From positions 124,001 through 188,000 of the forward strand of contig CP120459.1 in the NCBI GenBank assembly GCA_034226945.1: a stretch of 64,000 nucleotides of DNA, written 5' to 3'. Shown piece after piece: positions 1-64,000 of this stretch (positions within the stretch are counted from its first letter, which is position 1; each line of letters opens with the position of its first letter). This stretch comes from Picochlorum sp. SENEW3. Its lineage: Eukaryota. Position numbers and translations under genes: made by a program. The notes under the pieces are model-generated. The model made no database searches. It was given only the letters and a program-made list of their open reading frames with translations, and was not told the origin of the DNA.

Positions 1-285
1 GGCATTGAACATTGCCCAAAATTGCTTCGCCTCTGTCACCGTATCCTTCACTTGCAGCTCATGAATACACTGAGACGTCGTTTTGAATTTCAAACTAGCC
101 CTATCAAACGTATGCGAGGGCTCCCACTTGGTCGGCGGAACTATTTTCGCCATCCCAGCGAGCTCAGCCTGCCGACGGACAGAGGCCAGATACCCAAGAG
201 GATTCCTCCATTCTGCCTCGGTGGGCCTAAAAACAGGAATATCTGGACACTCTATACAACCTGTGCGCTCTTTATGCCCGCCCAT
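1..285 (-). CDS. JmjN-domain protein, probably a KDM5/JARID1-type histone demethylase; 5' part only, runs off the window edge
   Basis: Not in the ORF track. Manual translation from ATG at 285 gives MGGHKERTGCIECPDIPVFRPTEAEWRNPLGYLASVRRQAELAGMAKIVPPTKW..., matching the JmjN signature P(V)FxPTxxE(F/W)xxPxxYxxxxxxxxExxGxxKIVPP. Confidence 0.85.
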   Translation of the reverse strand, partial: MGGHKERTGCIECPDIPVFRPTEAEWRNPLGYLASVRRQAELAGMAKIVPPTKWEPSHTFDRASLKFKTTSQCIHELQVKDTVTEAKQFWAMFNA

Positions 286-1004
286 ATCAGATACTGTCCT
301 CTGTATGGCACAGAAAAGGCAGAGTTGCAGTCTGGCGACTTGCCAATCCTAAAAGACGTTCAGTATGAACACTGTACACCGCAGGTCTTGCATAGTTTTG
401 ACACAGTGAATACCATATGGTGTTTTTAATTTTAGTATGCGTCTCATGTACCAAGGACGCTGTGTCTTCATGGGCAAGATCTTGGGGCCTCAATCTCCCA
501 CACACATCCCCATGTGGGGACTGCAGTCCAGCTGGCCAGTCTGCTGTGTGCAAGAAGAAAGCTTGATATTTTTCGAATTACTACGACTGGTATGCCTCTA
601 TGGATGGTATCCATGCCTATCTATGATACAGATTCCACCTTCTTCTTTGTGAAAGAGGAAGACAACAATAACAAGGAGAAGAAGAAGGCTTGAGTACAAT
701 AAAGACCTATTGCAATGGGGAACATGATGATGATGGCCATCATCAACATCCTCTCTGCTGCTCATTTTAATACTAGCAAAAAATCAGAATGAAATTCTTT
801 GTAGTACAGAGACCATGGTAGTACAAATAGGAGCCGATGAACTCCTTTCTTGTGTGTCGATTGACTCGCCTGTCATGTTTTCTTCAGTCGAGTACTAATA
901 CCGCCCTGTGCTTCCATGCGAGGGGTCTTTCCATGGGAGGAATTCAGAAGAAAAAAGAGACGAATCAGTATAGCACAATAACCAAGGCTGAGTATAGAAG
1001 ATCC

Positions 1005-1943
1005 ATGGCCGAGTCAACCTGGTTTCAAGGCCGAGAGGATGCGTATGGTGGTTTTATCATAGATTCTTTGTCCATTCCATCGACTATAGATGAGTTTGAA
1101 AGTCAATTATCATCTTCTTTAGAGTACTGGAAGCATGAGCGCGAGTACAGAGGGATTTGGCTTAAACTGCATAGACAGCATCAGCATCACCTCATTTCAC
1201 CTGCATGTACCAAAGGGTTTGAGTTTCATCATGCTGAGAAGGACTATATTATGATGACACGGTGGCTTCCTGAGGATGTGCCATCCACCCTTCCCCCGAA
1301 TGCTTCGCATCAAATTGGAGTGGGTGCGTTTGTATATGATGCAGCATCCAGGCAGGTGCTCGTGGTGCAGGAGAAGAATGGTCCTTTGAAAGGGATGGGG
1401 GTGTGGAAGATGCCGACTGGTCTGGTGAATGAGGGTGAGGATATCACAGAAGCAGCTGTTCGAGAGGTGGAGGAGGAGACGCAGGTGAAGGTGACGTTTC
1501 AGTCTGTGCTTAGCTTGAGGCAGAGCCATGGCTTTGCTTTTGGAAAGAGCGATTTATTCTTTGTTGTGGCGTGTGCCGTGGATTTCTCAGCATACCAAGG
1601 GATACACAATGTAGATGAGATTGTGATGATGCCGCAGGAATCAGAAATTGAACGATGCTCATGGATTCCTTTGGATGAGTTTGTGGGGATAGAGTTCATG
1701 AGGTCTAGACCACTGTATAAACAGATTATGGACACGTGTTATGCGTATGCTCAGGGTCGGTATCGAGGGCTTTCTGGGGCGAAACTTGCAAGTCGATCTG
1801 AGAAGGAAGATTTGTTGCTGTTTTCTGAGCAACACATCCAAGAAGAAGAAAAAGAAGAAGAAGAACAAGTGTTCTTGAAAAGCAACACATCTGCATCGCC
1901 TGATGGTCAAGACAAGGGTGACCGATGGATTGGCATGTCTTAA
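1005..1943 (+). CDS. Nudix hydrolase (plant NUDT2/6/7/8, animal NUDT6-like)
   Basis: Nudix box GLVNEGEDITEAAVREVEEETQV plus the family N-terminal motif GFEFHHAEKDYIMMTRWLP...LPPNASHQIGVGAFV. The start is uncertain (837, 933 or 1005). Confidence 0.92.
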   Translation: MAESTWFQGREDAYGGFIIDSLSIPSTIDEFESQLSSSLEYWKHEREYRGIWLKLHRQHQHHLISPACTKGFEFHHAEKDYIMMTRWLPEDVPSTLPPNASHQIGVGAFVYDAASRQVLVVQEKNGPLKGMGVWKMPTGLVNEGEDITEAAVREVEEETQVKVTFQSVLSLRQSHGFAFGKSDLFFVVACAVDFSAYQGIHNVDEIVMMPQESEIERCSWIPLDEFVGIEFMRSRPLYKQIMDTCYAYAQGRYRGLSGAKLASRSEKEDLLLFSEQHIQEEEKEEEEQVFLKSNTSASPDGQDKGDRWIGMS

Positions 1944-2018
1944 TTCATTTTTAAAAAAACAATAGTATTTAATAAAAATAATGTACATGAATTCTACTAG
2001 AGTGCATGGATAGTGAGT

Positions 2019-3200
2019 ATGCGAGCAAACTCGTGCGTTGTCATTGACGTGGGGAGTCAATGCGTGAAAGCTGGGTTTGCGGATACGTTTCCAAAGGAGC
2101 AAGAGCCCCATATAGTACGTCTAGATACTAATGAATTCATCCATCTTGATACATTCGTGACTGTGTGTGTTTGGGGAGTGTAGATTGTAGAAAATGCAGT
2201 TGTAGCAGAGGAAGATATCCCTCAGGCGTTAGAATACGATGATGCTTTGAAGCAAAAGGTGTTTTATATACATCCGATGAAGAAGGGGGTATTGAGTGAT
2301 GTGGATGCGTTGGAGGTGGTGATTGGGCATGTGTTGTATGGCATGTGTGGTTGGATACAGGGTGCAGAGGAGCATGTGGTGATGGTGGAGCCTATTCTTA
2401 CGTCGAAATTGGATCGGGAGAGGATGGCGCAGGTGATGTTTGAGACGTTTAATCTGTCGACGTATTTTGTGACGGATGCTGCGGTGGCATCGTTGTATTC
2501 TGTGGGCAAGACTGGGGGCATTGTGGTTGATGTCGGGTTTGAAAAGATTGATGTGGCGCCGGTGTTGGAGGGCGTGATGCATCCTTCTGTGGCGAGTCGA
2601 GTGCCTGTTGGGGGCAAGCATATGACGGATGTGTTGATGGATGTGCTGAATGAGGAGTATGGGTGTCATGTGTCGTTTCATGAGGCAGAGGACATCAAGG
2701 TGGGGGCATGTCGGCATGGGATGAACGAGGAGTCGTACGAATATACGCTGCCCGATGGGCAGAAAATTAATGTGGTAGATCAATTAAGTAGGGTCAAGTC
2801 GCGGATTTTGGAGCCGAGTTCGTTTGGGTTGGATGTCCCATCGTTGGCAGAGTCGTGTATTCATGCGAGTATGGTGACCACGGTGCATGGGGAAAGGGAT
2901 TCTAGGAAGACACTGATGGAGAATGTATTTATGTGTGGTGGAGGGAGTGGTGTTCCTGATTTGTCGGTTGATTTATTGAAGCAGATATCGTCGAGAGCTC
3001 ATGCATCACTGACTCCTGGATTGTGTCAGGTACCAGAGCACATGCCTCAGCATACGGGGCTGTATTCGTCTTGGTTTGGAGGATCTGTGATTGGGTCTGT
3101 AATTTATAATCAAGCGAATGCTCAAATAGGGCAGCAAGCTGTGACCAAAGGGGAGTATCATGAATATGGGCCTAGTGCAGTTCATCGACATTGTAGCTGA
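2019..3200 (+). CDS. ARP7: Actin-related protein 7 (nuclear ARP); exons 2019-2114 and 2184-3200
   Basis: Exon 1 (MRANSCVVIDVGSQCVKAGFA) carries the actin phosphate-1 motif. GT-AG intron 2115-2183 keeps the frame. KIDVAPVLEG, VPEHMPQHTGLYSSWFGG and VTKGEYHEYGPSAVHRHCS resemble plant ARP7. Confidence 0.85.
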
Positions 3201-3289
3201 GTGTAATTTTGATTGTCACATCGTCAAATATATAGTACGTCAAAAAAATGCATGCACTGTGTAAAATTAGAAAGACAAGTATCTAGTTC

Positions 3290-3518
3290 TCATGCTTTTG
3301 GCTTTTTTCTTGAGCCTGGTGGCCTACCCCTGCGAGCTTTGGGCTTGACGATTATACTGATCGATAATTGGCGGCCCATCCTGTCGAGGTTTCATATCCA
3401 AATCCTCATCCTCAAAACTGCTATAACCAGTTTCGACAGGTTCAGTCCCCACTGTGCATCCGTTCTTTGAGTCGCATCTACCTTGACATCTACACTAGTT
3501 TCTTTTTCAATGGTCCCA
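3290..3518 (-). pseudogene. Decayed duplicate of the 3' part of the bromodomain gene
   Basis: 3201-3349 matches 5209-5357 and 3360-3518 matches 6627-6792. About 1.27 kb is deleted between the two blocks and replaced by a 10-nt filler; there is also a 7-nt deletion and substitutions. Confidence 0.9.
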
Positions 3519-4183
3519 AGAAGAGGGCAGAATGTGTATCAGATGGTGGTGCAGTGTCATCAAAGGGTATGTCTCTTGAAGATTACATTGTACTGTTGTG
3601 TGGGGAGCTTTGTAGGCCACCTTCATTGCTTTGAAAAGGTTGAACCTGTAAAATTATATTTGAACGCATGACGGCTACCATGGGAATATCTGAAGACATC
3701 CATCCGTGAATGTGGATGGCTGGAATTGTCAAGTCTTCTTGCTCACTCCAGTTGGAGATGTGGTAAACTGGTTTCATCACAAGGTTTTGAGTCCTCGTGC
3801 TATCAGCAAAATACAACCGAATGTACTACTTTAATGCACTGCCATGTTCTCTGTGCTAATGGTGTCATTGCGCGTACAAACCCCCGGGCAGATGATTTTC
3901 CAATCCACGCAAGCACAAGAGAAGGTACCCTCTTCCATTGGAGAAATCAGACGAAGCTTCCATACTTGCACGTGGCAATCTTTACAGCTGACACGTGTTC
4001 TCTCATCTGTCCGAGTCAACATAATAGAGTTGACTCGAGAACAACCAGCGTAATGAAAATCTCGCATAATAATTACATGATATTCCTTGGTGGACAGTGT
4101 GTACAAAACCTTTACAAAAAACCCATTATAAATCCCTCACCATATCTCTCGAAAGCCCATTGTACTTCATACTGTATCTCAAC

Positions 4184-4633
4184 ATGGGACGCAATGATAT
4201 GATTCAAATGTGCTTGGCACTCATGTTCTACATGATGTTGGCTGTGTTGTTGGGGAGTCAAACAAGCAGTGCCCAATCCAATCCGGAGGATTTTGCAGAC
4301 TCCTCTGGTCCGTGCGCCTGCAGGAATGGGCAGTGCAGGGAACTCACTTTTACTCCTTCAGAATGCGAGTACAACGGGTCTTCTAAATCATGCCGCGTTT
4401 CTGACGACTGTGAGAGGGCTCGTGAAACATTCTTTGGCAAGTACCTCTGCTGTACTGATGAAGAGGAGGACTACACAGTCTGTGCCACCCAGGGCGGCTT
4501 TGATGGCCAAGGGAGCTGCAGAAATGACGGCGATTGCGACATTACTATTGGAGACGTCTGCGTACGCAAAGATTTCGACGACGCCACACCAGGAGGATGC
4601 TGCGCTGTTCCATATGATGATGGAAGTAGTTGA
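4184..4633 (+). CDS. Small secreted cysteine-rich acidic protein (149 aa), orphan
   Basis: Signal peptide (MCLALMFYMMLAVLLGSQTSSA) and 14 Cys in the mature part, arranged as two related modules. TATAAA at ~4127 and the green-algal poly(A) signal TGTAA at 4721. Confidence 0.75.
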   Translation: MGRNDMIQMCLALMFYMMLAVLLGSQTSSAQSNPEDFADSSGPCACRNGQCRELTFTPSECEYNGSSKSCRVSDDCERARETFFGKYLCCTDEEEDYTVCATQGGFDGQGSCRNDGDCDITIGDVCVRKDFDDATPGGCCAVPYDDGSS

Positions 4634-4849
4634 GGGCCCCTGCCTGCTTGCTTGTGTGGGCGGCACACGCGCATCATGTGTCTGTTTGTGTATTTCATGC
4701 TCATTCATGTACTATGTTTGTGTAAGAAACAATGCCCCTTCACCGAAGATGCGATGCGATCCTGCTTCTTGTGGCCTCAACTAGAGTGAGGCAGGCAAAT
4801 TTGCCTCCTTGAATTAAAGGTCATGACCCAGGAAACCCCTCCCTGGGAT

Positions 4850-5208
4850 TGTGGTAGATCAATTAAGTAGGGTCAAGTCGCGGATCTTCCGCGCTGCTGA
4901 GTTCGTTTGAGTTGGATGTCCCATCGTTGGCAGAGTCGTGTATTCATGCGAGTATGGTGACCACGGTGCATGGGGAAAGGGATTCTAGGAAGACGCTGAC
5001 GGAGAATGTATTTATGTGTGGTGGAGGGAGTGGTGTTCCTGATTTGTCTGTTGATTTATTGAAGCAGATATCGTCGAGAGCTCATGCGTCACTGACTCCT
5101 GGATTGTGTCAGGTACCAGAGCACATGCCTCAGCATGCCAGGTTGTATTATTATCCCGGGGAGTATCATGAATATGGGCCTAGTGCAGTTCATCGACATT
5201 GTAGCTGA
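4850..5208 (+). pseudogene. Decayed duplicate of the 3' part of ARP7
   Basis: Matches 2771-3200 with a net +4 frameshift at ~4885, an 83-nt segment replaced by 8 nt at 5150-5157, and point substitutions. The 5' end is absent. Confidence 0.92.
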
Positions 5209-5297
5209 GTGTATTTTTGATTGTCACATCGTCAAATATATAGTACGTCAAAAAAATGCATGCACTGTGTAAAATTAGAAAGACAAGTATCTAGTTC

Positions 5298-7511
5298 TCA
5301 TGCTTTTGGCTTTTTTCTTGAGCCTGGTGGCCTACCCCTGCGAGCTTTGGGCTTGACAAGCTCGGTTTTGCTGGAAAATGGGCCATCTCTGGCGGCCATC
5401 TTGTTGTCTGATTGAAGCCCAAGGGCCATGGTAGATAATGGTGTTTTACCATTGGATACTGAGGGCTCTTTGGCATTGGATGTAGCATCTTTCTGCGTGT
5501 CATCTGATGTGACTTTGCCACTGGACCCAGACCGTTTTCTCTTGTCGGAGAGAGGGGCTCTCACTGCCATCATGCTTCGGCCACGTCCATCGCCCATGTT
5601 TTTCCTTGCATTGCTGGCGATGGCAGAGTTGTATCTTTGTCTTTCTTCCTCCTCGTTCTGCTTGTGTCTCATTTCGTATGCTTCATCAGATGTATCTTCC
5701 TCGCTGCTTCCCTCGTCACCTAGAACTTGCTTTGCAACAGTTGATGCCACAAGATTCACTGTCACGGCTGTAGCTTCCTTTTTTCCAGTGTCTTCGAAAG
5801 AGTTGGCACGATTTGTCTCTTCGAATCCCTTCTTGTATGCTCTCATCACTTCTTCTCGCTTTTTCAGCTCTTCCTCTGGCAGCGTACGGACAGGAGGAGT
5901 CTCAATTGTCTTCACCTGAACTCTTTCAACGAATTTTGGAGATCCCATGGCTCCAGGAATGACAACATCATTCAATCCAAATTCCTCACGCGTCCTTCGT
6001 TTGCGCACAAGTCGGCCACCACTGTCATCAGAGTTGTATGGAACAGACATGGATGCCATACGGGAAGGGGTTGTTTGCCTGCTCAATCCTCTGCCTCGTC
6101 CTCTGCCTCGACCACGCCCACGTCCCGTTCGGATAGCAGGTGGCCTGCCTTTGAAGGATGGTGGGAATGCAGATGGAGGGCGCAACGCGGTCAATGTTCT
6201 TCGTGCTGCTTTCAGTTTGGCCTCAATAATTGTGAGAGATGCATGGCAAACTGCTGGATAGTTGGGATTCATCACGCTTGATGCTTTGCTCGAGCTCTCT
6301 TTCAATGCCTCCTTACTGTGTCCATACTGTTCCCTGAAAAATGGCACATGTGCTTCCAAATTAGCAGCTGTTAGGCCTGGAACATTGACCCTGGGCTTTC
6401 TTGCAAGCTCCTCTGTTGCAGAGGTCTCATCTAATTTACTCAATTCATCAATATACTGTTGCTTCTGCCTTTCAAGTTCTCTAACACGAATTCTAAGCCA
6501 TTGTAATCTCCAGAGAATACTATTCTGCGTTTTCTGCTCGATACCAGGAATAGAAGAATCCACTGTGATTGACATGTCTTCTTCCTTTTCCCGGGGGTTG
6601 ATCGGGACAGTCTCAACAGGGGACTCATCGATAATTGGCGGCCCATCCTGTCGAGGTTTCATATCCAAATCCTCATCCTCAAAACTGCTATAACCAGTTT
6701 CGACAGGTCCAGTCCCCACTGATTTCTGTGCATCCGGTCTTTGAGTTGCATCTACCTTGACATCTACACTAGTTTCTTTTTCAATGGTCCCATTGGGTGG
6801 TACATGCTTCTTCTCCTCAGCCTCATCTTCGCACGCCTTCACACCTGGTTTTCCACCAGGGTGCAGTACATCCAATGCTTTACGACCATTTAACTCGCAT
6901 TCTAAAAGTTGCTTCATCCCAGCTCTGAGAATAACCAGTGCCTGCTTATGAACTCGTGACCTCTTCTGGTTGTACAACATCGCATTGTTGAATATTAGCT
7001 CAAAATCTCTAACAAGATCCTGCCATACAACATATTCACTAGACATGATTTTATCCCTCATAAAATCAAAGCACATTGGTTTTTTGATGACCGAATGATA
7101 GTTGGGAGCGTCCTTCTCAGTCACTGGATGTTGGAACCAGCCTTCTGTATCCAGTTGGCTCACCTTGTCGACGATACCAAGCAGACATTCCCTAGCTTCT
7201 TCCATCTTACTGGCGTCACCATTGGAATGGCGTTGCTGAGATGAAAAGCCATCCCCACTCGATTCCTTGAAGCCACTATTGTTTGCTACCCTAGTTGCCC
7301 CAGAGGCTGCCTTTTGGTCCTGTCCAGGAGTTGCAACGTTATTATGATTATCAGATCCTGCATATTCTGAAGCTTCTCTACTACCACTCTCTTTGTGAGC
7401 ATGGGGAGCACCATCCTCACAGTGGCAACCATTCAAGTCTGTGTCAAGCCCTGGAGAAGAATGGCCACCCACCGACTGCTTTGCAGCCTCCTCCTTACAC
7501 TGACACATCAT
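5298..7511 (-). CDS. Bromodomain-containing protein with coiled coil, RG repeat and C-terminal AT-hook-like motif
   Basis: Bromodomain WFQHPVTEKDAPNYHSVIKKPMCF...FELIFNNAMLYN; GRGRGRGRG tract; terminal RRGRPPGS. Confidence 0.88.
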   Translation of the reverse strand: MMCQCKEEAAKQSVGGHSSPGLDTDLNGCHCEDGAPHAHKESGSREASEYAGSDNHNNVATPGQDQKAASGATRVANNSGFKESSGDGFSSQQRHSNGDASKMEEARECLLGIVDKVSQLDTEGWFQHPVTEKDAPNYHSVIKKPMCFDFMRDKIMSSEYVVWQDLVRDFELIFNNAMLYNQKRSRVHKQALVILRAGMKQLLECELNGRKALDVLHPGGKPGVKACEDEAEEKKHVPPNGTIEKETSVDVKVDATQRPDAQKSVGTGPVETGYSSFEDEDLDMKPRQDGPPIIDESPVETVPINPREKEEDMSITVDSSIPGIEQKTQNSILWRLQWLRIRVRELERQKQQYIDELSKLDETSATEELARKPRVNVPGLTAANLEAHVPFFREQYGHSKEALKESSSKASSVMNPNYPAVCHASLTIIEAKLKAARRTLTALRPPSAFPPSFKGRPPAIRTGRGRGRGRGRGRGLSRQTTPSRMASMSVPYNSDDSGGRLVRKRRTREEFGLNDVVIPGAMGSPKFVERVQVKTIETPPVRTLPEEELKKREEVMRAYKKGFEETNRANSFEDTGKKEATAVTVNLVASTVAKQVLGDEGSSEEDTSDEAYEMRHKQNEEEERQRYNSAIASNARKNMGDGRGRSMMAVRAPLSDKRKRSGSSGKVTSDDTQKDATSNAKEPSVSNGKTPLSTMALGLQSDNKMAARDGPFSSKTELVKPKARRGRPPGSRKKPKA

Positions 7512-8141
7512 AAATGCTGCACCTGGAGACTTGAAATAGCCGACTAGATCTGTATCGTCATTCTCAGAACAAGAAGAGTGGGACAGCCCACGTCACACTG
7601 AAGCTACTTTTCCTCTCTGACGCACAAAACAGCCCACCACAGGTTCAATAATCACCTAGAAATGCTTATGATACCAAACGAGGCCCTGGACAACGAAAGA
7701 AAATACCAGCATGAGACGACAAAGCACGGCCACCGGTGCGCGACAATATATCCTCCCAAGCAAACGCCATACGATGCTCAAGAGATAATGATACAAAACT
7801 ATTTAAACAAATAAAGTTGCAGGACATGCTGCTGCAACCAACAAGCCCTCGGAATGCCCGACGACACTTCTTCGGACTCATCAGAGCGCGTGAACAGCCA
7901 CTAACGCACCTCTTCCAGCTCCAATATACCGCACATAAATTCACAGATGATTTTATACAACAACGAGTGGAAAGAAGTTACTTTCAAGGCGGCGCTTCTG
8001 GTTGTCATAGGGTTGGTAGCCCACTCGCACACCGTGATAAAAACATTAGAATATTCAAGATTTTCTCTGTATATACACAATTCATGGCCATCGCTAGCAT
8101 CGGAATTCAAAGATATGGTTATTTAAATACCATTCGCGGTC

Positions 8142-9266
8142 ATGATATCAGTCTGTGTTGGAAGCTCGTGGCAATCCAGAGCACGGGTCGCGTGCGACTC
8201 CTCTTCGAAGCCACGGACGACAGTCTATCGAAACACAAGTGCACGAGTATATTTTAAATCTCATGAGGGTCATCGAGTACGGTACAATCTTGCGAGAGAG
8301 GCCAATCCTCGCTCCACAGAAGGAGAGGAAGAACAAGGGCCAGGTCCCTCCAACGACTTGAGCGACGTCTCATCATCGCAAACGACAATGTTCAAAGCTG
8401 TGGGTATTTTATCGGGCTTGGGGATGTTAGAGACTGGGTATCTCGGCCTCATGTCCCTCCTCAACCAGTCAGTGGTATGCCCAGTTGCTGGAGACACTGC
8501 ATCATGCAATACCATTTTAGGAAGCGAGTACGCTATGCTATGGGATGCGATACCTCTCTCTATTCTAGGCAGTATCACATATGGTGCGGTAGCAGTCTCC
8601 GCCTGGTGGGGACTGGCATCAGAGAATGCCACTGGGGTGCTGCAGAAGAAACTTGTCATGGCTGGCAGTGCATTGCTGTTATCCACGAGCGCATATTTAG
8701 CATATATTTTAGCAACAGTCTTTCCAGGCGACGTATGTCCATGGTGTCTTGCGTCCATCGCCTTGTCCTTGGGCATTGCAGCAAGCATTGTTGCAAACAC
8801 AAAGCAGCAAGAGCTGGAAGATCAGGCCATGCCTGGTGCAAGTCTGATGGCAGCAACTATATTATTTTTATCTCTTAGTCTGGGAAATCCAGATGCTTCT
8901 GAAGCAGGCTCAAGGATCACGCGACTAGACTACAAGGAGCCAGTGATTACAAACCAGAGCTCTGACAGAGCACTGGCCTTGGTGGCCAGATTGAGGGCAG
9001 ACGGTGCGAAAATGTTTGGAGCCTTCTGGTGTGGACATTGTTATGAACAGAAACAAGACTTTGGTTCCCGAGCCATGGAGGATTTCCCATATGTGGAGTG
9101 TTTCCCAGATGGTTGGGCACAGGGTGTTAGCATGGCATCTGCCTGCAAGGAAGCAGGATTGAACGGCTTTCCTACATGGATTATAGGAGATGAGAAATTA
9201 GAGGGTGAGCAAAGCTTTGATAGACTCGAAGCTGCACTTGATGCCTTGGAAGGAGTTCAGAAATAA
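8142..9266 (+). CDS. LTO1: Thylakoid VKOR-thioredoxin fusion (lumen thiol oxidoreductase)
   Basis: Transit-like N-terminus; VKOR domain (C..C.TIL.SEYA, CPWC); thioredoxin-like domain FGAFWCGHC...YVEC...GFPTW. Confidence 0.92.
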   Translation: MISVCVGSSWQSRARVACDSSSKPRTTVYRNTSARVYFKSHEGHRVRYNLAREANPRSTEGEEEQGPGPSNDLSDVSSSQTTMFKAVGILSGLGMLETGYLGLMSLLNQSVVCPVAGDTASCNTILGSEYAMLWDAIPLSILGSITYGAVAVSAWWGLASENATGVLQKKLVMAGSALLLSTSAYLAYILATVFPGDVCPWCLASIALSLGIAASIVANTKQQELEDQAMPGASLMAATILFLSLSLGNPDASEAGSRITRLDYKEPVITNQSSDRALALVARLRADGAKMFGAFWCGHCYEQKQDFGSRAMEDFPYVECFPDGWAQGVSMASACKEAGLNGFPTWIIGDEKLEGEQSFDRLEAALDALEGVQK

Positions 9267-9372
9267 ATACACAATGGCATGTAGGGCCATGATGTTGTGC
9301 ATCGTCGTTGAATAGTTCTTTTTTAAGCAGTAATCAATTACATAGATATTATTGTGAATATTGGGGCGTGAT

Positions 9373-10617
9373 ATGCTGCTATCGCGCATTCCTAGGGCCA
9401 CCAGACTGGTGGTGCCTGCTCGTGGCCCTACAAGCGATCAATCTTCTCGCCCTAGAGGACAAGGATTGAGGATCCAATCCCCATCAAGGTATAGAGTATT
9501 GTCATCAGGTGTTATTTCAAAGGCAGATCCTGAGGATGCGGCCGAGTCGCGGGAATCGTGCTATGGGACTGGAATGGAAGTGGAATGTGTGGTAAACCCA
9601 GAGTACTCTAGCGATGTTGAGGAAGGCGTCCAAGATACTATAGAAAAATCTGAAGATGCGTCTACTATTCTTGGATCTCTGGGAACAGTGTTGCTGCTCA
9701 TCAGCCCCTTCTTCTTTTGGGGGACTTCCATGGTTGCTATGAAAGAACTAGCCCCACATACAACGCCCATGCTGGTGGCTGCTTGGAGATTATTACCTGC
9801 TGGTGTTGTGCTTCTTATATGGGCGTATGCTGCTGGAAACAAAGGGCCGTCAGGGGCCATGGGATGGCTTGCTGTTGGTTTATTTGGTCTCATTGACGGG
9901 GCCTGTTTTCAAGGCTTTTTGGCAGAGGGGCTGCAGCGAACCCCTGCTGGATTGGGTTCTGTAATCATTGATTCTCAGCCATTATCGGTGGCAGTTATCG
10001 CGTCAGTACTGTTTGGAGAGTCCCTTGGACCTATAGCTGTGGTTGGACTGTTTTTGGGAGTTGCTGGGTTGTTGCTGCTTGAAGTCCCACCAAATGCTCT
10101 CTCGGATCTGGCCCATCTACAAATCAACACAAGTGCGTTGCAAACGAATTCGATTTGGGATTCAGGAGAATGGTGGATGCTCCTTGCTGCCCAGTCCATG
10201 GCTGTTGGAACAGTCATGGTGCGATGGGTGTCAAAGTACTGTGACCCCATTGCTGCAACTGGGTGGCACATGATTCTAGGTGGAATTCCTCTGCTTGTGC
10301 TAGCACAGCAAGAAAATCCTGGGTCTTCTTTGAATGACATCCTTTCAGTTCTGGACACGAACGATTATCTTCTTTTATTGTACGTATCCTTATTGGGTTC
10401 TGCTGCCAGTTATGGCGTATTTTTCTATCTAGCCACAGTTCGTGGGAGTCTAACACAACTCAGTAGCCTTACGTTTCTGACGCCCATGTTTGCTGCCTTG
10501 GGTGGCTACGTCGTCCTGGGAGAAGTTCTTACTCCAACACAGCTGGCTGGTGCACTCGTCACCATTGTAGGGGTAACATGTATCAATGTCAAGGGATCAG
10601 AGGATTCCTCTTCATAA
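9373..10617 (+). CDS. EamA/DMT-family transporter, probably chloroplast (WAT1-related)
   Basis: Two EamA repeats; SPFFFWGTSMVAMK, FQGFLAEGLQRTPAGLGSVIIDSQPL and LSSLTFLTPMFA motifs; transit-like N-terminus. Confidence 0.9.
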   Translation: MLLSRIPRATRLVVPARGPTSDQSSRPRGQGLRIQSPSRYRVLSSGVISKADPEDAAESRESCYGTGMEVECVVNPEYSSDVEEGVQDTIEKSEDASTILGSLGTVLLLISPFFFWGTSMVAMKELAPHTTPMLVAAWRLLPAGVVLLIWAYAAGNKGPSGAMGWLAVGLFGLIDGACFQGFLAEGLQRTPAGLGSVIIDSQPLSVAVIASVLFGESLGPIAVVGLFLGVAGLLLLEVPPNALSDLAHLQINTSALQTNSIWDSGEWWMLLAAQSMAVGTVMVRWVSKYCDPIAATGWHMILGGIPLLVLAQQENPGSSLNDILSVLDTNDYLLLLYVSLLGSAASYGVFFYLATVRGSLTQLSSLTFLTPMFAALGGYVVLGEVLTPTQLAGALVTIVGVTCINVKGSEDSSS

Positions 10618-10693
10618 TGTATCTTGCTTTCATTACAAAATGGTAAAAAAAAGAAATCATGCACATGTATCATACGTAGTCGCTGCCAGCACT

Positions 10694-11458
10694 TCAAGCA
10701 CTCGCTGCTGTTTTGGTATCTTCATTCTTTGCCTTCCAGTCCGACACCGCCGCCTTGATAGCGTCCTCAGCAAGCATGCTGCAGTGCAGTTTGACGGGTG
10801 GCAGATTCAAATGCTTGGCAATGTCGCTGTTCTTAATCGTCACAACCTCCTCGACATCCTTGCCCTTGATCCATTCAGTTGCAACACTGCTGCTTGCAAT
10901 GGCAGATCCACACCCAAACGTCTTGAAGCAAGAATCCACAATGTTGCCATCGTCATCCACCCTAATCTGCAGCTTCATAACATCCCCACATGCTGGTGCC
11001 CCAACCAGCCCTGTTCCAACATTCGGATCATCTTTATCGAAACTTCCAACATTCCTTGGCTTTTCATAATGATCCACCACCTGCACAGATGATGAACAAT
11101 GTCAGCAAGTCAGTCATAGGACACGACAAATCTTCTTCTCAGGATGAGAAACCCGACGTGTGTCGCACAAAGGACAACCCCTTCCCTCGCTCGTTCTAAA
11201 GACTATACTGTCTAATTAAAAGGCACATCCACTCCAATATGCCAACGAGGCAATGAGCAGAAACCTACTACAATAATCGTCCAATGTCCACGCATTCGTC
11301 TTCCAAGACACCTCGTCACTGATACTACGTACATTTTTATGATATTCTCGGAATCCAGAAATATCTTTCAACCCAGTTGTAATGGCGCGTGCTTCATGCG
11401 TCAAAGAAGAGTGAAGCCTTCTGGAAAGGCGTACAAGGCTACCGGCGCGAGCAGACAT
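10694..11458 (-). CDS. ISU1: Mitochondrial Fe-S scaffold IscU; exons 11333-11458 and 10694-11080
   Basis: YHKN|VVDHYEKPRNVGS, GAPACGDVM, FGCGSAIASS and LPPVKLHCSMLAEDA; 252-nt GT-AG intron, phase 0. Confidence 0.96.
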
Positions 11459-11602
11459 TTCAAATGTGTGCGATCTTTTCCGCCACAGGCAATTTACAAT
11501 TTCCAAGATTAATATAGAATTTAATGATGACTGTATCCGAGGCTTGCGTCCAACTATGGTGGGGCGAGGGAGGGCAGAGTTTCGTAAATAAGACTAAGAA
11601 TA

Positions 11603-11655
11603 AGATCTTCTAGAAGATCTAGATCTAGATCTTCTTTGTCTTTGCAATTGCAAAG
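11603..11655. promoter_or_regulatory. Cluster of perfect palindromes in the divergent ISU1/DUF455 promoter
   Basis: AGATCTTCTAGAAGATCT (11603-11620), GAAGATCTAGATCTAGATCTTC (11613-11634) and CTTTGCAATTGCAAAG (11640-11655). The function is inferred from position only. Confidence 0.4.
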
Positions 11656-11710
11656 CAAGTCTTGAAAGGTGTTGAGCTGCATTCGTGTAAGAATGGTTGC
11701 ATGAATACAG

Positions 11711-12694
11711 ATGAATACTGAACTAGATAGTGGCGATTCAGTCGAAGAAGCGCTTGCAAGGCTACAGACTGCTGAGGAATTGCAGCATTATGTATGTGTC
11801 AAGGGGAATGGGTCACGCACTTGCGACGTCATCGATGTTGCTATTCGTATATTGAAAGAGAGCGATGGCGATGTCAAGTGTAATATGACATCAGTTTGTT
11901 TAGATTTGTATGAGCAAGGGTTTCTGAAGACGCCTTGTGGTGGGCGATCGAGGCGTGTTCCTCCTGAAACACCTGGGAAGGATGCCAGGCTGGAGTTTGT
12001 TGGTGCTCATCAGATGCCAAATCGTGGTAAAGGAGGGTCATTGGCTTCTCGTCAAGCAATACTGCATTCACTGGTGCACATCGAGGGTTGTGCAGTTGAT
12101 TTAGCGCTGGATATCATGGCTCGGTTTGGAGAAGAGAATGCAACTGTGTTGACAGATGCCTTTTACCATGATTTTTTGGTGGTGGCTTCGGACGAGGCGA
12201 GGCATTATCAGGAACTGAAGAAAAGGCTTCGAGATACTGGTATGGAATATGGGGATCTGCCCGTCCACGAGGGATTGTGGGAAAGCGCTATGGAAACAAA
12301 GCATAGTTTGCCTGCTCGCCTGGCTGTAGAAAGTTGCGTTCATGAGGCGCGCGGTTTAGATATCCTGCCTCAGACAATTGCTCGATTCAGAAAGGGCGGT
12401 GATGAAGAATCTGCTGCTCTCTTGGAAAAGGTCGTGTACCCTGAGGAGATTACCCATTGTGCAGTTGGGGTGTCTTGGTTGAAGCGGTTGTTTGATGCAG
12501 CGCGGCAGGGGAATTGCTCGGATGTTCCATGGGTGAAAGAGGCTTTGGAATTCGATTCTGTCGAGTGTTGGTTTCACTGGCTGGTGAGGAACCATTTCCG
12601 TGGCAACTTGAAGCCACCATTCAATGAACAAGCTCGTTCAAAAGCTGGTTTTTCAAAGGAATGGTACATGCCTCTTGCAACAAAAAGTGGTTAA
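11711..12694 (+). CDS. DUF455-family ferritin-like (diiron) protein
   Basis: LHSLVHIE, DEARHY, YGDLPVHEGLW, VHEARGLD, EEITH and LKPPFN..AR.KAGF..EWY motifs. Confidence 0.88.
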   Translation: MNTELDSGDSVEEALARLQTAEELQHYVCVKGNGSRTCDVIDVAIRILKESDGDVKCNMTSVCLDLYEQGFLKTPCGGRSRRVPPETPGKDARLEFVGAHQMPNRGKGGSLASRQAILHSLVHIEGCAVDLALDIMARFGEENATVLTDAFYHDFLVVASDEARHYQELKKRLRDTGMEYGDLPVHEGLWESAMETKHSLPARLAVESCVHEARGLDILPQTIARFRKGGDEESAALLEKVVYPEEITHCAVGVSWLKRLFDAARQGNCSDVPWVKEALEFDSVECWFHWLVRNHFRGNLKPPFNEQARSKAGFSKEWYMPLATKSG

Positions 12695-12729
12695 AAGTGG
12701 CTTACTATTTATTTATTACATCTAACAGA

Positions 12730-14454
12730 TTACTGTACTGGCAACCAAAGGGATAGTAATACATCTGAATCATTCAGAAGTGGATCACCTTCACGGTGAC
12801 TGCAGCTGCTGCCGTCATGCAATCTGAACCAACCGCCAACATCCCTCACATCTTCCTCGAGTGCTTCAATATAAGAATTAGAATAAATATCTCGTATAGT
12901 ATCATTGCCTTGTAAGCAAATATCAATCAGCACTCCAGGGGCCTTCTCCCAACTCACATTCTTGAATAAAACCTCTATTGCATCTCCTGCTACAACATGC
13001 ATCAATGCTCCATCTATCATTGTACTGAATATATTTTTGGCTATAGAATAATCTACCCGAAGCATAGTTTCGTCATGCATGGAGCCATACTCGACACTAA
13101 ACTCTACATGCTTGACTTTACTGAAACTATGTGCAGAGTCCAGCAATGGTGTCACCACCTGAAACAAATTGCATGATTCTGACACAATCTGGCCTCTCCG
13201 AGTTTTTTCTGACTTTCCCTGTAGTATCTCAGCGACAGCCTCACCGTTGCTTTCATCATCATCATCATCATCTAGTGAAGAGACGGAAGGCACTGAATCC
13301 CAATTATCTGCCCCAATGGAGCTGGAGGGCAGTGCAGGGTACGACTTCACCTCCCTCTTCCTTGTGTTGGTCCGACTCCTTTGCCTAGAACTAGTCTCAT
13401 CTTTTTCAGCATTCTCAGACGATGATAGATATTGTTTGGGGGATGATTGTACGGATGGGTTCAAGACATTTTGGATTTGCGAGACAATCTCTCCCAAGTA
13501 CTGTCCCTGAGCAACAATACTATCAGTCATGTCTCTCTCCGGATCCCCTGGTGCTAATCGAGGCTGCAACATTCTGCCCAATGTTTTCAGCGTACTCAAT
13601 GGTTTCGTTGCTTGTATAATAAGGCGCTGCATTCTTTCTTGTTGAACTTGAGTTCCAGATCGCTCTAGCACAGCCCTCAAATCCATCGCACAGGACAAGG
13701 CCAATGCAATCCCAGATTGCTTGATTATTCCTATTTCAGCTGGGCCAAACACGTCGTTTACCGGTGGCAACATTGTATCACTTCCATGCTGTAGAGTCCG
13801 CTCCACAAGAAGCAATCCAACCAAAAAAGAACGATGAACCAGAGGCAACACCAGCCCTCCATTGTCAGGAAGCACAATCATTGGCTGCTTTACTACCCAT
13901 GCCTCCTCTGCTCCAGCCATCTCATCTCCCAAGGAAAACTCATTAGCCAGTATTGATGACTTCTCTGGAACTTCCCATGCATCATCACTAGTTGCAACGA
14001 GTTGCATATTCAGAGTCCGAGCTGCAATACTCTTGGGCGTACGCCAGTATACAGCGCAGCGTACGCCTATATTCACAAGCTCTTCTTCCCGTATCCGTGC
14101 CTCAAGCATGGAAACAAGCATATCAAGTTGTAACTTGACAAGCTCAAGCAACTCTACACTGGGCTGATTTCCCGCCGCCCTATCCTGCTGTCGTTGCAAA
14201 CCCAACCCCAATGACTCTTGTTGCTGGCTGGTATCATTAACACGGGTCACTGGAGACGGTGGGGAGGAAGGAAAAGACTCTTCCCCAGTCTCTCCTGCAG
14301 GTTTGAGTGACCGACACAACACTAGTTCGACTTCTGATCGCCCTGCAATAGTTTTACTACGCAAAAGAGGCCGATTGATACCTTGAATTCTCCTGCCTAC
14401 AGTAGAAGCCCGAGACAAAGAAGAAGCCGAGCAACGACACCCACCCCCACACAT
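12730..14454 (-). CDS. CSK: Chloroplast sensor kinase (Hik2/CSK): GAF domain plus degenerate His-kinase domain
   Basis: GAF segment LVLPLVHRSFLVGLLLVE; DHp-like LIIQATKPLSTLKTLGRML; N-box-like IFSTMIDGAL; C-terminal LWLP. ATG at 14454 is followed by a transit-like sequence. Confidence 0.8.
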   Translation of the reverse strand: MCGGGCRCSASSLSRASTVGRRIQGINRPLLRSKTIAGRSEVELVLCRSLKPAGETGEESFPSSPPSPVTRVNDTSQQQESLGLGLQRQQDRAAGNQPSVELLELVKLQLDMLVSMLEARIREEELVNIGVRCAVYWRTPKSIAARTLNMQLVATSDDAWEVPEKSSILANEFSLGDEMAGAEEAWVVKQPMIVLPDNGGLVLPLVHRSFLVGLLLVERTLQHGSDTMLPPVNDVFGPAEIGIIKQSGIALALSCAMDLRAVLERSGTQVQQERMQRLIIQATKPLSTLKTLGRMLQPRLAPGDPERDMTDSIVAQGQYLGEIVSQIQNVLNPSVQSSPKQYLSSSENAEKDETSSRQRSRTNTRKREVKSYPALPSSSIGADNWDSVPSVSSLDDDDDDESNGEAVAEILQGKSEKTRRGQIVSESCNLFQVVTPLLDSAHSFSKVKHVEFSVEYGSMHDETMLRVDYSIAKNIFSTMIDGALMHVVAGDAIEVLFKNVSWEKAPGVLIDICLQGNDTIRDIYSNSYIEALEEDVRDVGGWFRLHDGSSCSHREGDPLLNDSDVLLSLWLPVQ

Positions 14455-14906
14455 GGTTGCAGTCTTTGCTGTTTGGCCTATCAATCCAACAGATAATGGC
14501 CAAAGACACGTGTATTTATTCAAATTGCATGCGTGCAGCACTGCATTTACCCCGTCCTGCCCCGAGGAGTAGGAGAAACACGTGTAAAGCCAGTCTTTCT
14601 TCAAAATGACTGCTATCCTCTGTATTTCTGACTCTTACACAAGTATATTACGCATATACATATGTGGAGGAAAGGAACTCCTGCATGAAATCGATGACTA
14701 TCTTGGATCTTCAGGCTCTTGGCTTCCGTAAATAAGCAATTTGCACGATTCCTGTTTTCCTCTTGTTGTGATCTGCATCGTTCGATCTGTCGTACACAAC
14801 ACAAAATCAAATGTTTATGGTGTTGGGAAGTGGCAGCCATTAGAGTGGCTTTGAATCAAGGAGTTTGGTGACGAGAAGGAAGAGCAACAACGAAGGAAGA
14901 GCCACC

Positions 14907-17900
14907 ATGACTTCCTATTGGCCGCCATTTAAGGATTTATACACATATATCGACCATCTAAAGGTTGAAATAGGGAGCAGTGCGGTAGGAGGAGTGACGG
15001 ATGAATTGAAAGAGTTTTTGGACTTGTACAAGCCTTGGCTGGTTCTGGGGCTAGCAGGATTCAAGCAAAGATCTGGGGATGATATCGATGCTGTACAGTC
15101 CATGCAGATTCCTGTGTTTGTTCGCGATTCTCTCAGTGGATTTGTTCGATCTGATGGGACGAAAGAGGTGACGATTGATTCGAAAATGAGGCTGGCTGCC
15201 AAGGAGCTGAGCATGTATTTGGACATGGATGGTCATCAGGCGCTGTATTTGGTGCATCTATGGATGGAAGAATCTGTATCTGATGGTTCGGGGAGGAAAA
15301 GGCAGCGCGAGACTGTGTTGTCGGAGGATGGGCATGTAACAATGCAGCAATTAGCAAGCATGTCTCAAATGTACTGCGATGAGCGTCTGAATTTATTGAG
15401 GTCTTTGGAAGATATTCTGTGGATTGGAGAAGAGACGGTAGAATCTTCTGTGAGAGATACAATAGAAGGGTTGATTGTGGATATGTTGAAGGCTGAGAAA
15501 GATACTGAGCAGGTGACTGTATCGGCCTTGGCGCAAAGTTTGAACACAAGGGACTCACCAGCTCATAAAGCTATTATTATGGGTAAAGGAAAAGATTATT
15601 CCTTGTACAATTGGGCTGAAATTGTTGTTCAGGGAAAAGAGGCTGAATGTACTAGATTGGTGAGCATATTGATGCTCTTGTATTATAGACCGAGAAAACA
15701 GTGCACAGCAGACCGGTTTGTGGAATTGCTGGGTATGTTCCGGCAGCATCTTCAACACACCGGTTCATCAAAGGGCCATAAAAATTTTCAGAAATTGGTC
15801 CGTGTACACTCTCTTTTTTGTATCTACATGTGTGGAAGATTAACAAGCCTTTCTTTGATGTTTGTAGGGTATGCTGTTGTTGCTGGAAATACTAGTACTT
15901 GACATAAACACTCCCCTGCGACAGGTAGCTGAGGGCAAAACGGTCTCGGAGGAAAGTTACGCATTCTTAAGAAAGAGTATTTTGGACAGTATTACCGATG
16001 AAATTGAAATGATTGCACAATCAGGGCATAGCTTGTCGAGTCCCGTGGTTCTGACATGGGCAGCCATTTTGATCATTCTTGCACAAGATTCGCATACAGG
16101 AACGCGTTTAGCTAGCTTAGTTCAAGACCAAGAGCCTTTATATGGCTACAAAATGATCATGGATTTGCCAGATGTGCAGCAGAGTACAGCAAAGCAGTTG
16201 AATGGCTTCATTGTATATCATGCCATTGCCCTGCTGCTGGCTGCTTTTGGATTGGAGCCTACTCGTATGCCCGAAAATAGAACGAATATTCTTATCGATC
16301 TATTTTGTATGCTTTTCGAGCAAAATTCTGTGCGCGAGACGTTCCTATTCAACTTGGAAGATGCGCTGTCACAGCCCACATTGAAGTTCATGGATGCATG
16401 TGCCACTTTTTTTCCAGCAAAGCCTAGCCATGTACTGAGAATATTATCGGCACTTTGTTCATCTCATGAAGGTTCAATGTTCTCCAATTTATACCTTGAG
16501 AAACTCCATTACCTTACTCTGGAGCATCCGCCCAATGAATTATCAATGCTGGATTTCAAAGGCGATGCTGTTGTTGAAGCCAAGTTGGATATTCCTGTGA
16601 GAGGCACACGCATGATGATTCCTAAAGGCACTGTCGGTAAACAGGTATTGGAAAACAGTATTCTACAGAAAGCTACTGGGTCAGATATGGACTCAGAATA
16701 TATTGCCTGGAACATAACTGTTGATAAAGATCAGGTCAGCCTCATCTTGCTGGCACGGCTACTTTCAGGGCTTGAATCTATGCGTAATACTGCTTTAACA
16801 TCTTGCAATTTTCTGCTATCGGAAATTGAGGTCATACTTCAATTTTACGAATCTCTTTGCTCTAGTAACGATTTGATGGTGCTGGATGTTATGAATCTAC
16901 AGATATTAATGGATGGCTCAACCTCGGTAGACATGATATCGATTCTTGGGACTTGCATTTCTAGGCTACTCACGGAACCTGGCAACGTTCATGAAGATAC
17001 AACAAGCATCCATGGCTTGCTGTCTTTGTGTTTCAAGATGTGCTCATACTTTGCCCCATACTGTCCTAGCAGAATTTGCAATATTCTTATGAGTGGCTTG
17101 GGAGTGTCCGTAGTCCAGCTCAAGCTTTCTAGACATATGGCTCAAAGCGAAATGTCGTTGCCTCTGTGGGATAAATTGATGAGTGCATGGGTGGATGGAA
17201 AACCTAGGGCATATGAGTCAGTGCTGTCATTGTTTCATCTGTTAGTTGTGTTCCTCCAGACCTCATATGGACCAAAAGACAACATTCTCCTATTATCACT
17301 AAATATTACACAGCTTGCAATACCTTACATAGCTTGTCAGTCAGGAAGCGAGGAGAAATGGAACTTGTCTGCTGCATGTCTTACAATCGTTCGACATTCC
17401 TTGCTGATAGAAAAAGAGGAGAAATATGACGAACTTTTTGGACTCGAGAAGGAGATATTGAAAATGATATACCCACTTCTTCCTCCAGATGCGAAAACAA
17501 TTCAGCACGATAGAGAGCACCAATCTGAGGCAGAAGCAATTGAAAAATGCTGTGTCAAATGGCTGCGGCTCATGCCAGTCCTTCTCTCTGCTTCAAAGTC
17601 TGATAATTTGATGCACGTATACTCCGACGAAGAGTTTGAGGCAGGGAAAAGGTTCAATGAGGAGTATCTATTCACTTCTAGAGATGGCGTGACGCCTTCC
17701 CCAGCAGCAACTCTTTTATCATACCTCTCTTACCCATATTTTAGTTCTGAGGATAGAGCAGCGGTGGTGAGGAGCATGGCTCATTTGCTGAGCTATGACA
17801 GCAAAGTACCAGTAACAGCATTTCTTCCAAAAGATGGAGCACGATTGTCGCTACTTGAGTCATGCATGGTTATTGTGAATGCAGTCAATGCAGAAAATCC

Positions 17901-20622
17901 CAGCGGAATAGAATCACTGTTTGGTGCAGCTTGTGACGTCCTGTGTATGGCAGTTTCATATCATCCCACTTTGGCAGTTCTGTTGCTGCCTGAAACTTCA
18001 GAAGAGAATCTGAGCAAAGCACCCTGTAGCTGTACCGATCACATTTTGAAATTCGCAGAGAAAGCTGACATTTTATATTCCTCTCATCCCCGCCGCTTGG
18101 ACAAAGTTCTTGACGTGATATGTGCAGCTATTACCAGCAAGACTTTGCGAAATGGTGTAGTATCAGGAATATTGATGAATGAATCGATCTGGAATTCATT
18201 CATGAAAACTCTAGAAAACGCCTCCCAGAACGATGTGCAGAGTGCACTTGAGGCTGAACAATCTGTGGAAAATGCTATCCACCAACTGAATATCGAGATG
18301 AAAATCATGGACATATTTGTAGCGGCAGTTTGTTCAGGATTGATTCCGTCAGAAACGGATCAAAATCCTTGGAGTGTCGTAGATGCTCCCATAGAATCGC
18401 ATTTCACTCGTCTAGCTGGCAAGTTGCTGCAGAGATATTGCAATGGCCTTGGAAGCATACCTCTTTGGATTGAAATGCTAAAAGCTCGCCAGCTTGCGGC
18501 CATTTCCGGTATAAAAGCTTTATTTTACTCATTTTCAAATGATGGCCTGCGTAAAACTCTAGCTTTTGAAGAAAGCTCGTTGATTGCAAAGCTTGTTTCC
18601 AGTGCTGGTGTAGAGGAGGTTGGCCATTTTCAGGACATGGAGACTCTCTGCTCAGATCTGCTCCAAAAGACAATAGCACTGGACGAGACGCAATACTTGG
18701 AACCTTTAATTTCGATATCAAGCATTTTTCTTGGGCCTGTTTTGAGACGGAGTCCTGACAGTTTGGGAGAAGATGAACTTTCCTTGGAGCCAGAGTGTCT
18801 ACCCAAAAGGATTGGCAGCGCGTGGAGTAAATTAATTGAGGAATGTTCAGGCCTTGAGGCTCAAATGTCTCATTTGAGAAATATTATTTCACTTGAGCAA
18901 TCTCTTTGTGAATGTTTGAGATCATTGGATTCGTTCTTTGCAGTTGTGTTCAAACGCTGGCCAGATTTGCTCCCAAAGGAGGTGGAGTTGGACACTTTGG
19001 TGAAATTGCTCGGTCTAATTCTGCAGGATCAGTCTGAGAAAGAAGAAATCTTAAAGCCTAAACAAGACACAATCATGCGCATAGGTACAAGCGTCTCGAA
19101 TATATCTCTAGTCTATTCTAAGGCAGCACAAGTCATTCATCTGGATGAAGAGGATTTCTTCAACATGGTGGGGTCATGGGCAGATAAAGAGCTTGCATTC
19201 TCTGGGGATGGCTATTCACTTTGCTCATCAATTCTAGCAAATTTAATCGCCGTGGGCATTAATATCAGTTCGCGGTCATATGGCAAAGGCAGTGACACGG
19301 GGGATGCTTGTGCAAACTTGTTGCCCAAACTATTGGTTCTGAGCAGTCATTCTTCTTCTAAGATCGCTTGTCCCGCATCCTCACTGTGTATGCATCTCAT
19401 GCATTCACGTGTGACGGCAGATATATGGGAGGATTTTGTGGAAAATTTCATGATCATTGAAACTCTCAACTCCATATTTGATATCCTCGGGGCCTCTGAT
19501 AATACCAGTACAATCATACATGAGCAAACCTTACGAATGAAATCCATGCTGCTTCTGGCCTCACAAATAGTGACGTCGAGTCGACAAGGGGCCGAATCTT
19601 TGGTGTCAAAAGGTATTTGTGATGCTCTCATATCAATATGCTATTGGCTATCAGACAGCCTGCCAAGCCATGGCTTGGTGCGAGACAAGGTTCCAAGCAG
19701 CCCCAAACCAAGCGAGGATACAGTGGAACTGGGAGGAAGATACCTGGAGAATGGTGAACGATTTGAAGTCCACGAAGTCTGGTGTAACGTTTTGCTTCTT
19801 TGCTCTCTTCTCTGGACAACTCTACCAGGGCACAGGAAAGTGCAATCGCTGCTGCTTCGGATAGCTGTCATCATGTCTGATCGTTTGACCATTGCCTTGG
19901 CACCACCAAACGGAGAGAATCAATTCTTGACGCACGCGTATGTTGAAGAGGGAAGATCAGCCATTGCTTTTATTTCTACAATGGCACGATTTGAAGGGGA
20001 ATGGCTTGTCAACCAGCCAGATATGATGACACGTATGAGGCAAGCCACAGCCAAATTCTTAGAGTTCATCGCAGACGTGAATGATACCACGCTGTGCGCT
20101 GCCGTGTCCAATAGAGAAATCAAACAAAACGCAGTGGTTCTCCTGGATAATAAATTGTCTCATATGTTGAACTTGCAAGTTCAAGATCTGAACATGATCC
20201 ACTCTGGGCTTGGGACAAGAGCATCCGAGGGATGCTCAAAACTCACATTGTTCTCCTTTGAAGTTGCAGTAGAAACGTACTCAATGGTTAAATATGCTTT
20301 GGATTTCCAAATCAAATTATCTCCAGAGATAAGCGAGGCAGAGATATCGTTGTTGAGGGACACTTGGGTGTCTGGGATGGTCTTGGAAGGCTTGGTAACA
20401 CGTGTTGCGTCTAGTCTAGCAGACATTCTGGAGGAAAAATCCCGTCTTTTGGATTCAAAGTCAATCCAAAAAACTCAGATAAATTCATTGGTAGAGAAAT
20501 GTGTCGCAATAATCGAAAATGGGCAAGGGTTAATGGAGAGAATGTCTCATAAAATTCCACCCCAGCTCAAGCAAGACATTGCATCAATATGTGAAAAAGC
20601 ACAAATGCATGATATTGATTAA
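14907..20622 (+). CDS. NUP188: Nucleoporin Nup188-like; exons 14907-15797 and 15868-20622
   Basis: GCCACCATG start. The N-terminus (WPPF...PWLVLGLAGFK, ELSMYLDMD, YCDERLNLL, LLYY..C) resembles plant Nup188. ~1,880-aa helical protein; intron 15798-15867 joins the two ORFs in frame. Confidence 0.72.
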
Positions 20623-20674
20623 ATATAGTATATTGACATAGTAATCTTGGTATCATGAGTTGATTAGAAAAGTA

Positions 20675-21460
20675 TCAAGATGACATGGCATCCCTGATTC
20701 GGGCTCCATTTTTCATTATCCTCCAAGCAGCCATTGCCGCAGCAAAACCAGAGTCAATATTCACAACGGTAACCCCGGGAGCAGACGATGTCAACGCTGC
20801 CATCAATGGTGTCAATCCATTCATAGATGCACCATATCCTGTCGAGGTAGGAAGTGAGATGACGGGGCATTCGACCATACCAGCCACAACACTGGCAACC
20901 CCTCCATCCATTCCAGTGACACAGATGACAACATCTGCCGCTCGTACAGCATCTAAATTTTCAACAACACGATGCATACCCATAACACCTGCATCTGGTA
21001 GTTTAAAGCAGTAGCATCCAGTAGCTTGGAGCATCACTCTGCATTCCTCAATGACGTGAGGATTTGCAGTTCCCGCAGTAATCAAGGCAACCGTCCCTGG
21101 CAGCTTTTTCCTCGCAACGGACGGTAATTTGAGCGTCAAAGATGCACCAGTGCTGTTATACTCACACTCTGGAAGTATCTTCTGAACCTCGGACGCGATA
21201 TGTGAGCTAACCCTGGTAGCAGCTGCCATGCCCTGGCGATGTGCAATCTTCTGAAGGCTCTCTGCAATCTGAGATGCAGTCTTTCCCTCCCCCCACACAA
21301 CCTCAGGAAAATTAGCTTGGAGAATAGCAGTGTCATTTTGAGATGCTTCTGCACCAGCCGGGGCAATGCTTGCGAGCTGCGCCGTTGCTTCCTGCACAGT
21401 CACAGATCCGGTGGCAACTGCATTCAGCAATGCTGCAAGCTCGGCCTGTCCTGAACCCAT
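20675..21460 (-). CDS. larB: LarB/CpmA-like PurE-superfamily protein
   Basis: FPEVVWGEGKT..QI, ITAGTA, DAGVMGMHR, GMDGG.ASVVAGMV..PVI.LPTSTGYGAS and GVTVVNIDSGF motifs. The start is 21460 or 21487. Confidence 0.88.
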   Translation of the reverse strand: MGSGQAELAALLNAVATGSVTVQEATAQLASIAPAGAEASQNDTAILQANFPEVVWGEGKTASQIAESLQKIAHRQGMAAATRVSSHIASEVQKILPECEYNSTGASLTLKLPSVARKKLPGTVALITAGTANPHVIEECRVMLQATGCYCFKLPDAGVMGMHRVVENLDAVRAADVVICVTGMDGGVASVVAGMVECPVISLPTSTGYGASMNGLTPLMAALTSSAPGVTVVNIDSGFAAAMAAWRIMKNGARIRDAMSS

Positions 21461-22071
21461 ATCGGCGTTATTTCCTGCAACCATCATATACGGCGATAAT
21501 CAGGCTACAAAAGAACGACTGGGCGAAAATCGCGATCCTGTTCTCAAAGGAAGAAGAAGAACGTTCGACCTTCGACTCAGAACAGTTCCATCAACCTCGT
21601 CGTACCTGCTCGACAAGTCACCAAGTTTGATGCGCGGAAACTTCGATTCGATGCCACATTATTGGCACATTTTCCATATATAAGAGGTTTTGTCCCCAAT
21701 GCATGGCTCATTGTCACCATCCTTCAAGTAGGGCGAATATTGCACCAGGTTGCTGTAGGGCAAAGCGCAATCGAGGGACAACTTGCAGGTGCAATCTAAA
21801 TCAGAATGCACCGTGTTTATCCTAAATTGAAATTATCTATAGAAACATATGGCCAGATCCGAGCCGATCATGTGATTTAATATCAGATCAGATGGCAGAC
21901 CAATGGTCTGCAGACGTGCAGCAGCATCTGACTGGTCAACAATGCATGCAGAATGCATTCTCCCATGAAGGGTGTTAAAGAGACCCAGGTATCCATAACG
22001 TTGACAATTTAATATATAATTGTACAGTTTCAAGTAGTATTGGTTGCAGAACTCACCTCTCACGTGCAGCC

Positions 22072-24261
22072 ATGGCCGTCGCCGAAGATAAGAAGAAAAA
22101 GAAGAAGAGCAGCAAGTCTTCAAAGGATGCAGAGAATGGAGACTTGAAGGTTAAGAAAGAGAAGAAGGAAAAGAAACGAGAGGAGAAGAAAGCACCACCA
22201 AAGCCAGAGGCTCAACAGAAGCAGAAGCCAAAGCCAAAGCCTAGAAGAACGATCCAGACGTTTGACGACGATTCAAATAAAAAGAAGAGTTCTTATTTAG
22301 GCGATATTGATCTTCCATCGAGTGATTCGGAGGGATCTGATGAAGAGCAGGAGGTTGAGAGGCATGTTGACCAGCACAAGGAGGTTTTCTTGGCGAGAAG
22401 CACTGCCAAAGAGTCTAAAAAGTTGGCTGATAAGGAAAGAAAAATGATGGAAAAGGCTGCTGCTGCCAAGGCGGACGCTCTCAGGGATGATGATAATGTT
22501 TTTGATGTGTCCTATGAGCAGACTGGGGATGGCGATTCTACCTTATCTGCTACGGATATCAAGGTGCATAATATGACCATTCGAGCAAAGGGGAAGATAT
22601 TGTTGGAGAATACTACATTGACAATCGCTGCAGGTAGGCGATACGGTCTGGTGGGACCAAACGGGAAGGGTAAATCCACTGTTATGAGAATGATTGCCAG
22701 AAGGCAGATCCCTGTTCCTGAGAACCTGGATGTTCTGCTTGTGGAGCAAGAGGTTGTTGGAACAGATGATTCAGCTTTGGCATCTGTCGTCGCAGCAGAT
22801 GTTGAGCTGATGAACCTGAGGAAAGAGGAGGCAGAGCTGAATGAAAAGCTGTCAGGTCTGGAGTTGGATGACAAAGCAGGGGACGAGGAGGATGAGATTG
22901 GAAGCCGGCTTAACGAGATCTATGAACGCATGAATGAGCTAGGAGGAGCATCGGCGGAAGCGAGAGCATCCAAGATTCTACATGGTTTGGGTTTCAATGA
23001 GGAGATGCAAAAGAGATCCACAAACCTTTTCAGTGGTGGGTGGAGAATGAGAATCTCCCTGGCACGAGCTTTGTACATCCAGCCAACCGTTCTGCTATTG
23101 GATGAGCCCACAAATCATTTGGACCTGAGGGCAGTATTGTGGCTGGAAGAGTATCTAACACGATGGAAAAAGACCCTGGTTGTGGTATCACACGACCGTG
23201 ACTTTTTAAATTCCATCACCACAGACATCATTCATTTGCATGATGAAAAACTCCATTACTATAGAGGAAACTTTGCTCAGTTTGAGGAAATGTACGAGCA
23301 GAAGAGAAGGGAGATGAACAAAGAGTACGAGAAGTATCAGAAACAACTCCGAGCTGCTAAGAAGAGTGGATCCAAAGATAAAACGGACAAGGTCGCCAAG
23401 GATGCGAAGCAAAAAGCCAAGCAAAAGGGCAAGAAGGGTCACCAGGGTCCTGCAGAGAACGAGGCTTCTGCAGCTCCTCGTCAATGGAATGATTACACAG
23501 TCAAGTTTGAATTCCCAGAGCCTACTGAGCTCACGCCTCCATTATTGCAGCTGATGGACGCATCATTCAAATATCCAGGAAGAGAAGACTTTGGACTGAA
23601 AGATTTGAATATTGGCATTGATATGGGCTCCCGTGTAGCCATTGTAGGCCCAAATGGTGCTGGTAAAACAACCCTGATGAATCTTTTGGCAGGCGACCTT
23701 GAACCTACAGATGGAGATCAGCGTAAGAGCCATAAACTTAGAATCGGTAGATATAATCAGCACTTTGTTGATGCACTGGCGTTCGATGTTTCGCCAGTAG
23801 AGTACTTGCAAGGCATCTCAGGACTCCGTCCTGAAGAAATTAGAGCCAAACTTGGCAAATTCGGTCTCTCTGGGCACCATCATTTGCAACCAATCTGCAA
23901 ACTCTCAGGAGGTCAGAAAGCACGTGTTGTATTTGCGGCAATCGCCCTATCCAACCCGCATATCCTGTTGCTGGATGAACCCACAAACCATTTGGATATG
24001 CAGTCTATTGATGCCCTGGCAGATGCCCTTGAGGAATTCGAGGGAGGTGTTGTGATCATTTCTCACGACTCCAAACTCCTATCACGAGTATGCGATGACG
24101 CAGAACGATCAGAGGTGTGGATCGTGGAGGATGGTCAGGTGGCAGAGTATGACGGCTACTTTGAGGACTACAAGGATGAATTGATTGCTGAAATTGCCGC
24201 AGACTTGGATGAAGAGGAAAGAGAGGCAGAGGAAAGGAAAGCTGCTGGCCAAATGAAATAA
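22072..24261 (+). CDS. ABC-F family translation-associated ATPase (ABCF1/ABCF4-like)
   Basis: Two ABC domains (GPNGKGKST, FSGGWRMR, LLLDEPTNHLD; GPNGAGKTT, LSGGQKAR), no membrane domain, Lys/Glu-rich N-terminus. Confidence 0.96.
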   Translation: MAVAEDKKKKKKSSKSSKDAENGDLKVKKEKKEKKREEKKAPPKPEAQQKQKPKPKPRRTIQTFDDDSNKKKSSYLGDIDLPSSDSEGSDEEQEVERHVDQHKEVFLARSTAKESKKLADKERKMMEKAAAAKADALRDDDNVFDVSYEQTGDGDSTLSATDIKVHNMTIRAKGKILLENTTLTIAAGRRYGLVGPNGKGKSTVMRMIARRQIPVPENLDVLLVEQEVVGTDDSALASVVAADVELMNLRKEEAELNEKLSGLELDDKAGDEEDEIGSRLNEIYERMNELGGASAEARASKILHGLGFNEEMQKRSTNLFSGGWRMRISLARALYIQPTVLLLDEPTNHLDLRAVLWLEEYLTRWKKTLVVVSHDRDFLNSITTDIIHLHDEKLHYYRGNFAQFEEMYEQKRREMNKEYEKYQKQLRAAKKSGSKDKTDKVAKDAKQKAKQKGKKGHQGPAENEASAAPRQWNDYTVKFEFPEPTELTPPLLQLMDASFKYPGREDFGLKDLNIGIDMGSRVAIVGPNGAGKTTLMNLLAGDLEPTDGDQRKSHKLRIGRYNQHFVDALAFDVSPVEYLQGISGLRPEEIRAKLGKFGLSGHHHLQPICKLSGGQKARVVFAAIALSNPHILLLDEPTNHLDMQSIDALADALEEFEGGVVIISHDSKLLSRVCDDAERSEVWIVEDGQVAEYDGYFEDYKDELIAEIAADLDEEEREAEERKAAGQMK

Positions 24262-24450
24262 ACCTTCCACATGGTCAACTCCTCAGGTCAACGAAGGTGT
24301 CAGCCGCAAAATGGCTCGCCCACCCACCACTGGAAGCGCGTTGTAGAGATTGTTGCCAGATGAGATGGCGTCGACCCATCAATCAATAGTCCGCTGGTCG
24401 CCATCCACTGCCAGATATTTATCTGAACAATAATAATTGTAAAAATAATA

Positions 24451-25638
24451 ATGATGCGTAGTTCAGCTCTCCTTTTGATCGCGATTCTCGCGGGTGTGTC
24501 AGCAGAACGCAAGGTGCGTGGCGTCAACAACAGAAGGGCGGGAGGTCTCATTTCCCCCTGAATAGAGTCACATACAGATCAAGTTTTTATCTTTAATTTT
24601 TTGATCTCTTTCTGTATCACTTTCTAGTGATTCAAGGGAAAGAATCTGTTTGCACGGTGATTCTGTGATCACCTCGCAGGGTTGCTTTTATGGCCCTGGC
24701 TGATTCTGAGAGATCAATTGCATCCAATACTGTAATCATTATAAAAATTATTCTGACGATATTGTACGTATTTGTGTATGCAGTTGCTGCAGACTGAGTG
24801 TGGACCTCTGGTCGACGGGGTGATCAATCCCCCAGAGAACGCTGTCTTGTATCTCTCCGTCCGTGGTGAGGGTGAGATAACATACAAGTGTACCGAGGCC
24901 AACAAGCCAGTCGTACTCTCTGAGAAGGGAGAATTTGCAGCCGATCCTGAGATTTCAGAAGGTTGGACCGCAGAAGCTGAGACCAAGGATGGAGTCCTGC
25001 AGCTTACAACAACCAACAGCAACCCAGATCCATCTGCTAAGAACACTCTCACACTTGGAGATCAGCCAGTTGTTAGACCAAGGGTCAATGGGGCACCAGA
25101 TGCTCGCTGGGTCGTCGTCAGTAATGAGGGAAGCTCTGCAGCACAGGGAGGTATCCCAGGGAACAACTATGTCACTCGCACAGAGTCAGAAGGTGGAGCT
25201 CCACCAAGAACCTGCGAAGCTGGCGAAACCGTTGATGTCCCACTTGAGTCTACATTCAACATCTACTCCTGCGACAGAGCTTACTTGGTTGGAGATGCTC
25301 CAGCTTCTGCCCCAACTGCAGATGAACCAGCAGCAGCACCAGTGACTGCAGATGTCCCAGAACCATCCACAGAAAGGCCAGCAGCAGCACCAGTGACTGT
25401 AGATGTCCCAGAACCATCCACAGAAAGGCCAGCACCCTCGCCAGTCGTTGTTGTGCCAGCCCCAGAGCCAACTGTTGCACCAGTCCCTGTTCCATCTCCA
25501 GCAGCAGTGCCACCGAGCCCTAGCCCAGTGCCAGTGCCAGTACCAGTCGCACCAGCTCCAGCTCCAGCGTCTGCTGCCTCTAGCCTGTCTGTAGCTATCG
25601 CTTCCATCGCATCCCTTGTCGCTGCACTGTTTGCATAA
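24451..25638 (+). CDS. Secreted DUF3455-like protein with Pro/Ala-rich stalk and GPI-anchor-like tail; exons 24451-24513 and 24784-25638
   Basis: Signal exon MMRSSALLLIAILAGVSAERK|LLQ; RGEGEITYKC and YVTRTESEGGAPPRTC...VPLESTFNIY resemble DUF3455; hydrophobic C-terminus. Confidence 0.72.
25327..25436 (+). repeat. 51-bp coding tandem repeat, ~2.2 copies (PAAAPVT[A/V]DVPEPSTER)
   Basis: 25327-25377 and 25378-25428 differ at one base. Confidence 0.92.
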
Positions 25639-26002
25639 GAAGAATCAATTACATATGACTTATACTTGGAATACAGTATATGGGAGCCTTCTTGTGTAGA
25701 GAAGAGCATTGCATGTACACATCCGAGTGAAATTCAATTCTGTAAAGAATTTAATCACTAGTAGCGTGGAGTCCATACACAGAAAACCCTAGCATTAGGG
25801 TCCATGCCCGTGGGTGCGGGCGCCCTTGGATGTGACGCGAAGATCTATACCCTCATTATACATGGCAGTCATGATACGGAAACGGCACATTCAGATTCCA
25901 ATCATTTCATCAATTCTTTGTAAATACAGTAAACCATCTTTGTCAGAGAAGGATTCTGCCAAGATCGTCAGATACTGGTCTCCCGCAGCAAGATTTAAAA
26001 CA

Positions 26003-27072
26003 ATGGGCTTACAAATCTCTTTTTCTGCCCTGGCGGCAGTGTTGCTTCTTCTTCAGGGCGTATGCGCATCTGAAAGAGTTTTGATGCAAGATCCGGTGCG
26101 AAAGATGTGTGCTTTGTGATGCATGGTGATAAATCAGCGGAACGCGGCCAGTGTGCTGTCGAATCTAGCACGGCGTGCAAGAAGAGTGACCACTGCGCTC
26201 TCATCCATTGACTCAATGTGCGTCATCTATTGCAGTTATTGACCAATAATAATAACAATTTACCCCTAAAGGAGGAAGATATGCCAGTCTGCCCCGACCA
26301 AGTTCCAGTCACAGAGACTGGTGTCCCAGGGGTGAGCGATAACCAGCGCCTGGAGATCAGCACTCAGAAAGGCAAGGCGTTCAGGATTTTTGACTGCATC
26401 AACGATAAACCTGTTCCGTATTCCGAGTATAATGCCAAAATCAGTGATATTAAGGGTGATTGGTGGGGAGAGATGTTTTATCAGGATGGGTTCCCCATCT
26501 TCAAGCTCAACTGGGCCGACCCATACAATGACGACAAAGTATACTCAAGAACAATTATTAGTTTCAAGGAATTTGTTGAAGTGCCTTCTCCAGATGGTAC
26601 AAGTGCTCCATGGGCCAGATATCCAATCATGAGTGACGATGGAACCAGGCCAGGAGCATTCAAATTTGTAGAGAGAACTGAGACCAGGGGAGGACTTCCA
26701 CCAGAGTCCTGTGGAGGCCAACGCCAGGTCCAGGTTCCATTTGAAGCATACTTTTACTTTTATCCTTGCAGAGAGGAAAAGAAGGAGGAACCAATGCCAG
26801 AACCAGAGCCATCTCCAGAACCAGAGCCATCTCCAGAGCCAGAGCCATCTCCAGAGCCAGAGCCATCTCCAGAGCCAGAACCATCTCCAGAGCCAGAACC
26901 AACTCCAGAACCAGAACCAACTCCAGAACCAGAACCAACTCCAGAACCAGAGCCAGTAGAGGTGACCACAACTCCTGTTGACAGTATCGCATCCACCTCG
27001 ACCGAATCATCAGCAAGTGCCCTCGTCTCCTCAGCCCTTGCCATGGCCACTCTTGTCATGATGGCAATGTAA
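26003..27072 (+). CDS. Second secreted DUF3455-like paralog with (PEPEPS/T)n stalk and GPI-anchor-like tail; exons 26003-26095 and 26236-27072
   Basis: Signal exon [28 protein letters not shown]...[16 protein letters not shown]...[10 protein letters not shown] aligns with the upstream paralog; C-terminus [21 protein letters not shown]. Confidence 0.72.
26797..26955 (+). repeat. 18-bp coding tandem repeat, ~9 copies ([12 protein letters not shown])
   Basis: CCAGA[A/G]CCAGA[A/G]CCA[T/A]CT units are directly visible. Confidence 0.95.
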
Positions 27073-27342
27073 GAGGAACTGTACGTACCATTTGTCTTGA
27101 AATGTGAATTGCATATTCCTACATACAGTTGTAGAGTGTAACAATGCTTTGTCTTAAGAAAGTACGGTATCCATTATGGCATTGGCCAACAACAACAAGA
27201 GAGCAGTTGTTGTTGGCCCAACCATCTGCCATTGAGAGAGCCTACCATCTCATCTCAATGGCAGAGATTTCATGCCATTTGGTTGGTCATATGGGATGAG
27301 ATTATATTGATATTTTAATTGATCTATCAAAAATAACATATC

Positions 27343-28665
27343 ATGAAGGTATCCAGCGCTGTGTCTGGACATTGGTCCAAGCCATGCCCCGTTGTCCAAT
27401 GCCCAACCCTTGGACGTAGTAGGTTTGTTCAGGGGCGATACGCTCAACATATGGTATCACATGCTTTTGATACTGATTCTGCTAGCCTCGTATTCGAAGA
27501 TGATGGTGGAGAGAGGATTCAAGTCCTCTCTGCGGATTATGGATTTCGATCTGGGGCTGGAAGACTGTATCAAGACGGTTACGGTGGAGTACCCAAATCG
27601 ATCGTTGAACTTTCTTTATCAAATTTCAAAAAGGAGCTTATTGCGCTGCGTCGATCCGTTCGGTTCGACGAATATAAACAAATTTCAGAAATGTACGAGG
27701 ACGCATCCTGGTTCCGTCGACTGGGGTTTTCAGTCGGGAATTCGATTCGCCAGGCTTTTGTGCGCCTTGACACATGGTTGGAAGATGAGAATATTTTGAG
27801 GGAGCTGAAGCTTCCAAAGAACCCCGCCATTGACTCGCTGACCGACGAACAGATTGCTATGTTGGACAAGGTCAAACAGCTTCGTCTGGACGATGCCAAA
27901 GTGTCAAGGAGAGAAAAAGAGCGAGAGGACAAGGAGGGTAAAGTCCAGGCTCCCATGGTTATTCGATTTGTGTATAATATTCTGTGCTGGACGCTGGATG
28001 TGCTGTATGAAGGGCGACCAATTCAAAGGTTTTGGTTCCTGGAGACTGTTGCCAGAATGCCCTACTTTAGTTTTATTTCCATGCTGCATCTGTATGAATC
28101 TCTCGGATGGTGGCGCGCTGGTGCCGAGGTAAGAAAGGTTCACTTTGCAGAGGAATGGAACGAATTGCATCATTTACAAATTATGGAGTCCCTGGGTGGA
28201 GACCAGCTCTGGGTGGATCGATTCATGGCAGAGCATGCTGCCATCTTTTACTATTGGGTCCTCATCATCATGTACAGTATTTCACCGTCATCCTCCTATG
28301 CGTTCTCTGAACTGGTGGAGAACCACGCCGTGGATACATACTCTGTATTTGCAGAAGATAATGAGGATATTCTGAGAGAGATTCCTCCACCGCTTGTGGC
28401 GCTCAACTATTACAAATCAGGAGACTTGTACCTGTTTGATCAGCTGCAAGCGGGTTGGACGGGTCAAGAACCGAGAAGGCCATCATGCAATAATCTGCAC
28501 GATGTATTTGCGAATATTCGGGATGATGAGGTGGAGCATGTGAAGACCATGCATGCGCTGAAAGAAGGTACTCTTGAGCTGGATCAGAGTCGGTTCAAAG
28601 ATGCCAATAAGAAACTGGGGAGCATGGCGATCAAGACATTGGAATCATTCGATTTTGACGAGTAA
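27343..28665 (+). CDS. PTOX: Plastid terminal oxidase (alternative oxidase family)
   Basis: RFWFLETVARMPYFSF.SMLHLYESLGWW, HFAEEWNELHHL, SELVENHAVDTY and NIRDDEVEH diiron motifs; transit peptide. Confidence 0.95.
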   Translation: MKVSSAVSGHWSKPCPVVQCPTLGRSRFVQGRYAQHMVSHAFDTDSASLVFEDDGGERIQVLSADYGFRSGAGRLYQDGYGGVPKSIVELSLSNFKKELIALRRSVRFDEYKQISEMYEDASWFRRLGFSVGNSIRQAFVRLDTWLEDENILRELKLPKNPAIDSLTDEQIAMLDKVKQLRLDDAKVSRREKEREDKEGKVQAPMVIRFVYNILCWTLDVLYEGRPIQRFWFLETVARMPYFSFISMLHLYESLGWWRAGAEVRKVHFAEEWNELHHLQIMESLGGDQLWVDRFMAEHAAIFYYWVLIIMYSISPSSSYAFSELVENHAVDTYSVFAEDNEDILREIPPPLVALNYYKSGDLYLFDQLQAGWTGQEPRRPSCNNLHDVFANIRDDEVEHVKTMHALKEGTLELDQSRFKDANKKLGSMAIKTLESFDFDE

Positions 28666-28778
28666 TTATAATTCTACTATCAGTAACCAACTATCATGAC
28701 GAATGTATAAAGGATACTATATACTATATATACTATATAAGGAAACATACGATGCCTGTGTATGTAAATTCAAACGTA

Positions 28779-29349
28779 TTATTCAATGTCGTCCTTCTCA
28801 TCATCATCATCATTCCCCGCTGCAAACGACTTTATCACGTCAACTACGTTCTGATGCCCCCTATCAAGTGCTTCATCTACAGGCGTTCGCTCAAATTCAT
28901 TCAGTTTACTGGGTTCTGCAGAGTTCTCCATCAATAGCCGCACCACCTCGTCATGTCCATTGACACAAGCCCAGTGAAGGGCACTATTCCCTTGGTTGTT
29001 ACAGACGTCTACAGACTGCATGGATGCATTGAATGAGTTTATCGATAGTTACACCATCTCTGGATACAAAGATACCTACCGCTCCCTTTTCTAATAGAAT
29101 TTTGACTGGTTCCATATGTCCATTCGCTGCTGCCATGTGCAATGCTGCATTACCAACACAGTTGGTCAAGGTCATTAATACGGTCGTTTGCCTTGAGAAT
29201 TAGTACTATTGTATAAATATACCTGTCGATCCGCTCTCATTTTGTGCATTGACGCTCGCTCCTGCTTCGATGCATGCCACCAGGTCTTCCACATCATTAT
29301 ACCGAGCACTGTCGATCAGAGCGTCTATAAGATCTTCTTCGGATGCCAT
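28779..29349 (-). CDS. Ankyrin-repeat protein, YAR1-like; exons 29223-29349, 29080-29144 and 28779-29015
   Basis: The spliced product MASEEDLIDALIDSARYNDVEDL...TALHMAAANGH...GNSALHWACVNGH...RTPVDEA with an acidic tail fits the Rps3 chaperone Yar1 pattern. Confidence 0.82.
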
Positions 29350-29408
29350 GATATTTTTATATTGTATTGGTACTGCTTTTTCTATTCTCGTGGGAGCAAT
29401 AAGAAGAA

Positions 29409-31604
29409 TTACTGCCCTGTCGACTGTTTTCTGAGATGCTGCATAATGAGGACCAGGGCTGCTGGGGTCACCCCTGGGATGCGCTGCGCTTGAGCCAATG
29501 TGCTGGGTCGATACCTGGATAGCTTTTCTCTATCTTCGACAGACATTTGGAGTGCGGAATAGTCCAAATCTGTGGGTATGTTGATGGATTCGTCGCTCCT
29601 GAGAGCGTCGATGAGGCTGGCTTGTCTCTGAATGTATGGACTGTAATACAAATCATGCAGTGCCGTGCTCACGGCATTCATTGGACTACACTGCGCCGCA
29701 TGGTCCAGAAATCTGTCAAGACTGGGAATTAAGGGTTGGAGTCGGCCCTCATGCAGCGCTGCCTGTCTAATATGCTCCAATGTGATGTGCGGTCTGGAAA
29801 GCATGGCTGCTGCTGATATAGTGCTTCCGTCTTGGGCTGTAGAAATGCCATGTTTGGCCCATACCGTCGACGTCAGTTGAATCATATCCATGGTATTCTG
29901 TAGATAATCTAGCATATCTTTTCGCCTCTCCATAATTGAAGAGAGTGTCGTCTCAGTTGATATCAGGCCTGCATCCATGGCTTTCTGTCGCATCCTGAAA
30001 TCTGCATTATCAGGTCGCAGAAGCAATCGAAATTCTGCTCGAGATGTCATCATGCGGTACGGTTCAGACGTTCCACGCATGATGAGATCATCTATTAGCA
30101 CACCAATATAACTATCAGATCGAGAGAATGTCAGGGGTTTTGGGGGAATGGCAGCATTAGCGCCTGCAACCAGACCCTGAGCAGCAGCCTCCTCATATCC
30201 TGTTGTCCCATTGATCTGTCCGGCTAGATACAAGCCCTTTACGACTTTTGTCTCGAGTGTGCTATGCAATTGCCTTGGGTCTATATAATCATATTCTACT
30301 GAATACGCAGGAACTAACATGGCCGCATCCTGCAACCCAGGTATGGTTTGTAACAATATCTTTTGATCCTCAACCTCTAATCCGCATGAAATACCATTGG
30401 GATATATGACATTGCTATCCAATCCCTCCGGTTCCAGCCACACATGGTGCGTTCTGTTCGGAAATCGAGATACTTTTGTCTCTAATGATGGACAATACCT
30501 AGGTTCTATCGCTTTTCTGTGTCCCTCTGAATCCAGTTCATACTGCGCTCCCCTCCCTGATGCCATGCACATTTTGATCCATGCCTCTGTATCCGCCGTC
30601 GTTCGTGTTCCATAGCACGGCCTCTGCTCAAGTGGAGGTCTCCAATGCGGTATATCGCCGTGTAAAAGAGAAAAGGGACACGGGTTTTCATCACTCTCTT
30701 GCTCTACACATGATGAAAAGTCAATTGTGGATGCATCCAGTCGCGGAGGCGTGCCTGTTTTCAGTCGACCAAGACGAAATCCGAGTCGATGAAATCTCTC
30801 CGCTAGTCTACTCGCCGATGTGGATGCTTCCATGTCGGACTCATTCATAGATGTTTTGTGTCCCCTGGGTGACGTCCCACTAGATATTCTCCCAGCATGT
30901 TTCTTGGTACTGCCCACATGAATAATACCATTCAGAAACGTCCCGGTCGTAATCACCACACTATCAGCTTCAATACGACGACCAGATCCAAGGACCACTC
31001 CTGTGATCCTTGACCCGCTCCCATCACCCGTCTGCTCCACCAACACATCAATGACGGTATCATCCAGGAGAGACAGAGGGGATGACATATTTCCATGATC
31101 AGCCGCAGAACGACGCAGTGTTTCTTGCATGTGCACTTTATATATTTTTCGATCCATCTGTGCTCGAGGACCTCGCACAGCTGGTCCTTTCGATGCATTC
31201 AACATGCGAAACTGAATCCCTGATGCATCTGCAACCTTGCCCTGCAATACATCCATTCATATCAGGGATATAGAACCATTGATTCATCGCTTTCGAGATC
31301 AACAACACACCATCAAACCTCCCAAAGCATCAATCTCTCTAACAAGAATCCCCTTGGCAAGCCCACCGATACTTGGATTGCAGCTCATCTCGCCAATACC
31401 TGCCTCAGGCCTTGGAGTCACCAAAGTCACAGAAGCCCCCCTCCTCCTCGCAGCATCTGCAGCCTCACATCCAGCATGACCACCCCCAACAACAACAACA
31501 TGATGATGATACTGTCTTTCAGAGAGCCCAGTCATCGTATCCAGACTCCACCAGCTTCGACATGTCAGGACAATGTCCTTTGCCCTGCGAGAAGACACTC
31601 GCAT
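29409..31604 (-). CDS. mnmG: tRNA U34 carboxymethylaminomethyl modification enzyme MnmG/GidA (MTO1); exons 31311-31604 and 29409-31241
   Basis: [59 protein letters not shown] and [17 protein letters not shown]. Confidence 0.96.
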
Positions 31605-32143
31605 CCTCTATTTCTGCGATACTATGCCAGCATGAATTTCAAAATTTTATAGTAATACGGGGTAGCGAGTATCTGCCCGATGAAGGCATGAAGTAGTTTT
31701 TGAATATTTAAACATGCATGCAAGTCACTCAGTACTGAGTACTAGGCAGGCCTGCTTGTTTCGGATACTTGCATTCATTCAGATGACGCAGATACTCATA
31801 CCATATCGTCTTTAGCATCACTGCCTGATCCAGAAAGAAGAAGAAGGAGGAGGAGGAGGAGACAGAATTCGAAACGAATGCATGATGCCTGGTACAATTG
31901 GCTCGAGCCATCAAGCAAGTCAGAACGTTGTTCTTTTTTAGAAACTTGAACCCACCGTCATACTTTTAAAAGCACGTCTCTCCTGCCATCACCTATTCAG
32001 AATTGGAGGGTTTTGATATTGTAATCTGCACAGTATCGACATGCATGTGGATAGGGGTTGTATATCAGTCGAACGAATTCCCATCCAATCGAGAGGCGCT
32101 TGGCGAACAACAATAGCATCCTTGTAAGAGAACCCAAGATAGA

Positions 32144-35100
32144 ATGTTTGAAGCTCAGATTGTCTATTACTTGAACGAATACCTGGGGACGTATGTCCAA
32201 GGTATCGATAGAGACTCTTTGAAAGTGTCGATATACGCCGGGGATGTCGTGCTGCGGAATTTGCGATTGAAACAGGATGCGCTGGAGGATTTGGATTTAC
32301 CAGTGTCTGTGGAAGCTGGAATGCTGGGAAGTTTGACGCTGAAGGTTCCTTGGAATAATTTGGGGGGGACGCCAGTGGTTGCCGAGGTGAACCAGTTGTA
32401 TTTGCTTGTCAGGCCTCGATCGGGGGACAAAGGTCATGGGGTGTCAGAGGATAGTTGGGATATGTTTGATGAAATGTATGAGAAGTCTCGGATGTCGAGG
32501 GTGGAGCGAAAGGAGAAGGCATGGGTGAAGGGCCTGGAGAGAATGAAGGTGCATGAGGATGGGCGTGGACAGCAAAAAGGTTTCCTCAAGGGCCTGATCG
32601 ATACTGTGATCGGCAACTTGCAGATATCGATTAAAAATATTCATATTCGATATGAAGACGGAATCACACGGCCGGGGCATGTGTTTTCGTGTGGGTTTAC
32701 ATTGAAACAATTGTCAGCCTTCACAGTGGATGGCCGAGGGAACAAGGCGTTTATTGCATCCAAAGTAATGGATGCGCTGAGGAAGTCACTTGAGTTGGAC
32801 CGGATGTCTATTTATTTTGATTGTGATACAACCATGTGGTCTCCAGTGGAAACATGGGACGGTATGGATACTGATACATGGCGTGAATGGTTCCAGCCTG
32901 ATATTGAAAAGGACAATCTTGGCAGGAGGTATGTGCTATGTCCAGTGGATGGGAGGGCGTCGTATACGAGGCGATGGAAAGATATTGATCAGGAGAAAGA
33001 TGCGGCGACGGAGCTCTCAGTACATTTGGACACGGTATCTGTTTCTGTGTCGCGGGATCAGTACTGCAATTACTCACTCTTGTTGACAGAGATTTCTCAG
33101 TACACTGCTAGGTTGCCATACAGTGGATTTCGACCTCAGTGTAGACCCGAAGTTGGTAAGAGGGCAAGATGCTGGTGGATGTATTTGCTTTATGTTCATA
33201 AACAGAATGCCGAGACTAGGAAATTCAAATGGGACCAGGTGATTCAAAGTGTCAAGCTACGATCCAAGTATATATCATTGTACAAGGTCATGCTGAAGAT
33301 GGCGGACTTCAAGTCTAGAAAAGACGTCCTAGTTCCGGATGATGTGGAAGCATTGTACCAAAGAGATAAAAAGATTATACATGGGATGGAGAAGGAATTG
33401 AGCGAAGTAACCTTGTTGATGTTTCGTCGAGTGGCACGCTCGGAATATGCAGAGGAGCAAAAGAAGATTGCCGCAGAACAAGCTAAGACGCAGCAGAGAG
33501 GCTGGATGGGATGGCTCATGGGTGCTCCAGCACAGAATAATAATTCTAATCAGTCTAGTGATGGTGCCGCGAATCTGAGTTCGACAGAATATGAGACTGT
33601 CCTTGAGGTGCTGAAGGAGCAGGAAGAGACGATGAGTCTCAAGTTTGAAACACCGTATACGTTGTTGTCCAAATATGTTGTTCATGTGAGCAGCATCTCT
33701 TTGATTTTGGTGGGAGAATCACTAGATGATAGAGTGCTTGAAGGTTCCATGCAGAATATAGTCACAGAAGTTGTATCGTACCCTCAGACAATGAGTCTTC
33801 GGGTGAATGTTGGTGGCATGGGTGTCGACTCTCCAAAGGGGCCATTCGTCAAGACTGGAAGATTTATAGAGAATAAAGAAGAATCTGAGAGTGAAGCACT
33901 CGCTGTTTACTTCATTAGCAAGCCTCAGGACGGGAGGGCTGATGCTATTGTAAATGCAGAATTGGCTCCAAGTTTTGTGTACTATGACCCCAAAGTTGTT
34001 GGGAATGTGGTGGACTTTTTCCAGCCGCCTGAGGAATTTGCAGTCCAAGATTTGGGAGAATTGTCATTGGCAGCTGCATCACAGGTGGAAAGAGCGAAAC
34101 AGATTGCAGCAGAGTATGCAGTTGCAGCATGGTCTGGCAAGCCAAGCCTAGAAATGAGTTTGGTTTTGAATGCTCCAAAAATCTCAATTCCAGCAAAGGG
34201 CTCTAGGAAACAGCTTGCTCTCGATCTCGGATCCTTTATTATTCAATCCGATAATGATATCAAGAAAACTCTTCCAGAAAATGAAAGAGCACTTTATGAG
34301 TGCATCAAGATCAAAGGTAGCAACCTTTCTGCATTTATGGCTGGTGATGTCGTGGATTGGGGGAGGCAAGAGAGCTTTAGTTCCAGGGCGTCATTGCTGG
34401 ATCAATGCGCGCTTGATATGTCACTCCACATTGCTCGATACGCGGATGCTGAATACCCGATGATCAGAATTTTGTCATCAATCCCAACCCTGCAATTTGC
34501 AATTGGCCCCTCTCTTGTTGGGCAATTGATGCAGGTTTTGGGTAATATTGCTCCTGAGCGAGAGAATCCTGATATCCTGCAAGATCATTCGGATATAATT
34601 GATCATTCATGGCTTGAAAGTGCAGAATGGAGGAGAAAATGCAAGATTTTACAGTGGGCATCTTTTCAGTCTAATGCATTTTGGAAAGAGTTTGACGTCG
34701 TTTTGTATCATTCAACACTGTACTGCATTGAAGAAAGTTCGCATGGTGCCATCTCACGGCAGTATACATTGAGGAATAACAGTGTTGTATCGAAAATTCC
34801 TGAGGATATTCTCAGCATAAAGTTCGCCGTGGCAATACATGATTCTCCAGACAATGATTGGAAGGCGATTCTACGGGATGCAGGTTCATGGGTGATGGAG
34901 TTCGATGATGAGGAGGATCTAGACACATTCGTTGAGGAAATCAACTCAAACTTACATAGAATTCGAGCCCTGGCGTCCGAACTAGATGTTGGAAAGTCGA
35001 CAGAGGATGAAGAGGAAATCCAAGCAAGATCAATTGTGTACGTGAGAGCAGAGCTTGAAGAGCTGAAAGTTATTCTTGCTGGCAGAGGACCGCTGTATTA

Positions 35101-38100
35101 TGGTCAATACGACCAAAATGAGGAAGTTGATATAATATCTGTGAAAGCGTCTAAGGGTTTATTTGATTTTCATTACGGTCCAGATGAGATGCAGTCTAAT
35201 ATTTCATTAATGGCATTGGAAATAGAGGATATGATATGTGGGCCATCCTTGGAGGAGAAGTGTCTTGCGACAAGTTGTATAGATGGGACGTCCGCTGATG
35301 CTAAAAACCTTGCAGACTTCAGACTGACAAAATTATCTCCCACAAACCCTTCTTATGATGGGATTCAGACACGGCTGTCGGCAAACTTAGATTCTTTGTA
35401 CTTTTTCTGCAATCGCCCCACTATTGGCTGTCTTATGGCATTTGGATCTGAAGTGGCAATGGCAGTAAGCTCCGATGGATCTAGTGTAGACATGCCGGTC
35501 GAACAGAGCCATGAAGATGTTGAAGGTATTGTAGCAGAAAGTGTTTTGGTGTTTTGCCAAGACCCAGACACAACTTCATTTCTCCTGGATGTGCGACTTC
35601 AAAGATTACAGCTTGTCCTCAATTACGAGGACTCAAATACGAAATTAGCAGAGGCGGATATTTCAGATTTTATTCTCAAATTTGAGACAGTTTCAGATGG
35701 TAGAATGAAAATAGGTTCCAGTCTGGGCAATTTGAACCTGGTACGTTTTTCTGTGGATGCAAGCATACAAAGCATATCTAATTTTTTGTTTTATTGTGCT
35801 CAGAATGATCTTACTCTTGGATTGAATAGCACCAACTCTCACATATGCGGCTTGCGAGACAACAAAGAGTCTTCTCTCATTTCGATTAACTTTGAGATGT
35901 ACCCAGCTCATGTGGATAGTGGACTAAATTGCCCAAATGGTCTTAGCGTGTCTTATTTGGAAGCTCATTTGAGCAAACTGAGGATTCTTTTCTTGTATAG
36001 ATTCATTCAGCAATGCATCCAATACATTGTGTACATGCTGCAGTTTAGGCCAGAGGAGTTGGTGCTTGAAAATAGCAGAGGCAATGTCCCCAGCTTGCCA
36101 GATGAGCGGGCTGTAACCTCAGAGCAGCCTTTTGCTCTAGTGATGAAATTGTCAATGGATGCGCCGCTGATCATAATGCCTCGCTCTTCGACAAGTAGCA
36201 GTGGCGTCAAGGCAGACTTAGGAACTCTTACACTTGAGAATAGTATCAAGCGTGCAGAGACCGGAGAACTACTAGATGAATCGATCTTGAATCTCTCTGG
36301 TGTGACGTTGATGCCTTGCTCCGCAGAGGGGGAAGGTGCTTCACTCATTCAACTTTCTGATGAAGGTTGGACCATACGGTGGCAACGCCCTCTTGGAGAG
36401 GTAGATGATAAATGCATCCCAGATTTCGCGTTGGATATTACAATCCCCACTTTACAGGGTCATTTGTCTGATTTGGAGTACCAGAGCGTAACTACAATAG
36501 CATCAAGTAATATTAGTGAAGAAATAGATCTTCCAACTGGTGTGGAATCTATCCACAGGCACATGAATGAGATTGGCCCGGTTTCTTCATTGACGAGTGA
36601 TTTAGTAGAACATGCTCTCGTTTCTCCCAGAAAATCTCATGATAATAAGAAGCCTGAGGGAATAAAGTTGCGATTGCATCTATGGATCAAACATCTGCAA
36701 TTAGACATTTGCAATGAGATTGGACCAGGCAAGAGAAATGATCTTGGCCAATTGCAGATCAACGATCTCGATGTATTATACACATCATTCGCATGTGATG
36801 ATACTTTGGTAGAATTGTCATTGCCCAAACTAGAGGTATCTGATCGGAGGTCCCATGTATCTCTAGAGCAATCACTTGTTATCAGTAGTGGACATCGAGC
36901 TTCATTTCTGATGCTCAGGTATTTGGCTGATGAGCAGGAAAAAGACTTGAAGATAATACTCCAGAAGCCAATGGTAATTTTGGAGCTTGGATTTTTACTT
37001 GAACTTGCAAGATTTTTCGTGCCTTCGTTCTCATTTGTCAAGTCGGACCCTTTGCCATTTTTCACACATGACATGGTGCTTAAAGGTAAGTGGTTTCTCC
37101 ATGGTTAAGCCTCGCATTGCTTTCAGTCAGTAATATTGTGTCTTTATACAGAAGGAGGTATGAATCTCCCTAATGACATATGGCTTTCTCCAGCTGTGAG
37201 AATTCTTGCTGATACTCAACCTGCAGAGTATATCATGGATGGACAGGGACATTCCATCTTCTTGCCACCTGTGAAAGACTTGTCAGAAGTTTCACCACTC
37301 ATCATGGTGGGACCAAACAGCATTTTGAAAATGATGAATGTTAAGATTTATAATTCCGAATCGCTCAATACGTGTCTCAAACTAGGTCCTGGTGCAAAAA
37401 TTTTGCTCTCAAGAGAAGATGGCGTTGAGCTTTTTGATACAGCACAGGAAGGCAGGGGTGACTCGGAAATTGATCTTGAAAAAGGCTATAGAACTGAAGA
37501 GAATCCCTCTCAAAAATATAATCTCACTATCAGTGCGAGCAATGTGGGGGTCTATCTGCTAAAAGCAGGTGAACCAATAAGTCAGCAGAAAGCATGTTCC
37601 AACGAGGTCAGCAGTGCAACAGCTCATACAATCAAGATCCAGGCCGACATAACCGCACAAATGAATTTTGATGAGCATCAAATGCATGTGAAATCATCTA
37701 TTGATGGACTAAGGGCCTCGCACAACAGAATAAGTAACTTAAAGGAACAGGCTGTCAGCAGATCAAACCTGGAACTGGCAAGGCATACAAAGCTCAAAGC
37801 GAAGAAAGAATCAGATATACTCCTACCCACGGGCATCAAATTTGATTTCAAGTCGGGGGACAAGGATATTGATATGACTTTGTCTATCTCGGAGGTTCGC
37901 TATTACATTTCTCCTGGACTCTTGGAACTGGGGACAAAGTTGTGCAAGGAGGCTTTGGCTCCCCTGCAACAGCCTGGTCCTGATGCCGCTGCTTTTGCAG
38001 TTTCAAAATTCCAAAAGTTATGCACTGTCAAATGCAATGGATCTGAGAAGGTGTACAACGAGGCATTGCTGTACGAGTCAGAGATGATAACATTTTGGAA

Positions 38101-41100
38101 ACCCAGTGCTCCAACTGGCTATGCATTTGGAGGGCATGTGATCACCCAAGGAGAGAAGGCACCTTCATTCGAAGTCATGTGTCTAGCTATGAACTCTGGT
38201 CTAGTTAAATGCCCTGATAAATTTGAATTGCTCTTCTCCAATGATATTATTTGGTTATGGGGGCCTGTCACAACAGAAGGATTCACAGCAGTTGGAGTTT
38301 TTGTGACAATGGACCCGAATCCCCCGTCAATCGAGGGAACGTGTTGTGTTGCATGCGATGCTCTTGTGAAGGCACCTTTAGGAGAAAGGATTCGTCTCTG
38401 TTCATGCGAAAGTGAAGCAGTGATTTCTAATATTGACAATTCGTTTGGCACATTCCTGCAAAGTCAGATCTCACACATCTTTCCTGCAGACCTTAGATTC
38501 CCTGTAGGAGTGACAACCTACGGTCTTTTCTCTCGTAATTTAAGTTCGACTCTGGAACATGGAAGATCTATTCCTGATCTGCTGGAGCAGTCCAGGAAAA
38601 TCCAGGATCAGTACATTGTATCTCAAAGGAAGCAAAATTTGTCTCAATCCCGCAGTGTGATCTCACCACAGACAATGGACTTTAAAAGAATTTGGACAGA
38701 CAATGGATCTTTATCGGCATCGCGTGGCGTTTCTATTTGGAGGCCAATTCCTCCTCCAGGCTATGTGATTCTTGGTGATGCTTTTCAAAACGGCTTTGAG
38801 CCTCCAAAGTTTGTGCACGTCCTACAAATGGAAGAGAATTCACTTATCGCGAAGGAAACAAAGCGCTGTGTTAGGCCATTGAAGCTACAGATGATCTGGC
38901 ACGATGGGAATCCAAAGCACGAGCATGGGCTATCAATTTGGAAACCGGTACCACCTGAGGGCTATACTGCTGCTGGGCACATCGCACAAATTGGGATGAA
39001 AAAGCCCGATGTAGATGTTGTATGCGTCCTGAATGAGCTATTGCATATTGCGCCTCCTCCAAGGAAACCTCTTTGGAGTGTAAAAGCGGCTGACCAGAGC
39101 GTGAATCCTCTGAGCGTCTGGCATGCTGATGAACGGACTGGGTGTTTTTGTGTTGATCCTACAGATCATCTAACTCCGCCAGAAATTTGGGTCTTAAATA
39201 TGAGTGCATTGGAGCCAAGTGCATCCGATGAATCGGGAAAGACGATAAATGCAGTTGTTCGAGTCAAATCAATACAAACGACATTTCTTAATACCATTGG
39301 GAGCCCTTTGCTCAAATTCAATGTCAGTTCGATTGAGTCAGGTATTCGTGGCTACAGTCAAGAAGTTATTCAATCTTATGGAGGCTTTCAGCCCTCGTTA
39401 CACACTTACAATTGTTCCTCGGGACTCTGGGAGCCTGTCATAGAGCCATTTGATGCAATCATAAAAGTTGACTCAAATTTCACCAATCAGGTAGGTCCTT
39501 CATCGGCTAAATTATACTCGTCGCTTTCCATAGAATGGTCTGATATATTTTGGTTTTTGTTTTGTTTCAGAATTCATCAGGAATCGACCCGGGCGTGCAT
39601 GTATCAGTAAAGTCATCTACAGAGATGATTATGAGTACTCTTGCTGTGAAGCAGATGCATTCTTTCGTTGCGGCAATTGAGGAAGCGACCATAGCTCTTC
39701 AGGAAGATGTAGTGAACGATGCGATTTTATCTAACCTTTTCTCAAATGGAAATGGGATTGTCAAATCTGGAATGAGAAACAAACTAGGTGTACCCGTCAA
39801 CCTTGAAGTTGAAGAGTTAAGCGGCATGTGCGTCTGATTGTCCCCTTTGTTACTGTCATTCGAAAACTTACGATTCTCTCTTAAACTTTGCAGAAAATCT
39901 TATTGCATAGATGTGGAATCAGATTTCTCAATAGAAAGACCTGTGCCACAAAAACTGGTGAGAGTAGATGATCCAACAGACAAAACGAATCTACCGCCTG
40001 CGCTGCTGCTTGTTGATATTCACAGTGTGGACTGTCCGATCAAGAATACCCGCCTTTATATCACTGTGGAATTGAATGGAAGAGATGATTCCTCATGTCT
40101 AAGTCCTAAAACGAGAAGTGCTTTTATTGATGGAGGTGAAATAGTATTTGATGAAAGGCTTGTTCTGTCATTGTCGCAGCAGAATGAAACAGTCAGCGAA
40201 TGTTTGTTTGAAGTGTGGGATGCGTTTTCTAATTACGGTAGAGGGTCAGTATTCGCGAAAGGTTACCTAAAATTGCGGGATATTCAGCCAAATGGAAGCC
40301 ATCATACAATCAGTTTGTCCAACAATGGTGGTGCAGTTGGTTCACTCACATGCAAGGTGCAGATACAAACCCATGGGATTTCGAACAGAGGCGATGATGC
40401 AGCAACAGATTTTCAGGATGCGGGTAAAATGGCCATCAATATTCCATCTGCAAAAGATTCGAAAGATATCTGGAGAATCATTCCTGACTTTTCAGAAAGT
40501 TTTGAGCAGAACCCAGCTGAATCAAAAAGCAGTGCATCAGTCACTTCCATTCAGTTCGGAAATGATCTCGTTGTCATAGAAAGCGCCGCAAGACAAGGCT
40601 CTTGGAGTGAAATAATTCGGTCTAATTGCAAATTCCGAAATCAAACTGGCCTGCAGGTATCCTTGGAGTTGGTGTTCGAGAAAAGCCAGGACACAAAATC
40701 TTTGGGAATTGTGCAGCCTGGAAAATCTTTGCCTTTGCCATTATATTGGGATAGACCTGATGTATTGCTCTCTGTAGTACCTGCATCTGATAGTAGTTAT
40801 AGCTGCATCGTTAATCAGCAAGGCGCAAGCGCAGGCATCTCTCTCTTTGAAATACAGGATGGATGGACAACCTTCATGGAGTGCAGGCCTATTGATCAGA
40901 AGGGTAATTCGACATATTTTAGTGCTTATGCATATTCCAAATCGTTACCTAGATCTCAGAGAAACGATTGGGAAGTAGTTCTCAACCCTCCTCTCGTTCT
41001 CCGAAACCATGTTCCTGTGCCCCTTCATGTGCAGGTGGAGCAAGGAATTGGAGCAGGAAGGCCTCCTTCATTCTCAGGACTCGTGGAAACTGGAGCAAAT

Positions 41101-44100
41101 ATACCTATTTATAATGCAGACATCATGGATCAAATTTCATTGAAATTTGAGTCAGAGGAGTATATTTGGCTTGAGAAGGGCCCAGTTCCAGTGGCAGGTG
41201 CAAAATGCTCATCCATAAGAGATTCTGCTAGACTTTCTCGGCCTGGGCAAGAGATACCTACTGAAATCTTCATCGGTACAACATCTGTGTTTGGCAATAG
41301 GTCTTCAAGTGGTGATTCTTCTATTGTCCTAACGCTATTCTCTCCTTTATGGATATTAAACAAAACCAGTTGGGAGGTTAGACTGGCTTTACTTCCGACT
41401 CTGAATCTTGCAAAGAAGCCCCGGACAGACTCCAACCTCGCTCAGAAATTTGGTGAAACATCCACCTTTGGATCATTTGTTGCGGCTTCAGATGAGATCG
41501 ACACTGATCGAGTATCTAATGCCAGAGCAGTGTCGCCAGGGTCTGTAGAACTTTTGAGTTTCCCTGCAGCCTCTCTGCAAGAGTCTTCTGCTGAATCTCC
41601 GTATGCAATACGAATGAAGGTTCAAGGATCTGGGTGGACGGAACCAATCCTCTTTGATGAGGAGTTTGCAAAGAAACACGGTTTTGCTGCAGTTTCATCG
41701 AGACCCATGCTGCTATTTTCAGACTCTCGAGCTCACTCAACAGCATATGGAACAGTTGTTCGATTAGAGATGAGCGAGTTCAAGGAATCCCGGATTTTGC
41801 ATATTGACACACATATGTTAATTCAAAACAGATCTTCGGTCGATTTCGAAGGGTTCCAGTGCCGATTGAAAGATCAATCTGCATCAGTTATGGCACAAAA
41901 ATCAGGAGTAATTGTTCCAGAAGGTGGCGAGTTAAAGCAAACGCCTGGCAGCTCAGTCTCATCTAATGCTATTCAAACTGATAATCCAATCGCAGGAAAA
42001 TCATTCGTGAAGATGTCGGATGAATCTTTTGATGAAATTATGCATTCAAAGGCCCTTTTTGACCTACCTGCTGATTGCATGTGTAGGCCAGTCAACTTTA
42101 TCAGGGGACTATATTTCCATGCTGTCTGTTTGAGGCAAAAATCTCCGGACACTGCTGAAAATATTGGAATCTGGAGTAGACCGGTGGTTTTCGATGACTC
42201 GGGTGAAGGCACAAAGTTTGTGCTAGTTCCCGTTTTGCAAAACAATATGTTGGAAGGCCACAAAATGATTCGGTTGCGCTTCACTATTAGAGGGCCTGGT
42301 CTCACGATGATCACAATAGAGACTGCAGATTGTTATCCTCCTTATGTATTGGAAAATAGGACAGACTTGCATTTACAATACGTGCAACCTGGGTGCAATG
42401 ATGCACCAATATATGATTTGCCTGGCTATACTGCAGTGGGTTTTGTGCCAGACTTCTCCACACCTGGTGAAAAGGTTAGAATCAAACTTTTCAGCGAATC
42501 TTTCAAGTCTTACTCCAAGATAGTCGAGTTAGATGAGGATAACGAGGGTGAAGTTGAAGAATTAAGCGTTTCCAGCACCAAGTCATGCCTCATCAAGACA
42601 TCTTATGAAAATGCTAGTGTCCTCACTCCGCTAGGTGACAAGGCAATGTCTGGTGATTCCACTGGATACTCAATTGGGCGTGGAGGTGTGGAAAAGGTGG
42701 TGCGAATCGCTTCAGCTAAAATAGAACTTCTAAGAATGCCACAAAAAAGCTCGGTTGCCCTCAACGAAATATTCTTTTCCTTGGACATCCCAGGCCTCTC
42801 AGTATCTATAATTGATGCGTATCCAAGAGAAATATCTCTTATTACCGTATTGGGCATTAACCTTAAGTTTGATCGCTTTCTAATGCCGAACGGTATTGGA
42901 TTGCAGATTGGATTTGTGGCAAATTCTCTGCAAGCTGACAACCAAATGCCAGGCACCCTCCTCCCTGTTGCTCTTTGCAGGGCTCTGGCATCTAAGAGTT
43001 CAATGCCCTTTATTGAATGCCGATACTCTACATTCTCGTCACGAACTAGAGCAGGCGTCTTGCTTCCATTCATTGGGTGTCGGATGCCGAATAAAATTCA
43101 GCTGGCGATTGAGGAGAGTTTGATCTGGCGACTCTACGGTGTGTATGAATCAATAGTAAGCCTTCTACCATCACATAAAGAATCTGAAAAGACGACAACT
43201 GCTGCTGCCGATGCATTTGTTCGACTTCGGTTGCTGTCTGTTAGCAGGACAGATTTGTCTGTGAGCTTCCAAAACAATCCACAATCGAGACCGTTGAGCA
43301 TCCATGACTCATCTCTGGGGATGATACTCGACCTTGCTGCTTTCAAAGGAGCTAATCTAAGTCTGAAAGGTTTCGAGTTGCAACAGCTGAATCTCAGTCA
43401 GTCATCTCTGACCCAGCGGATCATCGAGGTATGTTTCCATGGAAATGTATGCATTTAATTTACTGTCTTCATCTGCGACATCTGTACATGCAGAGAATCA
43501 GAAGTGATCTAATTGGAGCGGCATTTTCATTGATAAGTACGTTTGGTCTTGTGGGGGGAGCATCTCGTCTCATTGGCTTCCTCGGTGCAAAAGTGGCCAA
43601 ATTTGCAGACTCTGGCTCTGGAAGAAAACACACTTTGTCCGCACCTTCAGAAACAACTCAGCCCAACCAAGCTATCGAGTCGAACGATTCTTTGAAAACT
43701 TCTATGATCAAAGGTTTCAAGGGTTTGGTAAGCAAGCCTGTGGAAGGAGCCAAGAAAGATGGCTTTGAAGGAGCATTCAAAGGTATGGCCAAAGGCGTTG
43801 TAGGAGTCTTTGCAAACCCGATGAGCACAATGCTTGCAACCTCTTCAGAAGGCTATAACTCAAACTTTGCAAAAGATAGGGCATCTGTCTTGGTTTTGGA
43901 GAGAAAGAGACTGCCTAGGGTGATTAGTACAAGTGGAAGAATAACACCCATGACCAGGGGAGGAACAGATAGAGAGTCAGTACTGGAAGCACTTGGCCAA
44001 TCATTCTTATGGGCAACCTGGATAGCGGATCCACTTGTAGACAAAATGCCTCTAGAGAGCTACGAAGAGCACTTTGTCTTGCCTAATGGATACGTTCTGC

Positions 44101-45224
44101 TGTTTACAAGTTCAAGTATCCTTCATATACATTCGCCGTACTTTGCTGAATTGGACGGCGCTGCAGAGATTGGAACCTTGCCAGCTATAGAAATTCCTCC
44201 AGGAAATATCAAATGGCGCATAATTTGGGAGGATCTTTTGGCTATGGAGCTCCGCTGGAGCGATCCAACATTGCAACCTGATAAACTTGTCATGCATAGG
44301 AAAGGAAACTTGCAGTCAGAACACAGCACCAGCAGGCAGCAACCTCAGGAGCTATCAAGAGACATTATGTGCTTCCCCAAGACACCTCAGGCGTCTCAAA
44401 TCAAGTTCATCGCGAGCAAATTGCTGTCAAAATACTATCAGGACCCACAGAGGCAGGATCACAGATGGGCAATGAGGCATCAGGCAAGGGCAGCTCTGCC
44501 CCAAGACAAGGCAGTTGAGGATTTCCCGCTTCAGATGCCATGCACTGCATTCGAAAAATCCTGGCAAACAAATCCAAGGCGATCTCCTGTCGTGCACTTT
44601 TGGAATCCCGTACCCCCTCCTGGCTATAAACCTGTTGGGAGTGTGGCAACCTTGGGACCTGAGCAGCCAGTAGCACCTGTGCCATGCTTCAGAGACGACA
44701 TCACACTCCGAGGAAGGCAAATACTGGCGACAGATCGTCCTCATGTTGCCTTTCCAGAGGAGTATTCTTTGATTTGGAGATTCAATGGTGAGAGACCAGT
44801 CACCATGTGGATGCCAGTGCCTCCCAAAGGGTACAAAGCTATGGGAGCCATCATTCTAAATTCAGCGACCACTCCATCATTGGACGACTACGTTTGTTTA
44901 CGAGAAGACTTGGTGTCGGAAACCTCGATATTTGATTCGCCTATATGGACATACGACCCAGATGCCATCCAAGCAGAACTGCAAACATCTTCGCACACAA
45001 CAGCAAAGGCATCACTCAGCAAATCCTTCAAATCACTCAAACTGGGAAACAATCAGCAGCAAAGTACACAACAAGCTGCGTCCAAGCACATGTCAGATAA
45101 ATGGAAAGTATCTGTATGGCAAGTAGACAATGGTAGATGTATGACACTGTTGGTTGTCCGTGGTCTAAAGAAACCACCCACAAAACTGTCATTCACTCTT
45201 ACAGGAGTGGATTTCAAAAAATAA
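32144..45224 (+). CDS. VPS13: VPS13 lipid-transfer protein (~4,246 aa; plant-type with PH, Vps62/DUF946-like repeats and C2); introns 35741-35803, 37086-37151, 39491-39570, 39828-39893 and 43429-43493
   Basis: Chorein N-terminus (MFEAQIVYYLNEYLGTYV...LTLKVPW), WRP.PP.GY repeats, PPY.LEN, LQADNQ, and KPVEGAKKDG..G..KG.AKG. Five GT-AG introns join the ORFs into a 12,741-nt reading frame. Confidence 0.93.
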
Positions 45225-45240
45225 TGCATGATATATATAT

Positions 45241-46088
45241 TCAAGAAGATGCATGTTTCAATCGATCAGCGACATTGTTCCAATTGACGACCTTCCAAAT
45301 TTCCTTGAGATAATCTGGTCGAACGTTCTTGTATTGAAGATACTGCATACATTGAAATCAATTGCGAATGATAACCAGTACGATATTAGACAAGAAATAC
45401 ATAAACCCAACGTACGTATGCATGCTCCCACACATCAATACCCAACAACGGAATCAATCCTGTTGTTGCCTGCAGTGGATCTTGGTTGGCTGTTGTTGCC
45501 ACAACCAACTTGTCACTCTCCGTATTATATCCCAACCAACCCCATCCAGACCCCTGGACAGCGGCTGTCTTTCCATTAAACTTGCTGATCATCGTATCCA
45601 AGGATCCAAAGTCCCTTTCAATCATATCCAGCAACTTCCCCTGAGGGGGCTCTGAGCTTCCAGGAGGACACAGCATTTCCCAAAACATGGAATGATTCAA
45701 ATGCCCTGCGCCCATGGATGCATACCATCAATCAGAAACAACAGTATAATAAATACTACTGCACCGCACCTCCTCCATTAAATTTGATCGCAGACTGCAG
45801 AGCAATCATCTTGTTCACATCCCCAGCATGCTCTGCCTCTGCAAGCTGCTCCAAAAAACTGTTCAAATTCGTCACATACGTCTGATGATGTTTCTTATGA
45901 TGCAGTTCCATAATCTCTGGAATAATCACTGGATTCAATGCACTGTAATCATAGGGAAGATCAGGCAGCGTTGCCTTGCCTCTACTCCCATGGAGCGTGC
46001 TGCTGCTACTGCCAGCGATGACAGATGCCTGCTCTGGCAACACACCCACCATTCGCTTGATCGTTGACAAAGAGCTTCGACGAGCCAT
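45241..46088 (-). CDS. MSD1: Mitochondrial Mn superoxide dismutase; exons 45770-46088, 45416-45705 and 45241-45342
   Basis: [43 protein letters not shown], and [18 protein letters not shown]. Confidence 0.96.
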
Positions 46089-48428
46089 TCTGATCTATGA
46101 CTATTGAATTAATGACCCTAAGGAAGATTTAAATATGCACGGATCAAACCCTACCATGACGCTGGAAAGCGTCCAATGCTGGAATCTTCCGGAATTAAAT
46201 AGATTAAAACATTCCCGCGATGCTGTCTTTGAGTACCTGCCTTTCATCGGGATCTGTGTCTTGATTTCAAATTTCGTACATAGATTCGAGGATTCGTTCG
46301 GGGGCGTCTCTGGACCGACCAGCCTCATGCGAGATGGGATGGTGCAGCCCATGTGTTTGGACGTATGGTTTGATGCGGATACTTCAAAAATTTGGACATA
46401 CACAGATGGTTCCAAAGCTACGGGCTGTTTGCTTGTGGACTTGAACATGAGACAGGGTAGTTTGAGGACATATGTTGGTCGTTGCCGACGGAACAGGTGC
46501 TCTAAATGCCAGCTGGCAGATGTGTTGACCAACAGAGAATTGTAGCCAGGTCTGTAGAAGTTCGAGTGTGCACCGATATTGAAGGCAGTGCCATGTCCCT
46601 AGTCCCTAGGCAGTTACAGAAAACTATATCATTATAATGGATCAAATATATGGTCTATGTGATTCAACGTCCCCACGGCAATTAACAGTGCAATTTGTTT
46701 TCTCTGTATTGGGCAGGAGGCTAGTATCAGATGTCTTGTGGAGCACTCATCACCGTTCTCTTGCTCTTAAGCGCCTTTAATTCCTTTCATCATACTATAT
46801 ATGGTTGTTCAGTCCTTTGATCGGTGTTGTCTTTTTCGTATATCAGCGTTTGGTCGCAGTATCCGTGATACATCTGAGATCCTTTGAGGTACCTGAGAGT
46901 TGCTCACTTCCAGTCATACCTTTCCTTGCAATGCTTGGTGTGCATCAATCCGGTATCCTTCACTGCTAGAGAATGCTCTATTCTTTCTTATAGGCGAATC
47001 TCTTGGCGCTTTGGTCGCTGTTTTATTTTCTTGAATCTTCTTGCCTTCTATTTCCCACTGTATGGATGTATGTCATTCCAACCTATACCTTCCTTTTGTT
47101 TCGGCAGATCTTCGTGATCCTTTTGTTTTATCTCATATGATCGGTAAATATAATACTGGTTTTTTGTGTGCTGAGAGGTCAATTGAAGGTATGGAGTAAA
47201 CTGGAGGTGCTGAAAGTGAGCTATGGTTGGTGCCATAATTCCTGATATTTGTCGACTGCTTCCTGACTTGATAATCTGCCTCAAAGTGATTTCTTGTGGT
47301 TGATGCCAGCTTGGAATCAACAGTCTTCTGGATTCCTTGGACACAAGGACTTTGTGAGGCCGGATCAATAACAACAATACGATCGTGGCATTCTGATTGT
47401 CCCATTGTCCCCCTCATATGATTTGAGAATTCTCAATTGGGACTGATTTTGTAAAGCGATCCTGCATTTCAAATCCACCATTTATTGTCTTCAAATTAAT
47501 TCCATTTGAGATGCTAGTGCTACCCTACTATCCGATATATCCTACTCTGTCTCAGTGTACACATAGCGAACTTGGAAATTGGATTAGACAACAGACAGGT
47601 CCTCTTTCAACGGAGCGTCAGGTCCAGCACAGACGAGACACGAGTCTTCAATCAATAGGATCGAAGCAAGGATGCTATGAATGGGGTCACAATGGCTATC
47701 TCACCTGAAACACTCGCTTGGCTGTCAACCCTTGGTGGGTACAAAAAAATTAGACCCAGATCCACATTTGTTAGCAGGTCTCAGTTTCCTTCTCCCTATC
47801 AGATTCCACACTCAATAAACTCAGCCATGGAAATGAGTCCCAACGGAAGCAATATTGATGGTATCAATATGCTAAAAAGTTGCATCCCGTGAGAAAGGGC
47901 ACAGGTAGATTCTTGATGCCCTACAGTTGAGACGAAAACCTTCATCTGGTGGTCCCTGCTGATAATAATTCAGATCCGGCCACTCTTTTGGACGGTGTTG
48001 ATTCATTCTCTGCATGCTAAATGCACTCATGAACCGACTTTTTCATCTATACCATGAAAATATTTGTTTTTTGCAACAGTTGGACCAGTCAAAAAAGCCA
48101 TCTGTTCTGGAGGAATACATGTATAACTTTGTGGTCTAATGCAATTCCCCCGAATTTGATCATACGCGCCGGGCTCAAAGAATCCGGGCTGCCTGATTTT
48201 GGTCTTGGAGGTCGATGAGTAAAATATCGGGACATATATTGGTCGGGGCGGACGGAGGACATGCTCTGAATGCAGGGCAGTTGTGTTGACTGACAAAGTG
48301 TTCACAGGACAGCACCCTCTCATGCACCTCATGAGAATCAGTGCCATGTCAGTAACCATTTGCTTTTTGAGGATTATACTGATCACTCTGAACATGAGCA
48401 ATTGCATCGAATCTTCCCTCATCTCTTT

Positions 48429-48626
48429 AGATGTTGATGAAATGCTCTTAGGTGCTCTCTGATGTTCTTAGAGCTTTGTCAGGTGTTTTCAGATGATCTT
48501 GGATGTTCCCAGAGCTTCATCAAATGCTCCCAGATGTTGATCACATGTTCTCTGATGATCTTAGATGTTTGTTGAATGTCCATGAAATATTGATCTGATG
48601 TTCTCAGAGATTCTGAGAGGTCCTTG
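48429..48626. repeat. Degenerate 10/11-bp tandem repeat (consensus ~AGATGTTCTC), ~19 units
   Basis: Manual parsing gives agatgttgatg/aaatgctctt/aggtgctctc/tgatgttctt/agagctttgtc/aggtgttttc/agatgatctt/ggatgttccc...; 198 bp over 19 units is ~10.4 bp per unit. Confidence 0.75.
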
Positions 48627-48679
48627 TTCATTAAATCTTCTTTCATCTTCTTTGGCACTGCTGTTTCCGTAATAAGTTG

Positions 48680-49065
48680 GGGGCACTCTGGGGAGTGGGT
48701 CGATCGAGCGAATTGGCCGGCCCACCGAAGGCCGCGACAGGTGAAGAAGGCTGGTTTCGGAGGTGTCGGCACCTCGCCTTTGCGGCGCTGGGCCGCCCGG
48801 CAGGAACGCCCGTTGCCGCCCGGACCGTAGCCCAGCCCAGTTTTTTTGGAATATCTTTTCGTCGGGGGCCGAGCGAGGAAATTTCGGGGCCTGGCGAGGG
48901 AGCGATTTTCGGCCCATTTCCGGAAATCGCGCACATCGGCGGACACCGCCCCTCGCTCCCGGCACCTCCGCCGGCGAGAAATGCAAAATCTCGCAGCCAC
49001 GGACGCAAATATTCGATCGGGAGGATCTTTTGCTCGGAATAGATTCCGCGGTGGCCGCCGCGATT
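48680..49065. other. GC/CpG-rich non-coding island with interspersed A/T tracts
   Basis: Composition differs sharply from the rest of the window. ORFs in several frames are low-complexity Arg/Gly/Pro/Ala with no recognisable motif. Confidence 0.65.
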
Positions 49066-49221
49066 TAAAGAAAATCCCGATTTTTTTATGGTTACAGCAG
49101 AAATCCTTAATCTACGCATCGCAATAAACACGACCTCATCCTGACTGTGGATCAGCAGTAGTCAATTCCCAACCATTACTAGTATTTTTATGTAGTAATT
49201 TGTTATTACAGATATAGCACA

Positions 49222-51176
49222 ATGCATAGAATATCCTGTATACACGACCATTCTCTGCTCTTTTGCAGCACAAGTTCTGGTGGAGGACAGGCCTACTCCT
49301 CAGCAACAGGACTGTGGTCAGGGAGCCTGGTACCACAACAGAAACACTCGACAGGAATCAGAAAATGTTCCTCCGGAAAGCCGTTAGCAAGCCATCATAG
49401 TAGGGGTGTGTTGTCTATTTCAAAGGGACAGACTGGGTCTCGCCTGTGCGCTGCGGACAAGGATTCGTCATCATATGCCCAGAGAGAGACTGATTTGAAC
49501 ATGAAATTAGATTCGTTGAAAGCCGAGACGAAATCATCCTTTGCCGAGACGGTGGAGAGGGTGAAGGCACTGGCCCAGAAGGAGCAGGGTGGGTCAGAGG
49601 GAGTTGATGTGTCTGATACTGCGCCTTTGCAGGCGAGACTGAGTGTTGCTATAGAAGAACTAACCTCAGGATTGATCGAAAGGGATACAGAGGTGAGATT
49701 GCTATTGCTCGCAGCATTGTCCCAGGAGCATGTATTGTATTTGGGTCCTCCTGGAACAGCAAAGTCAGAGTTGGGAAGACGGTTGAGTAAACTATGCGGT
49801 GGTTCGTACTTTGAAAGGCTATTGACACGATTTTCTGTCCCAGAGGAACTTTTCGGTCCTCTGTCGATGCGGGCACTTGAGAATGACGAGTATGTGAGGC
49901 AGGTGGATGGATATCTTCCTACAGCTGATGTGGCTTTTGTGGATGAAATTTTCAAGGCAAACTCTGCTATTTTAAACACATTGCTGACAATATTAAATGA
50001 GAGATTATTTGATAATGGGTCTAGAAGAACCCGTGTTCCTTTACTGTGTCTGGTTGGAGCATCCAACGAGCTTCCTGAGAGCGAGGAACTGGATGCGCTC
50101 TATGATCGCTTCCTCATCAGGCGTCAAGTGGGCCAAGTGTCTCCTGCTGGGCTGATGGATATGTTGACGACCCGCAAAGGAAAGTGGCAGACAAATTCAC
50201 TCCGTCATCCTGGGGTATCCATGTCAGATAGCGGTGACTGGGAGGATGGTGATGCTCCATTGTTGACTGTAGAAGATTTTGAAACAACACGGCAGCGTGC
50301 AGAGGAAGAGGTTCACGTGCCTGCAGAGGTCCTTAATATCGTCGCTGATCTGCGACAATATCTTCAAGACAAATGCGAACCTCCTGTGTATGTGTCTGAT
50401 AGAAGGCTTGTGAAATCTGTTGCATTGTTACAGGTTGCAGCATTCTCATCTGGAAGGACCTATGTCACCCCCAAGGACTGCATGCTGCTGCAACACGTGT
50501 TATGGCAAAAACCAGAGGAATCAGAAAAGATTTATGAGTGGTTGTTACAAGCGTTAACGCAGGATGATGGTATGCAGCAAATGCAGTATTTATTATCGGG
50601 CATGTTTGGTAGGGCATGCAAGTCATTGAATAAGCCAGATCAGGTGGCTGGTGTTGTGGATGAGGTGAAGCAATTGCGCCAGACACTGGAAGATAAACTG
50701 ATGGATATTTACAAGAAACAGTTTGGACGCGAATCTGGAAACGAAAATGTATGGATCAGTCCAGAGGAAGTGGATGCTTTGGATACAGCCTTGTCTCCAA
50801 AGATGGACAAGACCAGGGATGAGGTTGAACGGCTCTTGTACGAGGTCGTCACGCTCGAGGTACGATTGTATACTAGTAGTTCTTTACGTGTTACATAGTT
50901 ATATAGTCATGCTGATGATAGCACCGGTGTGGGTTTGGTATACGCAGAGGTCTCTAGAGTACGGTGCTGGCCCAGTAGAACTTGCCCAGCTCTTACCACA
51001 ACAATGGGCAGCATTTTTACGATGAACAACAACAAATAACAGTTTCCATGTCTGTCCAGGTTGCCCTATCACAAAGCACGGAGCCGGTCGTTCTCGCCGA
51101 GCTCATGCCCCGTCATTGGTCAGATTTTGTTAGAAATGCACCATTAGAACAAGTCCAGCCACTGGGACTGAAATAA
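49222..51176 (+). CDS. RavA/MoxR-type AAA+ ATPase, probably plastid-targeted; exon 49222-50859 plus last exon 51060-51176 (or 50948-51025)
   Basis: HVLYLGPPGTAKS, LLTRFSVPEELFGP, GYLPTADVAFVDEIFKANSAILNTLLTILNER, GASNELP..EELDALYDRF and VSDRR are RavA signatures; Ser-rich N-terminal extension. Confidence 0.9.
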
Positions 51177-51190
51177 GAAAAAAAAAACAC

Positions 51191-52121
51191 TCATCGACTC
51201 CTCAGAGATTTGAAAATCTCAATCATATCATTCATTCCACCAGCTGTAACATTCCCTTTACCAGTAGGCTCCAATTCAATCTCCATATCTTCCAACATGG
51301 GTGGTGCAGAGAGCAGCTCACCACTTCTGCTCCTCCGCACAGGAGCATTTGGAGGCATGACAGTATCCCAGGATAGTCCATTCCCATCGGCAACTTTCGG
51401 GAACCCAATCACACGACCACCTTTGAAGCCTTTAATACTAGAGCGAAGCTCATTCACACTAATCCCACCAATTTCAGTCACCTTGACGGACTGAATATCC
51501 TTCAGGTTGCCCACAAACACTCTCTGGACATCCCCTTGAGCATCCATGTATTCATTAAAGGTATCCCCACGCACATCCACTATATACAAACCGATAGAAG
51601 GATCCTCTGTATCATAATAAATATTTCCTGCCTTGTCGAAAATAAAAAGGCGTCCCGCCTCATCCTGCGCAGCTGCAACAACATTGCCTCCCTTGGTTTT
51701 TAGCAGGGCAACCCCATTCCTCTTGTCCACTGCCACAATGGGTGCTCCAGCACGCAGTGCAGTATACCACAGCATAGTACCACCAACCATGATCGCCAAT
51801 ATATTACGTCGAGGTATGTTCTGCATGGCATTCTCTGGAGCCATATCAATTGGTGGAGGTGGAGGAGGAGGAGGGGGAGGTGGCATGTTTGGAGGAGGAG
51901 CCCGAGGCAATCCGGCCCTCCCATTCCTCTCCGTCTGCTGTCTTTGACTCCTCGCCATGGTACGTATATATTTGCCTCTCGACAATCGGCCATTCCTGCA
52001 TTGTCCACGTTGCAGACGGCTGCATAGAGAAAAGAAAAGAGAAGAGTTGGAAAAAAGTCACGACACTCCAACCAACAGCATTCAAGCACACATACCTCAT
52101 ATCTATTACACTATCACGCAT
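51191..52121 (-). CDS. Hypothetical protein, probably thylakoid-associated; exons 52096-52121 and 51191-52019
   Basis: GT-AG intron 52020-52095 (phase 2) gives an Arg-rich leader, a poly-Pro tract, then RRNILAIMVGG (twin-Arg plus hydrophobic helix) and a beta-rich domain. Confidence 0.7.
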
Positions 52122-52476
52122 TTTATAACCCTAATAATACTATATTCTAGCCTGTAAGCTGCTTAGATGCCAGAATAATTGATCGACTTGATTCCTCCTC
52201 GTTCTCTGTTTCATGCACAGGCAACTGTGTTTGTCTTTTTATTCAGCAGCTAATACACCACTCCGACAAGCACAAATCCAATTTTTCCTGATATGTTAGG
52301 GATTCAATCACCTCTTCTGAGAAAAAACTCATGAAACAGGACCCATCTCACATCGTCACCTAGATTTCTTAAGCAAGAGATCTCTCTATTTCAAACATTA
52401 AATACTCATCTGATTATCACACAGATACGCAAGATACGACCCACATTATTGCAGAAAACACATAATCGGATATCCC

Positions 52477-53319
52477 ATGCGTCATCATCATCATCATCAG
52501 ACATCGAGAGGTGGCGGGACCCCTCTTTCAGCACCTGGATATGCTTCTGTAGGGAGGAGAAGGATACTATCATATGCAGCCAGGGACAGGAATATGGGCG
52601 GCTATATGCCACATTCTGGAAAATTTTCTAGACAAGCCGCACTCGATGCATCCGATAGCAAGGAGGACCATGAGGGTGGGTGGACTCGCCGAACGCTTCT
52701 TCTCATGTCCACGTCTCTCTGCCTGATGGCTTCGCCAGTGCGCGCAGCTGACGTTATAGATGGACAGGGTGAGGTCAAGGTACTGGGTCTGGATGCTGAG
52801 GAGGATCTGACGGTGTCTCAGAGGCAGCTACTGGAGTATAATAAGAGGGCTCAGAGGCAGAATAGTGCACCACCTGATTTCCCATTGTTCATCAAGGAAG
52901 GATATGATATGACCATGTTGACATCGGAGGGGTATCAGATGACTCCAGAGGGTTTAATATATAAAGATTATGCAGTTGGATCGGGAGATGAGTATCCAAA
53001 GGATGGTCAGCAGGTGACATTTGATTACACAGCGTACAATGAATCTGCATCAGTGATTGACAGCTCGTATAGGAAAGGTCAGCCTGCATCGACAAGGTTG
53101 GGGATTTCTGGAATGATTCCAGGGTTTGAGTTGGGGATAAAGACAATGAAGCCAGGTGGGAAGCGGAGGATTGTTGTTCCACCTGAACTGGGCCCACCTG
53201 TGGGTCCATCCACCTTTTTCTCAGCCAAACAGTTTGAAGTATTTGATGTAGAGCTTCGATCTGCTAAAACATGCACTCGTCGAACGATTGGCATGTTCTC
53301 GGACGTTGTCTGCGAGTAA
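52477..53319 (+). CDS. FKBP20-2: Thylakoid lumen FKBP-type peptidyl-prolyl isomerase
   Basis: TAT signal (TRRTLLL...VRA); MKPGGKRRIVVPPELGPPVGPSTFFSAKQFEVFDVEL; C-terminal Cys pair C.RRTIG..SDVVC. The start is uncertain. Confidence 0.9.
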   Translation: MRHHHHHQTSRGGGTPLSAPGYASVGRRRILSYAARDRNMGGYMPHSGKFSRQAALDASDSKEDHEGGWTRRTLLLMSTSLCLMASPVRAADVIDGQGEVKVLGLDAEEDLTVSQRQLLEYNKRAQRQNSAPPDFPLFIKEGYDMTMLTSEGYQMTPEGLIYKDYAVGSGDEYPKDGQQVTFDYTAYNESASVIDSSYRKGQPASTRLGISGMIPGFELGIKTMKPGGKRRIVVPPELGPPVGPSTFFSAKQFEVFDVELRSAKTCTRRTIGMFSDVVCE

Positions 53320-53345
53320 TACTATATGTACATTGTACTTACAAT

Positions 53346-54047
53346 TTAATGCAACACAATAAGTGGACTCTGGCAATTGGTCGTGCAGTACTTGGTCGTT
53401 GATCCGAGGAAGAACTCGGACACTCTTCCTCTGTTATGCTTGGCCATGCACACAGCTCCAGCATCAAGGGTCTGTGCCCTCTTGCAAATTGCCTCTCCAA
53501 TAGAATCGGCATCTGTCAAAAAGTGCACAATTTCCACCTGGTATGGAATATTTTTGCTCACAACCTTGGTCACGAATCTCTTCTTCATCATTTCTTTGGC
53601 ATCAGCAATATGCTTCAAATCCACCTTGGGGTCTGGCTCCACTGTCACAATAGAGTCCATGGCTCCATACCCACCAGAGACCACCTCTGGCATTGGAATC
53701 GGGATGACATGCAGCAAGTGGATCTCATCCCCTTCCCTATAAATGTTATCTAAAACCCATGTCAGAACATGTTCTGCTGCCTGCACAGGAAAACCGTGAC
53801 ATCCAGTCAGTGACACGCGGACGATGGAACACGTCAGCACGATATGCGTTCCCATGAACAGCCCTCCTGACCCATTAAATCATTCATACATGACATGAAT
53901 ATTCCATATAATGAGCACCGAGATCCCTAGCAGGCTGTGTGGGAAAGGGTGACCGTCTCGTCGTGATGGTCTTCTTTTTCATGGGACTCGGGGTTTCGTA
54001 TCACGTACGTCTGAATCGTCCACAGCAACAAGGATATTCCTAGGCAT
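53346..54047 (-). CDS. Universal stress protein (USP); exons 54009-54047 and 53346-53780
   Basis: MPRNILVAVDDSD|AAEHVLTW...LLHV...IGEAIC...FFLGSTTKYC...PLIVLH; 228-nt intron, phase 0. Confidence 0.92.
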
Positions 54048-54214
54048 AACGTCTTTTTTGTTTCAGTGAAATAGTTTGATTAATTCGATGTGATCGTCAC
54101 CGTGACTCGAGTCGTACAAGTGATGCATCATGTCCTAGGGTGGGTCGCTGCGATATATTGGCGGTGTTACGCTGGTGTCCGCCTTTTGATCGGACGGATA
54201 CGATTGATCGCTGT

Positions 54215-54657
54215 GATGTCTTTGTGTCCCATCCCAGGGGTTATTTGATCGGATTGACACAGTCTCTCGGCGTAGACTGGGAATCTCGTGGTTGATGGGC
54301 GTCCTGTCCCTGTGGATCGATGGTTTGGTAGAACATGGCACAAGATCTCATCTTTTGTTTGCTGCCGATGTCCTTGAACGTACAGGAGAGTAGATGGAGC
54401 CAGGACAGTATTCCAGACTGGAATTTCCAGTATCGGGGTGCGCGTGTATCTAACCGCTCGTCGACACACGAGCGCTATGGCTGGCGAGGACTGGTAGTAC
54501 CTTTTTCAGTCTGAAATGTCTAGACATGATGCATAAGGAATGCAAAGACAGAGATGCTCCTCCTGTTGGGCTGGGTCAGTTCTGGTTCTGCGCAACTGCT
54601 CTGTTCGTGGTTGTATTTGTGGCGTTGGCTGCATCCATTCTTGCCCATCAGAATCCT
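54215..54657 (+). repeat. 443-bp direct repeat, copy 1 (promoter plus first 44 codons of the sulfotransferase)
   Basis: Appears identical by eye to 56088-56530 (offset 1,873). Confidence 0.95.
54526..54657 (+). pseudogene. Truncated 5' duplicate of the sulfotransferase gene; reads on as a chimeric ORF to 54927
   Basis: MMHKECKD...AHQNP is identical to the start of 56399-57532, then diverges at the insert junction. Confidence 0.85.
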
Positions 54658-54680
54658 TGGGACCTCAGACAAACATCGAC

Positions 54681-55904
54681 TCATGGGATAGGGCATTCCC
54701 CATTATTGTCTGGCCGCCCTCCATTGAGCCCGTTGATACAAAAATATATGTTTGACGATTCATTCTTAGCAAGAGAGGAAACGTTGAACGGGGATACGAT
54801 ATACTCCGTAGCAGTAGGTGTCAGAAGGCCCCCAAGCCCAGTGTATGTGAATCCATTCCCTGAAAACAAGGCATTCATGCCACCGACACAACTTTGCACC
54901 AAAAATGCTCTGAACCACTGTGCCTGATCGATTACATCTATCGTATTGGCAAGTTTGTCTGCGAGGATTTTAGCAGCAGGAACCGTTTCAGCAGGATCGC
55001 AATATCTGGCAGTGAATGGGGCCGCCATAGCCTGAACTTTTGATTTCCAATCCCTGCCTTGGTAGCCCTCACAAAGCTCACTGTTGGGATTCGCAGCAGA
55101 CGGATATATCTCGATAGTGTTGGGTCCCGGTGAGGGACATGACTCATAGTCTACTCTGTCCCTGACAACCACAGGTGCAGTGGAATTGACACTGGGGAAA
55201 TCAAACTGGGCGTATGCACAGGAGGCCGGGCACCCCGTCAGCGTGTTGAATTCAAGATCTTGCAACAAATCAATTGCTGCATCTGGTATCGTGAGATTCA
55301 AGTCATTGTACATCCATTCGTAATACTCCTTCAAAGCCCTCCATGTTGGCTGCAGTGGCCCAATATCAGCGTTGAAGGGGTACTGCGATGGATTTTGACT
55401 CGCTACCAAGCGATCGATAGCCCTGGTATCGAACACCGTCAACACATACACCTTATTGATTTCGATATATTCCGGGGAATAGCCAATTTCTTGCAGCAAT
55501 GAGAACCCTGAAGAGTCTGTCTCCAAACCTGGAAAGTCAGGATCAGAAAAATTCAAGCTGTTAGAGGGTAAATTATAACCAAATGTTTCGGGATAGCCCG
55601 CTCTGAGATATGCCTCAAGAGCATCATGCCCACTGTAAAATGTAGCAGGCTTCGAATCGACTTGCAGGTACACATCATCAACACTAGACCCGCTGAAGAT
55701 CCGGCCAATCAGATTTTCAGAAACACAACGAGCCTCTCCAGACTCGAAGGCGGCGACAAACTCAGGCGGCGTCTCGACACATTTATTTTGCTCCGCAATT
55801 ATTAATTCCACGTCTTCGCGATTGGGGTCAATCGCCTCCCTTGCAAACGTATGTGGCCCCAGCAAAAACACCAGCAAAACCCATTTGGTCACAGTTCCTC
55901 CCAT
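54681..55904 (-). CDS. Intronless secreted hypothetical protein (407 aa)
   Basis: Long ORF; signal peptide MGGTVTKWVLLVFLLGPHTFA; several Cys; globular composition. Confidence 0.82.
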   Translation of the reverse strand: MGGTVTKWVLLVFLLGPHTFAREAIDPNREDVELIIAEQNKCVETPPEFVAAFESGEARCVSENLIGRIFSGSSVDDVYLQVDSKPATFYSGHDALEAYLRAGYPETFGYNLPSNSLNFSDPDFPGLETDSSGFSLLQEIGYSPEYIEINKVYVLTVFDTRAIDRLVASQNPSQYPFNADIGPLQPTWRALKEYYEWMYNDLNLTIPDAAIDLLQDLEFNTLTGCPASCAYAQFDFPSVNSTAPVVVRDRVDYESCPSPGPNTIEIYPSAANPNSELCEGYQGRDWKSKVQAMAAPFTARYCDPAETVPAAKILADKLANTIDVIDQAQWFRAFLVQSCVGGMNALFSGNGFTYTGLGGLLTPTATEYIVSPFNVSSLAKNESSNIYFCINGLNGGRPDNNGECPIP

Positions 55905-56087
55905 CTTACGAGATGACCTTGTATGTGTATACATATATATATCTAGTTCAACTACACGATTCTAAGGAATTGAACCCTAAAGTGTTTCTCTGTTAACAAT
56001 GTCCATACCCTGCGTTACGTTTGGGCCCAATTGGGTGGCCACCGAAGGTGTCGATCGATCCTATGCAGACATACGTGGAATGGATGG

Positions 56088-56530
56088 GATGTCTTTGTGT
56101 CCCATCCCAGGGGTTATTTGATCGGATTGACACAGTCTCTCGGCGTAGACTGGGAATCTCGTGGTTGATGGGCGTCCTGTCCCTGTGGATCGATGGTTTG
56201 GTAGAACATGGCACAAGATCTCATCTTTTGTTTGCTGCCGATGTCCTTGAACGTACAGGAGAGTAGATGGAGCCAGGACAGTATTCCAGACTGGAATTTC
56301 CAGTATCGGGGTGCGCGTGTATCTAACCGCTCGTCGACACACGAGCGCTATGGCTGGCGAGGACTGGTAGTACCTTTTTCAGTCTGAAATGTCTAGACAT
56401 GATGCATAAGGAATGCAAAGACAGAGATGCTCCTCCTGTTGGGCTGGGTCAGTTCTGGTTCTGCGCAACTGCTCTGTTCGTGGTTGTATTTGTGGCGTTG
56501 GCTGCATCCATTCTTGCCCATCAGAATCCT
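56088..56530 (+). repeat. 443-bp direct repeat, copy 2
   Basis: Appears identical to 54215-54657. Confidence 0.95.
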
Positions 56531-57532
56531 AGAACCGCATCGGTTATGATTTGGAATAGACAAATGTGTGGTCCTCGATTGATTGTGATTGGTACACAAA
56601 AGGGTGGGACGACATCTCTGTACAAGTACATCAAAAATGTGACTTGGATATCAGTTGGCAAGACAAAAGAGCTTCACTTTTTTGACAAGGTGTACAAGTC
56701 AAGGAGGAAATGGGATACAGTGAATGATTTGAAGGCATTGCAGCAGAAATACTTGAAGGATTTCGGGCTTGATGTGGTCCATGGAGGGTTATCACCATTG
56801 AGAGAGAGTCGAGATGACACATGTACTGATTATAGGACTGGACTGACATTTTGCTGTGACGACCCAAATACGGTGTACTCGGATGTGACGCCGAGGTATA
56901 TGATTATTCCGCAGGCTCCTCGATTGATACGGCGGATAACAAATAATCCATGGATTGTGGCATTGTTGCGTGAGCCGGCAGCACGGGCTGTGTCTCATTT
57001 TAGGATGGAGTTTGGATCAGATGATGGGAAGAACCTGGACGATTTTGCGTCCGAATTTCATCAGAATGTGCATCGTGGTATCAAAGTGACGAAGAAATGC
57101 TTATCGGAGCAGAAAATATCGGGGATAGATTGTCAAAGGCGGCTGAGCCTGGACCATGATGTAGATATGGTGTCAAGAGGTTTGTATGCACATCATCTTA
57201 GGCCTTGGTTTTCGACATTTGGGAGAGAAAAGTTAGTTTTATGGGTTTCGGAGCGTTTTTCGGATGATCCAGAGGGTCACTTGATCAGTCTTCAGAATCA
57301 AATAGTTGGGGCAAATGTATCAGTATCTCGGGAAATTTTTCAGCAAGACTACAATGTGAAATACAACGTGGATGTTCAGACGGTAGAGCCTTGGGAATCG
57401 ACAGTGAAGATTCTCAGGGAATTTTATGAGCCATATAATCGAGAGCTTGTGTATATGCTCATGGAATGGGGCTATTATGATGTGGCTCGTGACATTCGGC
57501 AGCTGTGGGACATATCTCTCAAGTCAGCATAG
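56399..57532 (+). CDS. Type II membrane (Golgi-type) sulfotransferase, heparan-sulfate 3-O-sulfotransferase-like
   Basis: N-terminal TM anchor; 5'-PSB IVIGTQKGGTTSL; KELHFFD; TPRY; 3'-PB LLREPAARAVSHF; LREFYEPYNREL. Confidence 0.9.
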   Translation: MMHKECKDRDAPPVGLGQFWFCATALFVVVFVALAASILAHQNPRTASVMIWNRQMCGPRLIVIGTQKGGTTSLYKYIKNVTWISVGKTKELHFFDKVYKSRRKWDTVNDLKALQQKYLKDFGLDVVHGGLSPLRESRDDTCTDYRTGLTFCCDDPNTVYSDVTPRYMIIPQAPRLIRRITNNPWIVALLREPAARAVSHFRMEFGSDDGKNLDDFASEFHQNVHRGIKVTKKCLSEQKISGIDCQRRLSLDHDVDMVSRGLYAHHLRPWFSTFGREKLVLWVSERFSDDPEGHLISLQNQIVGANVSVSREIFQQDYNVKYNVDVQTVEPWESTVKILREFYEPYNRELVYMLMEWGYYDVARDIRQLWDISLKSA

Positions 57533-57679
57533 TCCTCCAGCCATTGTTTTATCAGATTCTGAATTATTTTTACACATTTTCTTGATATAAACATATATAT
57601 ATATATGATGAGCAGAAAGTATAGACATCATAACAATGTTCCGATACATTTGTAAACAGAAGAAAAAAAGACTGTAAAT

Positions 57680-58795
57680 TTATGCTGCCATGGGTGCCGG
57701 AGCTGGCTTTGGACCCCTGGACTTTTTCACTCCTGCCGCAATGAGCGTTCTGCCCGAAACTGGGAGAACAGATGGATCCTGGGATGGATAGTTGACCTGA
57801 GTATCGGCAACAGTCCACGTTGCACCTGCATCAGATGACACCACAGGCCATGGCCCTGGTCCACTTCCATAGAAGACGAGTTGGTTTCCACTGGAAAGCA
57901 ATGTTCCAACCCACGAGTTTCTTCTATCCTCCTGTGGGAGGGTGATGTTTGTGTATGCTGGTCCGAAGGATGCTGGGCCGGTTCCTGTGGCAAGATAGGC
58001 CATGTTGGAGCCCCTCTTTCCTCCCTTCTTTCCTCCCTTTTTTCTATCCAAGAGCTTGCGAGCAACAATTGGCAAGGCCTCTGCCTGGTCATCATCATCA
58101 TCATCATCATCATCCCTCATCACACCGTGCTGAGGAACAATCATATAACCGGTTGTTCCTGAGAATGCGACAGCATTCTTTCCCATGATGGCCCCAGGCA
58201 CTGAGAATGCCTCACCAGCATAGGTGAATACGCCACCGCCATTGTGAATAGCTACATGGATAGCACTTGGCGTTTCCCGCAAGTTTTTGTCGCTAGCACC
58301 TGTAAAGTACATCAAAGTTCCTGCACCAGATGATGTGAGTGTTGGACTGGTCACAAAAGAAACACCTGCTGGAAGCCCCTGGATAACAACTGGTTCAGAA
58401 GTGCTCCAGGATTCTCCAGTCTCTGAGAAACTGACAAACAACTGTGGTCCACTTGTCTCATTCTTTGGTCCCGTACGGTTCTGGAATACAATCATAATTT
58501 GACCATTTGCAGCAAGACCGAGAGAACCATCCCTGGCTTTTGGCAAAGTGGACAAGAGTGCTGGGGTAGTATCAGCACCAGTATCAGCAAAGATGCCCAA
58601 CCCTGGTGGACCTCTTGAAGGCCTGTTTCCTGCACCAGCAGGTCGTTTCCCTTGCCCTCCCTCTGGCCTGTCACCTTTGTCGTCTTTGGGTCCTTTACCT
58701 TTCCCTCTGCCCTTCTTGGCCAAGGTCACATCCACAGCAAATGCAGACAGCAAGACCATGAGGAGGCATGCTTTCATGCCGACAGACTTCTTCAT
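57680..58795 (-). CDS. Secreted protein with Lys/Gly-rich leader and Asp-box/BNR-like beta-propeller
   Basis: Signal peptide; SETGESWS and SSDAGATW Asp-box-like motifs; SPT and DPS blade starts; internal poly-Asp plus RKLL insert. Confidence 0.72.
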   Translation of the reverse strand: MKKSVGMKACLLMVLLSAFAVDVTLAKKGRGKGKGPKDDKGDRPEGGQGKRPAGAGNRPSRGPPGLGIFADTGADTTPALLSTLPKARDGSLGLAANGQIMIVFQNRTGPKNETSGPQLFVSFSETGESWSTSEPVVIQGLPAGVSFVTSPTLTSSGAGTLMYFTGASDKNLRETPSAIHVAIHNGGGVFTYAGEAFSVPGAIMGKNAVAFSGTTGYMIVPQHGVMRDDDDDDDDDQAEALPIVARKLLDRKKGGKKGGKRGSNMAYLATGTGPASFGPAYTNITLPQEDRRNSWVGTLLSSGNQLVFYGSGPGPWPVVSSDAGATWTVADTQVNYPSQDPSVLPVSGRTLIAAGVKKSRGPKPAPAPMAA

Positions 58796-59699
58796 GACGT
58801 TGAAAAAAAACAGACACGTATATATTAAAAAAAAAGATACAAAAAAGTAATGGCCTTGTTGACGAGTGCAACTGAATATCTACCGCGTTGACGACATGAA
58901 AGAAAAGGAAGCCATTAGAGCAGGTAACTCAGAAGCTAGGCGTGTGAATGGCGTTTGACAGCCATGCTACCTCCAACAAAGCGTTCCTATAGCGTATCAA
59001 ATACGTCTAGAAGTATCATGAGGGAGCTTTGGAGCTCTGCTATGGAGTATGCGCCCAGGATTCGAATTCGGAGAGTCTTCAGGCGCACCCTCTTTTAGTG
59101 GGGTGGTGGTCAGAACCAGGTGGTCAATTGACCCATCCGCTTGCATGCAACCATAGAGAACAGAACCTACCTGCTCGTAGCATCCTGCTTCGGTGAAGAA
59201 TATGTATCCCGCACACGTGAGTGATGGGTTCTCCACTCCTCACTGATCTGTACCTATCGCAAAATTCATAGCAAGCAAGAGAGTGGTCTCATTCTCATCG
59301 AGCGCCCTTCTGACCTGGATGTGGTTGCATGCATGCCAAGGTTTTGAATGCGAGGCATTGAAAACGCAAATGCGTCCGATGTAATCGAATAAATATAATT
59401 ATATGCATTTATATTGTTATATTTGCATTCGACTCGGTTGAATTCAGCAGGAACTCGGTTGTAGAGGAGTTTGGTCGACAGGACAATTAAGAGACGTCTG
59501 CCAAACGCGACTGGGAGTTTATTTGATTTAATTTGTGATTTTTAGATATACATAGATTTCAGGTAACTGCTTGTACAGAGCTTTGGGGGATATTTGGAGC
59601 CGTCTTGACGCCTTGGGAACAGGAGGCTGTTGTAGTGTGTCGTTTTTTCGGCATTGAAGGATAGAGAATCTTTCGATTGGACAGGGTGTAGCAATAAAA

Positions 59700-61013
59700 A
59701 TGCATATATATCCTTCCTGTGCTAGTAGCCATTTGCGATCGTCTGGCTGTGGCGGTGTGTTGCAGCCACAGCTGGCGGGCAGAGGCGTTTCTGGTACCAG
59801 TTCCTGTCGGAATGATCGTTCGATGGGGTGGACATCTGCTCCGAGGCTTGGGCACATGGGTCGTCGTCCTTCTACTTCTTCTTCTTGTTCGACTCGATCA
59901 ATTGTCACTGGCGCAGCGGCTGATGTTGTGGCGGCAAATGGATCCAAGCGAGTTGTAGAGCATGAGAATGCAAAGGCGAATGGTAGCGGTACTAGTCATG
60001 GGCAAGTGAACATGGGGAGGTCACAGTTGGATGGTCGACTACGTGAGCATCACCACAAAAAGCCACAAGCAGGTAGAGTAGGGGAAGGGGACTGTCCTGT
60101 CGAGTTGACGGATAAAGAGATTAACCGACGGAGGAAGATTAGTCAGGCAAATAAGGGCAAAGTTCCTTGGAATAAAGGCAAGAATATGACGGAGGAAATG
60201 AAGGCCAAGATTAGTCAGAGAACATATGAAGCTATGCAGCGACCAGAGGTAAAAGCTCGTATGAAAAAGGCAAATTGTCAGCGAGCGCCTCACTCTGAAG
60301 AGGTGAGGAAACGGATTAGGGAGGTTCTGAAACAGAGAGCGGATGCTGCCAAGGCTGTTATTTCAGAGCAGACTGATAGAATTCTCGCGGCGATGAGAGA
60401 CAGTGAACATGAGTATGAAAGGAAAATAAGTGACGATGATGATGCCAAGGATGTCATTGGAAGGTTGGCATGGCGTCTGTTGCACAGGGATTTTGAGCTC
60501 ATGTATGAGAAATGGGACAACAACACGGATGGTTTTCGCACAGCTGTTGTGCTGCGGTTCAAAGAATTGGAGGATAGAAAGGTGAAGAGAAGGAGGGCAA
60601 AAACTAAGAAGAAGAATGAGGATAGAGAACGTAATCAGACAATAAAAGCTGCTGAGAAGGCGCGGAGTAAGCTTGCTCAGGCTGAGGAAAAGCTAGAATC
60701 CGTAGAGCATGCAATAGAAAAGCTTCAAGCGTTGAAGATAACACTTCAAGATGACCCCGAGTCTCTCTCTCGTGTCTTAGAGAAGGAGAACCAGACCACA
60801 GAGCTTTTAGGGCGATTGAGAGAGCAGGTGAAACTCTTGCACCAAGCCATGGGGCCCTACGAGCAGCAATATGCTCAAGCAGCAACAGATGGTCCAGCTC
60901 TTGTTCAGCATGAATCCAATTCATCGGTTGTATATAGCAGTGAGCATAAGAGGACATCATCTGTCTCTCAAGCAACTCCTCCATTAACTCAGGTACCCTG
61001 GGGGCGACATTGA
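59700..61013 (+). CDS. NUMOD3/IENR2 DNA-binding-repeat protein with coiled coil, probably organellar
   Basis: EINRRRKISQANKGKVPWNKGKNMTEEMKAKISQRT.EAM..P.V...HSEEVRKRI; Ser/Arg-rich leader. Confidence 0.85.
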   Translation: MHIYPSCASSHLRSSGCGGVLQPQLAGRGVSGTSSCRNDRSMGWTSAPRLGHMGRRPSTSSSCSTRSIVTGAAADVVAANGSKRVVEHENAKANGSGTSHGQVNMGRSQLDGRLREHHHKKPQAGRVGEGDCPVELTDKEINRRRKISQANKGKVPWNKGKNMTEEMKAKISQRTYEAMQRPEVKARMKKANCQRAPHSEEVRKRIREVLKQRADAAKAVISEQTDRILAAMRDSEHEYERKISDDDDAKDVIGRLAWRLLHRDFELMYEKWDNNTDGFRTAVVLRFKELEDRKVKRRRAKTKKKNEDRERNQTIKAAEKARSKLAQAEEKLESVEHAIEKLQALKITLQDDPESLSRVLEKENQTTELLGRLREQVKLLHQAMGPYEQQYAQAATDGPALVQHESNSSVVYSSEHKRTSSVSQATPPLTQVPWGRH

Positions 61014-61039
61014 TTGATTCAAGTATCACGGTTTATGCA

Positions 61040-63997
61040 TTACATCATACTCTTTGTAATTTTCCCTACATCTATACAGTATATGTGGTTGTCTCTGCAT
61101 CCAAAGTATCCTAACCCCGAGTCTGACAGCAGTAAAGAATGAACAGAGTTCGGCATGTGAACACATGCTTCTACCTGTGGGAAAATGGATTTGTCATTTT
61201 CAACAAGTCTGATGATGCGGATCAAATTGTCGCTGCAACTTGCGAGCAATATATTTATATTTGGATTCAGACATGCGGTGTAGACTTCGATACCAGAAGT
61301 TGAGGGAAAGAGTGCCATCGAATCGTCAAACAATGTCCCAAGGTTGATTGTGATCACATCGCCACTCTGGCCAACCACAATGATGTGCTCCTCTCGCCCA
61401 GTCTTGTACAGTATTGGATCGATGAAAAACTTTGATATCTCTCCAAAAGACTTTTGAAAAATTGTAGACCCTGTTTCGAGGTCGAAACAGCAAAATGTGC
61501 CATGAAGAGACACGGTGACAACACAATGCCCATGCGTTGAAGAATTCACGTGCAGTGGTTTGGCAAACACGACATCCTCCACAGATTTGCTCCACACTGC
61601 CTGTGAGACACATGAATCCGAGTTATAATCGTTCCAAGCCACATCAAGGGCAATGATTTCCCCTTTCAGCGTTGCTGCAATGCAACGGTCAACCTCTTGA
61701 CAGTACTCCAGTGTACAAGCAACAGGGCCACCTACATTCATGAGCTTGTACATGCGATCCATCTTTCGAACATCTACAGCAGCTATATATCCATCATATG
61801 AACCAAACAAAACTTTTGTACCCACAACACATGGAGAAACTCGTGCTCCAATGTTGAGCCTATGCTGGATATACTCTTTCCCAGTTCTTGCACAAACAAA
61901 AGTTACACCAAATGCCGATCCTGGAATGACGAGCACGCCTTCCAACTCTGCCAATGTAGCAGATACTTTATCTCTAATCTTCAGGGTGAAAAACACATCC
62001 GAACCAGCGGATGACAATGCATCCAACCGGCCTTGGTGGGAGCAGCACAGGAGGCCACCATGATGAAGCAAATGGCAAGGTGCATCGACACACGATCCTA
62101 TATCTCGACTCCAAAGCATGCAATCCTCTATTTTCCATGAATCCTTCAGTAAACTATCGTGTGCCACTTTGGGTCTTTTTCGATCACGGCGGGCGAGGGC
62201 TCTGGCAGAATGGTGATGATAGAAAACCTCATCAACAGGCAGATGGAGCTGGTTTGCAATTGCAACGACTGAAGACGAGGTTGCTCCCAAATCAAATATA
62301 GAATCCGTCGGCTCAAAAGAGTTCATCGGAATGTCCAAACATTCTGCCAGAGCTTCCATCACACGCTGCTCGCTGGACTCGTTTCTACCGGCAGTGGAGT
62401 GATGTTTACACTGATTTACTTGCAGTTGCAATTTGTTCACATCAACCTTGCCAGATAAATTCATTGGAATGTCAACATTGCCATCCATAATGATAACAGC
62501 ACTTCCAGGACCTATAATATCCCGACACTTTCTCCTCACATCTGCAAATCCCACATCTTCCCTCCTCCAAAACACAAAGCATACAATCTGCGATGACTCT
62601 GCAACTGGCACAAACATAACATCCAGCACCCCATCAACCTGCGCCTTGATATTCTGTATCATTTCATCCACATCGATGAATTCGCCCTTTACTTTTTGCA
62701 AACCCCCAGACCGGCCTGTGATCACCAAGTTGCCTTGACTGTCAAAGAATCCTAAATCCCCTGGATACTCGGTCTTCATGCTTCCATGGAAATCGCCAGA
62801 AATACAAACACCCCGATCATTATCCACAGTTATTGTAAATCTAGGCAATGCTCTCCCGACAGGGACAGGTTTAGTCTTTTCACGCTCTGTATCAAAGTGT
62901 GTGCAGTCAAAATATGTGCAGTCACCCCCAGTTCCAGTGGTCCCATACAAATTACAAATCCTCCTTTCTTGAGAACGGAACACATCTTGCATCATCTTCA
63001 ACAAATCACTATATAAGACCTCCCCTGAAGAGATGGCCACTCGAACGCTCTTCACAAGCTCCTCAATACGATTGACAGAAGCCAGAAGCAGTCTCCACAG
63101 AGTAGGGGGCAGGATGACATGTGTACAGGAATGCTCTTGCCACAAAGACACGAGCTTATACGGGTCCAAATATACTTCAACACTCACACAAAGTATAGAA
63201 ACATGTTTTTCTGTCAACAAAGGGCCAAAGATCTGACACACATGATCAACAAAGCATGTTGGTGTATGAAATGACACAACATCCCCTTGCTCCCTCCATG
63301 GTATCTCGCATGCCTGCCATTCCAATCTATTCATCAATACAGAAATAGATCCATACACAGGCTTTTGGGAATCTCCACTAGTGGTACCACTCGTATATAA
63401 TATGTACAAGGTATCATCAGTGATGATGTCGCATGCCTTGTCCTTCTCTTCCATTTCTTTGGTCTTGTCATCACCATGCCGTTTCCCACAACGTCGAAAC
63501 TCAAATCCTGTCGAATCCATTGTACGGGAGGCTCTAGAAACACGCAGTACAGCGCAGCTGTCAACATCAAAGGATACACCCAAGCCACCAGGGACATCTC
63601 GATCCCCCACCACCACAACACTAGGTTGAAGCTCTGCCACCATCAATGCCAATCGACTCTTAGAATGTCGAGCATGAAGAGGTACAAAAGCGCAATCCAC
63701 CGCCAAGCAGGCCACCGCACTCGCCACGTACAAAACACTATTGTCCAGGTAAATCCCAACAAGAGGCCTTGTTATTGTCACCTGCTGCAGCTCAGAAATG
63801 CACTGTTCCACTAGGCTGAAAAACTCCTCCGTCGTCCAGAAAATCTTTTCATCATCTTTCTCCCCATGATCAAAGCATCCCTCAATGCATAGAGCACGCC
63901 CTTGTCCATTACATGTCCGTGTCTCTCCTCTCCTGCCTTGTCCGTAGAGCCGAATAGCCTGGTACAACTCGACCCGAGACGACGGTACTACTCTCAT
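61040..63997 (-). CDS. AASDH/ACSF4-like NRPS-type protein: adenylation domain, carrier domain and PQQ-like beta-propeller
   Basis: YILYTSGTT, FVDHVCQIFGPLL, SSGE, NLYG, GDLG, P.NLSGKVD; carrier motif DSIFDLGATS; CVDAP...GCRDN.IYCI propeller. The 5' end lies at the window edge. Confidence 0.88.
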   Translation of the reverse strand: MRVVPSSRVELYQAIRLYGQGRRGETRTCNGQGRALCIEGCFDHGEKDDEKIFWTTEEFFSLVEQCISELQQVTITRPLVGIYLDNSVLYVASAVACLAVDCAFVPLHARHSKSRLALMVAELQPSVVVVGDRDVPGGLGVSFDVDSCAVLRVSRASRTMDSTGFEFRRCGKRHGDDKTKEMEEKDKACDIITDDTLYILYTSGTTSGDSQKPVYGSISVLMNRLEWQACEIPWREQGDVVSFHTPTCFVDHVCQIFGPLLTEKHVSILCVSVEVYLDPYKLVSLWQEHSCTHVILPPTLWRLLLASVNRIEELVKSVRVAISSGEVLYSDLLKMMQDVFRSQERRICNLYGTTGTGGDCTYFDCTHFDTEREKTKPVPVGRALPRFTITVDNDRGVCISGDFHGSMKTEYPGDLGFFDSQGNLVITGRSGGLQKVKGEFIDVDEMIQNIKAQVDGVLDVMFVPVAESSQIVCFVFWRREDVGFADVRRKCRDIIGPGSAVIIMDGNVDIPMNLSGKVDVNKLQLQVNQCKHHSTAGRNESSEQRVMEALAECLDIPMNSFEPTDSIFDLGATSSSVVAIANQLHLPVDEVFYHHHSARALARRDRKRPKVAHDSLLKDSWKIEDCMLWSRDIGSCVDAPCHLLHHGGLLCCSHQGRLDALSSAGSDVFFTLKIRDKVSATLAELEGVLVIPGSAFGVTFVCARTGKEYIQHRLNIGARVSPCVVGTKVLFGSYDGYIAAVDVRKMDRMYKLMNVGGPVACTLEYCQEVDRCIAATLKGEIIALDVAWNDYNSDSCVSQAVWSKSVEDVVFAKPLHVNSSTHGHCVVTVSLHGTFCCFDLETGSTIFQKSFGEISKFFIDPILYKTGREEHIIVVGQSGDVITINLGTLFDDSMALFPSTSGIEVYTACLNPNINILLASCSDNLIRIIRLVENDKSIFPQVEACVHMPNSVHSLLLSDSGLGYFGCRDNHIYCIDVGKITKSMM

Positions 63998-64000
63998 AGT

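Follow-up and report, generated by a model that had tools for sequence, protein, structure and literature searches.

Alternative homologous C-terminal tails of a RavA-like AAA+ ATPase in Picochlorum and other trebouxiophyte algae

Human KRAS provides a case of a protein whose end comes in two versions through tandem duplication: its last coding exon is duplicated, and when the upstream copy is used (KRAS 4A) the copy's own stop codon leaves the downstream one (4B) untranslated. The C-terminal tails of KRAS alter its protein contacts, and the 4A segment is a cassette exon with a donor of its own. Production of protein isoforms from tandemly duplicated exons is an event of a kind already known; exons that arose by tandem duplication and are used in a mutually exclusive way form a general class, as described in the available text of PMC6071210. 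Isoforms of the gene treated here are likewise already in public genome annotations, of Picochlorum, Nannochloris, Chlorella, Trebouxia and Apatococcus.

The product of this gene resembles the Escherichia coli ATPase RavA, whose LARA domain binds LdcI. RavA has a triple-helical leg which carries a partner-binding foot and takes part in RavA-RavA contacts, the foot being the beta-rich LARA domain at residues 361-424 (available text of PMC4145799), and ATPases of the RavA type work as hexamers (available text of PMC6987120). The gene lies in a 64,000-nucleotide stretch of the genome of Picochlorum sp. SENEW3 (contig CP120459.1, forward strand, 124,001 to 188,000), called the window below; all positions are those of the window. 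Its coding sequence can end in either of two segments, termed A (proximal) and B (distal).

Layout of the locus and likeness of the two tails

The features of the locus are collected in Table 1. Exon 1 ends in CTCGAG at 50859 and the intron begins with GTACGA at 50860; with 546 whole codons upstream (49222-50859) the donor is in phase 0, and the two acceptors, ACGCAG just before 50948 and GTCCAG just before 51060, share one phase. Each segment has its own stop, TGA at 51023-51025 for A and TAA at 51174-51176 for B, and the whole of A sits within the 200-nt intron removed to reach B. The layout proposed in a first-pass annotation of the bare letters, a single phase-0 donor serving two in-frame acceptors, is therefore borne out by sequence, frame and stops; the two peptides given there match the translations of both segments exactly, and a small correction sets the coding parts at 50948-51025 (A) and 51060-51176 (B). 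On the opposite strand the stop of the neighbouring gene is only 14 nt from that of B, so the neighbour's 3' UTR must extend antisense into the alternative region.

Table 1. Features of the alternative 3' region and its surroundings (window positions).
Feature	Position	Strand	Description and basis
Exon 1, RavA-like MoxR AAA+ ATPase gene	49222..50859	+	Open frame, 546 codons; Pfam
Proximal intron, spliced out in the A form	50860..50947	+	88 nt, GT..AG; sequence and joint in run X1
Segment A (core LLPQQW..FLR)	50948..51025	+	25 codons + TGA; translation, matches the P0130 tail
Spacer, A stop to acceptor B	51026..51059	+	34 nt; holds the pyrimidine-rich run of acceptor B
Distal intron, spliced out in the B form	50860..51059	+	200 nt, GT..AG; joint in runs X1 and X5
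Segment B (terminal V-x-P-x-G)	51060..51176	+	38 codons + TAA; translation
TGTAA, candidate shared poly(A) signal	51245..51249	+	Sole + strand TGTAA in 50801-51500
Convergent neighbour gene, 255 aa, without Pfam family	51191..51958	-	Open frame, Pfam scan

Aligned without gaps over 25 amino acids from the acceptors, the A and B peptides show 10 identities and a BLOSUM62 score of 54. Not one of 200,000 shuffles of A reached this score and a single one reached 10 identities; of 56,450 25-mers without stops, taken from the window in all six frames and scored against B, 2 attained it, namely B itself and A. On these figures the homology first claimed from the look of the two peptides is upheld. 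The locus thus has two homologous segments side by side, read in one phase and each preceded by a splice site that can be used, and the observation of two alternative homologous tails is real, far beyond chance.

RNA junctions and the choice of acceptor

Logan contigs from four runs (X1, X5, X6 and X8), belonging to four studies, were aligned to 49900-51500 at a likeness threshold lowered to 90 for contigs. The runs are guessed to be of RNA, and this evidence consists of assembled, unstranded contigs rather than reads, with flanks of 20-30 letters at the joints. The B joint, 50859>51060 (200 nt skipped, GT..AG, cut +2), is present in two of the four, at depths of 155.7 (X1) and 4.84 (X5), which like the other contig depths given here are no measure of expression level or isoform ratio. 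The A joint is present in one of the four, X1 (depth 108.4), where it reads as 50859>50952 with the letters AGAG in between. These letters turn the R-S-L-E with which segment A starts in the window into R-A-L-E, the start of the annotated A tails of P. renovo and of Picochlorum sp. BPE23, and the X1 joint is accordingly read as the 50859>50948 junction of a related strain. The contig joints coincide exactly with the predicted GT..AG borders. X1 also contains an unspliced contig, 50833-50975 (depth 40.4), and no joints were seen in the covered parts of 49900-51500 with X6, which is probably DNA, or with X8. Both junctions are used: the two for which the first-pass annotation had called for read counts, 50859>50948 and 50859>51060, are each found in RNA-derived contigs of a related strain, at contig level and with short flanks.

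Two further contigs, X1 record 5 (50952-51067) and X5 record 10 (50961-51087), extend from within A across the spacer and on into B. Contigs being unstranded, one that links A to B could also represent antisense RNA, from the 3' UTR of the neighbour, or pre-mRNA.

Among the contigs of the four runs no joint leaving segment A was found. In chlorophytes the poly(A) signal is UGUAA, and its sole candidate in this part of the window lies beyond B (Table 1). Continuity of A with B in contigs, absence of a joint out of A and the position of the sole TGTAA together indicate that the choice is probably one between a proximal and a distal 3' splice site within a single terminal region. The A form would then keep the spacer and B as its 3' UTR, and one poly(A) site would serve both forms.

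The locus had first been described as having alternative last exons. Two alternative homologous C-terminal segments it does have; what probably does not hold, given the A-to-B contigs, the lack of a joint from A and the presence of TGTAA in the window only after B, is a mechanism based on separate last exons. In a true case of that mechanism the A form would be cleaved and polyadenylated just past A, and splicing would be in contest with polyadenylation. Besides the original wording, such a contest has in its favour a TGTAA directly past the A stop in L001, one of the related metagenome loci described below, and the fact that contigs cannot reveal RNA ends. In the window, however, the spacer contains no TGTAA, the only one on this strand beginning at 51245; the spacer measures no more than 25-59 nt in the five loci where it was delimited; and contigs of X1 and X5 bridge A, spacer and B. 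We regard cleavage just past A as improbable.

The acceptors differ in make-up. Acceptor A has a candidate branch point, CTGAT, 33 nt upstream and 9 pyrimidines in 20; acceptor B has 13 in 20, every one of which falls either in the 34-nt spacer or in the last letters of A. A selector made of RNA structure found no support, the minimum free energy from donor to B being no better than that of shuffles in either the window (z = 0.43) or L001 (z = 0.47), and an Rfam search of 45000-53000 gave no matches. Nor are the segments mutually exclusive exons in the strict sense: A carries a stop, no joint leads out of it and there is no common downstream exon.

Conservation and origin of the two tails

A metagenome scan returned 80 loci, of which 76 reach the 3' end and 4 are cut short. 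All six Picochlorum-like loci that reach the end (L001-L005 and L007, 72-80% identity) carry A followed by B: after the same GAG/GT donor comes an A-type segment closed by a stop and, past a short spacer, a segment of B type; the check on orthologous loci proposed with the first reading thus finds both segments in tandem in six of six. The prasinophyte-like loci, 70 of the 76 (about 53-57% identity), are intronless, with a contiguous B tail and no A. A scan of genome contigs with P0014, the P. soloecismus-like form, found no relative. Comparison of the window with L001 gave pS 0.71, pN 0.13 and dN/dS 0.07 for A, and pS 0.71, pN 0.06 and dN/dS 0.03 for B; between L002 and L007 there are 16 synonymous differences and 1 non-synonymous in A, 13 and 3 in B. 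In the Picochlorum-like loci synonymous change is therefore saturated and amino-acid changes are few, in both segments. In the five delimited loci (window, L001, L002, L005, L007) segment A always closes with a stop, and the proximal introns are between 64 and 191 nt long; outside the splice sites, neither introns nor spacers align between loci.

In protein records, exon 1 is identical at 546 of 546 residues to P0130 ("ATPase RavA [Picochlorum sp. SENEW3]"), which is annotated with the A tail only, a tail identical to segment A of the window; the source names attached to homologues likewise assign the window to Picochlorum. Among the 120 homologues listed, 10 are A-type, 74 B-type (58 matched a strict pattern, and 16 variants were read by eye) and 4 ambiguous or intermediate (P0103, P0046, P0076 and P0115); in the remaining 32 the gene call halts within the intron that follows T-L-E, reads on through it, or is truncated. 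A search limited to the last 50 amino acids of the A isoform yielded 10 of 57 candidates, all known already.

Several of the public records hold both tails at one locus. Those of Picochlorum sp. BPE23 (M9435_001103, and a second haplotype), Nannochloris desiccata (g08560 and g08383, each with both), Trebouxia sp. C0005 (WJX79_009955) and Apatococcus lobatus (WJX74_003724) do so under a single locus tag, and P. renovo has A- and B-tail isoforms, NNA_004145.t1/.t2, at one locus. In Chlorella sorokiniana "AAA_5 isoform A" ends in the A tail and "isoform B" in the B tail, running on into the downstream gene; for C. vulgaris and Coccomyxa subellipsoidea the two tails come from separate records, and Trebouxia C0006 has a third tail copy. 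The pairs are bare database entries, and for Chlorella, Trebouxia, Coccomyxa and Apatococcus the order of A before B is taken from protein models only. All taxa with both A and B tails are Trebouxiophyceae; the named volvocine, Scenedesmus-type, Tetraselmis, Bryopsis and Ostreobium homologues among the 120 listed, which we take to belong to other green-algal classes, have B only.

These annotations record the same event as that described here, one locus giving an A-tail and a B-tail product; they differ in that we found no text with them on tail homology, class-wide conservation or role. A literature search, with supplements outside its range, found no paper on the event, the homology of the tails, their conservation across the class or the role of the algal protein. 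Annotation is moreover uneven, near-identical genes being recorded with A only, B only or both.

When the tails of the eight taxa having both were compared, a taxon's A tail scored higher against the A of another taxon than against its own B in 53 of 56 comparisons, the mean score being 53.7 for A tails of different taxa and 34.2 for A and B of the same taxon. Characters found only in A are the core LLP.[RQ]W..[FY]L[RT] and an end 0-9 residues after it. That A tails are closer to one another across genera than to their own B points to one old duplication, and in the simplest reading of the sequences the last ~25 codons would have been duplicated in tandem once, before the trebouxiophyte lineages split, the copies remaining separate since. 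The 70 metagenome loci with a contiguous B tail and no A mark B as the ancestral tail and A as the upstream duplicate. Were A-like segments instead to have arisen independently several times, or to have been kept alike by gene conversion with B, one might expect intermediates such as the four proteins named above, and the third copy in Trebouxia C0006; tails of only 25 amino acids, besides, give weak trees. The preference for A-A in 53 of 56 comparisons, the distance between the two means, and the core and early end common to A tails make this very unlikely.

The first-pass annotation had further supposed an old duplication kept under selection. The dN/dS values, about 0.03-0.07 where measurable, and the isoform pairs in several trebouxiophyte genera agree with it, and indicate purifying selection on both copies across Trebouxiophyceae. 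They bear also on the notion that A amounts to noise in splicing, or to a decoy acceptor, with the B protein alone of consequence and A at most lowering its output. B is indeed universal as a tail (74 of the 120 homologues listed), the pyrimidine tract is weaker at acceptor A than at acceptor B (9 as against 13 of 20), and the A joint appears in one run of four. But the A protein is kept in the face of saturated synonymous sites (16 against 1 between L002 and L007), A-type tails are recognizable from Picochlorum to Trebouxia, Coccomyxa and Apatococcus, and the depths of the A and B joints in X1, though no isoform ratio, are of the same order (108 and 156); in addition, with no exon junction downstream of its stop, the A form would be no obvious target of nonsense-mediated decay. 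That A is mere noise is, in our estimation, extremely unlikely. The choice having been kept across a class of green algae, the two tails probably do different jobs.

The protein, the role of the tails and comparison with known systems

The gene product is a RavA-like MoxR AAA+ ATPase, encoded in the nucleus. Pfam assigns bpMoxR (2.5e-63, 213 bits with a cut-off of 27), AAA_5 (86.8 bits) and AAA_lid_8 (78.3 bits), and Walker A (GPPGTAKS) and Walker B (VDEIF) motifs are visible in the translation. Its best solved relative is E. coli RavA, matched by phmmer at E = 4e-61 over residues 143-458, the match stopping at RavA residue 311. Structure was considered on an AlphaFold prediction for the B isoform (P0003; mean pLDDT 73.6), in which residues 137-548 superpose on 3-497 of the RavA chain 3nbx (Z 32.9, rmsd 3.5, 365 aligned); the next family in the fold search, 2r44, has Z 23.2. 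The match takes in the helical C-terminal leg, and the protein belongs with ATPases of the MoxR/RavA type. A low-confidence N-terminal extension of ~135 amino acids precedes it, of which the first ~86 are modelled with low confidence. After residue 421 the model has helices only and no strands, hence no LARA-like domain.

Exon 1 ends at model residue 551 and RavA at about 548, which places both tails beyond the last helix of the triple-helical leg. The B tail is modelled as two short helices and a third (pLDDT 88, 90 and 80), followed by nine final residues at 48; the A tail forms the same two helices (75 and 71) and stops before V-x-P-x-G. At least 90% of 40 B-type proteins, from various parts of Chlorophyta, share V583, P585 and G587, and the conserved end N-x-P-...-V-x-P-[LI]-G is confined to B, whereas A tails have a different conserved surface across genera (core LLP.[RQ]W..FLR). 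An end that is modelled with low confidence, yet conserved at these three residues, would be the signature of a docking peptide.

Absence of a VWA gene from the window, remarked upon in the first-pass annotation, was confirmed by domain scanning: no VWA domain turned up in the 25 long ORFs scanned, nor in a separate scan of the RavA-like gene and the gene convergent with it. A second scan of genome contigs, made with an alignment, returned bacterial RavA-like loci only, and a VWA gene lies directly downstream in all nine of them that were sampled (of 80 loci kept), so the context of the family is RavA-ViaA-like.

We think it highly probable, taking the explanation as a whole, that an ancient tandem duplicate, a choice between two acceptors and selection on both tails account for the locus; a switch of contact surface may be what results. 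In an early trebouxiophyte the last ~25 codons would have been duplicated in tandem. Use of the proximal acceptor at 50948 gives a protein ending in A, at A's own stop, and the spacer and B would stay behind as 3' UTR; use of the distal acceptor at 51060 skips A and gives a protein ending in B, and one poly(A) site would be common to both forms. Since the tails sit at the end of a leg that in RavA contacts partners and other hexamers, the splice choice would swap the contact surface there and add or remove a terminal docking peptide. The hexamer might thereby change its partner, which could be a substrate or a VWA protein like ViaA, or the number of partner copies held; the choice may alter contact with a partner or with other hexamers.

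Two more specific proposals can be set beside this switch, neither of which we think likely. One makes the A protein a built-in modulator, with no partner of its own, that enters mixed hexamers with B and leaves fewer docking motifs per ring. It accords with the retention in A of the two tail helices without the conserved V-x-P-x-G end, and with the hexameric working of RavA-type ATPases (available text of PMC6987120), but the conserved surface residues that A has of its own across genera suggest more than simple loss. The other, held just as tentatively, treats the tails as interchangeable "feet": the V-x-P-x-G of B would dock a specific partner, and the A tail, retained from the base of Trebouxiophyceae onwards, would give hexamers, pure or mixed, that are uncoupled from this partner or redirected to another. 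If true, this would be a splice-controlled client switch on an AAA+ chaperone in very compact eukaryotic genomes. The feet would occupy the position that in E. coli RavA belongs to the partner-binding module, and a ViaA-like VWA adaptor or a client complex is a candidate for the docking partner.

Returning to the switch of contact surface in its general form, green algae have few documented cases of protein-changing alternative splicing that has lasted over deep time, and in intron-poor genomes such as those of Picochlorum it is striking that an intron should be retained to house a duplicated coding segment. The locus amounts to a natural experiment, and a clean one, on a RavA-like ATPase that is found throughout chlorophytes and is unstudied, with tails that differ in surface and in terminal peptide and are each removable by a single acceptor mutation. 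Its main value is as a handle on the function of the protein and as a means to correct uneven annotation.

Set against E. coli RavA (3nbx, 6q7l), the algal protein has in common the AAA+ MoxR core, the lid and the helical leg. It differs in being without a LARA-like domain, and is to that extent no RavA in the strict sense; in adding ~135 amino acids at the N-terminus and a C-terminal tail past the last residue of RavA; and in its origin from a nuclear eukaryotic gene with an intron and with no VWA gene in the window around it. As in mutually exclusive exons, adjacent homologous segments of the same phase are used one per protein and have long been conserved; unlike them, the segments are terminal and not internal, B probably remains in the A-form mRNA as UTR, and folding gave no hint of RNA structures in competition (z = 0.43 and 0.47). 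From KRAS the locus differs in protein family and kingdom and, as regards KRAS 4A, in that no joint leaves segment A, the arrangement being apparently one donor with two acceptors. KRAS 4A/4B is nevertheless the nearest architectural analogue, for it shares with the algal gene a stop-bearing upstream duplicate of the C-terminal segment.

Variation of the tail segments among relatives

The form of the C-terminal region differs among relatives of the RavA-like ATPase gene. In the P. soloecismus-like proteins (P0014 and P0153-P0157), exon 1, ending in T-L-E, continues directly into an A-type tail whose length, 25 amino acids, is the usual one; these are gene calls of the unspliced type, known as protein sequences. 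Because the calls run exon 1 straight into this tail, the proximal intron, which precedes segment A in the window, seems to be absent from the P. soloecismus-like lineage, where the A tail would be the form made without splicing. In these proteins the tail begins with V (GTN), so that GT would persist, by way of this codon, at the former donor position.

Segment B, the second alternative C-terminal coding segment, varies in another way. At L002:4671-4889, in a Picochlorum-like metagenome locus, an additional 102-nt GT..AG intron splits the segment in phase 2, 47 nt into it; the same split is seen in L003-L005, of the same Picochlorum-like lineage, and is absent from the other loci compared, namely the window, L001 and L007. 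The extra intron has the look of a recent gain inside the alternative segment.

In P0158, a single annotated product of Trebouxia sp. C0006, the A-type copy is preceded by a third copy of the tail segment, which is more divergent; judged from this protein, Trebouxia may therefore carry three tandem copies.

Surroundings of the ATPase gene

The gene is met from the opposite strand by a convergent gene, assigned to no Pfam family, whose stop and that of segment B are 14 nt apart. On the convergent gene's strand, TGTAA first occurs at 50891-50895, within the proximal intron of the ATPase gene, and the 3' UTR of the convergent gene would thus overlap both segments A and B in antisense. The G+C-rich island just upstream of the ATPase gene occurs only once in the window and matches no Rfam family. 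Further away, the four successive long ORFs are probably a single very large VPS13-type gene, interrupted by short introns or frame changes, and another ORF of this nuclear algal window carries NUMOD3, a motif for DNA binding that is characteristic of homing endonucleases.

Features around the ATPase gene
Feature	Position	Strand	Description
Four successive long ORFs	32144-45224	+	domains VPS13_N and VPS13_M, Vps62, VPS13_VAB, Vps62
G+C-rich island	48700-49000		300 nt; 63-70% G+C vs ~45% in surrounding DNA
Convergent gene	51191-51958	-	255 aa; proline-rich N-terminus
ORF with NUMOD3	59700-61013	+	437 aa

The downstream neighbour in sampled bacterial loci

Nine of the 80 bacterial loci kept (L081, L085, L087, L089, L091, L111, L115, L117 and L132) were sampled for a VWA neighbour of the RavA-like gene closest in similarity to the algal one. 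In all nine, the gene directly downstream of this RavA-like gene encodes a product with a VWA domain, the domain of RavA's bacterial partner ViaA, at its C-terminus.

Follow-up and report, generated by a model that had tools for sequence, protein, structure and literature searches.

We found that a single-copy gene of an uncharacterised protein family is enclosed, at positions 54215 to 56530 of the window, by a 443-bp stretch of host sequence which is present in identical form on both sides, the window being the whole 64,000-nucleotide stretch of the Picochlorum sp. SENEW3 genome which was analysed. With a probability which we put at roughly 0.6, template-switching repair synthesis wrote this gene (the cargo) between the two host copies. 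We regard the insertion as real, young, of repair type and as belonging to a known class of rearrangement, and it is likely that the cargo was inserted by repair copying rather than by a transposon. The kind of rearrangement is known, and the new leads are the bias towards secreted cargo and the wandering of the gene. The setting is new and the form is a variant, in that the end of a host gene is duplicated over a long distance, the cargo consists of whole genes of secreted type and the position of the cargo family differs wherever it was compared. The locus represents a near-pristine snapshot, in a cultivable and streamlined green alga, of a rearrangement class which is best known from tumours.

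Architecture of the locus

The two repeat copies (54215-54657 and 56088-56530, + strand) were identical at 443/443 bases with 0 differences, which sets an upper bound of 0.7% on their divergence. Identity ends sharply on either side, where 54214 and 54658 are the first positions to differ. The repeat period is 1,873 bp and the 1,430-bp spacer between the copies is unique and contains one intronless gene, as had been claimed in the earlier note. An exact match of 443 bp cannot be due to chance. Each copy consists of 311 bp of intergenic DNA and codons 1-44 of a sulfotransferase gene, and the segment was not found elsewhere in the assembly. Copy 2 runs into the intact sulfotransferase gene (PF00685; 56399..57532, + strand, 377 aa), which is the right-hand host gene and whose protein shows 89-91% identity to five relatives, of which two bear the name Picochlorum. 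From copy 1, the open frame continues into the cargo and forms a chimeric ORF of 133 codons (54526-54927, + strand) antisense to the cargo 3' end. The left-hand host gene, encoding a universal stress protein (PF00582; 53346..53855, − strand), is intact and the whole 670-bp divergent intergenic region is kept, meaning that the host genes on either side of the insert are both whole.

The cargo gene (54681..55901, − strand) is intronless and encodes a protein of 406 aa with a hydrophobic N-terminus, or of 417 aa if translation starts at an ATG further upstream. The cargo and sulfotransferase genes are arranged head-to-head, 497 bp apart. Between the cargo stop codon and repeat copy 1, the junction is formed by a 23-bp remnant (54658..54680, − strand) which bears a weak resemblance to the start of the C-terminal tail coded in relatives and might derive from it. 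On its other side the cargo is preceded by 186 bp of upstream DNA (55902..56087, − strand), the last 17 bases of which resemble the host flank before repeat copy 1 at 10/17 positions, a weak junction trace (p ~0.014 against random pairs). The ends of the cargo have no common word of ≥ 7 bases and no terminal inverted repeat, and 0 pairs of inverted repeats of ≥ 40 bp were found in the window. The insert carries no poly(A) and ends 23 bp past the stop without an A-run. The green-algal polyadenylation signal TGTAA does not occur on the cargo strand after the stop until that of the stress-protein gene is reached; it should be noted that only 127/264 long ORFs have TGTAA within 250 bp. The locus does not resemble an LTR retroelement, as the repeats are the 5' region of the sulfotransferase gene and the cargo is single-copy with no Pfam match, which bears out the proposal that the repeats are host gene sequence and not LTRs.

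The adjacency of repeats and cargo is given here as assembled (13.85 Mb in 14 contigs). Perfectly identical repeats in a structure known from the assembly could also arise if one 443-bp segment had been written twice when contigs or haplotypes were joined. We consider such an artefact very improbable, as the contig is of chromosome scale (1.11 Mb) and the same layout was found at two other loci where the repeat copies have diverged (93-99.5% identity). Six runs from two other studies also contained 0.66-0.88 of the stretch's words, the shares expected being 0.47-0.54 for an empty site and 0.44-0.51 for the cargo alone. Since these runs lie above either expectation, both parts co-occur in the samples, from which adjacency does not follow. 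Other runs at 0.42-0.57 (empty site or cargo alone) and two RNA runs at 0.05-0.06 gave no evidence.

The cargo gene and its family

No further copies of the cargo were found in the assembly, as DNA or as protein. The description of the inserted genes as orphans did not survive comparison: the cargo family has 157 representatives at E 0.001, which are unnamed and eukaryotic and include proteins labelled Micractinium and Alphamonas, and the cargo of the window's other locus has paralogs on C12 and C3. Thirteen full-length homologs share 39-70% identity with the cargo. Judging by these sequences, the family is uncharacterised and appears to span green algae to other protists. The GC content (0.48) and GC3 (0.49) of the cargo are inside the range of six host genes. 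A viral and a prokaryotic origin of the cargo were both rejected after 0 of 90 pattern matches in viral contigs and 0 of 62 in prokaryote genomes were confirmed as relatives.

The cargo is under purifying selection, with a dN/dS of 0.15 over 373 codons against L003 (80% identical), the nearest locus with DNA, and of 0.14 for a control gene. Because dS in this comparison (0.78) is higher than that of the control gene (0.47), the window's copy and that of its nearest relative may be old paralogs which were subject to reciprocal loss.

In 10/13 homologs the last conserved cysteine is followed by a Ser/Thr-rich spacer and a hydrophobic end, and 3 are without these. This hydrophobic tail may act as an anchor signal. 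In the window's cargo the reading frame closes precisely where the conserved domain finishes, and the hydrophobic tail found in its closest relatives is missing. An environmental fragment 99% identical to the cargo (differing at 2/163 residues) has the same end residue, which shows that the stop did not arise through faulty assembly. On this evidence the tail-less allele probably predates the repeat, and if it is older than the repeat then a two-step history fits equally well. At the other end of the protein, the hydropathy score of the N-terminus was 2.28, narrowly below the preset cut-off of 2.3 in our own hydropathy rule for secreted-type proteins, which we also applied at a relaxed cut-off of 2.25; the product is likely to be secreted.

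The structural model of the cargo was confident (pLDDT 92, pTM 0.89, from 72 sequences), so that the cargo adds an uncharacterised but confidently folded protein family. No Pfam family scored above cut-off for the cargo or for 9/9 full-length homologs, and none was common to ≥ 2 of the 72 family members. Searches with the cargo gave 0 matches to PDB sequences and no match in the Atlas, and Foldseek found nothing at E 0.001 for the model against the PDB and viral models. In a wide fold search of 48,161 chains none reached Z ≥ 5, the best value in a second look being Z 2.1. A fused long form of the family was absent from 8,000 candidates, which is a weak test. The label “protocadherin-related 15” on one homolog was discarded, having no domain support. 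The top row of the wide search was the streptococcal NADase SPN (PDB 3pnt; Z 3.9, rmsd 3.9, 135 residues aligned), matching residues 40-374 of the model at 9% identity with a Z which does not rise above noise and which unrelated rows also reached. Conserved residues of the cargo family include R67 (37/42 rows), S90 (31/44), E366 (44/46) and also G91. For SPN, which has an ADP-ribosyltransferase-like fold, the residues to compare are R289, G330 and E389/E391 (PMC6893971). The two are alike in the order Arg, Ser-Gly, late-strand Glu, order alone being compared. An ADP-ribosyltransferase/NADase-like fold of the cargo is suggested by the model as a lead, not as an assignment.

Position of the cargo gene in relatives

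Ten metagenome loci encode cargo homologs. By blastn, 0 of the 10 matched the stress-protein or the sulfotransferase gene, and with tblastx against the host genes we found only 18-codon fragments inside cargo-driven match sets. The flanks of the relatives' cargo genes are unlike each other, except within near-identical groups. At 3/3 of the relatives' cargo sites which were open to look-up, the neighbouring genes are present in the SENEW3 genome and the cargo is absent. The tailed homolog of L012 (85% DNA identity) lies directly upstream of a TPR gene, and this gene and the next one are collinear on C3 here, with no cargo. In L004 the homolog precedes a block of genes, four of which are collinear on C5 here, again with no cargo; two further genes of the L004 contig were unmatched in the stretches compared. 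In L009 the homolog lies between two genes which stand 316 bp apart on C2 here, and the homolog of L007, 82-86% identical to that of L009, has a different upstream neighbour. The names of neighbouring genes in relatives, beyond Pfam calls, were read from sequence. In our tree the window's cargo groups with the L003/L012 type and P0001 (99/97). Intron loss by retro-copying was considered for this family and rejected, as two L009 introns resemble each other and gain is likelier.

From these gene orders it seems likely that cargo-type genes move around the genome. Serial movement and duplication with reciprocal loss give an equal net relocation of the cargo. Flanking repeats of the window's kind were not found around the relatives' cargo copies in 7 loci.

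These comparisons also bear on whether the cargo was already resident beside the sulfotransferase gene, with the 443 bp later being copied leftwards over the cargo 3' end. Such a history would agree with a tail-less allele which seems older than a repeat with 0/443 differences (upper bound 0.7%), and with the fact that an empty site was seen in no relative, the search by sulfotransferase having returned only bacterial matches of 22-37% or nothing. It is nevertheless distinctly unlikely: in no relative does the cargo stand beside either host gene, the gene is followed by a TPR gene in the nearest relative (85% DNA identity), the DNA to the left of repeat copy 1 showed no remnant of a tail, and the layout recurs with proven ectopic inserts.

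Recurrence of the layout

We compared 915 kb of the genome to itself, of which survey blocks accounted for 766 kb, targeted stretches for 85 kb and the window for the rest, and counted spaced duplications of ≥ 200 bp at ≥ 90% identity, with C6:600-700 kb left out as transposon-rich. The 766 kb of survey outside the C6 block contained three spaced duplications, one on C1 and two on C9, and there were none in 200 kb on C10, C11 and C2. We did not count a further candidate at C7:228.3-230.2 kb, where part of a gene is duplicated internally and in frame.

The first sister locus lies in the window itself (2771..6792) and is a decayed duplication of an actin-related/bromodomain gene junction around a mosaic insert, which encodes a 149-aa Cys-rich secreted-type protein (4184-4633). 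Pieces of this insert match C12:389917-390495 (93%), C12:393364-393405 (98%) and C8:573882-574162 (88%), and the C12 and C8 donors are still present. The earlier note had proposed a recurrent route of insertion on the strength of the window's two loci, and this was strengthened by a third gene-bearing case on C1 (475.6-480.2 kb), which shows the full layout, the end of a phosphatase/hydrolase gene being duplicated over 613 bp around the insert. Its insert includes a 959-bp copy (95%) of a peptidase gene at the far end of C1 (C1:1559468-1560428), a 118-bp copy from a gene 4 kb away and an ORF of secreted type (227 aa), which is hydrophobic at both termini and has a paralog on C11 (76%). Within the sister inserts, the orientation of the pieces is mixed and non-coding flanking DNA is included. 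Extrapolating from 1 case in 766 kb, we would expect ~18 gene-bearing cases per genome (95% range 0.5-101). Our literature search, outside of which lay the genome papers of the genus and their supplements, found no description of this layout in Picochlorum.

The two C9 duplications comprise whole or nearly whole genes, and their spacers showed no gene cargo. One of these spacers, searched genome-wide, is a mosaic of several loci. Both hold pieces of a ~613-bp element with terminal inverted repeats which is present in at least 4 copies, and a non-autonomous DNA transposon of this sort might have carried the cargo or left a break which was later patched. This is the least probable of the explanations considered, since the cargo has no terminal inverted repeat at its ends and is single copy, and no sequence of the element was found at the three gene-bearing loci.

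A secreted-type ORF was present in 3/3 gene-bearing cases. The background was 34/423 ORFs at the cut-off of 2.3 and 39/423 (~9%) at 2.25, at which 3/3 has p ~0.0008; two of these cases lie in the window, which had been flagged for the pattern, and the independent C1 case alone gives p ~0.09. The proposed bias towards secreted cargo is limited to the insertions which bear genes (n = 3), the C9 duplications having shown no gene cargo. It is likely that secreted-type genes are in the majority because relocation does not harm them or is even of benefit to them, and not through a machine which selects them.

Mechanism of insertion

Under template-switching repair, synthesis would leave the host at 54657 during the repair of a break or fork and jump to an ectopic template, from which 1,430 bp would be copied, i.e. 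the whole ORF with 186 bp upstream and 23 bp downstream. Re-priming on the host 443 bp upstream would then cause this segment to be made twice, forming a “cycle of templated insertions”. The donor copy may later have been lost or segregated away, which would turn the duplication into a move. According to the Arabidopsis study, about half of all unlinked transpositions should lose their donor through segregation (PMC2869330). No donor of the window's cargo was found in the assembly, unlike at both sister loci.

Where both templates are known, the junctions of the sister loci show 7-bp microhomology, near-blunt joins and inserts of up to ~19 nt, some of the short ones resembling adjacent sequence. 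In the genome we found two matches to Ku and a polymerase-theta-like gene. The junctions of the window locus would look no different had they come from a circle of host and cargo DNA. The suggestion of a repair-type insertion route is supported by the sister inserts, which copy distant loci with repair-like junctions; at the window locus the donor is absent. The mixed orientation of the pieces is as expected from DNA templates. Mosaics of several retained donors in mixed orientation, as seen at the sister loci, are better explained by DNA template switching than by the integration of a circle or by reverse transcription.

Integration of an extrachromosomal circle, consisting of the cargo and one 443-bp host copy and recombining into the host, would yield a product identical to the observed layout, and genic flanking repeats with lost donors have been described in Arabidopsis in the same study (PMC2869330). 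The circle itself would need two non-homologous joins of host and cargo, and the 443-bp segment occurs nowhere else in the assembly. As the donors of the sister loci are retained, in 2-3 places each, copying is simpler and we judge circle integration to be unlikely.

A quite improbable alternative is a giant target-site duplication, in which the endonuclease/reverse transcriptase of a LINE made nicks in the host at a distance of 443 bp and a cDNA of the cargo was placed there. Dualen elements of Chlamydomonas show that such duplications are known in a green alga, with a median of 900 bp (PMC9977147). The cargo is intronless, and 45 matches to reverse transcriptase were found in the genome, among them LINEs with an endonuclease. 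The open frames of these matches reach at most 1,392 aa, below the size of Dualen, the frame of which is ~3,000 aa. The two LINE copies which were typed with Pfam both have an endonuclease and a reverse transcriptase in ~1,240 aa, and three LINE copies, one possibly cut at the end of its stretch, are without a flanking duplication. Neither LINE sequence nor poly(A) was seen in the insert, nor was any self-similar LINE DNA found. Mixed orientation and non-coding flanks in the sister inserts also speak against a cDNA, as does the intron difference between two relatives, which looks like gain.

From their sequence, the identical repeats should be a good substrate for loop-out. Such an event between them is possible, and it would bring back the empty site at the cost of the sole copy of the cargo. 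We raise as a doubtful extension of this that streamlined green algae maintain an itinerant secretome by means of loop-out-capable cassettes, written by cycles of templated insertions and flanked by host repeats, and that the cargo described here belongs to an unrecognised family of secreted NAD-consuming enzymes which changed from an anchored to a released form in the course of its moves. If true, this would amount to transposase-free, reversible presence/absence variation of secreted or surface genes across chromosomes.

ORFs of ≥ 140 codons span 74% of 730 kb examined in the genome, and such a gene-dense genome has little room for insertions. With the target duplicated, an incoming gene can settle within coding sequence and neither neighbour is lost, because each break hits one copy and the other copy stays whole. 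Target duplication may be how gene-dense genomes gain and relocate genes.

Comparison with known systems

Cycles of templated insertions are described by Li et al. (2020, PMC7025897) as somatic events in tumours in which a host segment is re-replicated around the templates. The layout of the window locus fits this definition, with a direct host duplication on both sides and a path which returns to the host, and the sister loci likewise string together 2-3 retained donors. The locus differs from the tumour events so described in that it is heritable, occurs in an alga with a 13.85-Mb genome, involves whole genes and has lost its donor.

The transposed genes of Arabidopsis have genic flanking repeats and donors which are often missing, and the flanked classes include defensins and small secreted cysteine-rich proteins (Woodhouse et al. 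2010, PMC2869330). In both systems a non-collinear gene lies between direct repeats of host gene sequence: the cargo is non-collinear with relatives (0/10 and 3/3 above), and the direct repeats flanking it are longer than 30 bp and are not transposon sequence. The authors favour circle excision with homologous insertion, and the repeats are often also found at the parent site (PMC2869330), whereas the repeat described here is unique to the target and the sister inserts are multi-donor mosaics.

Two other systems, Replitrons (PMC10288648) and that of PMC13390643, were considered and did not fit the window locus. In Oryza, break repair copies genes to new sites with microhomology of < 10 bp and no transposon signature, and the breakpoints there are mostly precise, while here hundreds of target bases are duplicated (PMC3615480). 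The Dualen insertions resemble the window locus in that hundreds of duplicated host bases flank an insert in a green alga; there the insert is the LINE, and here it is a cellular gene without LINE sequence (PMC9977147). These LINE duplications are the closest algal precedent.

Cargo homologs in related genomes

The cargo gene of the window (54681-55901, reverse strand; 406 aa) is intronless, and its homolog in the related locus L009 is split by two GT-AG introns (approximately 1069-1139 and 1653-1747). Because these introns are similar to each other in sequence comparison and are both missing from the cargo copy of a second relative, L007, which is 82-86% identical to that of L009, they look like a recent gain of repetitive introns, which we take to be introner-like. 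In other Picochlorum-type assemblies the cargo gene is annotated as split or decayed versions (P0111, P0066 and P0071), including a 130-aa C-terminal piece and two adjacent gene models, which suggests that the gene decays frequently. In a third relative, the terminal part of the homolog's tail is present as approximately 3 tandem repeats with a period of 104 bp (L012:217-521).

Beside a TPR gene, where L012 carries this cargo homolog, contig C3 of the source genome instead carries a gene for a 670-aa secreted-type protein (656488-658497; L020:1488-3497), placed head-to-head with the TPR gene. This protein contains two Cys-rich repeats related to the cargo of the window's first locus (2771-6792). 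Three further secreted-type genes are clustered on C12 (389.6-393.3 kb; L034-L035), and this cluster is the donor of two pieces in that first locus.

Other duplications and repeated sequences

An 825-codon ORF on C7 (227971-230445; L042) contains an in-frame internal duplication of 881 bp (98% identity) and, from its sequence, is read as a doubled aldo-keto reductase. On C9 (113.1-117.9 kb; L085), a pair of divergent, related genes of an unnamed family is duplicated; the pair carries repeated Arg-rich "RRRL" motifs, and a further piece of this stretch matches C6 at 650 kb. Within the window, two related-looking ORFs lie side by side at 24778-27072, with Pro/Glu and Pro/Ala tandem repeats in units of 18 bp and 51 bp.

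A small element of approximately 613 bp, with terminal inverted repeats of at least 33 bp, was found in L100, L102 and L103 (at least 4 copies, 91-93% identity), and L106 contains a second family of small element. Small-element fragments are present in both C9 spacers, the DNA between spaced gene duplications on that contig. The region at 600-700 kb of C6 (L074-L083) is a transposon-rich block. It contains LTR-like repeats of 213 bp and LINEs whose frames span 1,244 aa, together with large, unassigned ORFs that resemble transposases and also occur on C4.
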